Assembly: GCF_037042905.1 (NCBI RefSeq)
Contig: NC_087245.1
Location: forward strand, 28,398,001-28,462,000
Reading direction: 5' to 3'
Source of the DNA: Lytechinus pictus
Lineage: Eukaryota
DNA length: 64,000 bases
Part shown: piece by piece, positions 1 to 64,000 of the stretch
Numbering within the stretch: the first letter of the stretch is position 1
How the letters are laid out: each line of letters opens with the position of its first letter
Notes under the pieces: generated by a model
Seen by the model: the letters and a program-made list of their open reading frames with translations, nothing else
What the model was told of the DNA's origin: nothing
Database searches by the model: none
Program-made: the position numbers and the translations under genes

Positions 1-1300
1 TACTCACCCAATACGTCTTTAATCAATCCAGGCATTCCCACTGATGCTTTTCACAAAGTAGTCTGGACTTTGGGGTGAGCAGTTATAATCATTCCCCATG
101 GAAGCTTACATCCATCTGACTTTAACTGATTTCTCTCCTTTCATCTTTAAAACCTTCTGAATACAATCTCATTAAAATTCTCTGAGCTACTCTACTACTC
201 TCATATAACAAAATTCCCATTAAAATTACTTCTTTTATTCTACTCCCGAACCCTCTTTACAAATTAATTTCCCAAACTGAACATCATCCACAGCTATAGG
301 CTACATTTTCAATCACATACAAAACAAACAGTATTAAGTACCCTACAAAGATCTGAAGTTCATTAACTTGGTTACCAGCAAAACCGAAATTCTTTTCTTA
401 AATGCTAGCATTAACTCTCCCATTCAATCTTAACTAAGCCAGTCAACTTAACCCTATATACACTCTAAAAATATTGTGTAAAATTGCTCCCTGAGGGTAA
501 TTATGTGTCCAACCAACATTGGGAATTTCTTTTGGGCATTTTTATTTATTCAGTGTGATGACTGAAAATTTTGCCTATTCTAAATAACCATACTGGCTTC
601 CCGCATTGAGTAAAATACTGCCCCACATTGATTGGACACATGTTATCTGTGATGCCCGGGCACCATGGCCCTGGGAAGCGGGGGGGGGGGGGGATCGGGG
701 AGTGCTGAAGCACCCCCAAAAAATAGTTGGGGATTCTGCGTGTACTGTTTTCCATAGGCAGCACCCCCAGGTATTCTGAAAGATGTGTAAAATTGGGAAA
801 AAAGGTAACCAAAAAGACCTCAATTTTGTAGTGAAACCCCCTTATTTTTGCTTTTCAAATTTACATCAGCACCCCCAGTCAAAAATCGTTCCCAGGGCCC
901 TGCCGGGCACGCGGTTACGAAATAACGCAACATTATGTAAGTACATGTCAGACCAAAAATAAAAACTTAATATGTACAAAGTAAATACAAAATGTCTTTC
1001 ATCTAAAATTCACAAATGAGTGAACATTCTCACTTGATTGTCATGCAATAGCATTTAATATTATACTATTTATGACTGAAATAATGTCATCGATGATATT
1101 AGTCGAAAAAAAATAAAAGATTGAAAAAAACAAAGAAGTAAAAAAGAAAATTAAAAAAAGATTTCATTAGCGTAATTTTTGGCTTGTAGTTGTTAGGAAT
1201 GCCACAAAGAATATTTTCACCAAAAATTAGCTTTCTAGGAGTGAATTAGAGCAAAAAGTATGATGAATAAATAATTCATATAAAAAGAAATATATGATAA
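1..1300 (+). repeat. Trf 5' flank, duplicated segment (copies at 5137-5798 and 47105-48400)
   Basis: Near-identical sequence starting TACTCACCCAATACG at 1, 5137 and 47105. Confidence 0.95.
664..902. mobile_element. hAT-like MITE
   Basis: Termini CATGGCCCTGGGAA / TTCCCAGGGCCCTG; 8-bp TSD CCGGGCAC at 656-663 and 903-910; paralogous copy at about 47754-48005. Confidence 0.75.
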
Positions 1301-1805
1301 TTTATTTACGTATATGCAGTGGTGTAGATTATGTCATCCTCTCCCTTCGTGCTCTTTACTTTTCGTCGTGATCGCTCGATCCGTGGCCGAAATCTTAAGG
1401 GGGGGGGGGGCTCTACAGGACATCCGAACCGATATCCGAAGATGACATAAAACCACCCGGTACCATGCACTCTCTTAAACAATGAGCAATAAATTTATGC
1501 AAATGAAAGTTGACCAGGTCTGATCATGGTTTGATATTGAAAAGAGTAACCAGGTGAGCATTTCATGAAACAATAAAGTCAGTGATTTCCACTGACGAGC
1601 GTTATAAGCTACTGAAAATCCTTGCATCTGATTGGCTTAGAGCAAATTTGTCCAGTGAAAAACCATTGACAGGATGCCTTCATGAAACCTTTCTCCGGTA
1701 AATAACAACAAACTAAAAAAGCAATAAAATGATTCAACCAGGTAATACCTGGAAAAGCCTGTCACGGTTTGGTACGAGGGCGGTTCTCGTCAGGGAGTGA
1801 AAGTG

Positions 1806-1813
1806 TATAAATA
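1806..1813 (+). promoter_or_regulatory. TATA box of the Trf gene
   Basis: TATAAATA about 130 nt upstream of the ATG at 1937. Confidence 0.7.
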
Positions 1814-1936
1814 CAATGAGCTATAACATAATTAAATCAGGTTTGGAGCTGATCTTGGCATCCTGCTAGAGAAGCTATCAATACACGGAAAGAATTCAAA
1901 CTTGCGGGACTGGAGTGACACCCCCAATACGCCAAC

Positions 1937-3728
1937 ATGGAGTTGAAAGCAACTGTGATCGTTGCTATCCTGGCTGCACTTGCTATGTCAGGTAAGCTCT
2001 CAAATTTGCATTTCGATCATCTGAAGGTATTATTACAAGATAATATTTTGATTATCGAAATTTATTGATAGAAAACCAGCTATTTCTATTTTGTTTGTTA
2101 AAGGAGGAATAACACTTCATATCATTATCAATCACCACTGCTGTATTAATGGGGCCCCCAAACGTTTTGTGACCAAGCAAAATTTTCAATACGAGAAAGA
2201 AAGAAAAGGAGTGCAATATGATTTTATTTTTTTAATGTAAAATTTTTTCACCAATTCAGATTTTCATTTCAGAAGGTCAAAATTTTCCCTCGCGATTTTC
2301 AAAAATATTTCCCCATACGCAAGGTTTTAATGTGTCATTATTATTGTCATTATTATTTTGGGAAGTGGGTGATTATGTCTTTGCCAAAGCTGTAACTCGT
2401 AATTCAACAATAATCATGATTTTCAGTATTCTAATTTTGTTGGGGGTTGCTAATACAAAAGAAACTTGCCTATGTCAAATGGTTTATATGCTAAAATCTG
2501 TCAAATATTTTAAAGTTTAATATGACTATACATGTCACATCGCACCAAACAAACAATGAAATTGTTATTGTTCTTATAAATTTGGACTATAAGAACTAAA
2601 TCATCATAAATCTTTAATCACATAAAATATATATGAAATATCAGACAGCAAGATATAGGCCTAGGCTCATTATTGGTAAAAATTAACATTGTAAAAACTA
2701 AGACAAATATTTAACAGAAATATCACATCGGAAATAATTCATATCATTGGAATCCTGAAAGGCTTAAGAAACTAATAGATTAATTGAAATTATTAAGTTT
2801 TCTGTACATTTTCCTCTTTTACAGCTAATGCACGAAGAGGTGATCGTGGAGGTATGGGGCCAGGGAGAGAGAGAGGGGAGAGGGTCGTTTGGGAGGAAGA
2901 CCTGACGGAGTGCCAATGGGTGGGCCAAGGCGAGGAGGTGGTGGAATGATAAATGGAAGGAGGTTTGATGGCCCCGGGTTGGGGCTTGGTGCCCCTCAGA
3001 GGGACCAACGAAGACAATTTGGTGGTCCGATGGTTGGTGGAAGAAGATCTGACGGTCCTTTCCGTGGCTCCAGACCTGAAGGAGTTGGAAGACCTTTCTT
3101 CGGTCAAGACGGAACCAGACGTGATGGTGGAGAAGAAGAAACCGCAGATGCCTCCAAAGAGTCTAAATCAATCTTTGATCGTTTTGGACTCGGTCCGCTT
3201 TTTAGAGGACAATCACGAGATCGGGGTCGTCTTCAGGATCAAGGAGGTCAGCATAACGACAACAGCGAAGAGGATGGAGGTCATCGTCACCATCACCATC
3301 GCTACCACCCCCACCATCATCACCACCGTCATAATCATACTGAAGGCCAACGCCCTCACAACAAGACGGGAGATTACCCACATCGTCATCACAACAAGAC
3401 CGGAGACGGGGATAGGGACGGACCAAGGTTCCAGATGAGGCCTTTCCGGTTCTTCAAAAACTGGCCATTTGGAAGACACAACCGAACCGAGGAAGGATCT
3501 CACGGACATAATGGCCGCCGCCATCCTTTTGGCAACCGAGGACGCTGGGGATCACATGAAAGCGAGGAGGAAGAGGAGGAGGAGCAGAAGCAGCAGGAGT
3601 CAACAACTAGGGAAAATGCAACCCCATCTTCCCCATCGGAAGTGATAACACCATCCTCCCAACCGGAAGTGATTGAGATTGCAATCAATGACAATGAAAT
3701 AGATACTAATGTTATCGGACAACTGTAA
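1937..3728 (+). CDS. Trf (185/333): Transformer (Trf / Sp185/333-family) immune effector gene, 2 exons (1937-1991, 2825-3728); frameshifted early in exon 2 as assembled (possible pseudogene allele or assembly error)
   Basis: Exon 1 encodes the leader MELKATVIVAILAALAMS followed by a GTAAG donor. Intron 1992-2824 ends TTTTACAG. Exon 2 has a Gly/Arg-rich region (GGRRFDGP, GRPFFG, GEEET), a His-rich region, N-X-T sites, an acidic tract and the C-terminus PEVIEIAIND...VIGQL*, all typical of 185/333 proteins. The spliced frame reaches TGA at 2947; removing 2 nt from (GA)5 at 2865-2874 gives a 318-aa ORF. Confidence 0.93.
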
Positions 3729-4097
3729 ATTTTGTTTTGAAAATTACTGATACTGTAAAAATGAAGTCTTCCATATCTTTCCTCTAGTATTGACTGAGGA
3801 AAATTCCTGACGATGTTTCATCGATACTCAGGCATCCATATTTTTTTTAATTACAAAGAGACAAGAAAATTTAATAAAGATACAACACGTTCCCTCATGA
3901 ATTTGACCTTTATCATTATTGAAAGACTTGTAAAATAAACATGATAAATATCATACCACACTCGTGTTTTCATAGCATTACTTTTTCATACACTACTAGA
4001 TAATTTTTACATAATTACTGAAAGAGAAAAGGAGAGAACTATAGGAGTGAGCATGGTGAAAGAAAATAGGGGAGATAGATGCATGGGAAACTATTAT

Positions 4098-5798
4098 GTG
4101 TGTGAAGTGCTACAGACAGAAGCTTGAAAGGAGAAAGAGGGACGAGCCAGAGAAGCCTAGAGAACTGAAGAGAGAGAGAGTGCGATATCAATAAATAGAC
4201 ACATGAGAGATTGGGAGTAGAAAGATCATGAAGATATATAGAGAAGAAGAGTGATGGATATATTGAAGAGTGAGAGAGAGATGGAAGGGGAAAGGATGGG
4301 GTTGTTACTATAGCAATATAATGAGGTAAATTGTTACAGTATCTACCCCCATCCCCATCGTCCCAATGCTCAAGTGATCGGATCGACGGCTATATATTCC
4401 TTTAAAACACATCTTAAAAACATGCTCATCCCCCCTCATCCTGATTATTGTTGTTAGCAACGCCTCCATCATTTCCCTCCTCAATCAATCCCTTAGCCCC
4501 TGCTTGAGTTTAGGTTATCTTTAAGTTATTTTCCTTATTGTTTTACATTTTTTTAGTTTTTCTTTTCAGTCCCCCTATTGCTTTTAATCATATTTTGTTT
4601 TTATTATCATATTGTATTTTGTTGCTTTCACCAATATTGTACGTTTTTATGATTTAATTCATATGATTTTGTGCTTTTGTCATTACCATGTTTGATTGTG
4701 TATTGTACTTTTTATTTTGTGTGTTTATGGACCCCTACGAAAAACAGCATTTGCTGATAGAGTGTTCCATCCCACTAGTGAAAAATAAATATATAGATAA
4801 AAAGATAAAAATAAATGATATGAATGTAACTTACATCAAGTACATATCTCGAGGTGAGGTGAGTCATTGGCCGGTCTGCTTGGAGTTTTCCACGATGTTG
4901 TCGCAAAGAGTCCACTCCCAGTACATGCCCGCCAGAATGACATAGATTGCAGCTTTCTCCTATTATAGGCCTGTGTAGGGATGTGTCTGGTGTATTTAAC
5001 ACCTTTTGGAATTAGATCACCCAGAGTGGAACAAGATTTATGATCAGCATAGGGAATGTCAATGGTAATTGTACACAGTCTTGACAGTTGGCTGAAGACT
5101 TTCTCGCTGGAACACTGAGTTGCATGGGTTTACACGTACTCACCCAATACGTCTTTAATCAATCCAGGCATTCCCACTGATGCTTTTCACAAAGTAGTCT
5201 GGACTCTGGGGTGAGCAGTTATAATCATTCCCCATGGAAGCTTACATCCATTTGACTTTAACTGATTTCTCTCATTTCATCTTTAAACCCTTCTGAATAC
5301 AATCTCATTAAAATTCTCTGAGCTACTCTACTACTCTCATATATACAAATTCCAATTAAAATTACTTCTTTTATTCTACTCCCGAACCCTCCTTACAAAT
5401 TAATTTCCCAAACTGAACATCATCCACAGCTAGAGGCTACATTTTCAATCACATACAAAACAAACAGTATTAAGTACCCTACAAAGATCTGAAGTTCATT
5501 AACTTGGTTACCAGCAAAACCGAAATTCTTTTCTTGAATGCTAGCATTAACTCTCCAATTCAATCTTAACTAAGCCAGTCAACTTAACCCTATATACACT
5601 CTAAAAATATTGAGTAAAATTGCTCCATGATGGTAATTATGTGTCCAACCAACATTGGGCATTTCTTTTGGGCATTTTTATTTATTCAGTGTGATGACTG
5701 AAAATTTTACCCATTCTAAATAACCATACTGGCTTCCCACATTGAGTAAAATACTGCCCCACATCGATTGGGCACATATTATTTGTGATCGCCGGGCA
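4098..5798 (+). repeat. Trf 3' flank (GA-rich start) running into a second copy of the 5' flank; duplicated segment
   Basis: 4098-5136 matches 38600-40069 plus 46936-47104, and partly 6160-6951; 5137-5798 matches 1-662. Confidence 0.92.
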
Positions 5799-6061
5799 AC
5801 TCGGACCAACATATGAATATTCATGACTTGCGTCTTCGGATTAAGAGTACCAACGTTGCCAGAACTGGCATAATTATGCTTTCTGGCATAATTTCGACCC
5901 TTTCAGCATAATTCATTATGCCAGCATAATTCTGGCATAATTAGACTTTTTTTATGGCATAATTTCTACCCCTTTCAGCATAATTTGGGGCATAATTAGG
6001 CTTTTTTAAGCAAAGAATCGGGCATATTTAGCATAATTTAGATCTATTTGAAGATTGAAGA

Positions 6062-6095
<34 letters not shown>

Positions 6096-6159
6096 TGTCA
6101 ATTTTTTTTCTGGTACGAAAATCCTTTATTTGTGATTGAAGACGCTGGGTATATAGAGG

Positions 6160-6951
6160 GGGAGAATGAGGGAAGTGAAAAGGATGGGGTGTCACTATCG
6201 CAATATAATGAAGTAAATTGTTACAGTATCTATCCCCATTCCCATCGTCCCAATGCTCAAGTGATCGGATCGACGGCTATATATTCCTTTAAAACGCATC
6301 TTAAAACATGCTCATCCCCCCTCATCTTGATTATTGTTGTTAGCAACGCCTCCATCATTTCCCTCCTCAATAAATCCCTTAGCCCCTGTTTGAGTTTAGG
6401 TTATCTTTAAGTTATTTTTCTTATTGTTTTACATTTAGTTAGTTTTTCTTTTTAGTACCCCTATTGCTTTTAATTATATTTTGCTTTTATTATCATATTG
6501 TATTTTGTTTCTTTCACCAATATTGTATGTATTTATGATTTAATTCATATGATTTTGTGGTTTTGTCATGTTTGATTGCATACTGTACTTTATATTTGTG
6601 TGTTTATGGACCCCTACGAAAAACAGCATTTGCTGATAGAGTGTTCCATCCCACGAATGGTAAATAAATAAATGAATAAAAAATAAATGATAAGAATGTA
6701 ACTTACATCTGGTACATATCTCGAGGTGAGTCATTGGCCGGTCTGCTTGGAGTTTGCCACGAAGTTGTCGGAAAGAGTCCGCTTCCAGTACATGCCCGCT
6801 AAAATTACATAGATTGCAGCTTTCTCCTATAGGCCTATATAGGCATGATAGGAGTCGAGGTGTCTGCTGGCGTATTTAACACCTTTTGGAAATAGATCAC
6901 CCAGAGTGGAACAAGATTTATGATCAGCATAGGGAATGTCGCTGGTAATTG
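6160..6951 (+). repeat. Third, partial copy of the Trf 3' flank
   Basis: Aligns to about 4270-5069 (CCCATCGTCCCAATGCTCAAGTGATCGGATCGACGG ... GATCAGCATAGGGAATGTC). Confidence 0.88.
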
Positions 6952-7286
6952 CATAACTTTTGGTATCCCCCAGACTGCATAATTATCCCGATAATTATTT
7001 GCTTATTCAAATATCGTTGGTAATGGTGCATAACAATAATATATAAGAGGCATAAACATGTTAACCAGATACGTATCCACACAATCAATTACCATATATT
7101 TTCGTTCCTTTGTTCATAATAATACTATTCTGATGAAACTCGAGCCGCCATTCGACCATTGCTATAGTACAGGTCCCCAACTTGTTGTTCTGTAAAATGT
7201 ACATGAGGTGATAATGGTTATGAGTATGATATGATTTTCATCATCATCTATATAATCGATGTATAGGCCTAATTATAAGAATTATA

Positions 7287-8954
7287 CACTGTGTTGGTCA
7301 TAAAGGTGGAATAAAATATTTTTGAATAAAAATCGACAGTTTTGTTGGTATTTGAAAGGCTACGCGTAGACAAAATGGTAATTGAGTGATTACATAATGT
7401 TTCCCCATTACACAGGTGACATTATAACATGAGAAATTTTGATTACGTAATAAATTATTTTGTTGTAGACTATAAAAGCCTTTGCATATGATATTCTGTC
7501 CCTTTCCCTGATTTAGCACTGTGTATAAGAAGGTTGCATTTTTTCGAGTTCCTTGTACCTTTTGAAATAAAAATCGGTAGAGACGTTCCCTGGACTATGC
7601 CTGGTCCAACGGCAAAAGCAACACGCGAAAAGTGGTAGCACTGCGACAGGAGGGCTACCAGCAGACTGATATCGCAGAAGTCCTAGGGATATATCACAGA
7701 GTGCAGTCTCTAAGATCCTGAAACGTCAACGTGAGGCGGGGAATGTGCGGCCACGGAAATCTCCAGGACGTCCCAGATTGACCACAAGAAGAGATGATGA
7801 TCGCCAACTGTTGAATTTCAGCCGCAGAAACCGGAAATTGCCCACGAGCCGTCTTCGTCGCTTGTGGGGAGAATATCATGGGATCAACGTTTCCCGGTCA
7901 ACCGTTAATCGCATATTACTCCAACATGGTTATACCGAGCACGACGGTTGATCAAATGTCCACGCCTGTCTGTTCGCCACAGAGTAGCTCGTCTTCTTTG
8001 GGCTAGGGAGCACAGAAGGCTTCATCCAGGACATTGGCAACATGTGGTCTTCACGGACGAGAGCCGGTTCATCCTTGACCGAAAGAATGGGAGACAACGA
8101 GTTCGTCGATTAGCCGGGGAAAACCTTTGCGATGAATGTATCCACGAGACGACTCAAGGCGGAGGCGGCTCAGTGATGATATGGGCCGGCATCCATTATA
8201 GAGGGAAAACGCCACTGGTGGTTCCGGACGGAAACGTCAACGCCGCCGCCTACAGGGATATCTTGGAGTTCCACTGTCTTCCATATGCAAGACGAGTGTA
8301 TGGGCACAATTTCCGACTGCATAATGACAACGATAGACCGCACAGGGCCGCTGCAGTAAGGGAATTCCTGGAGGCAGAGGGTGTCGTACAGTCGCCATGG
8401 CCAGCTTGTTCGCCGGATATGAACCCCATAGAGCATGCATGGGATGCCCTAGGCCGAGCCATCAACGACAGAGAGGTCATTCCTCAAAATCTGCAGGAGT
8501 TGGCAGATGCTCTGAGGGAAAAATGGGACGCTATGCCTGTTGACGTCATCAACAAGCTAGTGGACAGCATGCCACGACGTCTGCATGCTGGTTCGTGCCA
8601 GTGGTGGACATACCCGATACTAGTGACTGAGTAAGAACAATGACTCAAGTTTGATGCAAATTTGTCCATGAAATCACAAAAAAGAAGTCATCTGGAAAAC
8701 TGAGAGAGATTGAAAATAAATATCTCATGATCCTTTAATTTACTGTATATTGTCGTCATTGTTGTTCTATGCTCATGACATCCATCGCTTAGGACATAAA
8801 CTTGTAAAATATCACCGTCAAACGTGTGTAAAAGGCAGAATAATAAAGTAAAGTGGTTATCATGCACCATAAATGCCATATTCAAATCATGTTGTAATAA
8901 TTACGCAGTGAAAATTTGGTGAAAAAAAAAATTCCACCTTTATGACCAAAAGTG
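7287..8954 (+). mobile_element. Tc1-family DNA transposon, full length but decayed
   Basis: TIRs CACTGTGTTGGTCATAAAGGTGGAAT / ATTCCACCTTTATGACCAAAAGTG with TA on both sides; internal transposase remnant. Confidence 0.93.
7597..8623 (+). pseudogene. Tc1 DD34E transposase pseudogene (several frameshifts)
   Basis: Motifs GRPRLTT, WQHVVFTDESRF, GGGSVMIWAGI, D-34aa-E ending SPDMNPIEHAW; C-terminal GGHTRY* is in a shifted frame; N-terminus from ATG 7597 is broken. Confidence 0.92.
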
Positions 8955-9199
8955 TATTTGATTGGAATAATTTATTAGAATAATTCATCGATAGTCCTCC
9001 ACGGTGAGGTTTCGCGCTCACCAGCCCTACCCCGCGGCTCTACCCCTCCGGATCCTGGCGGCATGTCCCTTGTAAAAAAAAACCATGGTTTGATGTTAAG
9101 GTAAAACCATGGTTTTGCATTGGATCCATTGTACAGTAATTTCATAGTTTAACCATAGTAAGATATGGTTTAATTATGGTGAAATCATGGTGCACTAGT

Positions 9200-10700
9200 G
9201 TTTAACCATAGTTAAACTAAAGCTTTAGCATGGGTAAACCATGGTAACCATGGTTAAATGGTGTTAAATTGGAACGCACTTACCATGACATTACTATGGC
9301 ATAACCATGGTCACAACTGTGTTTTTACCATATTTTAACAATGGTTAAGAAAGTATAAAACCATGGTAAAGAGAAGGTGAAACCATGGTTAGAAAAAGGT
9401 GAAACCATTGTTTTACAGCTGCCAAACCACATAATTACAACCCGAATCACGGTAAAACCATAATCAATTGTATGGTAGACCCACCTTTTGACCATAGTGC
9501 AATATTGTATGATGATGGTTAAACCATGTCAAAGTACTGTCTAGCCATGGTTTAACCATGGTTTACCACGGTTAAACTATAGGTTTAGCATGGGTAAACC
9601 ATGGTAACCATGGTTAAAAGGTGTTAAATTGGAACGCACTTACCATGACATTACTATGGCATAACCATGGTCACAATTATGTTTTTACCATAGTTTAACA
9701 ATGGTTAAGAAAGTATAAAACCATGGTAAAGAGAAGGTGAAACCATGGTTAGAAAAAGGTGAAACCATTGTTTTACAGCTGCCAAACCACATACTTACAA
9801 CCCGAATCACGGTAAAACCATAATCAATTGTATGGTAGACCCACCTTTTGACCATAGTGCAATATTGTATGATGATGGTTAAACCATGTCAAAGTACTGT
9901 CTAGCCATGGTTTAACCATGGTTTACCACGGTTAAACTATAGGTTTAGCATGGGTAAACCATGGTAACCATGGTTAAAAGGTGTTAAATTGGAACGCACT
10001 TACCATGACATTACTATGGCATAACCATCGTCACAATTATGTTTTTACCATAGTTTAACCATGGTTAAGAAAGTATAAAACCATGGTAAAGAGAAGGTGA
10101 AACCATGGTTAGAAAAAGGTGAAACCATTGTTTTACAGCTGCCAAACCACATAATTACAACCCAAATCACGGTAAAACCATAATCAATTGTATGGTAAAC
10201 CCACCTTTTAACCATAGTGCAATATTGTATGATGATGGTTGAACCATGTCAAAGTACTGTCTAGCCATGGTTTAACTATGGTGTACCACGGTTAAACTAT
10301 AGGTTTAGCATGGGTAAACCATGGTAACCATGGTTAAAAGGTGTTAAATTGGAACGCACTTACCATGACATTACCATGGCATAACCATGGTCACAACTGT
10401 GTTTTTACCGTACTATAACCACGGTTAAGAAAAGGTGAAACTATGGTTAAGAAAGTATAAAACCATGGTAAAGGGTAGGTAAAACCATGGTAAAGCGAAG
10501 GTGAAACCATGGTTAGAAAACGGTGAAACCATTGTTTTACAGCAGCCAAACCACATAATTACAACCCAAATCACGGTAAAACCATGATCAATCATATGGT
10601 AAAACCACCTTTTAACCATTAGTGCAATATTGTATGATGATGGTTAAACCATGTCAAAGTACTGTCTAACCATGGTTTAACCATTGTATATACCACGGTT
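9200..10700. repeat. 360-bp tandem repeat, about 4 copies, AACCATGGTT-rich (left subterminal array)
   Basis: TGGGTAAACC at 9231, 9591, 9951 and 10311. Confidence 0.95.
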
Positions 10701-12349
10701 TAACCATAATGTGCCACAGTTAATCGATGGTTTCATTGTAGATAAACCATGGCTACCATGGTTTAACCGTGGTTACAACCTTGTTTTTATTGTGGTAAAT
10801 CCATCGTTTCAAAGTGTCTTTACTATGGTTAAGAAAAGGTGAAACAATGATTTTAAAACAGAAACAGCGATAATAACATGGTTATGCAATGAAATCCAAA
10901 GTATAACCATGGTTTCACTACAAACCAATCATAGAATTACCATGGTCTTGCATCCTCAAAATCATGGTAAAAGCATGGTTAATATTGGATCCATTGTGCG
11001 ACATACCCATGGTTTAACCATGGTGCATGATGGTCTGATGATGGTTAAACCATGGTGCACCTTGGTCTGCCCATGGTTTGGACATCCTTCAACCGTGATC
11101 GTACTACAGTTACTGTGATTTAACTATGGTAAATGTCTCACTTCTGCTATGCAAGTGAGACAATAAAACCGTGGTTCTCAAGCTCAAACCAAAGTTTAAC
11201 TGTAGTTTCACAGCCAGAAACGATGATAAATCCCTGGTTCTACAAACCAAACCACAGTAGAGCCATGGTTTTACAACCGACCTCTGGTATAACCATCAAC
11301 TGCTATACCACCCAAACCAGAGTATAACCATGGTCGTATGGTCATACACAGCATACACGTCATCCAACCTGTCTGCTTTTTACCTCTATCATATTATCTG
11401 CTGAAATGAGATAAAGTGGAAACTCAGTATAAGGAGGACCTTGGGATCATGAACCTTGTTATTATACCTGGAATCTAACTTCACCAGGGCACAAAAACAA
11501 AAGGACCTTGGACCAGCAAATTTGACTGTTGGGAATCTCTGTATATTGAGTTTCTAGTGTATCAGCGAAAGAAAAGAGTCAATTAAAATACAGTTACAAT
11601 GTACACATTCGGCTACATCATCAAAGAGCCACATTGGTGATGGTATAATAAGAAATTACATTTAAAATTGTAGGTCAGTCAGACAGATAATATGACAGAG
11701 GTCATATTCCACACTACACATCGCCACTTATTGTATCAATCAGTGAGTGATCACACAATGACCTAAAAAGGGACAAAATGCAAATCAGTGTTAAGAACAA
11801 CGCAATGAAAACTTTTAATAAAAATAAAGTCAAACACATCTAATACAGTACTACATGTACAGCTCTGGAAACATTACCCAAGTTAGCTGACAAAAGAGGC
11901 AAGTCTTTATACATGGCAGGTTTGAATACATATCTATAAAAGAACCCACATAAATTTTAATACATTCTTTATAAATTTTGTACTTTTCACACAAACAGTT
12001 AGCACAGATATGGCAAGCTAAATTAAGTAAGGAATGTATACATGTACTCCTGAAAACTGTTTTATTACTGCTGATTTCATATAACTGATTTGGCCAAGAA
12101 GACATGTTAGAAAGACTTTATACGAAAAACAAAAGAAAATAACTAGATGGATTCTCGACTGCACACAGTCGAAATTTATGCCTCCGCCATTGCCACTAGA
12201 TCAGAAATATGTTGCACAGGTAATTTCCCATAAATCTTCAAATTTGTTCTATTCTTTTTATATTAAATAATTTATGCCTTATCCCAACATAAATAAACAC
12301 TGAATGTTCAGTGCATGTTTGAGCTGCTAAGAAAAAATTTTACAGGCCG

Positions 12350-12420
12350 GCTCGGGTAGGAATCGAACCCACGACCATCTGGTTATCAGACAGGCGTCAT
12401 ACCACTTGACCACCGAGAAG
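12350..12420 (-). pseudogene. tRNA-derived sequence (anticodon loop CT-GAT-AA) with intact Pol III A and B boxes
   Basis: Minus strand: A box TGGTCAAGTGG, B box GGTTCGATTCC, CTCGG/CCGAG stem, T6 run downstream (12337-12332). Confidence 0.6.
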
Positions 12421-12514
12421 CCCGATGGCTGGTAGCTGGTTTGATTCACATAATAGCAGCAGGTACAGTACTGTGTTGATATATCACATAATAGCAGCCA
12501 ATAGCCATCGGGCT

Positions 12515-12590
12515 TAATTCCTGGTGGTCTAGTTGTATGACGCCTGTCTAGTAACCAGGAGATCGTGAGTTCGATTCCTACCATAGCTGG
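12515..12590 (+). pseudogene. tRNA-Thr(AGT)-derived sequence
   Basis: CGCCTGTCTAGTAACCAGGAGATCGTGAGTTCGATTCC resembles the eukaryotic tRNA-Thr(AGT) anticodon and T arms; acceptor stem is poor. Confidence 0.65.
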
Positions 12591-13695
12591 CCTGAACATT
12601 TGGTGTTCACTTATATTTGGATAAGGCAAAAATTATTCAATAAAATTAAATCTACCCAACGGAAAACCTTGATTGATATTTTCTATTATCATATTGATCA
12701 CTCTCATATATGCATCCAAGAACCATCAATATTGAATCTACAAGCAATTGTGACAAGAGACATGAACTCTTAGACCTTTGAACTTCTCAAGTCAATGTCA
12801 TAATGTATGCATTGTCCATATTTGAAATTGATCTATCGAAGTCTTTGGTTTATCACAAGAACAATTTCATGCATACACTGACCTACAATCAAACTTGATG
12901 TATGAAAATAATTTTTAGTATTCATAAAACACAAGAAAATTACTAAATGGATAAAAAAGTTGTAAGTATATGACCTTTATGATCTTTGAACTTGGCCCTG
13001 CAACCCCCCCCAAATTACCCCCCCTATATCAAGCATATATGTACCAAGTTTGGAGTTACTTCCTCTAACATTCCTTTAGTTACACAAGAACAAGATATTT
13101 TAAGGCATACTGACCTCTGTGACCTTTGACCATGTGACCCCAAAATCCAATCAGATCATTCTCCCTCTATTATGTATATAAAGAATGTACCAAGTTTGAA
13201 GTTATTAGCTCCAATGGTTAAGTTATCACAAGAACAGGACATTTTAAGGTATATAACGACCTCTGTGACCTTTCACCCGTGACCATAAAATCAAAACAAA
13301 GTATTATCCCCCCAGGATATACCCTCATACCAAGTTTGATGTAAAACCACTCCACGGTTCTTGAGATTTCGACAAAACAAAACGGGACGGACGTACGGAC
13401 GACCCGAAAACGTAATGCCTCCGGCCACTTCGTTGGCGGAGGCATTAAACAATCATAAATATTCTAAATAAATTAAGAGTTGGCACAGATATGTCAAGCT
13501 TAATTAAGTATGGAATGCAGAATGATGTCATATACTCCTGAAAACTGTTTTTTTTTTGCTGTTGATCTTATAAGATTTGGTTTGACTGAGAAGACAAGGT
13601 AGAAAGACTATATGTATATACAAAAAAAAATCCCTGAATAAACTAAATAAATTAATGTACTTTTCACACACAGAGGTAACACAGATATGGCAAGA

Positions 13696-14265
13696 TTAAA
13701 GGACAAGTCCACCCCCCCCCCCAAAAAAAAAAAAAAAAAAAAAAAACCTTGATTTGAATAAAAAGAGAAAAATTCAACAAGCATAACACTGAAAATTTCA
13801 TCAAAATCGGAAGTAAAATAAGAAAGTTATGACATTTTAAAGTTTTGCCTCATTTCACAAAACGCTTATATGCACACCTCAGTCGGTATGCAAATGAGGG
13901 AACTGATGACATCACTCACCCACTATTTCTTTTGTATTTTATTATATGAAGTATGAAATATTTTGATTTTCTCGTCATTGTCATGTGAAATGAAGTTTCA
14001 TTCGTCCCTGAACACGTGGAATTCAATTATTTTAACATTTTGTGCTTCAGGCAAGGAGGTCCTAATCATCAAATTCGTAAAAATTGAAATATTGTATAAT
14101 TCAAACAATAAAAAACAAAAGAAATAGTGAGTGACATCATTGGCTCACCTAGTTGTGCATATCACTGTTTTGTTGAAAATAAGCGAAACTTTAAAATTTC
14201 ATGCTAGTTTGATTTTTCTCTATTTATTCAAATCAGCATTTTCCTGGGGTGGACTAGACCTTTAA
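13696..14265. mobile_element. TTAA-flanked MITE (Kolobok-like), AGGACAAGTCCACCCC family
   Basis: TTAAAGGACAAGTCCACCCC ... GGGGTGGACTAGACCTTTAA; related copies at 28804-29414, 37459-37690 (partial) and 43790-44300 (partial). Confidence 0.8.
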
Positions 14266-14536
14266 TTTGAAGATTAGAGACATTGAGTCAAATTTTCAAA
14301 AACAGTCAATGAAACATACACTACTCAATGCATCCTCTTCCCAGTGATACATGCTAGCAGGTTTTACATCCATATTTCATACTGTTAAGGTGACATTGCA
14401 TTAACAAAGATATTACCTGAATTTCACAAATTTACTTTCGAGCTACATATTCCAAAATATATCCAGATCATCTCCTATAGTGGTACATGTTAGCACCAAG
14501 TTTCACATTTATATTTCAAATTGTTAAGGTGACAAT

Positions 14537-17500
14537 GGCCCGTATTCTGATAGCGTGGTTTAACTTAACCCTGGTCTAAGTGTGGTAATAAACTGCCATA
14601 TTTAAACCTAGGTTTAAGTTTCGTATTCCGATAGCAAGGTTTAAGTTAACCCTGGTCTAAGTGTGGTAATAAATCTTCAAAAAGTTAAACTCGCGCTGGG
14701 GGTAGTTTAAGCCTGGTTTAAATCCAACAAATCATGGCCAACAATTTTTTTAGAATGTATGCCTATATTGCATTGCAAGCTACTTCCTCAGTTTTCAACC
14801 GATTTTCATGGAATTTGGAACACACATTGTTCTTAAGGTAAGGAGGTGTAAGAATTTTTTTTTTCTTTTTTGGAAATTGTGTTGCCATGGAAACAGTATA
14901 TTATGGCAAAAATTTTGCCGTTTAAAATACTTTTATCAGTTTTCTACCAATTCTCAAGAAAGTTGGCTCACACATTGGTTTTGAGGTAAAGATGTGCAAG
15001 ACACATATTTCCATGTGTCGGAAATTGTGTTGCCATGGTAACGGTATATTATGGCAAAAACTATGTATAAATCTTGCTGTTCCAACTACTTCCTCAGTTT
15101 TTAACCAATTCTCATGAAATTTGGCACATACATTAATGTTGAGGTGAAGATGTCCAAGATATATTTTTGTCTGTATCAGAAATCGTGTTGCCATGGTAAC
15201 AACATATCAAATAAAGAGAATAAGGTGAGAATTTGGTAGTTCGAACTCCCATCTTTTTTCAGCCAATGCTCATAAAATTTGGCACACACATTAGTCTTAA
15301 GTTGAAGATGTGCAAGACATATTTTTGTATGTATGAGAAATCATGTTGCCATGGTAACAACATATTACATAATGAAATTAGGTGAAAATCTGAACTCCTT
15401 CATTAGTTTTCAACTAATTCTTATAAAAGTTGGCTCACACATTGGTTTTGAGGTATAGATCTGCAAGACATATATTTGTGTGTGTTGGAAACTGTGTTGC
15501 CATGGTGACAGCATATTAAATCAATAAATGTGTAAACACATCTAATGGATTGAACTGCTTCTTCATTTTATGACATAGGCCTACATGTATGCTCATGAAA
15601 TTTAGAACACGAGGTTTTGACTTGAGGTAAAATAATCTGCAAGGCACATTTTCTCATTCATCAAAATATGTGTTTGTACGGTAACTACACAAACCAAAAT
15701 AAGATTAAGACAATGCTAACTGTTGTTTGGCTACACAGAGAACAACATGTAGCTGTAGGCTTAGTACTAGTTTTAAGGGGGTTGCTAGACCTCTAACTTT
15801 AGATCTCGAACTACAGTCCCACTACAGTCCCTAGCTTTAGATCTAGGTCTAGATCCTTTAGATCTAGTAATAGAAATAATCCAACGTTAGATCTCCAGCC
15901 TACTTTATTTTAAGGCCTAACGTTAGATGATTAGATCTACTGTAGACTAGCCTCGAGACTAGCCAACATTTACTTTTTTATTTATTTAGAATCTACATTG
16001 AGCATGTTGAGAGTCTACAAATCTCTAGATCTAGACCTATTACATGTATTACATTGATATAGATCTAGTTCTAGGTCTAGATAGGGTTTAACTTTTAGTC
16101 TAAGTTATTTAGTCTAGATCTAGGCCAGCGTTAGAGATTCTAGATCATACAGTAGACTAGATCAGCCAGTTAGGGCTAGGCTAGAAATCTAGAATGAATA
16201 TATAGCACAGACTAACGTTAGGCCTAGGCCTAGATCTAAATTCTTACATAAATCTAGGCCAGGCCTAGTCTAGTCAAGACTTAACCCAGGGAGCTCCCTG
16301 GGTTAGTCAAGACTGAGCTGTTGGTCTAGGTTTGGGCCCGTTTTCTAGTCCTGGATCTGGAAACCTAAACGAGTCCCCAAAAATGTTTGAATAAAAAACT
16401 CTTCAAAGAAACAGATATGGACCTAAAACAGGAGTAGAGAGATGTCTTGGACTAATTCTAAATTTAGCCAGGCCCAGTTACTTGGCAAGCAATGCAGCGA
16501 TAATCAGATCTAACACTGTACTGTCTGTAGACAGGAATAACCGTTGTTTCTGGGGATTTATTTTAAAAATTCTGACATTTTACTGTCATATAACATTGCC
16601 TTGGTGAGAGAGGCCAACGTAGAGTGTCATAATTCAGCGGAACAACCAATACAGAGACTGTTCAAAGCTTTTTGTCTAAGACAAATCAGATCCATTCCAC
16701 TAGATCTAGCCTATGCCTAAGGTTACTTTAGAATAGTACTATAAATAATCTATCCCTGTCCCTAAGCTAAGCCAGCCTAAGTCATGAATGCTGTTCTAGG
16801 CCTAGACCAATATTTATCTTCAGTCTTGGTTGCTCCACTAACTCACTAGACTATGTTTTCCTTCAGGAAAGTAAAAAAAAAATCAAATAGGCCTAGGCCT
16901 AACTTAGTTAGTAAAAACTATGTTCAATTCTCCTCCAAACAATTGGGCCTAGGCCAGATCTAACTATAGGCCTATTTAGACCCAAGACTACTCTCAAAAG
17001 TTATAAAAAATTCCCTTACTTAAAGTTAGAATAAAGACGTCGACCTCTTAGCTTATTGTTTTAGATCTAGGACTAGGGTCTAGACTCTAGTCTAGAGTGG
17101 TTGAGGGGAATCTATTCAATTTAGATTTTGACAAACATGAAAATAAATAAATGGGACTGATACTCAAAAAACTGTGCAGGTCACTCGGTTTGGGGTTGAA
17201 ATGTTTTAGTAATTAACAAAAATAAATATAATTGAAATGAAAATTTCTTACCATATATGGGTGATGAATGCTTTTCTTTCACTACAATAGTTGTTATTAG
17301 TTTCCATAATATCAATTTTTTAAAGAAAAAACGACTTTAGTGCCATTTTTTCAACTTTGTTGCAATCACCCCTGCAGCAGTAATTTACCAAAAAGGTGCT
17401 AGTCTTGGTTAAAAGAGGGTTATTATTTTCAAAAAGAATTTTAAACCCGGGTTTAACCCAGGTTTAGTTAAACCCGGCTATCAGAATACCAAAATAATTA

Positions 17501-17601
17501 AACTACACTTTGACCAGAGGTGAGGTTTAGAGGAGGTTTAATTAAACTAGGGTTAACTTTAGACTAGGGTTAAATTAAACCTGCTATCAGAATACGGGCC
17601 C
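14537..17601. mobile_element. Non-autonomous TIR element, PIF/Harbinger-like, 3.06 kb
   Basis: TIRs GGCCCGTATTCTGATAGC / GCTATCAGAATACGGGCC extended by ACCCTGGTCTAAG-type repeats; interrupts a host tandem repeat; internal ~120-bp GTTGCCATGG repeats at 14760-15700. Confidence 0.78.
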
Positions 17602-17899
17602 ATGTGTTTAAACAAATAAATTTCACAAATTGACCTTTGACCTACATATTCCAAAATCCATTCAAATCGTCTTCCTAATGATGGTACATGTTAAACACCA
17701 AGTTTTTACATCCATACCTCAAGCTGTTTAGGTGATATTGCTTTGACAAGAAAATAACCTGAATTTTACATACAAGGACCACATATGAAGTTCACACCTT
17801 ACGCAGTCTTGAATAAATTAAGTTTATGAGCAAGTTTGGATAATCCATGTGGAGTTAGAAGTTTCCAATACATTCTGTAAATCACTGTAATAGGGAAAC

Positions 17900-19209
17900 A
17901 TTGAGTAAGCAACTCTATCAACGTCCGTCAGCATTCAATCAATCTCGGGATATTCAGTATATTTCAAAATCTGGTGAGAAAACTCTGCATAGATTACCTG
18001 ATCCTCATCAAAGAGCCAAGGATACTTCAGTCGGTCATCAGTGATCCTTGGCCGAGGGACAGAATTTATGATCCATGCCCTTCTGTCTGCCAGTGTCTTC
18101 TGCATGCAGAACTCAACTCTCTTGAAGTCTGGCTGCCTTTTGTTCAGTGCTCATCCACTCTATGTGCCTTGCAACAGTGTCAGATTTGGAAAGAATAAAA
18201 AATTATACTTAAAAAAAGAAAAAACAAAGAATAAAAAATTATACTTAAAAAAGAAAAAAAAAAATAGATTTAGAATCCTCATTCATTTAGTTTCTGTCAA
18301 ATCACTTTTCATCCGAGTCCTTAATAGATATTTACAGCAAATTTTACTATAATAGCAAGTTTTATGCAACGACACGCCAGTCTTGTTGCCAAAGACAAGA
18401 ACAGAAAAGCTCCACTTGGTCACACTTTGCGACTATCTGTCACAAACACACTGTACCAGTTAACATTTGGTGAAAGACCATAGCAGAACCATATATACAT
18501 GCGAATTAGACTAAAAAATTAACTTTAGGTAAAATCTAACAGAGAAATGCATGACAAAATGTCACAACAATGTAGCCACTGTAAGATTCCTGCATCAATA
18601 GTGATACTCAAACATTAGTAAGTTATAATGCAAGAAATATTCTCATATTTTATGCATTTACTCACATTTACTTAATTCATCAACTCTTAAGGTGCCCCAT
18701 ACACGTTTAAAGCGTTTTTACTGGCCAAGTTCTAATCCTCTTTAATAATCCTTCTGGTTGAGTCTCATATATAACTATGTCATGTGAAAAAGAGAAATGC
18801 CTTTAAGTTTGGCCATTATCAAGTAAAATATTTATCTAGAAGGATGAATCAATTGCCAAAGAAATTAAATGGCATGCACTTGGGCAAGACTATGGCACAT
18901 TGAGAGTTAATTGGGGTTTCTGTTTGGTACCAGATACTTACTCTCCACCATTCACCAGTTGCTGTGCACCGAGGACCACAGGTAGTTTGTAATTTTTACT
19001 CTCAATGGCCCTGTCACAAGTTCGTCCTCTTCCATGTCTGCAAAATCGTAGAATTTGTCTTGCCATGTCTGCAGGAAAAATATCTTCTTCTTTCACTCCA
19101 AATGTTGTGCACACCACCCTAAGCAGCTCCTGTTTTGAGGTCTCCTCTGACTTGTTGGTTACCAACACCCTTCTTTGATTTTGGCCATATATCAATAAAA
19201 ATTTGTACC
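17900..19209 (-). pseudogene. Decayed spliced gene inside the large element, resembling the accessory (SAMD3-like) ORF of animal EnSpm-type transposons
   Basis: Exon remnants across frameshifts: YKFLLIYGQNQRRVLV...EEDIF/LQTWQDKFYDFADMEEDELV (19209-18940) and RHIEWMSTEQK/RQPDFKRVEFCMQKTLADRRAWIINSVPRPRITDDRLKYPWLFDEDQVIYAEF (18185-17980). Family assignment is from remembered motifs only. Confidence 0.5.
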
Positions 19210-19458
19210 TGGAATGAAAAGTAATTGATTTTCTTACTAAACCTGAATTTTGAATAAATAATGTATGCAAAGAGCTTTCAGGATAAATGTGTGTAATCAA
19301 AAGATATTGCATGTACATGGACACAAATATTCAGTTTTTGCCTCGATGCAAGAGGCAAACAAGACATATTCCAATGTTTGTCTGGGTTTGGTGATACATA
19401 TTCCATTCATTTATCTTTTTTTCTAGTATTAGTTTCCTGTCTTCGAATATTAGTAAAA

Positions 19459-20059
19459 TTGAAGGGATGGTCCAGGCTGGAAATATTTATATCTCAATAA
19501 ATAGAAGAAAATTTACAGAGCAAAATGCTAAAGATTTAATCAAAATCGAATAACAAATAAAGTTTTTGAATTTCAAATGATATTATTCCGGTGAAACAGT
19601 TCTAGGCATGTCTTTATGAATATTCATTAGGTTGGCTGGTGATGTCATATCCCCACTTGTTCTTTTGTGTTTTATTATGTGAAATTTGGTTTAATAAAAA
19701 AAATTGCTACCAAGAACTAAAACAATTGGATTGACAACTGATTAAGTGGACTAGTTATTTATTGCCTCAACTTATTTCATCATAATGGAGACACATCATT
19801 TACACATGTATGAAAAAATGAAACATTTACGATGTCATGTAATGACATAAGAAAAAATTGAAATGTGACATCATCAGCCCACCTATTGAATATTCATGAT
19901 GATGTGCATATTCCAAAAAATATTGATAAACTTTGAAAATCAATAACTTTGTTATTTGATATCCAAGTTTGATGAAATTTTCAGCATTTTACTCTGTGAA
20001 TTTTACTCCATTTATATACTTTTAGATATAAATATTTTCAGCCTGGACCATCCCTTTAA
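19459..20059. mobile_element. TTAA-type MITE (Kolobok-like), AGGGATGGTCCAGGCTG family
   Basis: TIRs AAGGGATGGTCCAGGCTG / CAGCCTGGACCATCCCTTTAA; second copy at 39028-39617. Confidence 0.8.
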
Positions 20060-22234
20060 CTTCCCGCTACCAGGAAAGAAAATTGTATTGTAGTCTATTA
20101 AAAATTTTGATTTGAAATTAAGATACAGTACTATTACGACACAACGGTCCAGCGATGGTATTTCCATTTTTCATCACATGAAAATTCATTCATTTCATAA
20201 TAACCAACCATACTTAAAATTCATACAAATTTCAGACAATTCCACTATTAGTGACACATATGGAACAACACTTCCTAAATTAATAACTTAACCCATTTGT
20301 GACGAAATTCCACATTACGTGGTTTGGCCTCGGATTTTTCATGAATAGTTGTAGGGCCTATATATGAAAATACCAAGGAGACTCGAAAGTAAACACTAGA
20401 ACTATTGGCATTACTTTTCTTTTGGTAACAATCATCGCCGCTATGGCTAGGAAAATGCGCATATCTTTCAGTTGTGTACAACTGTGTAGATCTACTATCG
20501 TAATGTGCATGCATGCTGTAGAAATCGTCGAAACAAGGAGCCAGCCACGTTCCCACAACCACACTCTGAACTTACCAAAAAAAAACACAGATTTTCACAT
20601 GGAAAAACATATACAGACATATGAATTGTACTCCCGCTTAAAAATAAAGGATTTATTAAAACATACTACTTTGCAGCTAGCTGATCCATTGGTCAAGTAT
20701 TACTAATTAAATGAGGACTAATTAACCCGCAGTAGCAGAGTCTGTAGCCTAGGCCTAGAGACTAGACCCATCAAAAAAAAAGAATACAGATCAGTGGACT
20801 GAATGCTGTTGCCGTTCAAAAGTATAACATTAATTAGGACCACCGACACCGTACTCTAACCGTTAACGTAAACTTTAAAAAGTTAAAGTATACTATAGAT
20901 CTAGATCTAGAGTCTAGACCCTAGTCGATAGTCTAACATTAATTAAGCCAGTAGATCTAGTACAAAATTTTTCTTCATACTCGATGGCAGCCAACAAGTT
21001 TTTTTTTCAGGTAGGCCAAGCGCTAGCCTAAGTTAGGCCTAGGCTAGGGCCGGGACTAGGCTATGAGTATACGACGTGTTCCACCATAATAATAAATCTG
21101 GTCCAAAGGCAAAGTCCAAGGCAAGCTTAAGCCTATAATATATAGCCATAAATAACTTTTAGGCCCTACATGTAGCCAGCCCCAATGCCATGGCTTCAAC
21201 TTCAAGTTGAAGTCAGAATACATTTCTAGACCCATGCAACACTCCTAATCAAAATAAATGCAGCAACATTACAGACTAAGGCAAACTCTTGAAATAATCC
21301 ACTGCACTGCACAGTGACACTGCCTGCTGCAGAGTGCAGTATAGTACCGTACGGTTCTACTCGGGCTTGGTACGGTACGCGCACAATCCGCCGAGTGTTC
21401 AATTTCCGAGTCATGCAAGGCCAAGGAGGTGCCAGGAGTGGACTAATTCACGAGAATGCCCAACAGATTACTTGATTAGATAAGCTTACTTACCGTTAAC
21501 TATCTCCTGACAGTTCCATAAATTGTCTGTTCTCCTATAGTTTCAGTTAAAAAATTAGTTGAATGCAGTTAATTGCCTGAATTTCATGAACTTGAAGCTT
21601 AGCTAGCCCTTAATTGGCCTTCGAAGCGCAGCATTAAGCTGATTGTATCTATTCTGCACGGCGTACGTGTGTGTGTGTGTGCATTTGTCTATGGTGTGTA
21701 TAGCATACATGTGCGGGTTGTGCGTTACACATGTGGTACTTGGTGGTACTACTAGTACATCGACGCGCATAAAAAAGGGCGCGAAAATGAGCGGGAGGGG
21801 TGGGGGGGGGGGCAGGCGGGGAATGCGCGAAATTCGTGTTGAACACAATTATAAAGTAGACAGGTTCAAAATGACAAATGATATATATATATACGTATAG
21901 ACAGACAATGTTTAGTGACTGGGCAGACATATTTTGAAATTATACAAAAAGATAATATAGTCCTATTAAAAAAAAAAAAAAAACACCAGCGGCCACCCCC
22001 GGCCCGACTACCTTCAAGATCAACAACAACGGCCCTGCTTAGTTAGTAATTCAGGTCGCAGGCCTTTATAATTTTAGTCATGCCTTTGGATGGCCGAAAG
22101 TTAGTTAGTCAGAAACCACAATTAATAGTCAAGCCTGTCTTTTTACGAAATACGAGTAATGAAAAACCTTCGTTAGTCCATGCACAGCTGAGTTAGTCGT
22201 GACAAGCTTTATAGGCCCAGACTAACAAAGTTAG

Positions 22235-25200
22235 TACCTTGGTAAAACGGGAATTTAATCATGCTTTTTGTAACCAATGTTTTTACACTTTCATTAAACC
22301 ACGGTTAAAACCATGGTTATATAACAATCATTTTCAAACTATCATAAAACCATGGTTAAAATCATGGTGTATAACCGTCGTTTTCAACCTTGGTAAAACG
22401 CAAATTTAACCATGGTTTTGTAACCACTGTTTTTACACTTTCATTAAACCACGGTTAAAACCATGGTTATATAACCATCATTTTCAAACTATCTTAAAAC
22501 CATGATAAAAATCATGGTTTATAACCGTCGTTTTCAACCTTGCTAAGACGAATGTTTAACCATGGTTTTGTAACCACTGTTTTGACACTTTCATTAAACC
22601 ACGGTTAAAACCATGGTTATATAACCATAATTTTCAAACTATCATAAAACCATGGTTAAAATTATGGTGTATAACCGTCGTTTTCAACCATGGTAAAACG
22701 GAAATTTAACCATGGTATTGTAACCACTGTTTTTACACTTTCATAAAACCACGGTTAAAACCATGGTTATATAACCATAATTTTCAAACTATTATAAAAC
22801 CATGGTTAAAATCATGGTGTATAACCATCGTTTTCAACCATGGTAAAACGGAAATTTAACCATGGTATTGTAACCACTGTTTTTACACTTTCATTGAACC
22901 ACGGATAAAACCATGGTTATATAACAATCATTTTCAAACTATCATAAAACAATGGTTAAAATCATGGTGTATCACCATCGTTTTCAACCATGGTAAAACG
23001 GAAATTTAACCATGGTATTGTAACCACTGTTTTTACACTTTCATTAAACCACGGTTAAAACCATGGCTATATAACAATTAATAGTCAAGCCTGTCTTTTT
23101 ACGAAATACGAGTAATGAAAAACCTTCGTTAGTCCATGCACAGCTGAGTTAGTCGTGACAAGCTTTATAGGCCCAGACTAACAAAGTTAGTACCTTGGTA
23201 AAACGGGAATTTAATCATGCTTTTTGTAACCAATGTTTTTACACTTTCATTAAACCACGGTTAAAACCATGGTTATATAACAATCATTTTCAAACTATCA
23301 TAAAACCATGGTTAAAATCATGGTGTATAACCGTCGTTTTCAACCTTGGTAAAACGCAAATTTAACCATGGTTTTGTAACCACTGTTTTTACACTTTCAT
23401 TAAACCACGGTTAAAACCATGGTTATATAACCATCATTTTCAAACTATCTTAAAACCATGATAAAAATCATGGTTTATAACCGTCGTTTTCAACCTTGCT
23501 AAGACGAATGTTTAACCATGGTTTTGTAACCACTGTTTTGACACTTTCATTAAACCACGGTTAAAACCATGGTTATATAACCATAATTTTCAAACTATCA
23601 TAAAACCATGGTTAAAATTATGGTGTATAACCGTCGTTTTCAACCATGGTAAAACGGAAATTTAACCATGGTATTGTAACCACTGTTTTTACACTTTCAT
23701 AAAACCACGGTTAAAACCATGGTTATATAACCATAATTTTCAAACTATTATAAAACCATGGTTAAAATCATGGTGTATAACCATCGTTTTCAACCATGGT
23801 AAAACGGAAATTTAACCATGGTATTGTAACCACTGTTTTTACACTTTCATTGAACCACGGATAAAACCATGGTTATATAACAATCATTTTCAAACTATCA
23901 TAAAACAATGGTTAAAATCATGGTGTATCACCATCGTTTTCAACCATGGTAAAACGGAAATTTAACCATGGTATTGTAACCACTGTTTTTACACTTTCAT
24001 TAAACCACGGTTAAAACCATGGCTATATAACAATCATTTTCAAACTATCATAAAACCATGGTTAAAATCATGGTGTATAACCGTCGTTTTCAACCTTGGT
24101 AAAACGCAAATTTAACCATGGTTTTTGTAACCACTGTTTTTACACTTTCATTAAACCACGGTTAAAACCATGGTTATATAATCATCGTTTTCAAACTATC
24201 TGAAAACCATGGTTAAAATTTTTGTTTATAACCGTTCCCACTGGGCAATTTGTTACCGATTACCAATTTTACCGGTTATTACCGGTAATATCACCCGGAA
24301 ATTTGAGTAACACCAAATATTACCGTTATTACCATGCTATTACCGAAATTATAATTCCTGTTGATACCTGTTACTGTTATCACCCTGATGAAACCGACAT
24401 TTACCGAGTTACAACAGGGTGACGATGGGTAATAAGGGTAATGATGAATGACTTTGATTGGTTATAACATTGCAAACTTTAGTAATAACAGTAATCTTAC
24501 AGCAATCCCAGCAAAATTGTCAAAGTCCAAAAAATTACTGTTATCACCCTGATGAAACCAACATTTTACCCAGTTACAAACAGGTTGATAAGGGGTAATG
24601 GGTAATGTTGAAGCGCTTCCATTCCCAGACAGCAAAGTATCTGGATCACATACGGTTCTTATCTGGGATATCTGGGTCCCATATGGGCCCACATGGAACC
24701 CAGATGAAAACATATACTTGAACCCACATGGTGCCCAGATAGGACTCAGATGGAAACGAGACCTCCAACCCATGCGGAACCCATTAATATTGGGTAAATG
24801 GAGTAATATCAGATGGTAATATCAGGAAAATGCTGGGAATATTAGTTACTCATGAATATTCATTACTACAATAAATGGCCAAAATTTTAGCTAATATAGC
24901 TGTAATAATTAATGTGTTTATGTTTATGCAATTATTCCACCCAGAAAATTTTCAGAAAAATGTGTAGTTTATATATCATATTAGTCATAATCATGACATT
25001 AATTTTAGAAAAATGTTTTAGGGTTGAATAATTGTTAACCATAATTTGTCAAGTGTTGTAAAACTCGCTCAATATATAGAAGTAAATGACAGGGTTTGGT
25101 GGATAGGTGTAGGATAGGATTAGGATTAGGATGTAGGATTTTAGGATAGGATAAGATGATATGGCTTAGAGTATGGAGTTGTAAAAATGTGCTTCAATGA

Positions 25201-26330
25201 CCCTAATGACACTAATTGTTTTTTTAATGAGCCGACATTAATTGGGTAATATTGGGTAAACAGAGTAATATGAGGTGGTGATATCATTAAAATGCTGGAA
25301 ATATCGGTTACATCATACTGGGTAATATTGGGTAAATGGAGTAATATCGGGTCCGGGTAATAACGGGGAAAGATTGGTCTACTATTTCCCCGTTACTACC
25401 CACTGGTGTTACCGTGGTAATAACTACGTTATTACCTGTTACAACCCGGGTAATATCGGGTAAAATGCCCAGTGGGTTGTTTTCAACCTTGCTAAGACGA
25501 ATGTTTAACCATGGTCTTGTAACCAATGTTTTTACACTTTCATTAAACCACGGTTAAAATATGGTTATATATAACAATCATTTTCAAACTGTCATAAAAC
25601 CATGGTTAAAATCATGGTGTATAACCGTCGTTTTCAACCTTGGTAAAACGGAAATTTAACCATGATTTTGTAACCACTGTTTTTACACTTTCATTAAACC
25701 ACGGTTAAAACCATAATTATATAACCATCATTTTCAAACTATCATAAAACCATGGTTAAAATCATGGTGTATAACCGTCGTTTTCAACCATGGTAAAACG
25801 GAAATTTAACCATGGTATTGTAACCACTGTTTTTACACTTTCATTAAACCACGGTTAAAACCATGGTTATATAACCATCATTTTCAAACTATCATAAAAC
25901 CATGGTTAAAATCATGGTGTATAACCGTCGTTTTCAACCATGGTAAAACAGAAATTTAACCATGGTATTGTAACCACTGTTTTTACACTTTCATTAAACC
26001 ACGGTTAAAACCATGGTTATATAACCATCATTTTCAAACAATCTTAAAACCATGGTTAAAATCATGGTGTATAACCGTCGTTTTCAACCTTGGTGAAACG
26101 GAAATTTAACCATGGTTTTGTAACCACTGTTTTTACACTCTCATTAAACCACGGTTAAAACCATGGTTATATAACCATCATTTTCAAACTATCTTAAAAC
26201 CATGGTTAAAATCATGGTGTATAACCGTCGTTTTCAACCTTGGTAAAACGGAATTTTAACCATGGTATTATAAATACTGTTTTTATGCTATCATAAAACC
26301 ATGGTTTAAATCATGGTTTTATAACATTGA
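22235..26330. repeat. 120-bp tandem repeat array, AACCATGGTT-rich (right subterminal array), interrupted by an insertion at 24237-25476
   Basis: Sequence repeats every 120 nt (TCATTAAACCACGGTTAAAACCATGG). Confidence 0.95.
24237..25476. mobile_element. Non-autonomous CMC-like element inserted in the 120-bp array
   Basis: TIRs CCCACTGGGCA / TGCCCAGTGGG; 2-bp TSD TT; host repeat unit (ATAACCGTT|GTTTTCAACC) rejoins when it is removed; TTACC/GGTAA subterminal motifs. Confidence 0.82.
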
Positions 26331-26835
26331 TTTCCAACCTTAGTAGAACGGGAGTTAAACCAAGGTTTCATAACCATTGTTTTTATACTACTGTGAAACC
26401 ATGGTTACAACCATGGTTAAATTACTATGGTTTTTTTCACCAAAGTAGAACGATGATTTTGTCATGGTTTTATAACTATTGTTTTTTAACTTTCTTAAAA
26501 CTGTGGTATAATGATGGTTTTTATAACCATGGTTTTAAAATCGTCATAAAATGACATTTTTATCATGTTATTATAACTATGGTATTTTAACAATGGTATT
26601 ACCACACTTCCGCCACACATTTACCTTGGTTATGAATTTAAAACCATGGACTACCATCGATCCATTGTAAAACCGCCCCTAACCATGGTTATACCATGAT
26701 TACGGTTGTAAAACCATGGTTTTTTTTTATAAGGGGTATAACTGATACATGGTGTATTTATTTATCCATTACCATATTTGTTAATTCTAGATCAAATGAA
26801 TAATAATGAATGATGCTATATACAAGAATAAATGG

Positions 26836-27180
26836 ACATTAGACCAAGTGTGAATTAGACCAAATGAAAATTAGACCAAGTGACGATTAGCCCAAGTGGG
26901 CATTAGACCATTCGGCTATTAGACCAAGTGGTCATTAGACCATTCGGCTATTAGACCAAATGGTCATTAGACCATTTGGCTATTAGACCAAGTGGATATT
27001 AGACCAAGTGGAAATTAGACCAAACGGTCATTAGACCATATGACAATTAGACGAAATGAAAATTAGACCAGAAGTGGGAATTAGACGAATTGGATATTAG
27101 ACGAACTGGTTATAGTCGAAATGGATTTAGACTATGTGAAGTTGGACAAACTGATAAGTAGACCAAGTGGTATTAGACCA
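26836..27180. repeat. ~19-bp minisatellite with ATTAGACCA core
   Basis: More than a dozen degenerate ATTAGACCAA-N9 units. Confidence 0.85.
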
Positions 27181-27958
27181 CCTCCGCACACTTCCGCACG
27201 CACATAATTTCCTCAATAACATTAAGAGATAAAAACGCGTTAATTCTACACGATATGAGCCATGTAGGCCTATCTCTGGAAAATTAGGAGGAAAATTGAA
27301 GAAAAAAAAAGGGATTGAAATAATAGACAATCAATTACAATATTGCCTCTATCTTTAAGTATGCATACATTTTCCCAAATAAAACACATGGAACTAAGAT
27401 TGACAAAGGTAAACCAGGCACTGCTTTATTCAATTTATGTTAAACTTATTATGGCCTAGTTGACGGCGGAACACGGTAGGATGAAAGTAAAAAATATATA
27501 GAGAATGTTTTTCAGAGCACAATGAAGGTCACACGTTAGTGAATTCATTTACTATTCGTTGAGTGTCCATCTCTGATAGCATTATGATCTAACCAAAGAA
27601 TGAATGCGAGCTCGAAGCGCTTGCTTACTTTCAGTGCTATGCTTGTTGGATTTCCCCTTTATTCAATTCAACTTTTTGCTGGGAGAACTTGTCCTTTAAA
27701 AATCAAAACCCAATTAGGAATTTAAGTAGGCCAATTGATTTGTGAAATGAAATGTCATCTTCCTTAACATACATGCCGATCAAAAACAAAAATGTATAAA
27801 ATAGTAAGACATATAGGGCCTAAAAGTAGGGGGCATGTCAAGCCGCCAGGATCATGGAGAACCTTCAAAGTAAAAAAAAAAAACTAAATAAAAACTAGCT
27901 CTTCTATCTAAACAGACTCCGGGATTTCAGGCGTCTAAAGAGATCACAAAGCCAGAGC

Positions 27959-28548
27959 TTAAGGGGAATCCAGCCTTGGACATAAAATGTTGTGTTGGAA
28001 AGGAGAAAAATAAATTTAAGAGAATGGTGTAAGTTTGAAAGAAATCGGACAAGCAATAAGAAATTTATAGCTGCTTTGAAATTGAGATCACTAAGACAAT
28101 GTAGATTCAAATTGGCAACTGGGTTAGGAAATGATGACAAGGGGCAAGGACAACTTTCACATAGGCCATGTACTTAATAATCAGAGATTTGTGGTTTTCT
28201 CCTAAGTATCCATTCCCCTGAGGCAGTAATCTAAATGTAACACATGTAGTATATTGCTTTATGTCCTCATGAAAGAAAAATATAATTTGAAATAAAAACT
28301 TTCGGGGAAAAATGACATTTTAGCCATTTTATGTATTGGAGTACATGGAAGAGCAGTCCTTGCCTTACATCACTATGCAGTCAATTTGAAGTCTCCATGG
28401 GTATAGTGATTAACAATATTTACAACTTTTAAAAATTCATAACTTTCTTATTATTTGTCCGATATTGTTCAAACTTTCACCTATCAACTTGTCTGATATT
28501 TTTTTTCCTATAAAAACAAGTTTTTATTTGGGTTGGATTCCCCTTTAA
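27959..28548. mobile_element. TTAA-flanked MITE (Kolobok-like)
   Basis: TTAAGGGGAATCCAGCC ... GGTTGGATTCCCCTTTAA. Confidence 0.75.
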
Positions 28549-28803
28549 GGGAAGGTAAGGACAACTTCCTTGCCTCTATCTATCTGGCAAGGATAAGTAA
28601 GAAAGGCGAAATATCTTCACTGACATCAAATTATTCTTATAGCGAAAGTAATAAGTGCTCTTCGATGATTTACGTCCACAGACAGCTTTGTTTCATCCGC
28701 ATATTAACTCTTTCAAAAAATAAAAATAAATAAATAAATTATATGCATGTAGTGCTCATAATATGCACAAGCGGAAACTTGTGGACAGTAATTTGTCATT
28801 CGC

Positions 28804-29414
28804 TTAAAGGACAAGTCAACCCCAACAAAAAGTTGATTTGAACAAATAGAGAAAAATCCAAGAAGCATAACACTGAAAATTCTATCAAAATCGGATGTAA
28901 AATAGGAGAGTTATGACATTTTAAAGTTTTGCTAAATTTCGAAAAACAGTTACATGCACATCCTGGTCGGTATGCAAATGACGGAACTGATGACGTCACT
29001 CACTCACTATTTCTTTTGTATTCTATTATATAATATATAAAATATTTTAATTCTCTCCTCATTGGAAGGTGAAACAAGTTTTCTTCCTCCATGTACATGG
29101 GGAATTACAATTGTTCTAACATTTTATGGTTCAGTAAAGCTGGTCATTATTGTCAAATCTGTAAAAATGGAAATATTGTATAATTCAAACAATAAAAAAC
29201 AAAAGAAATAGTGAGTGAGGATCATCATTGACTCTCTCATATGCGTGTTGCCGAGTTGTGCACATAACTGTTTTGTGAAAAATAAGCGTAACTTTAAAAT
29301 GTCATAACTTTCTTACTTTACATCCGATTTTGATGAAATTTTCAACGTTATTCTTGTTTGATTTTTCTTTATTGATTAAAATCAACATTTTTCTGGGGTG
29401 GACTTGATCTTTAA
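28804..29414. mobile_element. TTAA-flanked MITE, AGGACAAGTC family
   Basis: TTAAAGGACAAGTCAACCCCA ... TGGGGTGGACTTGATCTTTAA with long internal inverted symmetry. Confidence 0.82.
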
Positions 29415-30251
29415 AAACAAAGGCTTGTTTGAAAAAGCTTTATGATATAAATCATTATAGGATTTTTTTTTCTAGACCTATAGGTCATATAGCTCCGCGG
29501 GTAGCCAAGAGGAAGTTTGGATTAGACAGTACAGACTTTGTATACATTGGGAAAGGAGAGAGAGTGGGGAAATATATCCATTGCAACCTCCACAGGTACA
29601 CGGGCCTTTTATTTCCGTGCCCCGGCCGCGCCCACTGATTCTGTACACCCCCCCCCCCCCCCCGCGCCGGCCGGCCCCCCAACGGTTGGCAAGGGACGCT
29701 TACGGTACCGGTTACGTTCAGTCTAATTCATCGGTATAACGTTGTTAGGATCCTACATTGATGGTGCATGTATTTGAAATTCATGATTTTACCGGTAAGT
29801 TTTACTGACAATCTCCTCCTTAACGTTACTTATGTAACGTTAGACCTAAATTGATCTTAACTTTCTAGTTTCTTGTGATGAATTTGTGCATGTATCGCTC
29901 AAAGCCAATGCCATGCCCATGGGCAGTCCTTGTTTATTGTCCCATGTATTGCAATTTGTGTAAGTAACTAAGTAAGGGAGCTCGAAGTTCGGTGAGCTGA
30001 GACTAGACCAAAAGCTTCGGTCTCTGTTATGTTGGTTGTTCAGCTGAACTCCGTTGGCTTCACTCACCAAATACAGAGACTGAAGTTCTAGCGCGATCTG
30101 TACAGGGGACTCAATGCCAATGGCCATATGTTTATGTAGGCCCTATATAAGTTCAGATAAAAAACAGGTAGGCCTAGGTGAAGTTGCGCGACAGCCGAGG
30201 AAAGTCACTGTTTTTGTTCCTTTTAACTTGATTTTCCCCGTTTTTTGGCAA

Positions 30252-31439
30252 TTAAAGGAAAATGAAAGGATAGATTTATTATCTGGTCATAAGCCAATCA
30301 CACTTCACTAATTAAAATAAAATTAAAATGAGGCAGAACGGTTTCCTATTTCCCATGATATGCCAAGTCAAAGTTATCAATATTTTGATATTCGAAAGAC
30401 CCGTGGAGGTCGCCATTTTGCTCATACTCCCCATATCTCCGTGGGGGGTTGTGACGTCAGCGACGTACAACTCAGTGTCCAACCCCGGCGAGCGCCTGTG
30501 ATTGCTAGCGTAAAACAATGCTGATCAGGATGGTATACTGTCAAGCGTATGGCTGCTGAAATCGGTCAGAAAAGGGGACAAAATGCAGCTAGCTTTTACC
30601 TAATTCACGATCCGCAGAAGCTGAGGCCAGAAATCTCTCTAAAATAAATTGGGTGGCTGCTGCTGACTGTGCGCCGACGTGCCTCTACTCTATACTACCT
30701 CTAAGTTAGCTCTGCTCGTTGAGCGATTTCTTCGGCCGAGTAGATCTATTTGTGGCTCGAAGTCGTAGGCTCTCGGCCTTCCATTTCAATACAAACGTCT
30801 GCGATATGTTTTGTTTTATTCAAAATCGACGGTAACAAATAATAAACAACGTTAGATATATAGAAATATAACACAATCAACAATTTCCCGATATTCAAAC
30901 GAGATAAATAACCAAACTTCCAACATAGCACGATCACTCGGTTCAGGGTACATGACGGTCCGTACAGTACGTACAAATTTAGCTTTGTCAAATTTGCCAA
31001 TTTGGATATCGTAAATAAATTTGAAAAAATTTTCATCAAAACTCATCAATTTGTGTTTTTACTCCATAAAATAATGTAAATAGCTTTTTAATATTATTTC
31101 TAAGTGTTTTATGTGTATATTTTATTTATTTTCTGGTAAAAAAAGTATCTATATTATGCAAACTTGGGGGCGGTTTCAGCCCGTATAGCTAGCTATGCGT
31201 TATGCACATGGAAGTACCGATACTACCGAGAGCAGTTGTACGTCGCTGACGTCACAATTTTGAACGAACCCCACAGCAATGGCGATCTCCATTCAGAGAC
31301 TTCGAACCTGAAGAAGCCCAACTTTGAAGAGGTGGTACTCGATACTGGGAAATCAGATTGGAGTATAAGTGGATTCATTTTTATTGTCATGTACAATGAT
31401 ATTATGTGGTATTCAATTTTGGGTTTCATTCTCCTTTAA
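30252..31439. mobile_element. TTAA-flanked non-autonomous element (Kolobok-like)
   Basis: TTAAAGGAAAATGAAA ... TTTCATTCTCCTTTAA; internal perfect 24-bp inverted repeat TTGTGACGTCAGCGACGTACAACT (30449) / AGTTGTACGTCGCTGACGTCACAA (about 31235). Confidence 0.7.
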
Positions 31440-33729
31440 TGCCAAGAAGGAATATTAATTTGCATTTCGGACGCGTTAATTTTCAAAAGTTTGATTCATT
31501 GAAGACAAAAATTGAAGAGCCCCGACAGGGGGATTTTGCATTGTAAGTCCCCTAATGGTGGCTGCACGATAGCGAGCCGTCTGTGTACGAGGAGAAATTA
31601 AAAAAATTCAAAATTCAAAAAACTCCTCGAAACAGACGGCTGCCAGCTGTCTTAGCTGAGACTTACTGAGAGTGAGATTATGAATTTGTGAAGGAACCTA
31701 ACAAGTGCAAGTTTGGTATCATTGGAAAGCCTGGAATGTGAGAAATAGAATGGTACTTAAATTCTGTATCGTAAAGATTGACAGTTATTATTCCATGTTG
31801 TTAGATTCAGTGTTGAGCATGATTGGTTAAAAAAAATAAGGGTCAACATTGAGGTGAAATTTTTTTTGTAGGTATTTCTATCAAGTTGCTTTTAAAATAA
31901 TCTTTGATATCTCAGGTTTCAAAGAACTTAGTTTCATGAAGATTGATGATTCCGAAAGTACTGGAATAGTCCATTTTATTCATGGGGGTGCTGTTACCTC
32001 TCATCACGGACGGACATTTTTACTCAAATTAAATTCACTCTAGTTTTATTGTTTTTAAAGTTACTCTAATTTGGTTTGGATGTTCTTGCACTCTGAACAT
32101 TACTCTATTATCAGACATAAAGTAGGAGAAAAAAAATATTGGGAAGTAATTTTTTTTTGTAGGTGTTAACATTTCCATTTTGAAATTTCCGTCCTTGAGA
32201 AAAAAAAAGATGAAAAGTTTTTTTATTCTTTATCAGAATAGAAATAAAAAATATAAAGGTGTAGAGGTATCTCACTAAACACTGTACATCATTTTATTTG
32301 AACATAGCTGAAATCCATACATTTTATCCATATCATAAACTCAATAGAAAATGATCACGGACGGACATTTATTTCATCGCAGACGGACAAAGTAAATTCA
32401 CTCAAATTCAATTCACTCCAGTTTTATTGTTTTCAAAAATATTCCAATTTGGTTTGGATGTTCTTGCAATCTTAACATTAATCTATCATCAAACATAAAT
32501 TAGTAGAAAAAAAATATAGGAAGTACATTTTTCTGGTAGATGTTAATTTCCGTCCGTGATGAAATTAATGTCCGTCAGTGATCAGTTTTTATGATATGGA
32601 TAATATGTATGGATTCAGCTTTTTATTCTTTATAAAAATAGAAACAAAAATAAAGTGTGTAAAAGTATCTCACTAGACACTGTACATCATTTTATTTGAA
32701 CATAGCTAAAATCCATACATTTTATGCATATAATAAATCAATAAATGATCACGGACGGACATTAATTTCATCATGGACGGATGAGTGAGCAATATAAGCG
32801 AATACAGCTAATACTGTGGAATGATCCATACTGTACATGTACATGCAAATGTGAAACTTTGCTGAGCAGATTATGAATTTAATTTTAGTTTGAATTTGCA
32901 GTGAAAAATGGCCCTAAGAATTATTCAGAACTCAAATGGATGGAAACCTACAACTCTTCAAAAAAATTTGTGGTATCTTTATATGTTATTGGGGCTAAAT
33001 TATTGTCAGGAAAAATTGTTAAACATAATTGGAATGCAGATAGAGTTGGAAAGCTACATGTATGCCAAAAAAAGCAGGAAACAAAATATGGCAAGAACAA
33101 GTCCAAAGCTGTAGATTTAATCTATTCAAGCTTGCAGAAAGTGATGGAAAAGAAGTACATTGTACTAGAATGCATAATCTGATAAGCAGAAAAATCATCA
33201 ATTTTTTCCATGTACAAACCTATGGATTCACAATGCTTCTAACCTAACATGACACCACGGTCTTGAGGCTTATGAAAAGTACAAGAATACCTTTTTTCGA
33301 AGTCCATTTTGGAGCTAATTTTAAGCTAATTGCTTATCTGGTAAACTGTTTATTTATAAAGCTTGCACTGCAGTGTTTTGAAGTATAATAAGCTTTTGAT
33401 TGGTATATGATTTATCAATTTCAATTTTAGATTCGGTCAAGGCCTAAATACATGAGGGCTGTTGATGTTACGGGATGTCTCCACATTAATATGGGCCAAA
33501 TATGAATTTGAAGAGAGCCTCTGACAAGTGTTGTGGTCAAACTTGATCCAACAAACAAGCATAAGGATCAGCAACCTGTGAATCTTTTGGATTTAGGTAT
33601 TAATGGACCTAAAAAACATCTTTGCTCTTGGAAAATTAATGCCCAAAAATGTATCAACATGATCATTGATCAACTTCTGTAGATGTTGATTTGGTACAGG
33701 TCTACTAGTATTCTATAATTTGAAAAGAC

Positions 33730-34745
33730 ATTTTCCCCGTTTTTTGGCAATTAAAGGAAAATGAAAGGATAGATTTATTATCTGGTCATAAGCCAATCAC
33801 ACTTCACTAATTAAAATAAAATTAAAATGAGGCAGAACGGTTTCCTATTTCCCATGATATGCCAAGTCAAAGTTATCAATATTTTGATATTCGAAAGACC
33901 CGTGGAGGTCGCCATTTTGCTCATACTCCCCATATCTCCGTGGGGGGTTGTGACGTCAGCGACGTACAACTCAGTGTCCAATCCCGGCGAGCGCCTGTGA
34001 TTGCTAGCGTAAAACAATGCTGATCAGGATGGTATACTGTCAAGCGTATGGCTGCTGAAATCGGTCAGAAAAGGGGACAAAATGCAGCTAGCTTTTACCT
34101 AATTCACGATCCGCAGAAGCTGAGGCCAGAAATCTCTCTAAAAAAAATTGGGTGGCTGCTGCTGACCGTGCGCCGACGTGCCTCTACTCTATACTACCTC
34201 TAAGTTAGCTCTGCTCGTTGAGCGATTTCTTCGGCCGAGTAGATCTATTTGTGGCTCGAAGTCGTAGGCTCTCGGCCTTCCATTTCAATACAAACGTCTG
34301 CGATATGTTTTGTTTTATTCAAAATCGATGGTAACAAATAATAAACAACGTTAGATATATAGAAATATAACACAATCAACAATTTCCCGATATTCAAACG
34401 AGATAAATAACCAAACTTCCAACATAGCACGATCACTCAGTCAGGGTACATGACGGTCCGTACAGTACGTACAAATTTAGCTTTGTCAAATTTGCCAATT
34501 TGGATATCGTAAATAAATTTGAAAAAATTTTCATCAAAACTCATCAATTTGTGTTTTTAATCCATAAAATAATGTAAATAGCTTTTTAATATTATTTCTA
34601 AGTGTTTTATGTGTATATTTTATTTATTTTCTGGTAAAAAAAGTATCTATATTATGCAAACTTGGGGGCGGTTTCAGCCCGTATAGCTAGCTATGCGTTA
34701 TGCACATGGAAGTACCGATACTACCGAGAGCAGTTGTACGTCGCT
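33730..34745 (+). repeat. Near-identical copy of 30231-31247, flanked by a 94-bp direct repeat
   Basis: Direct comparison; 33637-33730 equals 34745-34838. Confidence 0.92.
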
Positions 34746-36213
34746 AATGCCCAAAAATGTATCAACATGATCATTGATCAACTTCTGTAGATGTTGATTT
34801 GGTACAGGTCTACTAGTATTCTATAATTTGAAAAGACAGCGTGCATTAGGAAATTCTTTACATTTGATTTTGACAAGAACTGTGTTTAAAGCAATCATAT
34901 GTCTAGATGATATTGTGCGTCTTGCATAGAATCAAGTTGCTACAACTTAAATCAAGTTGTAGCAACTTGATTGTGCAACTTATACTGTTTAATCATATTA
35001 AATAATGTACAAATCATCAATACAATAACATTTGTTCCCCCAAAAAAGTAATAAGAACTTCTTACAAGGTACTTCCAATGTATTTTAATTGTGTCCGTCT
35101 GTGATGTCCATCCGAGATGTCCGTCCGTGATGGAAAATATTTGCAATTCTCTCAGAAGTTTGATATTGATTAAGAATTCAATATGCTGAACATAGAAGCT
35201 AACATACCTGAGTGTTAGTTGCATTAACAATTATTGGTCAATGTTAAGCTGTTTAGTACAAAATTCTGAAAACCTCATTTCTATCATGTCCATCCGTGAT
35301 ATGGCACATTTAGTGGATACCTATGTTTGGAGGTAACCATGGCAACAAACTTTTTTCATCATTCAGCATACTTTGTCCTACCCTTCACTATAAAACACAA
35401 AGGAACCTTGTTCATCTTATTCCTAATTTGCTACAAGCCTTCAAAATTGTCAAAATCTATCAAATGTCCGTCCGTGATGAACCGATCACGCTCTGTTTTG
35501 TTCTGCCTGTTTAAGTGTTTTTTACTTTAGATATCGCACGTCGTCAGATCATTCAGATGTACATGCGCGTAGGTAGACCTAGACTAGAACTCTATAGATC
35601 TCTAGTTACAAGTACAACAATCACATCAACTAAGTTAGCAACAAAATAAGTTGAATTTTGAGATCCATCTTCCTAAGTCTGGTATCATTGCCACCATTGG
35701 AAAGCCGAAAGTTCATTTCTAAAGATAGAGGTCTAACTGTTCAATTTTTTAAGTAAGTCTCAGTTTGCCATGATGAAGACTGACGTTCACCCCAAGAATC
35801 AGTCTCATTAAGATGAAAGAAACTTAGTGTATGAATCTCATTTTTGTCAAGATTCAAAACATCCTCATTGACATCTTTTTGGTAGGATTCAGGAATAAAT
35901 ATATATTTTTTTCTTTTTGTCATTTTCTGCAGGACCTGGGCCTCTGGAATAAGAAATGGAGATATAGACTACATGTAGCTATTTTAACAAAGACAAGGCA
36001 GAGTTCAACTTAGTGTTACCTCCTTTGTTTGCCCATACTAGATGTATTTTTGTTGAATGGCAGTGGTGTATTGATAAGGTACCTGCTTTCATACGCATGG
36101 CATGAACTGGCACTCTGTGATCAATCGATGATAAGTATGAAGTGAGAAATAGTTGCTGGAAGTATCACAGACATCTCAACAATTCAAGAATGTCCACCTA
36201 GGGGGAGATAACA

Positions 36214-36843
36214 ATGTCTGATTACTCTTTTCGTAACTCTAGCGATGGGCGTCAGTCCAGCCTGAGCGTACAGGGCGAGTCCATGGGCAGAGACACTTTG
36301 AATGAAAATGTGAAAAGATCCTACAGGTATCGCGTGGTATCAAATGATTCATCGGTGGACGAGACACTCTTCGGATCACACAGAGACAGGAGTAGGAAGA
36401 CACAGGGTGGATGGAGTGATAGTCCATCACAAAGAGCGTCCCCAAGTGGGACTAGGAAATCTCCCGCTATCAAGCCCACACTAACTGTGTCCCCTTCTAT
36501 GCCAAAGACAAAGAATAGGTACCGGATTGTCCAGCACACGCCGACTTACGTGGACCACTCGCTCTTTGGGGGGCCACTTGAGAAACCCTCTTTTGAGGCA
36601 CCTTGGACCGACAAGAAAGCTGATAGACGTCGGAACACGCCTCTCATGTGGGGGTCCCCAGTTCAGGGTAGCCTCGAATTTGAATCGACATCGAACTCGT
36701 CCATGGGTGGTGAGCGTCCTTTGTCATCCGTTGGAAGTCGGCCTGGGTCGGCCACAGGAGGTAGGTCGTCTGCTGGAAGCAGGCCTCAGTCTGCATCAGG
36801 GAGGCGCTCAGTAACACCTAGTAAACCACCTCCTTGGAAGTAA
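36214..36843 (+). CDS. RITA1: RBPJ-interacting and tubulin-associated protein 1 ortholog, 209 aa, single coding exon
   Basis: Motifs YRV...SSVDETLFGS, KNRYRIVQHTPTYVDHSLFG and C-terminal KPPPWK* correspond to RITA1 (YVDETLFGS, KNKYRPISHTPSYCDESLFG, KPPWK); polypyrimidine acceptor TTTTCTGCAG at 35932 suggests a spliced 5' UTR. Confidence 0.9.
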   Translation: MSDYSFRNSSDGRQSSLSVQGESMGRDTLNENVKRSYRYRVVSNDSSVDETLFGSHRDRSRKTQGGWSDSPSQRASPSGTRKSPAIKPTLTVSPSMPKTKNRYRIVQHTPTYVDHSLFGGPLEKPSFEAPWTDKKADRRRNTPLMWGSPVQGSLEFESTSNSSMGGERPLSSVGSRPGSATGGRSSAGSRPQSASGRRSVTPSKPPPWK

Positions 36844-37719
36844 CTGCATCAAGCTACAATAATGTGCAAATTGAGTAAACTCTTACAGTGTATGTACATG
36901 TATGTGTCTAATAGATCTTTTACATTTCTCAACCGCAAGTTTGAAATTTGATGAGAAATCTGAAATTTTCATTAGGATTTAGTATATGTTTATGATATGG
37001 AAATTCCGTGACATATTTTTAAAAATGAAACCTTGTTTTTTGTACATACAGGTACAGCTGTACCTAAATGTATTAACTTGCAGTTCTATATAAAATGCAC
37101 AAGTTGAAGAATCTAGTTCATGGTCCTTCAAAGAAGATGTAAAAGCATCAATCCCAGTAGATTAAAACTTAACCCTAAATAGACTGGGCTATTTCGATGC
37201 CTAAGAAGACTGAGGGGGGGGGGCTGTTTCAGCCCCGTCTTGTGATCTTGGCCGTCGATCGCGACGAAAATTGGCACGCGCATTACCCATGGCATAATCT
37301 ACAAAACTACAAGATTGAATTCTGCGAAAAACTCATTGCTAATCAATTATGCTAATTTATGCGTAAAATCAAAAGTTTGCTCTAATAAACTAAATAATGC
37401 CCCTAAAATGCTAATTTTTGGTACACAGACACTTTATGTGAATCTGATCGAATGTACTTTAAAGGAAAAGTCCACCCCAACCATTAGTTGATTGAATAAA
37501 AAGAGAAAAATCCAACAAGCATAACACTGAAAATTTCCTCAAAATCGGATGTAAAATAAGAAAGTTTTGACATTTTGAATGTTCGCTTAATTTCACAAAA
37601 CAGTTACATGCACATCCTGGTCGGTATGCAAATGAGGAGACTGATGACGTTATCCACTCACTATTTCTCTTGTTTTTCATAAATATAAAAGATAGATAGA
37701 TAGATAAATGGTTTATTAA

Positions 37720-38599
37720 TAACAAGTGGAACGCCTCTGGCAGTCTCGCCTGCATCAAGCTATTTAATATAGCAGCAGTGCTAACTTTGAAAACTACTAT
37801 AAAATAATCATTCACAAAAACACCATTCATATAATGACATAATACCACGTTCATTGACCATAGATGACATTTGAACGGTGACTTAAGACTTGTCAACTAC
37901 ACCCATGTCCACATTTCATTCACTCTATCCATAAACTTTCAAAGTTATGATGGCAATTCAACAATTACCCCAACATGGCCTAAGTTTATTGACCTTAAAT
38001 GACCTTTCACCATGGTCATGTGACCTGAAACTCGTACAGGATGTTCAGTGATACTCGATTACTCTTATGTACAAGTTTTATGAACAAGATCCATAAACCT
38101 TCAGAGTTAGGATGGTAATTTAACAAATACCCCCAACACGGCCAAAGTTCATTGACCTTAAATGACCATTGGCCATGGTTTTGTGACCTGAAACTCAAAG
38201 GGGATGTTCAGTGATACTTGATTACTCTTATATCCCAAGTTTTATGAAATAGATCCATAAACTTCAGAGTTAGGATGGTAATTCAACAAATACCCCCAAC
38301 ACGGCCAAAGTTCATTGACCTTAAATGACCTTTCACCATGGTCATGTGACCTGAAACTCAAAGGGGATGTTCAATGATACTTGATTACTCTTATATCCCA
38401 AGTTTCATGAAATAGATCCATAAACTTCAGAGTTAGGATGGTAATTCAACAAATACCCCCAACACGGCCAAAGTTCATTGACCTTAAATGACCTTTCACC
38501 ATGGTCATGTGACCTGAAACTCGTACAGGATGTTCAGTGATACTCGATTACTCTTATGTCCAAGTTTTATGAACTAGATCCATAAACTTTCAGAGTTCA
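37720..38599. mobile_element. Truncated Helentron-like element with ~121-bp internal tandem repeats
   Basis: Begins AACAAGTGGAACGCCTCTGGCAGTCTCGCCTGC; TGACCTGAAACTC units repeat across 37900-38597; cut at the junction with the Trf-flank copy. Confidence 0.5.
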
Positions 38600-39027
38600 G
38601 TGTGTGAAGTGCTACAGACAGAAGCTTGAAAGGAGAAAGAGGGACGAGCCAGAGAAGCCTAGAGAACTGAAGAGAGAGAGAGAGTGCGATATCAATAAAT
38701 AGACACATGAGAGATTGGGAGTAGAAAGATCATGAAGATAATTATATAGAGAGGAAGAGTGATGATTATATTAAAGAGTGAGAGAGAGATGGAAGGGAAA
38801 AGGATGGGGTTGTTACAATAGCAATATAAAGAGGTAAATTGTTACAGTATCTACCCCCATCCCCATCGTCCCAATGCTCAAGTGATCGGATCGACGGACA
38901 TATATTCCATTAAAACACATCTTAAAAACATGCTCATCCCCCTCATCCTGATTATTGTTGTTAGCAACGCCTCCATCATTTTTCTCCTCAATCAATCCCT
39001 TAGCCCCTGCTTGAGTTTAGGTTATCT

Positions 39028-39617
39028 TTTAAGAGATGGTCCAGGCTGAAAATATTTATATTTTAATAACTAGTGTAGAATTCACTGAGCAAAATGCCGA
39101 AAATTCAATCATAATCGGATAACAAATAATAAAGTTATTGAAGTTTAAAGTTTAGCAATATTTTGTGAAAACAGTCGTCATGAATATTCATTAGGAGGGC
39201 TGATGATGTCACACCTCCACTTTCCGTTTTCTTATGTTATTACATAAGATCTTATTTTTTTCATTATTTCATACTTGTGTGTATAATATGTCTCCCTTAT
39301 AATGAAATAAGTTGCAGCAATAAATATCTAATGCACTAAATCAGTTGTCAATCCAATTTTTCTAGTTCTTGGAGGAAAAAAACTGAATAAACCTAATTTC
39401 ATATAATAAAATACAAAAGAACAAGTGGGGATGCGACATCAACAGCCCACCTAATGAATATTCATGACGACTGTTTTCACAAAATATTGCTAAACTTTAA
39501 AATTAAATAACTTTGTTATTTTTTTTCCGATTTTTAAGAAATTTTCAGCATTTTGCTGAGTGAATTCTACTCTATTTATTAAGCTATAAATATTTTCAGC
39601 CTGGACCACCCCTTTAA
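39028..39617. mobile_element. TTAA-type MITE inserted in the duplicated flank
   Basis: TIRs ...GATGGTCCAGGCTGAAAATATTTAT / ATAAATATTTTCAGCCTGGACCA; empty site GTTATCTTTAAGTTATT in the paralogs near 4521 and 6407. Confidence 0.9.
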
Positions 39618-41967
39618 GTTATTTTCCTTATTGGTTTACATTTTGTTGATTTTTCTTTTTTAGTCCCCCTATTGCTTTTAATCATATTTTGTTTTTATTA
39701 TCATATTGTATTTTGTTACTTTCACCAATATTGTATGTTTTTATGATTTAATTCATATGATTTTGTGCTTTTGTCATTATCATGTTTGATTGTATATTGT
39801 ACTTTTTATTTTTTTGTGTGTATGGACCCCTACGAAAAACAGAATTTGCTGATAGAGTGTTCCATCCCACTAGTGGAAAATAAATATATACATAATACAT
39901 AAAAAAATAAATGATATGAATGTAACTTACATCTGGTACATATCTCGAGGTGAGGTGAGTCATTGGCCGGTCTGCTTGAAGTTTGCCACGATTTTGTCGG
40001 AAAGAGTCCGCTCCCAGTACATGCCCGCCAAAAATTACATAGATTGCAGCTTTCTCCTATAGGCCTATGCAGGCGCGGATCCAAGATTTCGTGGGGAGGG
40101 GGGCCCAAATTTGACCTGATTTTTGGCGCCCATGTGTACTTTTCGAAAAATGGCGCCCCCTCCCTCCCGGCCAAGCTAACTTAAATGTAACTTAAATGTA
40201 TTTTGAATTATCTTATTACATAATCACATTTTAAAAAAAGGCAATTAAAGACCACTTTTTTAATGTGTTCTTGATAAAAAAATCCATGAATATATAATGT
40301 AATATCAATGGGAGCGCGAAGCGCGAGCGATTTTTGGGGGTCTCAATTTGGTTTAACTTCTCACCAGAGTAGGCCCTACTAGAATATTGTGTGAACGGGA
40401 GCTGCAGTTTCTTTACTAGTTGTTTAGAATAGCCTTCAATAATATCAATGTTAACCTCTTGGGAATAATGCAATCTCGAAGCAATCGACTCAATCTCCTC
40501 ACCAGCGGCGAAGCTGTGATTTATTCAGCAGGGTTGCACGGGGGGGGGGGGGGCTTGTTGAACTTTTGTAGAGGGCACCAAGATAACAAAATAAAAATAA
40601 AATGGGGGGGGGAAAAGTTAAAGAAATTCCTAAATGTTATTCTTAAAAACACATTGAGGTATCTCACAAGGCCTAAATAAATAATGATAACGCGAAGCGC
40701 GATATATTTGACATAATATTTGGAAAATAACATTATATTTCACCATAATCCCTTTCCTTTTCTCTCTTTTTTTTCTTAATCGTGATTTTTTTTTTTTTTT
40801 TTTTTTTGGGGGGGGGGCAAAACACCCATGTCCTAACAGTCATTTCCTATCTTTACTTTATAAACAACATTAATGTGCAATAATCTCATAAGCCCTATGC
40901 GAGATTAAAAAATAATTAAATTTCATGTATTTTGACCTGAAAATTGAACACACTGGGCAATGTTTGTAAACCTGAACAAGATGCGTATGTAACTAGATAA
41001 TTACTACGAGCGCGAAGCGCGAGCAGAAATTTTTAATGTGCGTTCTGGCCTGGTCGAAAAGGGACCTGTTAAGGAAGTTTTGAATTAGCCATTAAGACGA
41101 TTCATATTTCAACGATTAAATAATGCGAGCGCGAAGCGCGAGCTGAACATTTTTGATTTTCCAACCTAAAAAATTAGATTTCAAACCCCCAACGGGACAC
41201 TCGATTCATGTTTTGTCACTCATGAAAAATGATGGGTAGTTTTTTGTATCTTCCTACATTAATAATGCGAGCGCAAAGCGCGAGCTGGAAAATTTTTGAT
41301 ATTCTGATCTGAAACTGAATAATTTTAGCACGTTTTTAATAAGATCAAGATGCGTATCTCAATAAACATGCGTGCACGTGTTTTAGAGTTAGACAGAATC
41401 TGGGCATTCTGAATACATTTAATTTTTCATCATGAAAATCAATAATGCGAGCGCGGATCGCGAGCTGGAAATAATATATGAAATTCCGATATGAAATGGG
41501 TTAATTTAAGCAATATTTAAAGCACTGTGTATATAGGGGAATTGTGAAGTGGATGTGGAAAGCACTTAATAAATGATGCGGGCGAAGCGCGAGCTGATAT
41601 TTTATTATTATTTTAAACTAGGATCGAGACATTTTAGGCCTAAGGACATTTTGTCATTATATAAAAATGATGCCTATCTTCTATTCCTCTTCCTAAAACT
41701 TGTCGATATATTTTTCTGAAAAAGGGACAATTTAGTTATGAATTCATAAAAAATTATATTTCATATTTATTAATCTAATAAGCCTAATGAGTGCGTGAAA
41801 TTTGTTGACAGTGCATGAGGCCTGAAAAACTGGATATTTTATATTTTTTGTACTCATGAACAGCATTCATGGGTTGATACATTTATAGCAAATAATGCGA
41901 GCGCAAATCGCGATCCGAAATTTTTTAATGGGGGGAATTCAGTAGTTTGTTATAGAATATATAGGTA

Positions 41968-43650
41968 CAGTGGCGTACCGTGGGTCACGGCATGGGGGGG
42001 GGGCACCACCACAAATTTGGTGTCACTTAGGGAGCGCGCTCAGTTGCCAGGTATGCTGACCTAATAGAGAAATTTTAAGGACATGCAATGCCATTATACG
42101 GATAAGTATCTCACTGATTAAATAATACGAGCGCGAAGCGCGAGCTGAAAATTGTTGATATTCAGACCTAAAAGGGACATTATAAGCACATTTTTGTAAT
42201 CGTGATACGTACCTGTCTCGCTAAACAAACAATGCGAGCGCGAAGCGCAAGCTGAAATTTTTGTATATATTGACCCCAAACAGGGACATTTTAAGGACTA
42301 TATTTTAGGTATCCATTATTAGAGTATAAATATATCAGCATAGTCATCTAAGGATAGTGGCATCCTTTGCTGATTTTGTTAGAATTACATCTAAACATAT
42401 GAAGCACTTTTTGTAGTCATTGTAATCATGATTATCATACGCATCTCACTAATCAAATACTGCGAGCGCGAAGCGCGAGCTGAAAATTTATGAAATTCAG
42501 ACCTGAAGAGGGGCATTCTAAGGCTTGTTTGTAAAAATTCACTAAGTCCTTACGTATTTCACTAACCAAATGATGCGAGCGCGAAGCGCGAGCTAAAAAA
42601 TTTTGATATTCAGATCAGAAAAATTGACATTTTAAGGACTGATTTTAGGAATTCATGAAGAGCAGAAATCTCACCAATCAACTAATGCGAACGTTAGCAC
42701 GGACAGGAAATGTTTTATATTAAGACTTTAAAATTGGGAAATTACTTTAAATGGGAATGAAACCTTTGAAATAAATAGGCTTGTGTCGAAACAGAAAAAT
42801 CAAAGAATAAGAACAAAGAAAGTTTGAGAAAAATCGGATAAATAATAAGAAAGTTATGAGCATTTGAATATTGCAATCACTAGTGCTATGGAGATCCTCC
42901 AATTGGCAATGCGACAAGGATGTGTGATGTCACATGTGAACAACTTTCCTTTTGATGGACTATAGAATACCCTCAAAATGTCTCTTTCTGCTTTTTCTTG
43001 TGGTGATACAAACTTTTAACCATGATGTATTCTTTAAAAATCTGTATTACATGTCCTCCTATAGAAAGAACACATGATCTACTGATGTGATAAAAGCGGC
43101 AATTTAAGTGAAACATATACTAAAGAAATGGGGAGAGTTCACAAGTGACATCACACATCTTTGTCGCATTGCTAATTTGAGGATCTCCATAGCATTAGTG
43201 ATCACAATATTCAAATGCTCATAACTTTCTCATTATTTGTCTGATTTTTCTCAAACTTTCGTTAATCTGTTTCTTTGATTTTTCTGTTTTCACACAAGCT
43301 TTCTTGTTCCAAAGTTTTCATTCTCCTTTAAGTAGTCATGAAAAAGAAGCAAATGTCACTACATAAAACAATAATAACTCGAATTGCGAGGAAATATATT
43401 TGGTGTATATTGATTTGAAAACGGGAGGTTTTAGTACAACAGGATTATACATCTCGTTAAACAGTCTATGCGAGCTACCAGGAACAATGAAGACATAGGC
43501 CCTGAGCAAACTGTTTCATAAAGTCATGAAAAAAAAATGCTTCTTATGTAACATAATTATGAGAAAATATAACATTATAATAAACAATATATATATATTT
43601 TTTTTTGGGGGGGCACGTGCCCACCATGCCCCCTGGTAGTTACGCCACTG
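41968..43650. mobile_element. Nested hAT-like element
   Basis: TIRs CAGTGGCGTA / TACGCCACTG; 8-bp TSD TATAGGTA at 41960-41967 and 43651-43658. Confidence 0.88.
42747..43331. mobile_element. TTAA-flanked MITE nested two levels deep
   Basis: TTAAATGGGAATGAAACCTTTG ... CAAAGTTTTCATTCTCCTTTAA with ~190-bp inverted arms. Confidence 0.82.
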
Positions 43651-44819
43651 TATAGGTATACAGAACTCACCAATCAAAATGCGAGCGCACATCACTAGCT
43701 TATAGGCCTTCCTTTTTGACAATCGAGACACCTGAAAAGGAATATTTTGAGAATCTTATACGAAATACACAAAGATAATAGGTAGGCCTACAACATTTTA
43801 AAGTTTCGCTTAATTTCACAAACCAGTTATATTCACATCCTTGTCGGTATGCAAATTAGGAGACTGATGACATCACTCACTCACTACTTCATTTTGTATT
43901 TTAGTATATGAAATATGAAATATTCCATTTTTCTCCGTTGTCGTGTGAAACAACGATTAACTCCTCCCTGAACATGAGCAATTAGCATTGTTTAATACTA
44001 AATGGTTCAATTAAGTTGGTCCATATTGTAAAATCTGTAAAAAATGAAATATTGTATAATTCTAACAATAAAAAACAAAGGAATTAGTGAGTGAGGGACA
44101 TCATCGACTGTCTCATTTGCATGTCACTGAGTTGTGCATATCACTGTTTTTTGAAAAATAAGCCAAATTTTTTTTTTTAGAAATGTCATAATTTTTTATT
44201 TTACATCTGGTTTTGATGAAACTTTCAGCATAATGCTTGTTTGATTTTTCTCTATTTATTCAAATCAACATTTGTTGGGGTGGATGGACTTGTCCTTTAA
44301 GAAATGAATGCGAACGCGAAGCGCTAGCTGAAAACTTTTAATGATGAAATGAAAAGGACATTTTCAGTTGTTGGATTAAAATATAAAATATTTTCAGCTT
44401 GTGCTTCTCGTTCGCATAAAAAAAACTGTGAGGTCGGGATGCGTATATAACTAAACAGTGATGCGAGCGCGAAGCGCGAGCTAAATTTTTTTATATACTG
44501 ACTTAAGAAGGACTCTTTTAAGGTATAATTCCTATTAATTCCTATTCATTTTAACATTTTAAGGACTTATGTACGTGTGATCGATGGAGAGGATACACAC
44601 TTCACTAATCAAATATTGCGAGCGCGTAGCGCCAGCTGAATTTGATATTAACCCCTTTTCTGACCCTGAACAGGATACCTATATCGCCAAACAAACTTCA
44701 AACTCGAGCACATTGATTTTTGTCTATTATCGTAAAAACGGGATATTTTAAATCAGCCGCATTAATGTAACCTTTTTGGGCAGGAAATAAATTTCACTAT
44801 AAACAGGCAATACGAGCAA

Positions 44820-45900
44820 TGTTGCGCCCCCGGTCGAACATAAATTTGCATGGAGCCCCCTAAATTCAAGGTCAATTTGGCGCCCTCGGTTGAACATGAA
44901 TTTGGCGCCATGTGAAATATCACTTTGCCCTCCACCTTCTGAAACATGTATATGTCGCCTTATGGTCAAACATCAAATTAGCGCTCCCCTAGTTCGAACA
45001 TCAATTTGGCGCCCCGCTAGTTTGAACATCAATTCGGCGCTCCCCTAGTTCGAACATCAATATGGCGTCCCTCCCAGTTCAAACATCAATTTAGCGCCCC
45101 CATCTAGTTCGAAAATTAATTCGCCCCCTCCCCCTTGTTCAAACATCAATTCGGCGCCCCATAGTTCGAACGTCATTTTGGCGCAGCCTAGTTCTAACAT
45201 CAATTTGGCGCCCCCCTCGTTCGAACATCAATTTGGCGCCCCAAGTTCGAATATCAATTCGGCGCCCCCTAGTTCAAACACCAATGTGGTGCCCCTAGTT
45301 CAAACATCAATTCGGCGCCCCCCCCCTAGTTCGAGTATCAATTCGGCGCCCCTACATGTAGGTCGATCATCAATTCGCCCCCCCCCCCCCGTTCGAACAT
45401 CAATTCGACCCCCAGTTCTAACATCGTTTTGGCATCCCTTCGAACTCAATTTGGCTTCCCTAGTTCGAATATCATTTCGCCCCCCTAGCTCGAGTATCAA
45501 TTTGGCGCCCCCTAGTTCGAACATCGATTCGGCGCCCCCCTAGTTTGAGTATCAGTTTGGCGCCCCCTAGCTCGAACATCGATTCGCCCCCCCCCCCTAG
45601 TTCGAGTATCAATTTGGGGCCCCCAGTTCGAACATCATTTTAACATCCCTTCGAACATCATTTTGGCGCCCTCCTAGATCGAATATCAATTCGGCGCCCC
45701 TACATGTAGGTCCAACATCAATTTGGCGCCCCTAGTTCGAATATCATTTCGGCCCCCCTAGCTCAAGTATCAATTTAGCGCCCCCTAGTTCCAACATCAA
45801 TTTGGCGCCTCTACGTCGAACATCAATTCGGCCCCCAGTTCGAACATCATTTTGACATTCATTCGAACATCATTTCGGCGCCCTTTTGGTTCGAACATCA
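44820..45900. repeat. ~30-bp minisatellite (TAGTTCGAACATCAATTTGGCGCCCCC)
   Basis: Roughly 30 degenerate tandem units. Confidence 0.92.
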
Positions 45901-46875
45901 TTTTCTTTCCTCCTCTTCCTCTTTTTTTCTTCTCGTCCTTCCCCTCTTCCTCTCCCCTCTTCTTCTTTTCTTTCCCCCCGTTCTGTCTCTTTTTTCTTCT
46001 CTTCTTTCTTCCCACTTCCTCTTTCTCCTTTTCCTTTTCCCCTCTTCCTCTCTCTTTTCCCCCTCTTCTTTCCCCTCTTCCTCTTTTTTCTCCCCCTCCC
46101 CCTCCCTTTTCTTCTCTTCTTTCTTCCCTCTTCCTCTTTCTCCTTTTCCTTTTGCCCTCTTCCTCTCTCTTCCCCCCTCTTCTTTCCCCTCTTCCTCTTT
46201 TTTCTCCCCCTCCCCCTCCCTTTCCTTCTCTTCCTTCCCCCTCTTCCTCTTTTTTCTCTTTCTTTCCCCTCTTCTCCTTTTTTTTCTTTTATTTCCCCCT
46301 CTTTCTTTTTCTTCTTTTCTTTCCCCTCTCTTTTTTTCTCTTCTTTCCTCTCTTTCCTTTTCTTTTCCCCTCTTCCTCTTTTTTCTTCCCCCTCTCCCTC
46401 CCCCTCCCTTTTCTTCTCTTCCTCTTTTTTTCTCCTTTTCTTTCCTCTTTTTCCTCTCTCTCTTTTTCTTCTCTTCCTTTCCCCCTTCCCCTCTCTCTCT
46501 TTTTTTCTCCTTTTCCTTTCCCTCTCTTTTTCCTTCTCTTTCTTTCCCCTTTTCCTCTCCCTTTTCCTTTCCCCTCTTCCCTTTTTCTTCTTTTCTTTCC
46601 CCCTTTCCTCTCTCTTTTTTCTCCTCTTCCTCCTTCCCCCTCTTCCTCTCTCTTTTCCCCTCTTCTTTTCCCCTTTCTCTCTCTTGTCTTCTTTCCTCCT
46701 TCTTCCTCTCTCTTTTTTTCTCCTATTCCTTTCCCCCTCTCCCTCTCTCCTTTCCTCTTTTCTTTCCCCCTTTTCCTCTCTCTTTTTTCTTCCCTTCTTC
46801 CCCCTCTTCCTTTCTTCTTTTCTTTCCCCTCTTCCCCTCTTTTTTCTCTTTCTTTCCCTCTTTTCTTTTTTTTTA
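45901..46875. repeat. ~975-bp polypyrimidine (CT/GA) island
   Basis: Almost only C and T on the + strand. Confidence 0.97.
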
Positions 46876-49467
46876 GCCGAAGGGGGGGAGGGGGCCAAGG
46901 CCCCCTCGGCCCCCCCCCCCATGGATCCGCGCCTGGGCCTATGTAGCGAAGTGTCTGGCGTATCTAACGTCTTTTGGAAATAGATCACCCAGAGTGGAAC
47001 AAGATTTATGATCAGCATAGGGAATGTCAATGGTAATTGTACACAGTCTTGACAGTTGGCTGAAGACTTTCTCGCTGGAACACTGAGTTGCATGGGCTTA
47101 CACGTACTCACCCAATACGTCTTTAATCAATCCAGGCATTCCCATTGATGCTTTTTATAAAGTAGTCTGGACTCTGGGGTGAGCAATTATAATCATTCCC
47201 CATGGAAGCTTACATCCATTTGACTTTAACTGATTTCTCTCATTTCATCTTTAAACCCTTCTGAATACAATCTCATTAAAATTCTCTGAGCTACTCTACT
47301 ACTCTCATATATACAAAATTCCCATTAAAATTACTTCTTTTATTCTACTCCCGAACCATCTTTACAAATTAATTTCCCAAACTGAACATCATCCACAGCT
47401 AGAGGCTACATTTTCAATCACATACAAAACAAACAGTATTAAGTACCCTACAAAGATCTGAAGTTCATTAACTTGGTTACCAGCGAAACCGAATTCTTTT
47501 CTTGAATGCTAGCATTAACTCTCCCATCCAATCTTAACTAAGCCAGTCAACTTAACCCTATATACACTATAAAAATATTGTGTAAAATTGCTCCATGGTG
47601 GTAATTATGTGTCCAACCAACATTGGGCATTTTTATTTATTCAGTGTGATGACTGAAAATTGTGCCCATTCTAAATAACCATACTGGCTTCCCGCATTGA
47701 GTAAAATACTGCCCCACATTGATTGGGCACATATTATTTGTGATGCCCGGGCACCAAGTCCCTGGGAAGCGGGGGGGGGGGGGGGGGGGGGGGCGGTCGG
47801 GGAGTGCTGAAGCACCCCAAAAATATAGTTGGGGATTCTGCGTGTACTATTTTTCATAGGCAGCAACCCCAGGTATTCTGAAAGATATGTAAAATTGGGG
47901 AAAAAGGTAACCAAAAAGACCTTCATTTTTGTAGTGAAACCCCCTTATTTTTGCTTTTCAACTTTACATCAGCACCCCCAGTCAAAAATCGTTCCCAGGG
48001 CCCTGCCGCCTGCCGGGCACACGGTTACGAAACTACGCAACAATATGTAAGTACATGTCAGACCAAAAATAAAAACGTGATATGTACAAAGTCAATACAA
48101 AATCTCTTTCATCTAAAATTCACAAATGAGTGAACATTCTCACTTGATTGTCAATAATCATTTAATATTATAATATTTATGACTGAAATAATGTCACCGA
48201 TGATATTTGTCGAAAAAAAATAAAAGATTGAAAAAACAAAGAACTAAATAAGAAAAATCATTTAATTAGCGCAATTTTTGGCTTGTAGTTGTTAGGAAGG
48301 CCACAAAAGAATATTTTTACTAAAAAATAGCTTTCTAGGAGTGAATTACAGCAATAAGTATGATGAATAAATAATTCATATAAAAAGAAATATATGATAA
48401 CAGAATGGGTTACTAATTGTTCGAAAAATTGACTTTAGGCAAACAGCTTTTCATGAAACGACCCGGCCTGGCTGGTTTTGACAGTGGATGTGGTTTGCTC
48501 TTCATGAGCTATTTTTGGTCTTGGTGTACATATTCTCCTGATTGAATTTACTTGAAGAAAAGTAATGTACTGAATTTAATTTCTTGACATTTTCAGCCCA
48601 TTCCATGTTTACGAAGTGGTTTATACGGTATTTTAAAAAAGATGAATTAAACTATAAAGACACTGAAAAGTAATTTTTTAATGTAAATCACCAAATTTAC
48701 CTGTTTTTTTTTGGGGGGGAGGATTAATTTGAGTTTCCATTTAAAAGTTGTGTATGGTTGGTGGAAAGGAAAGTAGGTGCAATTGACTGTCCATGTACTT
48801 ATGACCGATGTAATGAGAGACAAATATCTAGGGGTCTAATTTCGATACATTTCACTTACTAAGAATTGTAATGGCACCCTAAATTGATGTTTTGTCAATA
48901 GTTTATTTTAAATTTGGAATGTGAATGAGTACATATATATGTATTATTCAAATTAATTCAATTCAATTGAAAAATGATTCATTAAAACATGGCTGAATAA
49001 AAACATGTGTAGAATTTACAATAACAGAATGATAATTTAAAGTACAAACATGAAATGATATAGATGTAAATTGACATTTAGTTTATTCATACTTGTACAA
49101 ATGTAAATGAATTATAAATCAAGAATGATATATTATGTATGTATTTTGTAATTTATTTTGTACATAATTACACGGTAACCAATTATCAGCTGTAGAAGGT
49201 TGCAATGTAATGCAAAGTAAAATAAATATGAAAGGAGAAGATTTGCTTATGTTCTTTTCATTTGTGTATTGAACAGGAGTAAATAAATAACCTAAAAATT
49301 GTTTGAAGGTTTGCATGGTGGTGTAAACAGTCATGGAAATGGTTTACGGTACACCATCTGTAAAGTCCTGGCAAGGACAAAGAGAAGTGGATAGAGGTAG
49401 AAGTGAATTAGAGAGGAAAGAAAGTGAAGATTGGAAAGTAGAGATCTTTCAGAAGGTAAACCAGAAA

Positions 49468-49730
49468 AAATAATAATATAGGATATGTATAGCGCAAGCA
49501 TCCACCTTGCTAGGTGCTAAATGCGCTTCTATATTACCCCGGCTAAGCTAGCCTACCGATTCCAGTGCGCACAGCTTTTTGAGGAATTACTTCCTGCCGG
49601 TGCCCATTTACATCACCTGGGTTAAGTGCAGCACAATGTTGGTAAATTTCTTGCTGAATGAAGGAAAACATGGCTTGGAATCGAACCCACGTCCTTCAGA
49701 TTGAAAGACGAGTCTAGACCACGACGCCCC
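49468..49730 (-). mobile_element. tRNA-derived SINE
   Basis: Minus-strand head GGGCGTCGTGGTCTAG...GGGTTCGATTCC, body ACCCAGGTGATGTAAATGGGCACC, TAT-rich tail; related copies at about 59680-59945, 62520-62620 and 51430-51560. Confidence 0.75.
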
Positions 49731-52700
49731 CACAAAAGGTTGATGATACGTAGGAGGCAAGATGAGAGGCTTTCAGAGTAGAAGGCTGGCTTGGATTGGA
49801 GAGGTGAGGGAGGCTTACCTTGGAGAGATGAGAAGACTAGATTGATTTGGCGAGTGGAGCTGAAGAAGATGAGAACACTTAAGTTTCGGGCAGGTTGACT
49901 GTCTTCAGGAAATTGAGGTTACAGTGAGTTTTTATTCAGCCAAAGCCAAAGGGCCAACACAAGTGGGCGCGCTTTCACTTTGCACATCCATATAGTTTAG
50001 TATACAACATCAAAGAATCATCAATTTTAACAACACACTGGTGCTAGCCAAGCATGCAGGGCTGTAGCTAATGGGGGTGTCGGGGTGTAACACCTCCCCC
50101 CCCCCCCACTCCACAGGTATCACCTATAAATCTGTGCTCCTGTTATGAAAATGAAGAAAAGGGACGAGGGGAAAAATGAATGAAGGGGGAAACGGGAAAG
50201 AAAATTGGAAAGAAGAAAAAGAAGGAAAAAGAGAAGAAATGGGCAAAGAGGAAAAAGCAAAATAAAACAAAAATGAAGGCAAGGACTAACAAAAAAAAAA
50301 AGAGAAGTAGACATGCCAGGCTTTTGAATGGATGCATGGTCATTGCATGAAGGGCATAATAATATTGTATTAATTTCACAAAAAACTGTAGTACAAATGA
50401 AAACCTCCAATCAGTTATGTCAGAAGATTCAGTGATTATAAATCATCCAATCATTGTAAAATCTCAAATGAACCCAATGAAACATACAGTATAATGACAA
50501 GATGAATGCAATTTTGAGCTTATAATGCATTGTTTAATTTATTGCAAAATATGTGAATGATTTTCTTTTCATTGTTTTATCTTCAATAGATAAATAAATG
50601 AAAATAATAATATATTCAATACATCATAATAAACATTGAGGTAAATCAATGTACAAATAAATATTTAAAAAGACTTTAATTATAAAAAAAACAAAATTTG
50701 TTCTTCATACAATTTATTTTGGAAAATAAGTTGCTTACATTACACATTTATATTCAATCAACGAAATACATAGACATAGACATGTGAACTGTTATCAACT
50801 ACCACCTATTGTGAGAGACGACTGAAAGGTTAACTTTTCAACATTAAAGCCTGACTTTAGCTTTAAAAGGGTCAACAATGTGATAGTTTCATCCAACATG
50901 CCAGTTTTAAAGAAGTGTAGCAGCTGTTTAATCTTTCAAATGATTCTCTGTTTGGGGTACCCCAAGTCGAAGCTGAAGACGGTCTTTAAACATTAAACAA
51001 GGGAGAGAATCACTTTGGGGAAACAGGTGGGAGAAAGGGGGGATATAATATTAAAAAAAAAACATATTGCACATTTCACCTTCTTTTTCTTTGGTCTAAA
51101 CATGGAATCAATGCTTTGATCCATGGTTAAAAAAAAAGTATATATATATGATCAGTTGGTCATCGGAAAGAACTGGATAGATTGGAATGGATAAGTACAG
51201 TACATTAACAAAATACTTGCGATGTATGGATTCTGACATTGTACAATGTTCACAGTTAGCTTTCACTGCAATAAAGACTTTCCACATTCCTGTATATACT
51301 AGATTCTTGCATCATGCTGAGACATTCAGTAAACCATATACTGTAAATCGACAAAAAAAACTTAATATAGAATTTTCAGTTTTTTTCACTGTAGTCTTCA
51401 ATTCTAACATAATACTACATAAATACTTGCTTGAATAGGACTTGACACTTACTTGACCTAATCTCCCTAGCATATTGTGGATAAATTTGATGAGATTTGG
51501 ATGAGATTTGAACCCACAATCCTCTGTTTTAAAGTCTGGAGACTAATCCAATGGGCCACAATGGGGAAGAGGGGAGAGGGAGGAGGGCTTTCAAAGAACA
51601 AAAAAGCGCCTTCAATGGATTATGCAATGTTGGTGTGTTGCTACATCAGTGCGGAAATTACCTTTTATTAGGTATACTTGAAGCACCCAATTAGAAATTA
51701 CCATTAAAAAACAGCACCCACACTGAATTGTACTATATTTATAATGCTAAAACTTCAATGTCACTGTATAAAGCCCCACCTAGTTATACCACTCTACTGT
51801 CATTACACGCTCAGACACCCATATAAACATGAAACAATTTATTGGCCCTTATTTCGTAAAGCTAAATTTTGTTATATAATAACACTCCTATCATTACCAC
51901 TCGAGACAAAAATCCATTGTAGAGCAGCTACTTGTATACAGATTTCTTTTACTGTTGTTTTACTGTTAATATATTCTTCTTGTGTCCGCACACTCTACAA
52001 ACTGAACCAGTCTAAAACACACAATTATTTCAGTATATTACATATGCTCGCCAAAGTCCTCAGCCCAAGTTTCCTCGGGCATAGGGCTCTATGATTGAAA
52101 TTGCAGTCTTGTCTTAACCCATTTGTGAAGAAAATGTCTATTTCTCTTGAATAAACTGTAAATACTGTTCTCCTCCTCTGACTTATCTTCAATCTATCCC
52201 CAGTTTTCTGTTATAAATAAACAGGACAAATTTGATGGAATTCGGGAAGAACACTGAATTCAAAGAATTTTCAGGCCAAAAAATTTGAACAGCGAAAAAT
52301 ACAGTGAGAGTCGTGAAAATCAAACGCAAAATCCAATTAAACAAAATTGTGCATCGGTGGGTTTGTCAATCAAACCTGTTTTGCAGAGTGCAAAGAATTT
52401 TCTGCATACTACAGTGCAAGTATGTCACTCTGCAGAGAACACACAATTTCAAACTGAAAAACACATAATTTGCAATTAAAAAAATATATATATAGTCTGC
52501 ATGTCCAAAAACAAAAATAAAAGCACTGACTTGAATATCACAAGCCTCTGAATTGGGCAATGTCATTGGTGCAGCACTTGCTTCAAAATTAGATAAACAT
52601 ATTCTTCTATTCTGAAAGTCAACACTGAAATATATATACATGTAAATTATAAGCAATATTGTTTAGTATTCTGGCACATTTTAAAGAAAGACAAATTCTT

Positions 52701-53577
52701 GTGGAAGCAAATAAAATGGAAGAACAGGATTGCAGAGTAAGTTTGGTTTATATTATGTAAATTTACATGAATTCTTGTCTTCTCTTCCTAAAATGGTGAA
52801 TGATGTACGTATTTTACACACGACTTGACGAAAGCCGAATAAGGTACTCATTTGATGCTCATTAAACAACTTGAGGTTACTTAATCGCCTACTTAAAACT
52901 CAAAGCATTTTCAGACCACAAAATGCAAAACATGTGTTAGCATCTTCTAAGTCAAATTTCACGTACACCAACTTTTAAAGAAAATAGACGAGTACATACC
53001 TTTACATCAAACATAAACAATCACAAAATTTGTGCTGAAATGCCTATATACATCATAAGTACATGAGTATAATACAGCTGAATTTATAAACTAATAAAGA
53101 CAAATTCAAACAAACAAAAATTCATATATTTCTCTTTATTTCAAGAGGATGTTCATGACTATTGCACATTTACATATAAAGCAAGAATATATTATTGTCA
53201 ATGAATTATTAAACATAATTTTTTTTCTTTCAAGGCGGGTTAGATACAAGAATATGTAAAGCCATCTTTCATTCAAATATTGCTAATAAATCACAAAAGC
53301 ATCAAATTTAAGTATTTTGACCATCAAATCTACCGGTTTTAGATTATAAACAGTACTATGAATACATTGCATCAGGATTATCTATGAGGTTAGCCTGACA
53401 TCAACAATATTAAAGCCATTTCATAGTTAGCCCTAGAGCAACTTTTGCAGATGACCTTTCCCTTTTTTTCAAATGGAAAGGTATTCAATAATTGTTAATT
53501 CTTAAAAGAAGATATTACGTACTTTCCCGGTATGCCAATCGGCAATATTCAACTTTAATAAAGGAACCACTGTACAG

Positions 53578-53760
53578 GCCAGGTGGGAGTTTAATAGAGC
53601 GGTTCATAAGTTACGAGCAACTTTACGAACGACTGGTGATCCTTTCCTGTGGAAATGATATACACCAGATTTTCATTGGTAGTCACGTAATTCCAAAGAA
53701 AGGATCACCAGTTGTTTGTAAAGTCTCTCTGAACTTACGAACAGGTTTATGAAACACATA
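53578..53760. mobile_element. Palindromic MITE in the presumed DENND3 3' UTR
   Basis: Inverted arms CTTTACGAACGACTGGTGATCCTTT / AAAGGATCACCAGTTGTTTGTAAAG. Confidence 0.6.
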
Positions 53761-54250
53761 CACGGTGACACAACTTGGGGGTTGTTAATTTACAATTGGG
53801 AAAGGTTCTATTACATCATCCACTTTAAACTAATTTGATATCATTTGACCCTTTGCGTAGTACCAATCAAGACGTAACACTTTGTTATTCTTAAAATGGA
53901 AGAAGCATATTTTGAAATAACAAACATGTATGAATAATCATAATCATTATCAACATACCTCCTCCGTTAAGATATACACTAACAAGATTTCAACACTAAA
54001 ATTTCCTAAATAACTACGCATTCTCTGGGCCTTTAACGTTCCTATTGGTCATCAACATCAATATATATCCATTTGACATCATAACCAGGAACAGAAGAGT
54101 TTAGAATTCAGAAGTTGGGATAGATCTAAGCTTACTGTCGCAACTAAATTACGGGTTAATTTTCATGATTAGGATTCTCTTCAATCCATGGATAAAAACG
54201 TAGTAAAAATAGACCAAAGGATACAAGTAGTTCCGCCTATTAAACAAAGA

Positions 54251-57200
54251 TCAGTTTGCCACAAAGTTTGCCCTCCAGAGGGCGACTTTTCCATCCTTGC
54301 TCCCCGATCCGGTGATGACATAGCGCATTTCCGCCTGGCACATGGACCTAATGGCGTCTTCGTGGGCCTCCAGCTCCTTCTCGTACTCACAGGTGTTGGC
54401 ATCAAAAAGGTGGATCTTGCCTTGTTTGCTACCAGCCCATATCTAAGCCAATACAAGAAATTTAAAAATAAAGGATGATGAATGACCAAGAGACCATTTC
54501 ACAAAGAGTTGAGTCATTTAATTTTACTGACTGACATGCACTTCACCAATCAAACATGGGTAATTGCAATGGCTTGTAGCAGTTGTTTATGAAAATCACT
54601 TCAATCTCTTCAAGAAATGCTGTCCATGTGGACTGACCAAAAAGAAAAAGGGAGAATTCCTGTATTCAATTAATGGCTAGTATTCAAAACTTCATAATTT
54701 AATGGACATAGAAAAAAAAAGAGTTCTCCTATCAAAGAAACTATAAAATTGACTATACAATATGAATGTATAGTCAATTTAGTTTCATTTTTCATTTTTA
54801 AGAATGAAGTCCATGAAACATTGCAAGTAAATCAAGAAAGAAATTAGGATTTTTTGTGTATGCCCAATGAGGATTTCAGTCGGCTTTTCATGCATTTTGG
54901 GCATTTTGGGGTGGGTTTCCAGGATTTAAATTACACTCGGATGAGCTCCATGTCATTTTGGTCAAGAGATGGACTTGGTATGTTCTCATATTCAGATACT
55001 CAATTTCCTTTATAATGAAAATTTGGGTTTGTCACATAGATCTTTGCCAGATACTCATTTTCGTTTTGGAGCTGTGTGGTCATAAATGGTATGTGATTGT
55101 GCACATTGATGTAGTTTAGAAAATATGTCATTGGAGTGACATCATCATTATTTTTTTTAGGTGTCACCTGTGCCTGGGAGGCAAAGAGCAAACTGAATCA
55201 CTGTGATTAGGGGGTCTCTCTTATTGTTAAAACTGTTTTGGGTCTGCAGGTGGACCATGTACACCCTAATTTCCCCCCTGGACTCTCCTCTTCATTAACA
55301 TCCTATCCGAGGGATGAAGTATTTACTAAGGTAACAAATCCTTCATCTATGAAACAGAAGGTGCACATTAACACAATGCGCAAGCTTCAATTATCCACCC
55401 AGGGTAGACTCACACTCTCGATCTTTAAAATTGACAGGCTGCCGCTTTACTGACTAAGCCCACTTGCCAGACCATTGCTCTGCCATCTCTAATAATGGAT
55501 CGATACTTGTCTGGTCTGTTTTTAAATTTCCGAACAAGTTACAAGATTATTTGTGTCCTAATAGGCACATGAGGAAAGGAAAAATAATAACAGGAAGGCA
55601 TACTGACCCTGGTTCCCACGGCAACAAGCTTGCTGATACCCCTACAGGAGACAGTGAGAAGCTTCTCCTGTTTGAAAGAATCCACATTCCAGCATGCCAC
55701 CTCTCCTCTCCTACCACAACCAGTCCAGATCTGCAACGGGAAGATAAAAAGGTAATCATAATTCATTTCAGTCAGCATTTCCCCATTATGAAGGGTAACT
55801 GACTCCTGCACCATAAGGACACTCCCTCCTTCCACTTCTTTCAGTCTCAAGCATCCTATTCAATCAGCCCAACCTTACTGCTTTCCTTCTTCACCATATC
55901 GTTCCATGTAATCTTTGGTCTTCCCTTTCCTCTTCTGCCATCAACTTTCAGGCCCCATGCTCTTATCACAGGTTCATCATCTTCCCTCTTCAACACACGG
56001 CCCATCCATCTTAAACCACTTCTCTTTTAATGCTTCCACAACAGTTTCTTTCAAGCCCAACCTTTCATGAGCTCACAAATGTTCATTGTAACACCATACA
56101 TCAAAGTAATTTACTGAATTGAATTTTATTTGTTCTACTTTTACAACAAATAACAAATATGTATACCAAAAAAAATTCATAAACACAGTGTTTCAAGATG
56201 AAATGAAGTATTTCATGATTACAGTACAGAATAAATAGCAGACAAAGATCATGCACATTTTCATCATCCATCGGCACAGTGGTCCTCATTATAATTATAG
56301 CACCATCACCATCAGATTTTTTTTTTAATTGTTTTCCTTCTCATAAAGAGTTTTGATTCTGACTTTTACAAATTAACCTGCCATATCAGATTTTCTTTAA
56401 AAAAAAAATATATATATTAACCTGCCATATCAGATTTTATTCAGCAAGGACGTATAAATTACTCCAAATTCAAAATGATACCTTATAATTATGGTACACA
56501 GTATCAGAAAGTTACATTTATTCATGAAGGTATTATCCCCTACTCATCATAAATATCACATGTTTAGAATTGCTACAACATGATCATATAATAATCCTCA
56601 ATATCATCCAGAACATCAGTAATACCCTACTTTCCTAAAACTTCTTGTTATTATCCACTTTTATCAAATTCTTTCTCCTCCTCTCATCATCACCACCACC
56701 ATCATCAGCAACATTATCATCATAATCATAACCGTTGTTGTCGTCGTCATCATCATCATCAATCAGAAGCCCTCTTGCAATCTCTTTCCTTCCTATCAAT
56801 TTGTCCATCATCCTCTCCTCAACTCTCGGTTTTCTCTCATCTACATTAACCTACCCTATTTCCAAGGAGAAGGAATGATTCAATCAGGGAAGGCACCCCA
56901 TCTTTGTCAAGGTGTTGAAGGCTGTTTAGCTCACTACCATCAAGGCCCAGAACTCTGATATCAGTTTTTGTACCTGCAGAAGATGATAATATACAAATAT
57001 CATCATCAAACTTGAGCATTACTAAAATTTCATGGACAAGGTACCTTTGGAACAGTTCTAACATGACTGATGGGGTGTTGCAAGAAACTTGCGATCAATT
57101 GCAAGTCTATTTTTGGTCCCTAAATCAATCATATGTCTTGCGGTTAATTGCAAATTAGTGATTGATTGCTAATCTTCTCCTTGAAACAAGAAGTTTAATC

Positions 57201-60200
57201 TGATTTGCTATGACTAACTTTGATCTATCAGTTGTAAAATTGCAACCGAATATTTGCAATTGATCGCAAATATTTTCTTGCAACACCCCCTTAAGGCATA
57301 CATGAAGCCATGTAGTCTGCAGGCACAGACCCTTGATTTTCGCAATTCTTGTAGTGCATAATGCAGAGTCTGAAGTAGTGAGACTAGATTCATTATGTAC
57401 TGTGGACGGCTCTACAGATACATGTAGATAGTTTGGAGTATAGTCTGGATATGGTTTTGGTTATAGTATCAAACTTGAGTCTGTGATTGCAGACCAACAG
57501 CCATGGGCTTTAAGAATGTTGCAAAGGTAAAAAAAGTCTTTGTATTCATGCTAATGCCTCAGCAAAATGATGTGTATTATATGTTTTACATGACAGTGAT
57601 GTGGATCCTTGTTATTTGATAGACAATCCTCATCTCAAGATCATGTCAGGTCAATAGAACTAGCCATTAGTACCAGTCATTAGCAAAATGACTGGTCACA
57701 CGGTAGATTTCAGCCAATCATCTGATTAGAATCCATATCACCATTTCATTATACATCATGTAATGTTCAAGATTGAGCAAGGTATTGTGTTTATGGAGAG
57801 AACGATATCCAATGGCATAATTCAATAATGGTTAAGACCATGTTAAGAGTGGTTATTGAATTTTGATTCCTTTATCCTTACATAACCTTTTACTCCAGAG
57901 TGAGAGCTATTAATTGAAAATCACCGAGACCAATATCAATGACCAAAATTAACTTTCTCGGTACATGCAAGCTGTTATGAAAAATTGAAACCCCCCCCCA
58001 AAAAAAAAATCTATTATTAATCACAAAAAAAAATGGGTATAATTTCTGAAAAAAAAACTATCACAAACTAGGATGCAGTCTATGATTTCTTTAACCATGG
58101 TATTAACAATGCAATAGTACTCACAGCACCATAGCTTGTCATTGTAGAATTTCATAGAAACCAAGGTCTTGGTATTCTTCAGCTGTATCTGATGTTTCTG
58201 TGACAAGCTCTGCGTATCCCAACCAAAGATTTGCCCATTCAAGCTACAGGTGAAAGCAGTCCTAAAAACAGAAAATGCAAAACATGTATCAATAAATGTT
58301 TATTCATTATAATATAAGCAGAATGGAAATTAGGAGTATTACAGTAATTGGCAAATGGTCAACAGTTCACTTGTATAAGCATGTTCACGGTTGTAAACTG
58401 CGCACGAGCAGAAAAAGGTCATTTGAGATAAACCATGAAGGTGGCTTTCAAATACACTGACATAGGCATTTGTGATTTGATGATTATTCATGTATTCCTT
58501 TCAAAATATTCATTTTATCACATCCAAGCTGAAGAGTAATAGAGCCTTCATAATCACTGGTATTTGACAGTAGCCTAAACAATAGTCAAATGTGCCAAAG
58601 GCAGACAATAAAACAGATTTCCAAACTTTATCCCTGATGTACTATTCTAGTCACCTGGTCTATACAATGCCTTTTGTTCTTAGAATTTGAATACACTACC
58701 GGTAAAGCTTACGCAACATCTGCATTTGAAAATGATAGTGCTTATCCTAATGAAAAATCACAAAGGTCATTTGAGAAAAGTTGATCATGAGCTAACCGTG
58801 AACTGGCTTATTGTAGCATTCTTTATATGAATCGACCTATGTCAACATGGATAAAACCTGAATATGCCCTGTAATCCTCAGGTTGGTAAGTATCTTTAGG
58901 ATATAGAAAACACATACAGTGAAGTGGAAGTATAATGCCTTATGAGTACAAGGTTCTGCTGTCAATTACTCACAGTCAAGTGGTAAATAGAGTTGGTAAT
59001 CAAAGTTTAATCCTAATCCACATTTCACTGATGTAATGACACAAGGTCTAATCCTGCTCTTCCCAGTTAATTATTTTTTCAGTTATATAAAAGTGGCATC
59101 ATTCCATTGAAATGTGGGCTGAATAATACAGAACTTTGACCCCCCCCAAAAAAAAGAGAGAAAAAGAATGGACTAAATATGCACTTGGTGCGGCAGATTT
59201 AATAGCTGCTGGACATGACCCCTTTGGCATGGGGCAAGAGTACCTCAGTCCCTTAATAATTAAAACTAATTGAACATGGAATGTTTCCTCATTTCAGCTG
59301 GATCCTAACTTTCTATCAAGAAAATTGTTAAAATACAAACAAATCATGTTCATTACCTTAACCTGCATTTGAAAGTACATTTTTTGTATCTCGCATTTTT
59401 GAAAATGAATGTTTGAAAGACATTACTTACTTGCCATCTTCTGAGACCGTCATGTCCGAGACGATGTCGTTGTGTTCTACAAGCTGTTTGTTTGATAGGC
59501 AGGTAGGTATGTCAATGATGTAGATGGTCGTGTCAAAAGAACCTGCCCAAACTTGCTCTCCTCTCACGCATAAAAGGCAGCACTGCAACAAATTGAAAGA
59601 TTAAGATATTTAATATTTATTACGAATCATGATTCGTTGGCGATGATCAATAATACAATAACAAACTTTGATTAAAAATAATAATATATAGCATATATGA
59701 GGCACCGATTATCTTGTTGACTATTCAGTGGCACACTTAATATTACCCTAGCTCTGGCTCCAGCTGCTTCAAGGCACTTGGAACATTCAAGGAATTATTC
59801 CTGCTGGGTACCCATTCACCCCAACTGGGTTGAGTGCAGCACAATGTGGATCAATTTCTTGCTGAAGGAAATTACACCATAGCTGGGATTTAAACCCATG
59901 ACCCTCTATTTCAAAAGCAAGAATAAGAACCATCTGACCACAATGTTCCACATGTAATGTTTCCATGGTGGAAAATGAATCAATGTAGCGGATTCATGGT
60001 GGGCTGCATCATGATTCCTTCTTAGGGGTATGCTTGGTTCGGACTCAGCAAGTATGTTCTTGCCATCTTCAGGAGAATGCTATATTACTATTTTTCCCCC
60101 GATACACACAATGTGATAAAATGTTTTCTGTAATTGCTCCCATCCTCTGAAACAAACTCCCAATCCAAATTAAAAATGCTTTCTCTGTTGAAAAATTTCA

Positions 60201-63200
60201 ATTGTTAGTTAAACCCGGGGGGGGGGGGGGGGGGGGGGGGGTACTCGACCAAAAAAGTAGTACATGTAGGTATGTGCCGCTGGCGAGACAAAAAACGGGG
60301 GCCTTGGAGCGGGCTTATTGTAAAAAGGAGGGTCCTCGGAACGGGCTTCGGAACTACAAATGTTTGTGAAAACGGGGGTCCTTGGAACGGGTCGCCTGCA
60401 TGTGAGTGCGAATGCATCCCTATGGAACGTGCAGAGGCGATGGTCGGACAGCGCTCTGCGGCCGCTTTTCACCAAGATTGCGGCTCATTGTAGCAGATCA
60501 ATGCGACCGGAACGGCGTAACGGAAAATATGCGAAGCTTTGGAGCGGATTTCTTTCTTCTTTTTTCTCGATAAGAAGAAAATGCTATGCTTTGGAGCGGC
60601 TTTCTTTGTTCTTTTTCTCAATAAGACAAAAATGCTATGCCTTGGAACGGAGATTTGAGTGTAAAAATGGGGGTCCCCTCCGCGGCACATACCCACTATG
60701 CATTATATACTGAGTGCCCCCCCGGGTAGTTAAATCATTACTTGCCTCTTTTTATCATCAACATGGTTTTTGTTGCTGTTAATAGATTCATTGTTAATGA
60801 ACCCACCCGCTATTTTAAAACATCCGGAAAAAGCGTCCTACAACTGTTATTATTTTTCACAATTTATAAAATGATGATAATACTATAATCAAAATTATGT
60901 ACATTCAGCACATGAATTTTTGTTGTTGAAAGGCTCCCCCCCCCCCTCAATAAAAAAAAAATCCTTATTTACCACTCTATCCTTTGCATCAGCGAACTCC
61001 GCCTCCAGCACAAAGTTACTCCCGTCAAAGACCTTGACCTTACCTGACCCCATAGCGCACCAGAGCTTGGGCGTGGCCTCCTCCAGCTCACTCATACTAC
61101 GGTCTGAAAATACAGAGGCTGAACCATATTCACAGGTGTAGTGACGATTAAATTCTGATATGTGTATTGTTAGTGGGGGCAGCGTGCACATGGGAAAAAT
61201 CACCATCACATGCTGGGTCCCTCAATGTTAGTAATTGAATAGTGTATTTTAACTTCAACTCTTTAATAGAAGACTGGGGAAGGGGCTTCAACAGTTTTCC
61301 TGACAAATCTGTAATATGAAAGACTTTTTTCTTTCAAGTCTCATCCAAATTTCATCAAAATTTTGAGCCTAAATTTGCGACCCCCAGTAATGCAATTCCC
61401 AAATTAAGCATGACAGGCCTAAATTTGCTTAAAAATGTGATTTCATGTACAAAACTTCCAAATTGTGTTTTTAGCCAAAATTCTTAAGTGTATGATTATT
61501 TTCAATTTCACTGATTAAACTCAAATAATGTCATCTTGTTTATGACCAGAATAGCGTTGCTGACAATTTTCCTCCAAAAGAAAAACAAAGTTCAAAACGA
61601 AGGGAATACATAAAAATACATTAACAATGAAAATTTTGTTAAAGTACAAAACAAAACAATCTTTTGAACATTTTTTTTCAGATCCGGTACTTTATTTTTA
61701 TATTGATAGAGATATATATAAAGATATTATCAAAAAGTCATGCAGACTTAAGGATCATTGGACTTACTGCCCGGTGTATATATCATAGCCTCTACTGTAG
61801 TCCTTTGTGCTTCGTTACTTGATGGGTTGAACTTATGAACCAACGCTGAGCTAGTCTCTGGTGGTACACGACCCATTCCTTCGTCTTTTAGCCGTGAGAA
61901 GTGGCATAAATGCTGAAATAAGAGAAAACAGAGAAATTTAGTAATTGAATACTGCAAATTTTGCTTCCACAGAAAAACTGTAGGGTGAAATTTTCAGATA
62001 GGTTTCATTTTTGCTAATTTTTTGTGCCCATCATGGACTTATACAATACATAATATGGTAGATCAAAGTCTGGGTGATAACCTGAATATAGATTTAAGAT
62101 TGCATGGACAGGTAAACCTTTAATAGCAAAACTTTATCACACTGATATCCTCAAAGTTAATAAGCAGACAGAGCAAACAGTGCATCTTCATTAATTGATA
62201 TTCCTGTGTATAAAAAAATTAAATCCTTAGTTTTGTTTGATACTAACCCAAACAGCGCTATCAAGGTGCTTCGCATGTGTTGCGTCCTCATTCTCAGCAC
62301 TGCGTATAACGGAGTCTATCAACTTGACGTTCCTTGCCGCTTGTTGGACCACCTGAGGGTCTTTCTGTGCATCGGATATGACACGTCCAGCCCACAGCTC
62401 GGTGATGAGTGTGAACCAGCTATTGCGCTCTGCCTTCAAATTGGCAACATACGGATTTGTATTGGGCTCTGTAGAGAGATGAAGATGATGATAATAATGA
62501 TAAATAGGTTCATTTCAATTATATTCAATACATATAGGTGCTAAAGCATTCAAGGTATAAATCGTACCAGGTACCCATTCTCCACACCTGGGCCGAATGC
62601 TGATAGTGTGGATAAATTTGAAGTTTTGTATAAAAGATTTGTTTACAAAAACTTGTCAAATCAATCATTCATACATTGTACACATTTTAATGGGAAATAT
62701 AACATGAGAAAATAGTCCGGTGCAAATAAATGGCTCTAGTAAATTTATTTACTTGCCGACCCAAATTCGCAGAGGTGGTATTTCATTCCTCTTCTGAAAC
62801 ATTAGGTTATGCGGATTTCATGTATTAATGTATTAATAATGCTTGATTTAGCATTTATATTTATGGAGAGTTCAATAATACGATGCATGCCTTTGTCACA
62901 GGGCACTAAATCTACGCTCATTACGAACGTTTACATCACTGTTGAGCCTAGCACTAATAACGACTTACATAAATAGCAGACACATTATTCAATCATTAGT
63001 CAAAAGTTCTAAATTTGGTTTTGTCCCTGTCGAAAAAGGGGGTGGCCGGATTCACGTCACATTCACAGCAATAGGCCTTACCCCCCTCCCTCTACTTTGC
63101 CTGATTCAGGGCATCCTACATCCTCAACCCAACCCTCCTACTCTCCTCCTCCACTCGCTTCTTCCAAAGGCAGATATTATTTTGATGCAATCATAGATAC

Positions 63201-63335
63201 TCACTAGTGCTGTATATTCGTAGGGCTTGGCAGCTGAGCAGAATGTTGAAGTATTCAAACTTCTCTAGCTTCTCGATATCTCTCGTTCTCACAATCTCTC
63301 GGTAGATGTTGCTCCCTTCACCCATGTAGAAGAGC
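54251..63335 (-). CDS. DENND3: DENN domain-containing protein 3 ortholog, 3' part (C-terminal WD40-like region); the gene continues beyond the window
   Basis: Nine GT-AG exons with consistent phase: 63335-63205, 62468-62248, 61912-61768, 61103-60973, 59582-59431, 58261-58125, 56973-56855, 55730-55608, 54442-54251 (TGA). Translation includes KLWCAMGSGKVKVFD, QVWAGSFDTTIYIID...NKQLVEH and EKELEAHEDAIRSMCQAEMRYVITGSGSKDGKVALW, matching the DENND3 C-terminus. Confidence 0.9.
55770..56095 (-). mobile_element. RTE-clade LINE 3' fragment in a DENND3 intron
   Basis: Minus-strand translation LRWMGRVLKREDDEPVIRAWGLKVDGRRGKGRPKITWNDMV matches the RTE ORF C-terminal LRW.GHV...G.R.RGRP..W pattern. Confidence 0.75.
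57071..57290. mobile_element. Palindromic MITE
   Basis: GGGGTGTTGCAAGAAA...TTGCGATCAATTGCAA / TTGCAATTGATCGCAA...TTTCTTGCAACACCCC. Confidence 0.75.
60214..60726. mobile_element. MITE with 8-bp TSD (hAT-like) in a DENND3 intron
   Basis: Termini CCCGGG(G)nTACTC / GAGTGCCCCCCCGGG; TSD TAGTTAAA at 60206-60213 and 60727-60734. Confidence 0.85.
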
Positions 63336-64000
63336 CTAGAGAGTAAAAGAAGATTGAAAAAAAGAAATCTGTAGAAATAAATCCTGTCAGTAAATGTTAA
63401 AGCCCCAATTAAAATTTGGTAAATGGTCAATAATTATATACTATTAACTGGCTTTGAGGGAGACAACATATATATTTCCCGAAGTAGTCTCATATTGCCC
63501 GAGTCGTGATGAGGGTAATATGAGCCTACTGAGATCTCCCAAAATTAAAGCCAGTCAATACTATTATTATTACCTATAGGCCTGCAGCTGTGTAATTCAA
63601 GCTTTTATTTGTAGCAATTTGTGTCTGTGTAACTGCCTGTTGGTACTTCTAAATTCAGGATATTCGTGAACTTGAAGTAATCCTGGCTAAGTAATTGTGA
63701 CATAAAGTGTAAACAGCGCAGCCGCGCATCAAGCATGGTGTCAGATACACTTCATGCATACAAAAGTCTTGCGCTTGGGTTTGATGAAATGGGAATACGG
63801 ATATTATAAACCGACAATTTACTACATAGGCACAATAAAAAAATGATGTATGAATATTATGGTCCCTAGTCATTCAGCTAAACCCCTGGCTGGACCATTG
63901 TGTTGAGTTAATCAGTCAGACAGACAAAATTCGTGTTTATATCTTGTCTCCAAACTGCCTCATTCTGGTAAAAGTGTGAATAATACCGAGTACTACCTGT

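What the first reader, a model, noticed from the sequence alone, without database searches (positions are those of the whole stretch)
2825..2949. Trf reading frame is set by a coding (GA)n microsatellite
Seen: after splicing, the frame reads ANARRGDRGGMGPGRERGE, then missense, then TGA at 2947 (59 aa in total). The family-typical protein continues in another frame that is closed by TGA at 2841, so the shift lies between 2844 and 2946. Removing one GA from (GA)5 at 2865-2874 gives PGRERGEGRLGGRP, in line with the conserved RERGQGRFGGRP, and a clean 318-aa ORF with no other lesion. Known: Sp185/333 transcripts often encode truncated or missense proteins. Inference: repeat slippage could act as a reversible full-length/truncated switch in an immune gene. 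An assembly error is equally possible.
Basis: partly seen in the sequence, partly recalled or inferred. Interest (0 to 1): 0.72.

Follow-up and report, generated by a model that had tools for sequence, protein, structure and literature searches.

The report
Frameshifted sea urchin Transformer gene copy
A copy of a known sea urchin immune gene (Transformer, formerly 185/333) has two extra bases in a short GA run that cut its protein short, but expressed copies from other animals are intact, so this looks like a one-off broken allele or an assembly error rather than an on/off switch.

Summary
A two-exon Trf (185/333) gene, probably Lytechinus pictus, stops at TGA 2947 after 59 aa; the frame is 318 aa without one GA unit at 2865-2875. 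The switch reading is not supported. Transcript contigs from two studies confirm the intron and lack those two bases at full depth (2430.6 of 2430.6; 31.3 of 31.3); no five-unit form was listed. The run is a by-product of Arg-Glu-Arg codons. S. purpuratus genes carry (AG)5 in frame at this site (10 of 14 rows seen), in a family where 197 of 198 genes are intact (PMC5491942). None of four truncated relatives shifts frame here. The window haplotype differs from every laid contig at 9 coding sites, so its own reads were not sampled. A recent germline null allele (0.48) and an assembly indel (0.42) cannot be separated; a reversible switch gets about 0.03. If real, it is a rare intron-bearing broken Trf copy. 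The scan's earlier notes held no Trf finding.

The parts
1806..1811 (+). TATA box candidate
   Evidence: Only TATAAA in 1700-1937. Function not tested; one contig (X5) reaches 1800, upstream of it.
1937..1991 (+). Exon 1 coding part, 55 nt, hydrophobic leader
   Evidence: 83% identical to residues 1-18 of P0002; covered by X1 and X5 contigs.
1992..2824 (+). Single phase-1 intron, 833 nt, GT..AG
   Evidence: Joint 'skips 833, GT..AG' in the X5 contig; loose ends in X1 match the same joint.
2825..3728 (+). Exon 2 coding region: Gly-rich part, acidic patch, His-rich part, acidic C-terminal part; stop at 3726-3728
   Evidence: P0001 is 89% identical to P0002 and 41-54% to named 185/333 proteins.
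2865..2875 (+). (GA)5G run, one unit longer than in expressed alleles; site of the +2 frameshift
   Evidence: two letters left out at 2865 in X1 and X5 at full depth.
2841..2843 (+). TGA closing the body frame upstream (bounds the shift)
2947..2949 (+). Premature TGA of the spliced frame (59-aa product)
3873..3878 (+). First AATAAA after the stop (second at 3934)
   Evidence: the X5 contig covers the 3' UTR to 3900.

Best explanation
This is an ordinary Trf (185/333) gene whose haplotype in this assembly carries a recent, one-off germline gain of one GA unit. The conserved G-R-E-R-G motif is written with AGA/GAG/AGG codons, which leaves a four-unit GA run by accident of coding. One replication slip made it five units, moved the frame by +2 and brought in TGA 2947. 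If transcribed, the allele would give the leader, about 19 in-frame residues and about 22 missense residues, without the Gly-rich body or the His-rich region, so in effect a null. Shown: gene structure, splice, lesion site, intact expressed alleles. Inferred: that the extra unit is in the animal's DNA, that it arose by slippage, that it is recent and that it is functionally null.
For: The haplotype looks real and unsampled. It differs from all covering contigs at 9 listed coding sites, 4 of them synonymous, so four units in other animals does not convict the assembly. None of the 5 indels listed against transcripts is a single base, although exon 2 holds 16 homopolymers of four or more. The RITA1 frame in the same window is intact (98.6% to P0015). 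The window has Leu at 2889-2891 where 12 of 13 relatives have Phe in register; the 13th has a deletion pattern. The gene is alone in the window, and PMC5491942 speculates that frame correction may not reach isolated copies.
Against: Broken genomic copies are very rare in this family: 197 of 198 SpTrf genes intact (PMC5491942) and 54 of 54 single-cell exon-2 sequences intact (PMC6563789). That prior favours an error. No laid run shows five units. No DNA run of the same species label was identifiable among the 24 listed. Only about 2 kb of the window could be checked for accuracy, too little to bound the error rate. The 4 synonymous of 9 differences suggest the haplotype was under selection until lately.
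Confidence: 0.48

Rival explanations
1. Assembly consensus error: the animal's gene has four units and is intact (318 aa). The extra GA was introduced in a 23-nt purine tract, perhaps helped by mixing of alleles or paralogs.
For: 2 of 2 contig sets covering the site have four units at full depth. The family almost lacks pseudogenes (PMC5491942, PMC6563789, PMC5103432). Promoter, splice sites, leader and the rest of the frame are intact. Trf loci are known to assemble badly (PMC5103432). 4 of the 5 substitutions between the window and the 578-nt X1 piece lie in 2891-2952, next to the indel, which could mark a noisy or mixed patch.
Against: No single-base indel among the 5 listed; RITA1 intact; a 956-nt tandem duplicate is letter-identical between copies. 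The nearby substitutions include a three-state synonymous site (2921), which looks like true polymorphism.
Confidence: 0.42
2. A real, retained truncated allele: the 59-aa product is secreted as a short Gly/Arg-rich peptide with an RGD, and works like the truncated Gly-rich SpTrf forms proposed as surveillance proteins.
For: Leader and splice sites are intact and the stop lies in the last exon. Missense and truncated SpTrf proteins are translated, and a recombinant Gly-rich fragment binds more broadly (PMC5491942, passages).
Against: Only about 19 mature residues are in frame, far fewer than in E2.1-type truncations, which keep the Gly-rich region. No five-unit transcript was seen in X1 or X5.
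Confidence: 0.06
3. Reversible slippage switch: repeat length flips often enough, in germ line or coelomocytes, to toggle full-length and truncated protein.
For: The lesion is in the repeat. Five dinucleotide units is at the threshold where slippage begins to exceed background in human GT/CA repeats (PMC2940325). Somatic diversification of SpTrf genes is reported (PMC6563789). Contigs drop rare variants and the raw-read run gave only 2 reads, so rare flips are untested.
Against: A single 587-nt contig crosses the site unbranched at depth 2430, while branches at depth 2.3 and 288 were kept elsewhere in the same gene. The intact run is only 9 nt. A 10-nt run at the same codons is in frame in 10 of 14 S. 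purpuratus rows seen, and 17 of 17 BAC genes read through. 0 of 4 truncated relatives shift here. Paralogs break the run freely (ACA or AAG codons: TERG, RKRG), so it is not conserved as a repeat.
Confidence: 0.03
4. The frame is rescued after transcription, by a downstream splice acceptor or a -1 ribosomal shift.
For: Six downstream AGs (2871, 2880, 2895, 2910, 2934, 2937) would restore the frame on paper.
Against: Their upstream pyrimidine share is 0.10-0.35 against 0.80 for the used site, and all are GAG; 0 of 33 heptamers fit a slippery site. The only joint listed is the canonical one.
Confidence: 0.01

Closest known systems
SpTransformer (Sp185/333) genes of Strongylocentrotus purpuratus; also HeTrf and PlTrf
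   Same: Two exons, 55-nt leader exon, phase-1 intron, RERG-x-GRFGGRP start, Gly-rich then His-rich regions, N-x-T sites, acidic patches, no Cys in the body (PMC4204807, PMC5491942).
   Different: 41-54% identity. Central RGD absent (RRDG), with an RGD near the mature N-terminus instead. Alone in the window, with no long flanking GA/GAT tracts. Genomic frame broken, whereas 197 of 198 SpTrf genes are intact.
Lytechinus pictus protein P0002 (source name 'serine/threonine-protein phosphatase 1 regulatory subunit 10-like'; by its sequence a Trf)
   Same: 89% identical over the body; N-terminus in register with the four-unit reading.
   Different: Intact, 305 aa; differs at 3 of 18 leader residues by tblastn. 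Whether it is an allele or a paralog was not resolved.
The single known SpTrf pseudogene
   Same: Genomic frame-altering indel in a Trf gene.
   Different: That one is intronless, a possible retroposon, with a deletion (PMC5491942, PMC5103432). This one keeps its intron, TATA box and splice sites.
Edited Sp185/333 mRNAs with frameshifts or early stops (E2.1, E2.4)
   Same: Truncated, partly missense product.
   Different: There the gene is intact and the message altered; here the assembled gene is broken and the messages seen are intact. The 4 missense relatives retrieved shift downstream of RERG.
Bacterial contingency loci (simple-repeat phase variation; recalled, not from a call)
   Same: A coding repeat whose unit number sets the frame.
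   Different: Those are long, hypermutable and seen in both states. This run is 4-5 units and was seen in one state among transcripts.

Membership tests
Trf (185/333) | Sequence similarity to named 185/333 proteins | tested here: met
   8 of 9 hits are named 185/333, E 2.7e-51 to 9.1e-22; the ninth is P0002. No Pfam family matched.
Trf (185/333) | Two exons; short first exon encoding the leader; one intron | tested here: met
   55-nt exon 1, as in HeTrf (PMC4204807); 833-nt intron seen spliced in a contig.
Trf (185/333) | Gly-rich then His-rich region, acidic patches, N-glycosylation sites, no Cys | tested here: met
   5 N-x-S/T sites and 0 Cys in the body.
Trf (185/333) | Central RGD (S. purpuratus feature; not in all species) | tested here: not met
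   No RGD in 2877-3725. PMC4204807 doubts its general importance. An RGD lies at residues 23-25 instead.
Trf (185/333) | Clustered genes flanked by GA and GAT short tandem repeats (S. purpuratus feature) | tested here: inconclusive
   One Trf in the window; only a GA-rich patch at about 4000-4280, partly inside a dispersed repeat. Just 1.9 kb of upstream DNA is in the window and no genome is held.
Trf (185/333) | Induced by immune challenge in phagocytes | not testable with these tools
   Spliced alleles are present at high contig depth, but tissue and treatment are not on record.
Slippage (phase-variation) switch | Both repeat lengths present among molecules or individuals | tested here: inconclusive
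   Only four units in 2 of 2 covering contig sets; five units only in the window. Contigs drop rare variants; raw reads were 2.
Slippage (phase-variation) switch | Repeat long enough to be hypermutable | tested here: not met
   9 nt (intact) or 11 nt (window), at or below the threshold of about 10 nt in PMC2940325 (human, other motif).
Slippage (phase-variation) switch | Repeat conserved as a repeat, with out-of-frame states in relatives | tested here: not met
   14 of 14 S. purpuratus DNA rows seen are in frame (10 with five units, 4 with four); 17 of 17 BAC proteins read through; 0 of 4 missense relatives shift here.

The most novel reading that the evidence does not exclude
The GA run in the first element of Trf exon 2 slips at a raised rate in germ line or in single coelomocytes of this species and reverts, so that five- and four-unit states interconvert and toggle between a full-length opsonin and a short secreted RGD-bearing peptide. 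That would be a DNA-level frame switch in an animal immune gene and a handle on how Trf frames are 'corrected'. Low-frequency flips are not excluded, because only contigs covered the site.
Probability: 0.03. Interest if true: 0.75.

Novelty: new member of a known kind. Interest (0 to 1): 0.17.

Why it matters
As it stands, little: a frameshift in a short repeat in one assembled haplotype is common, and it may be an error. If the extra unit is real it is of modest use to Trf specialists. The near absence of broken Trf genes is called unexplained (PMC5103432, PMC6563789), and the one known pseudogene is intronless. An intron-bearing, promoter-bearing null allele in a tractable species with few Trf copies would let one test whether frames are kept by selection or by gene-conversion repair. 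In practice the gene model needs a curation flag, and the nearest database protein carries a misleading name.

Tried and rejected
Whole genome: none held, so paralog number and the upstream neighbourhood are unknown. Cluster members of P0002 and three other proteins: the query could not be made. Short truncated relatives of P0002 residues 1-120: 0 of 21 candidates passed. Metagenome scan with a pattern just upstream of the run: 0 matches. Run X9 does not cover the site (its piece starts at 2884). Run X23 gave 2 reads, below the listing threshold, and a gap row at a repeat was dropped, so I draw nothing from it. A one-base loss instead of a two-base gain: scores lower and is contradicted. Placing the extra bases at 2879-2882 gives the same protein, but the contigs put the gap at 2865. 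Alternative donors in the intron: none of the 7 other GT sites scanned restores the frame. Alternative acceptors and ribosomal shift: rejected. More genes as accuracy controls: 48 of the 100 ORFs listed were scanned, and only a Tc1 fragment matched Pfam, so RITA1 is the only control. No fold or complex prediction was run: the protein family is reported as disordered (PMC3342357) and the question is not structural. PMC11457506 and PMC8268236 had nothing on Trf frameshifts in the passages returned. Supplements that could not be read and may bear on where cDNA frameshifts fall: the .rtf files of PMC1831783 and the .doc alignments of PMC4204807.

Full report
1. Observation. The window holds a two-exon gene: ATG at 1937, a 55-nt first exon, a GT donor at 1992 and an acceptor ending at 2824. 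Spliced, it gives 59 aa and stops at TGA 2947-2949. A second frame, 2844-3728, is open for 294 codons and closed upstream by TGA 2841-2843. (GA)5 lies at 2865-2874 inside a 23-nt purine tract. Two bases fewer give 957 nt, that is 318 aa and a stop. The repeat is not rare: 13 dinucleotide runs of five or more units and 34 of four or more lie in the window.

2. What the gene is. The body frame finds 9 proteins among 1547 candidates. Eight are named 185/333 (41-54% identity) and one, P0002 from Lytechinus pictus, is 89% identical and intact. A second gene in the window, RITA1 at 36214-36840, is 98.6% identical to an L. pictus protein, so the window is probably from that species (inference). The leader exon, Gly-rich and His-rich regions, 5 N-x-S/T sites and lack of Cys fit the family (PMC4204807 and PMC5491942, passages). 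The central RGD of S. purpuratus is absent. Only one Trf lies in the window. No genome is held, so copy number is open. PMC8634487 (passages) used a single Trf gene from the L. variegatus genome.

3. Where the lesion is. Scanning every break point against the first 50 residues of P0002, a two-base excess in 2865-2881 fits best (44 of 50 identical, score 223, against 215 for a one-base gain). I laid 4 of the 24 runs listed, one from each of four studies, at 90% likeness. X5 shows the 833-nt GT..AG joint. X1 and X5 both lack two letters at 2865, at 2430.6 of 2430.6 and 31.3 of 31.3 depth. X9 does not cover the site and X23 gave 2 reads. X1 is only guessed to be RNA and X5 has no library record, but both are spliced. 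So the expressed alleles have four units and an open frame.

4. Limits of that result. Contigs drop rare variants, so this shows presence of four units, not absence of five. Still, one 587-nt contig crosses the site unbranched, while branches at depth 2.32 and 287.7 were kept at 3373-3462 in the same run. More important, the window haplotype is not among those laid. It differs from every covering contig set at 9 listed coding sites (2891, 2921, 2951, 2952, 3414, 3428, 3510, 3527, 3713; 5 change the residue, 4 do not; 6 rows of that table were not shown, and repeats at 3275-3335 and 3558-3601 were skipped). The reads therefore cannot say whether this haplotype has five units in life.

5. Is it a switch? 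Four lines say no. (a) The run is what Arg-Glu-Arg codons make. In the supplement of PMC8634487 (file 1: search hits and part 1 of 10), 10 of 14 S. purpuratus DNA rows seen carry (AG)5 at these codons and 4 carry (AG)4, all in frame, and 17 of 17 BAC-encoded proteins read through the motif. Some paralogs break the run (TERG, RKRG). Under this gene's own codon usage, G-R-E-R-G gives four or more units with probability 0.069. That is lowish and is told as a point for the other side, but shared ancestry of the codons explains it. (b) The family's genes are almost never broken: 197 of 198 (PMC5491942, passages) and 54 of 54 single-cell exon-2 sequences (PMC6563789, passages; whether their primer spans this site I did not check). 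A hypermutable run should have shown up there. (c) The four short relatives retrieved from the 50% library (6 hits in all), whose tails look like missense sequence, all read through RERG and diverge later (0 of 4 at this site). (d) The intact run is 9 nt, under the roughly 10-nt threshold for raised slippage (PMC2940325, abstract and section 21 part 1; human A/T and GT/CA repeats, so only a guide).

6. Real allele or assembly error? For real: the haplotype's other differences look like polymorphism (synonymous sites, one with three states); none of the 5 listed indels is a single base, despite 16 homopolymers in exon 2; RITA1 is intact; Leu stands where 12 of 13 relatives have Phe; the copy is isolated. 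For error: the strong family prior, the intact promoter and splice sites, known trouble assembling Trf loci (PMC5103432, passages), and 4 of the 5 substitutions of the X1 piece lying within 90 nt of the indel. About 2 kb of checks cannot bound the error rate. I put 0.48 on a recent germline slip and 0.42 on error.

7. Mechanism, steps marked. Shown: splice, lesion, intact expressed alleles. Inferred: one slipped-strand event added a unit; the allele, if transcribed, gives a leader, about 19 correct residues and about 22 missense residues, lacking the binding regions. Reversion by losing a unit is possible, as at any short repeat, but nothing shows a raised rate. Rescue by splicing or ribosomal shift is unlikely: six frame-restoring AGs lack pyrimidine tracts (0.10-0.35 against 0.80) and 0 of 33 heptamers are slippery.

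8. Known and new. It is a member of the Trf family by sequence and structure; two S. purpuratus-specific features (central RGD, flanking repeats and clustering) are absent or untestable. It is not shown to be, or to work like, a phase-variation locus. I found no paper on this copy in searches of the held library, which lacks most subscription papers. The scan's earlier notes had no Trf entry.

9. Verdict. Observation confirmed; switch not supported; an ordinary broken allele or an assembly error. Interest 0.17. Most novel reading not excluded: a reversible repeat switch, probability 0.03, interest 0.75 if true.

Noticed in passing
P0002: The nearest database protein is named 'serine/threonine-protein phosphatase 1 regulatory subunit 10-like' but is plainly a Trf (185/333); it ends 10 residues short of the window's C-terminus.
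   Followed up: partly
window 2836-2844: An RGD lies at residues 23-25, just after the leader, in the window and (no difference listed) in the X1 and X5 alleles; P0002 has RDD there. The central RGD of SpTrf is replaced by RRDG.
   Followed up: no
window 2900-3350: Mosaic alleles: X5 contigs match the window in exon 1 but share P0002-type changes at 3001, 3244 (+3 nt), 3262 and 3350, while X1 is near-identical to the window in 2953-3401. This suggests recombination or conversion among alleles or paralogs.
   Followed up: partly
window 1-662 and 5137-5798; also 46936-48400: A dispersed repeat flanks the Trf gene on both sides (96% identical copies 5136 nt apart). If this is a tandem unit, another Trf could lie just upstream of the window; a third copy at 47 kb has no Trf beside it.
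   Followed up: partly
window 7285-8955: Decayed Tc1/mariner element with terminal inverted repeats of about 25 nt and a transposase split over frames (HTH 7670-7948, DDE_3 7909-8631), 3.5 kb downstream of the Trf.
   Followed up: partly
window 36214-36840: RITA1 (RBPJ-interacting and tubulin-associated protein) coded in one open stretch, 98.6% identical to L. pictus P0015.
   Followed up: yes
window 22118-24029: A 956-nt tandem duplication with no difference between copies, inside a 150-nt satellite array: either very recent or an assembly duplication.
   Followed up: no
window 9211-10469, 22236-26325, 26830-27180, 44969-45854, 45900-46870: Satellite arrays (360-, 150-, 16- and 27-nt units, several rich in CCATGG) and a 1-kb polypyrimidine tract.
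   Followed up: no
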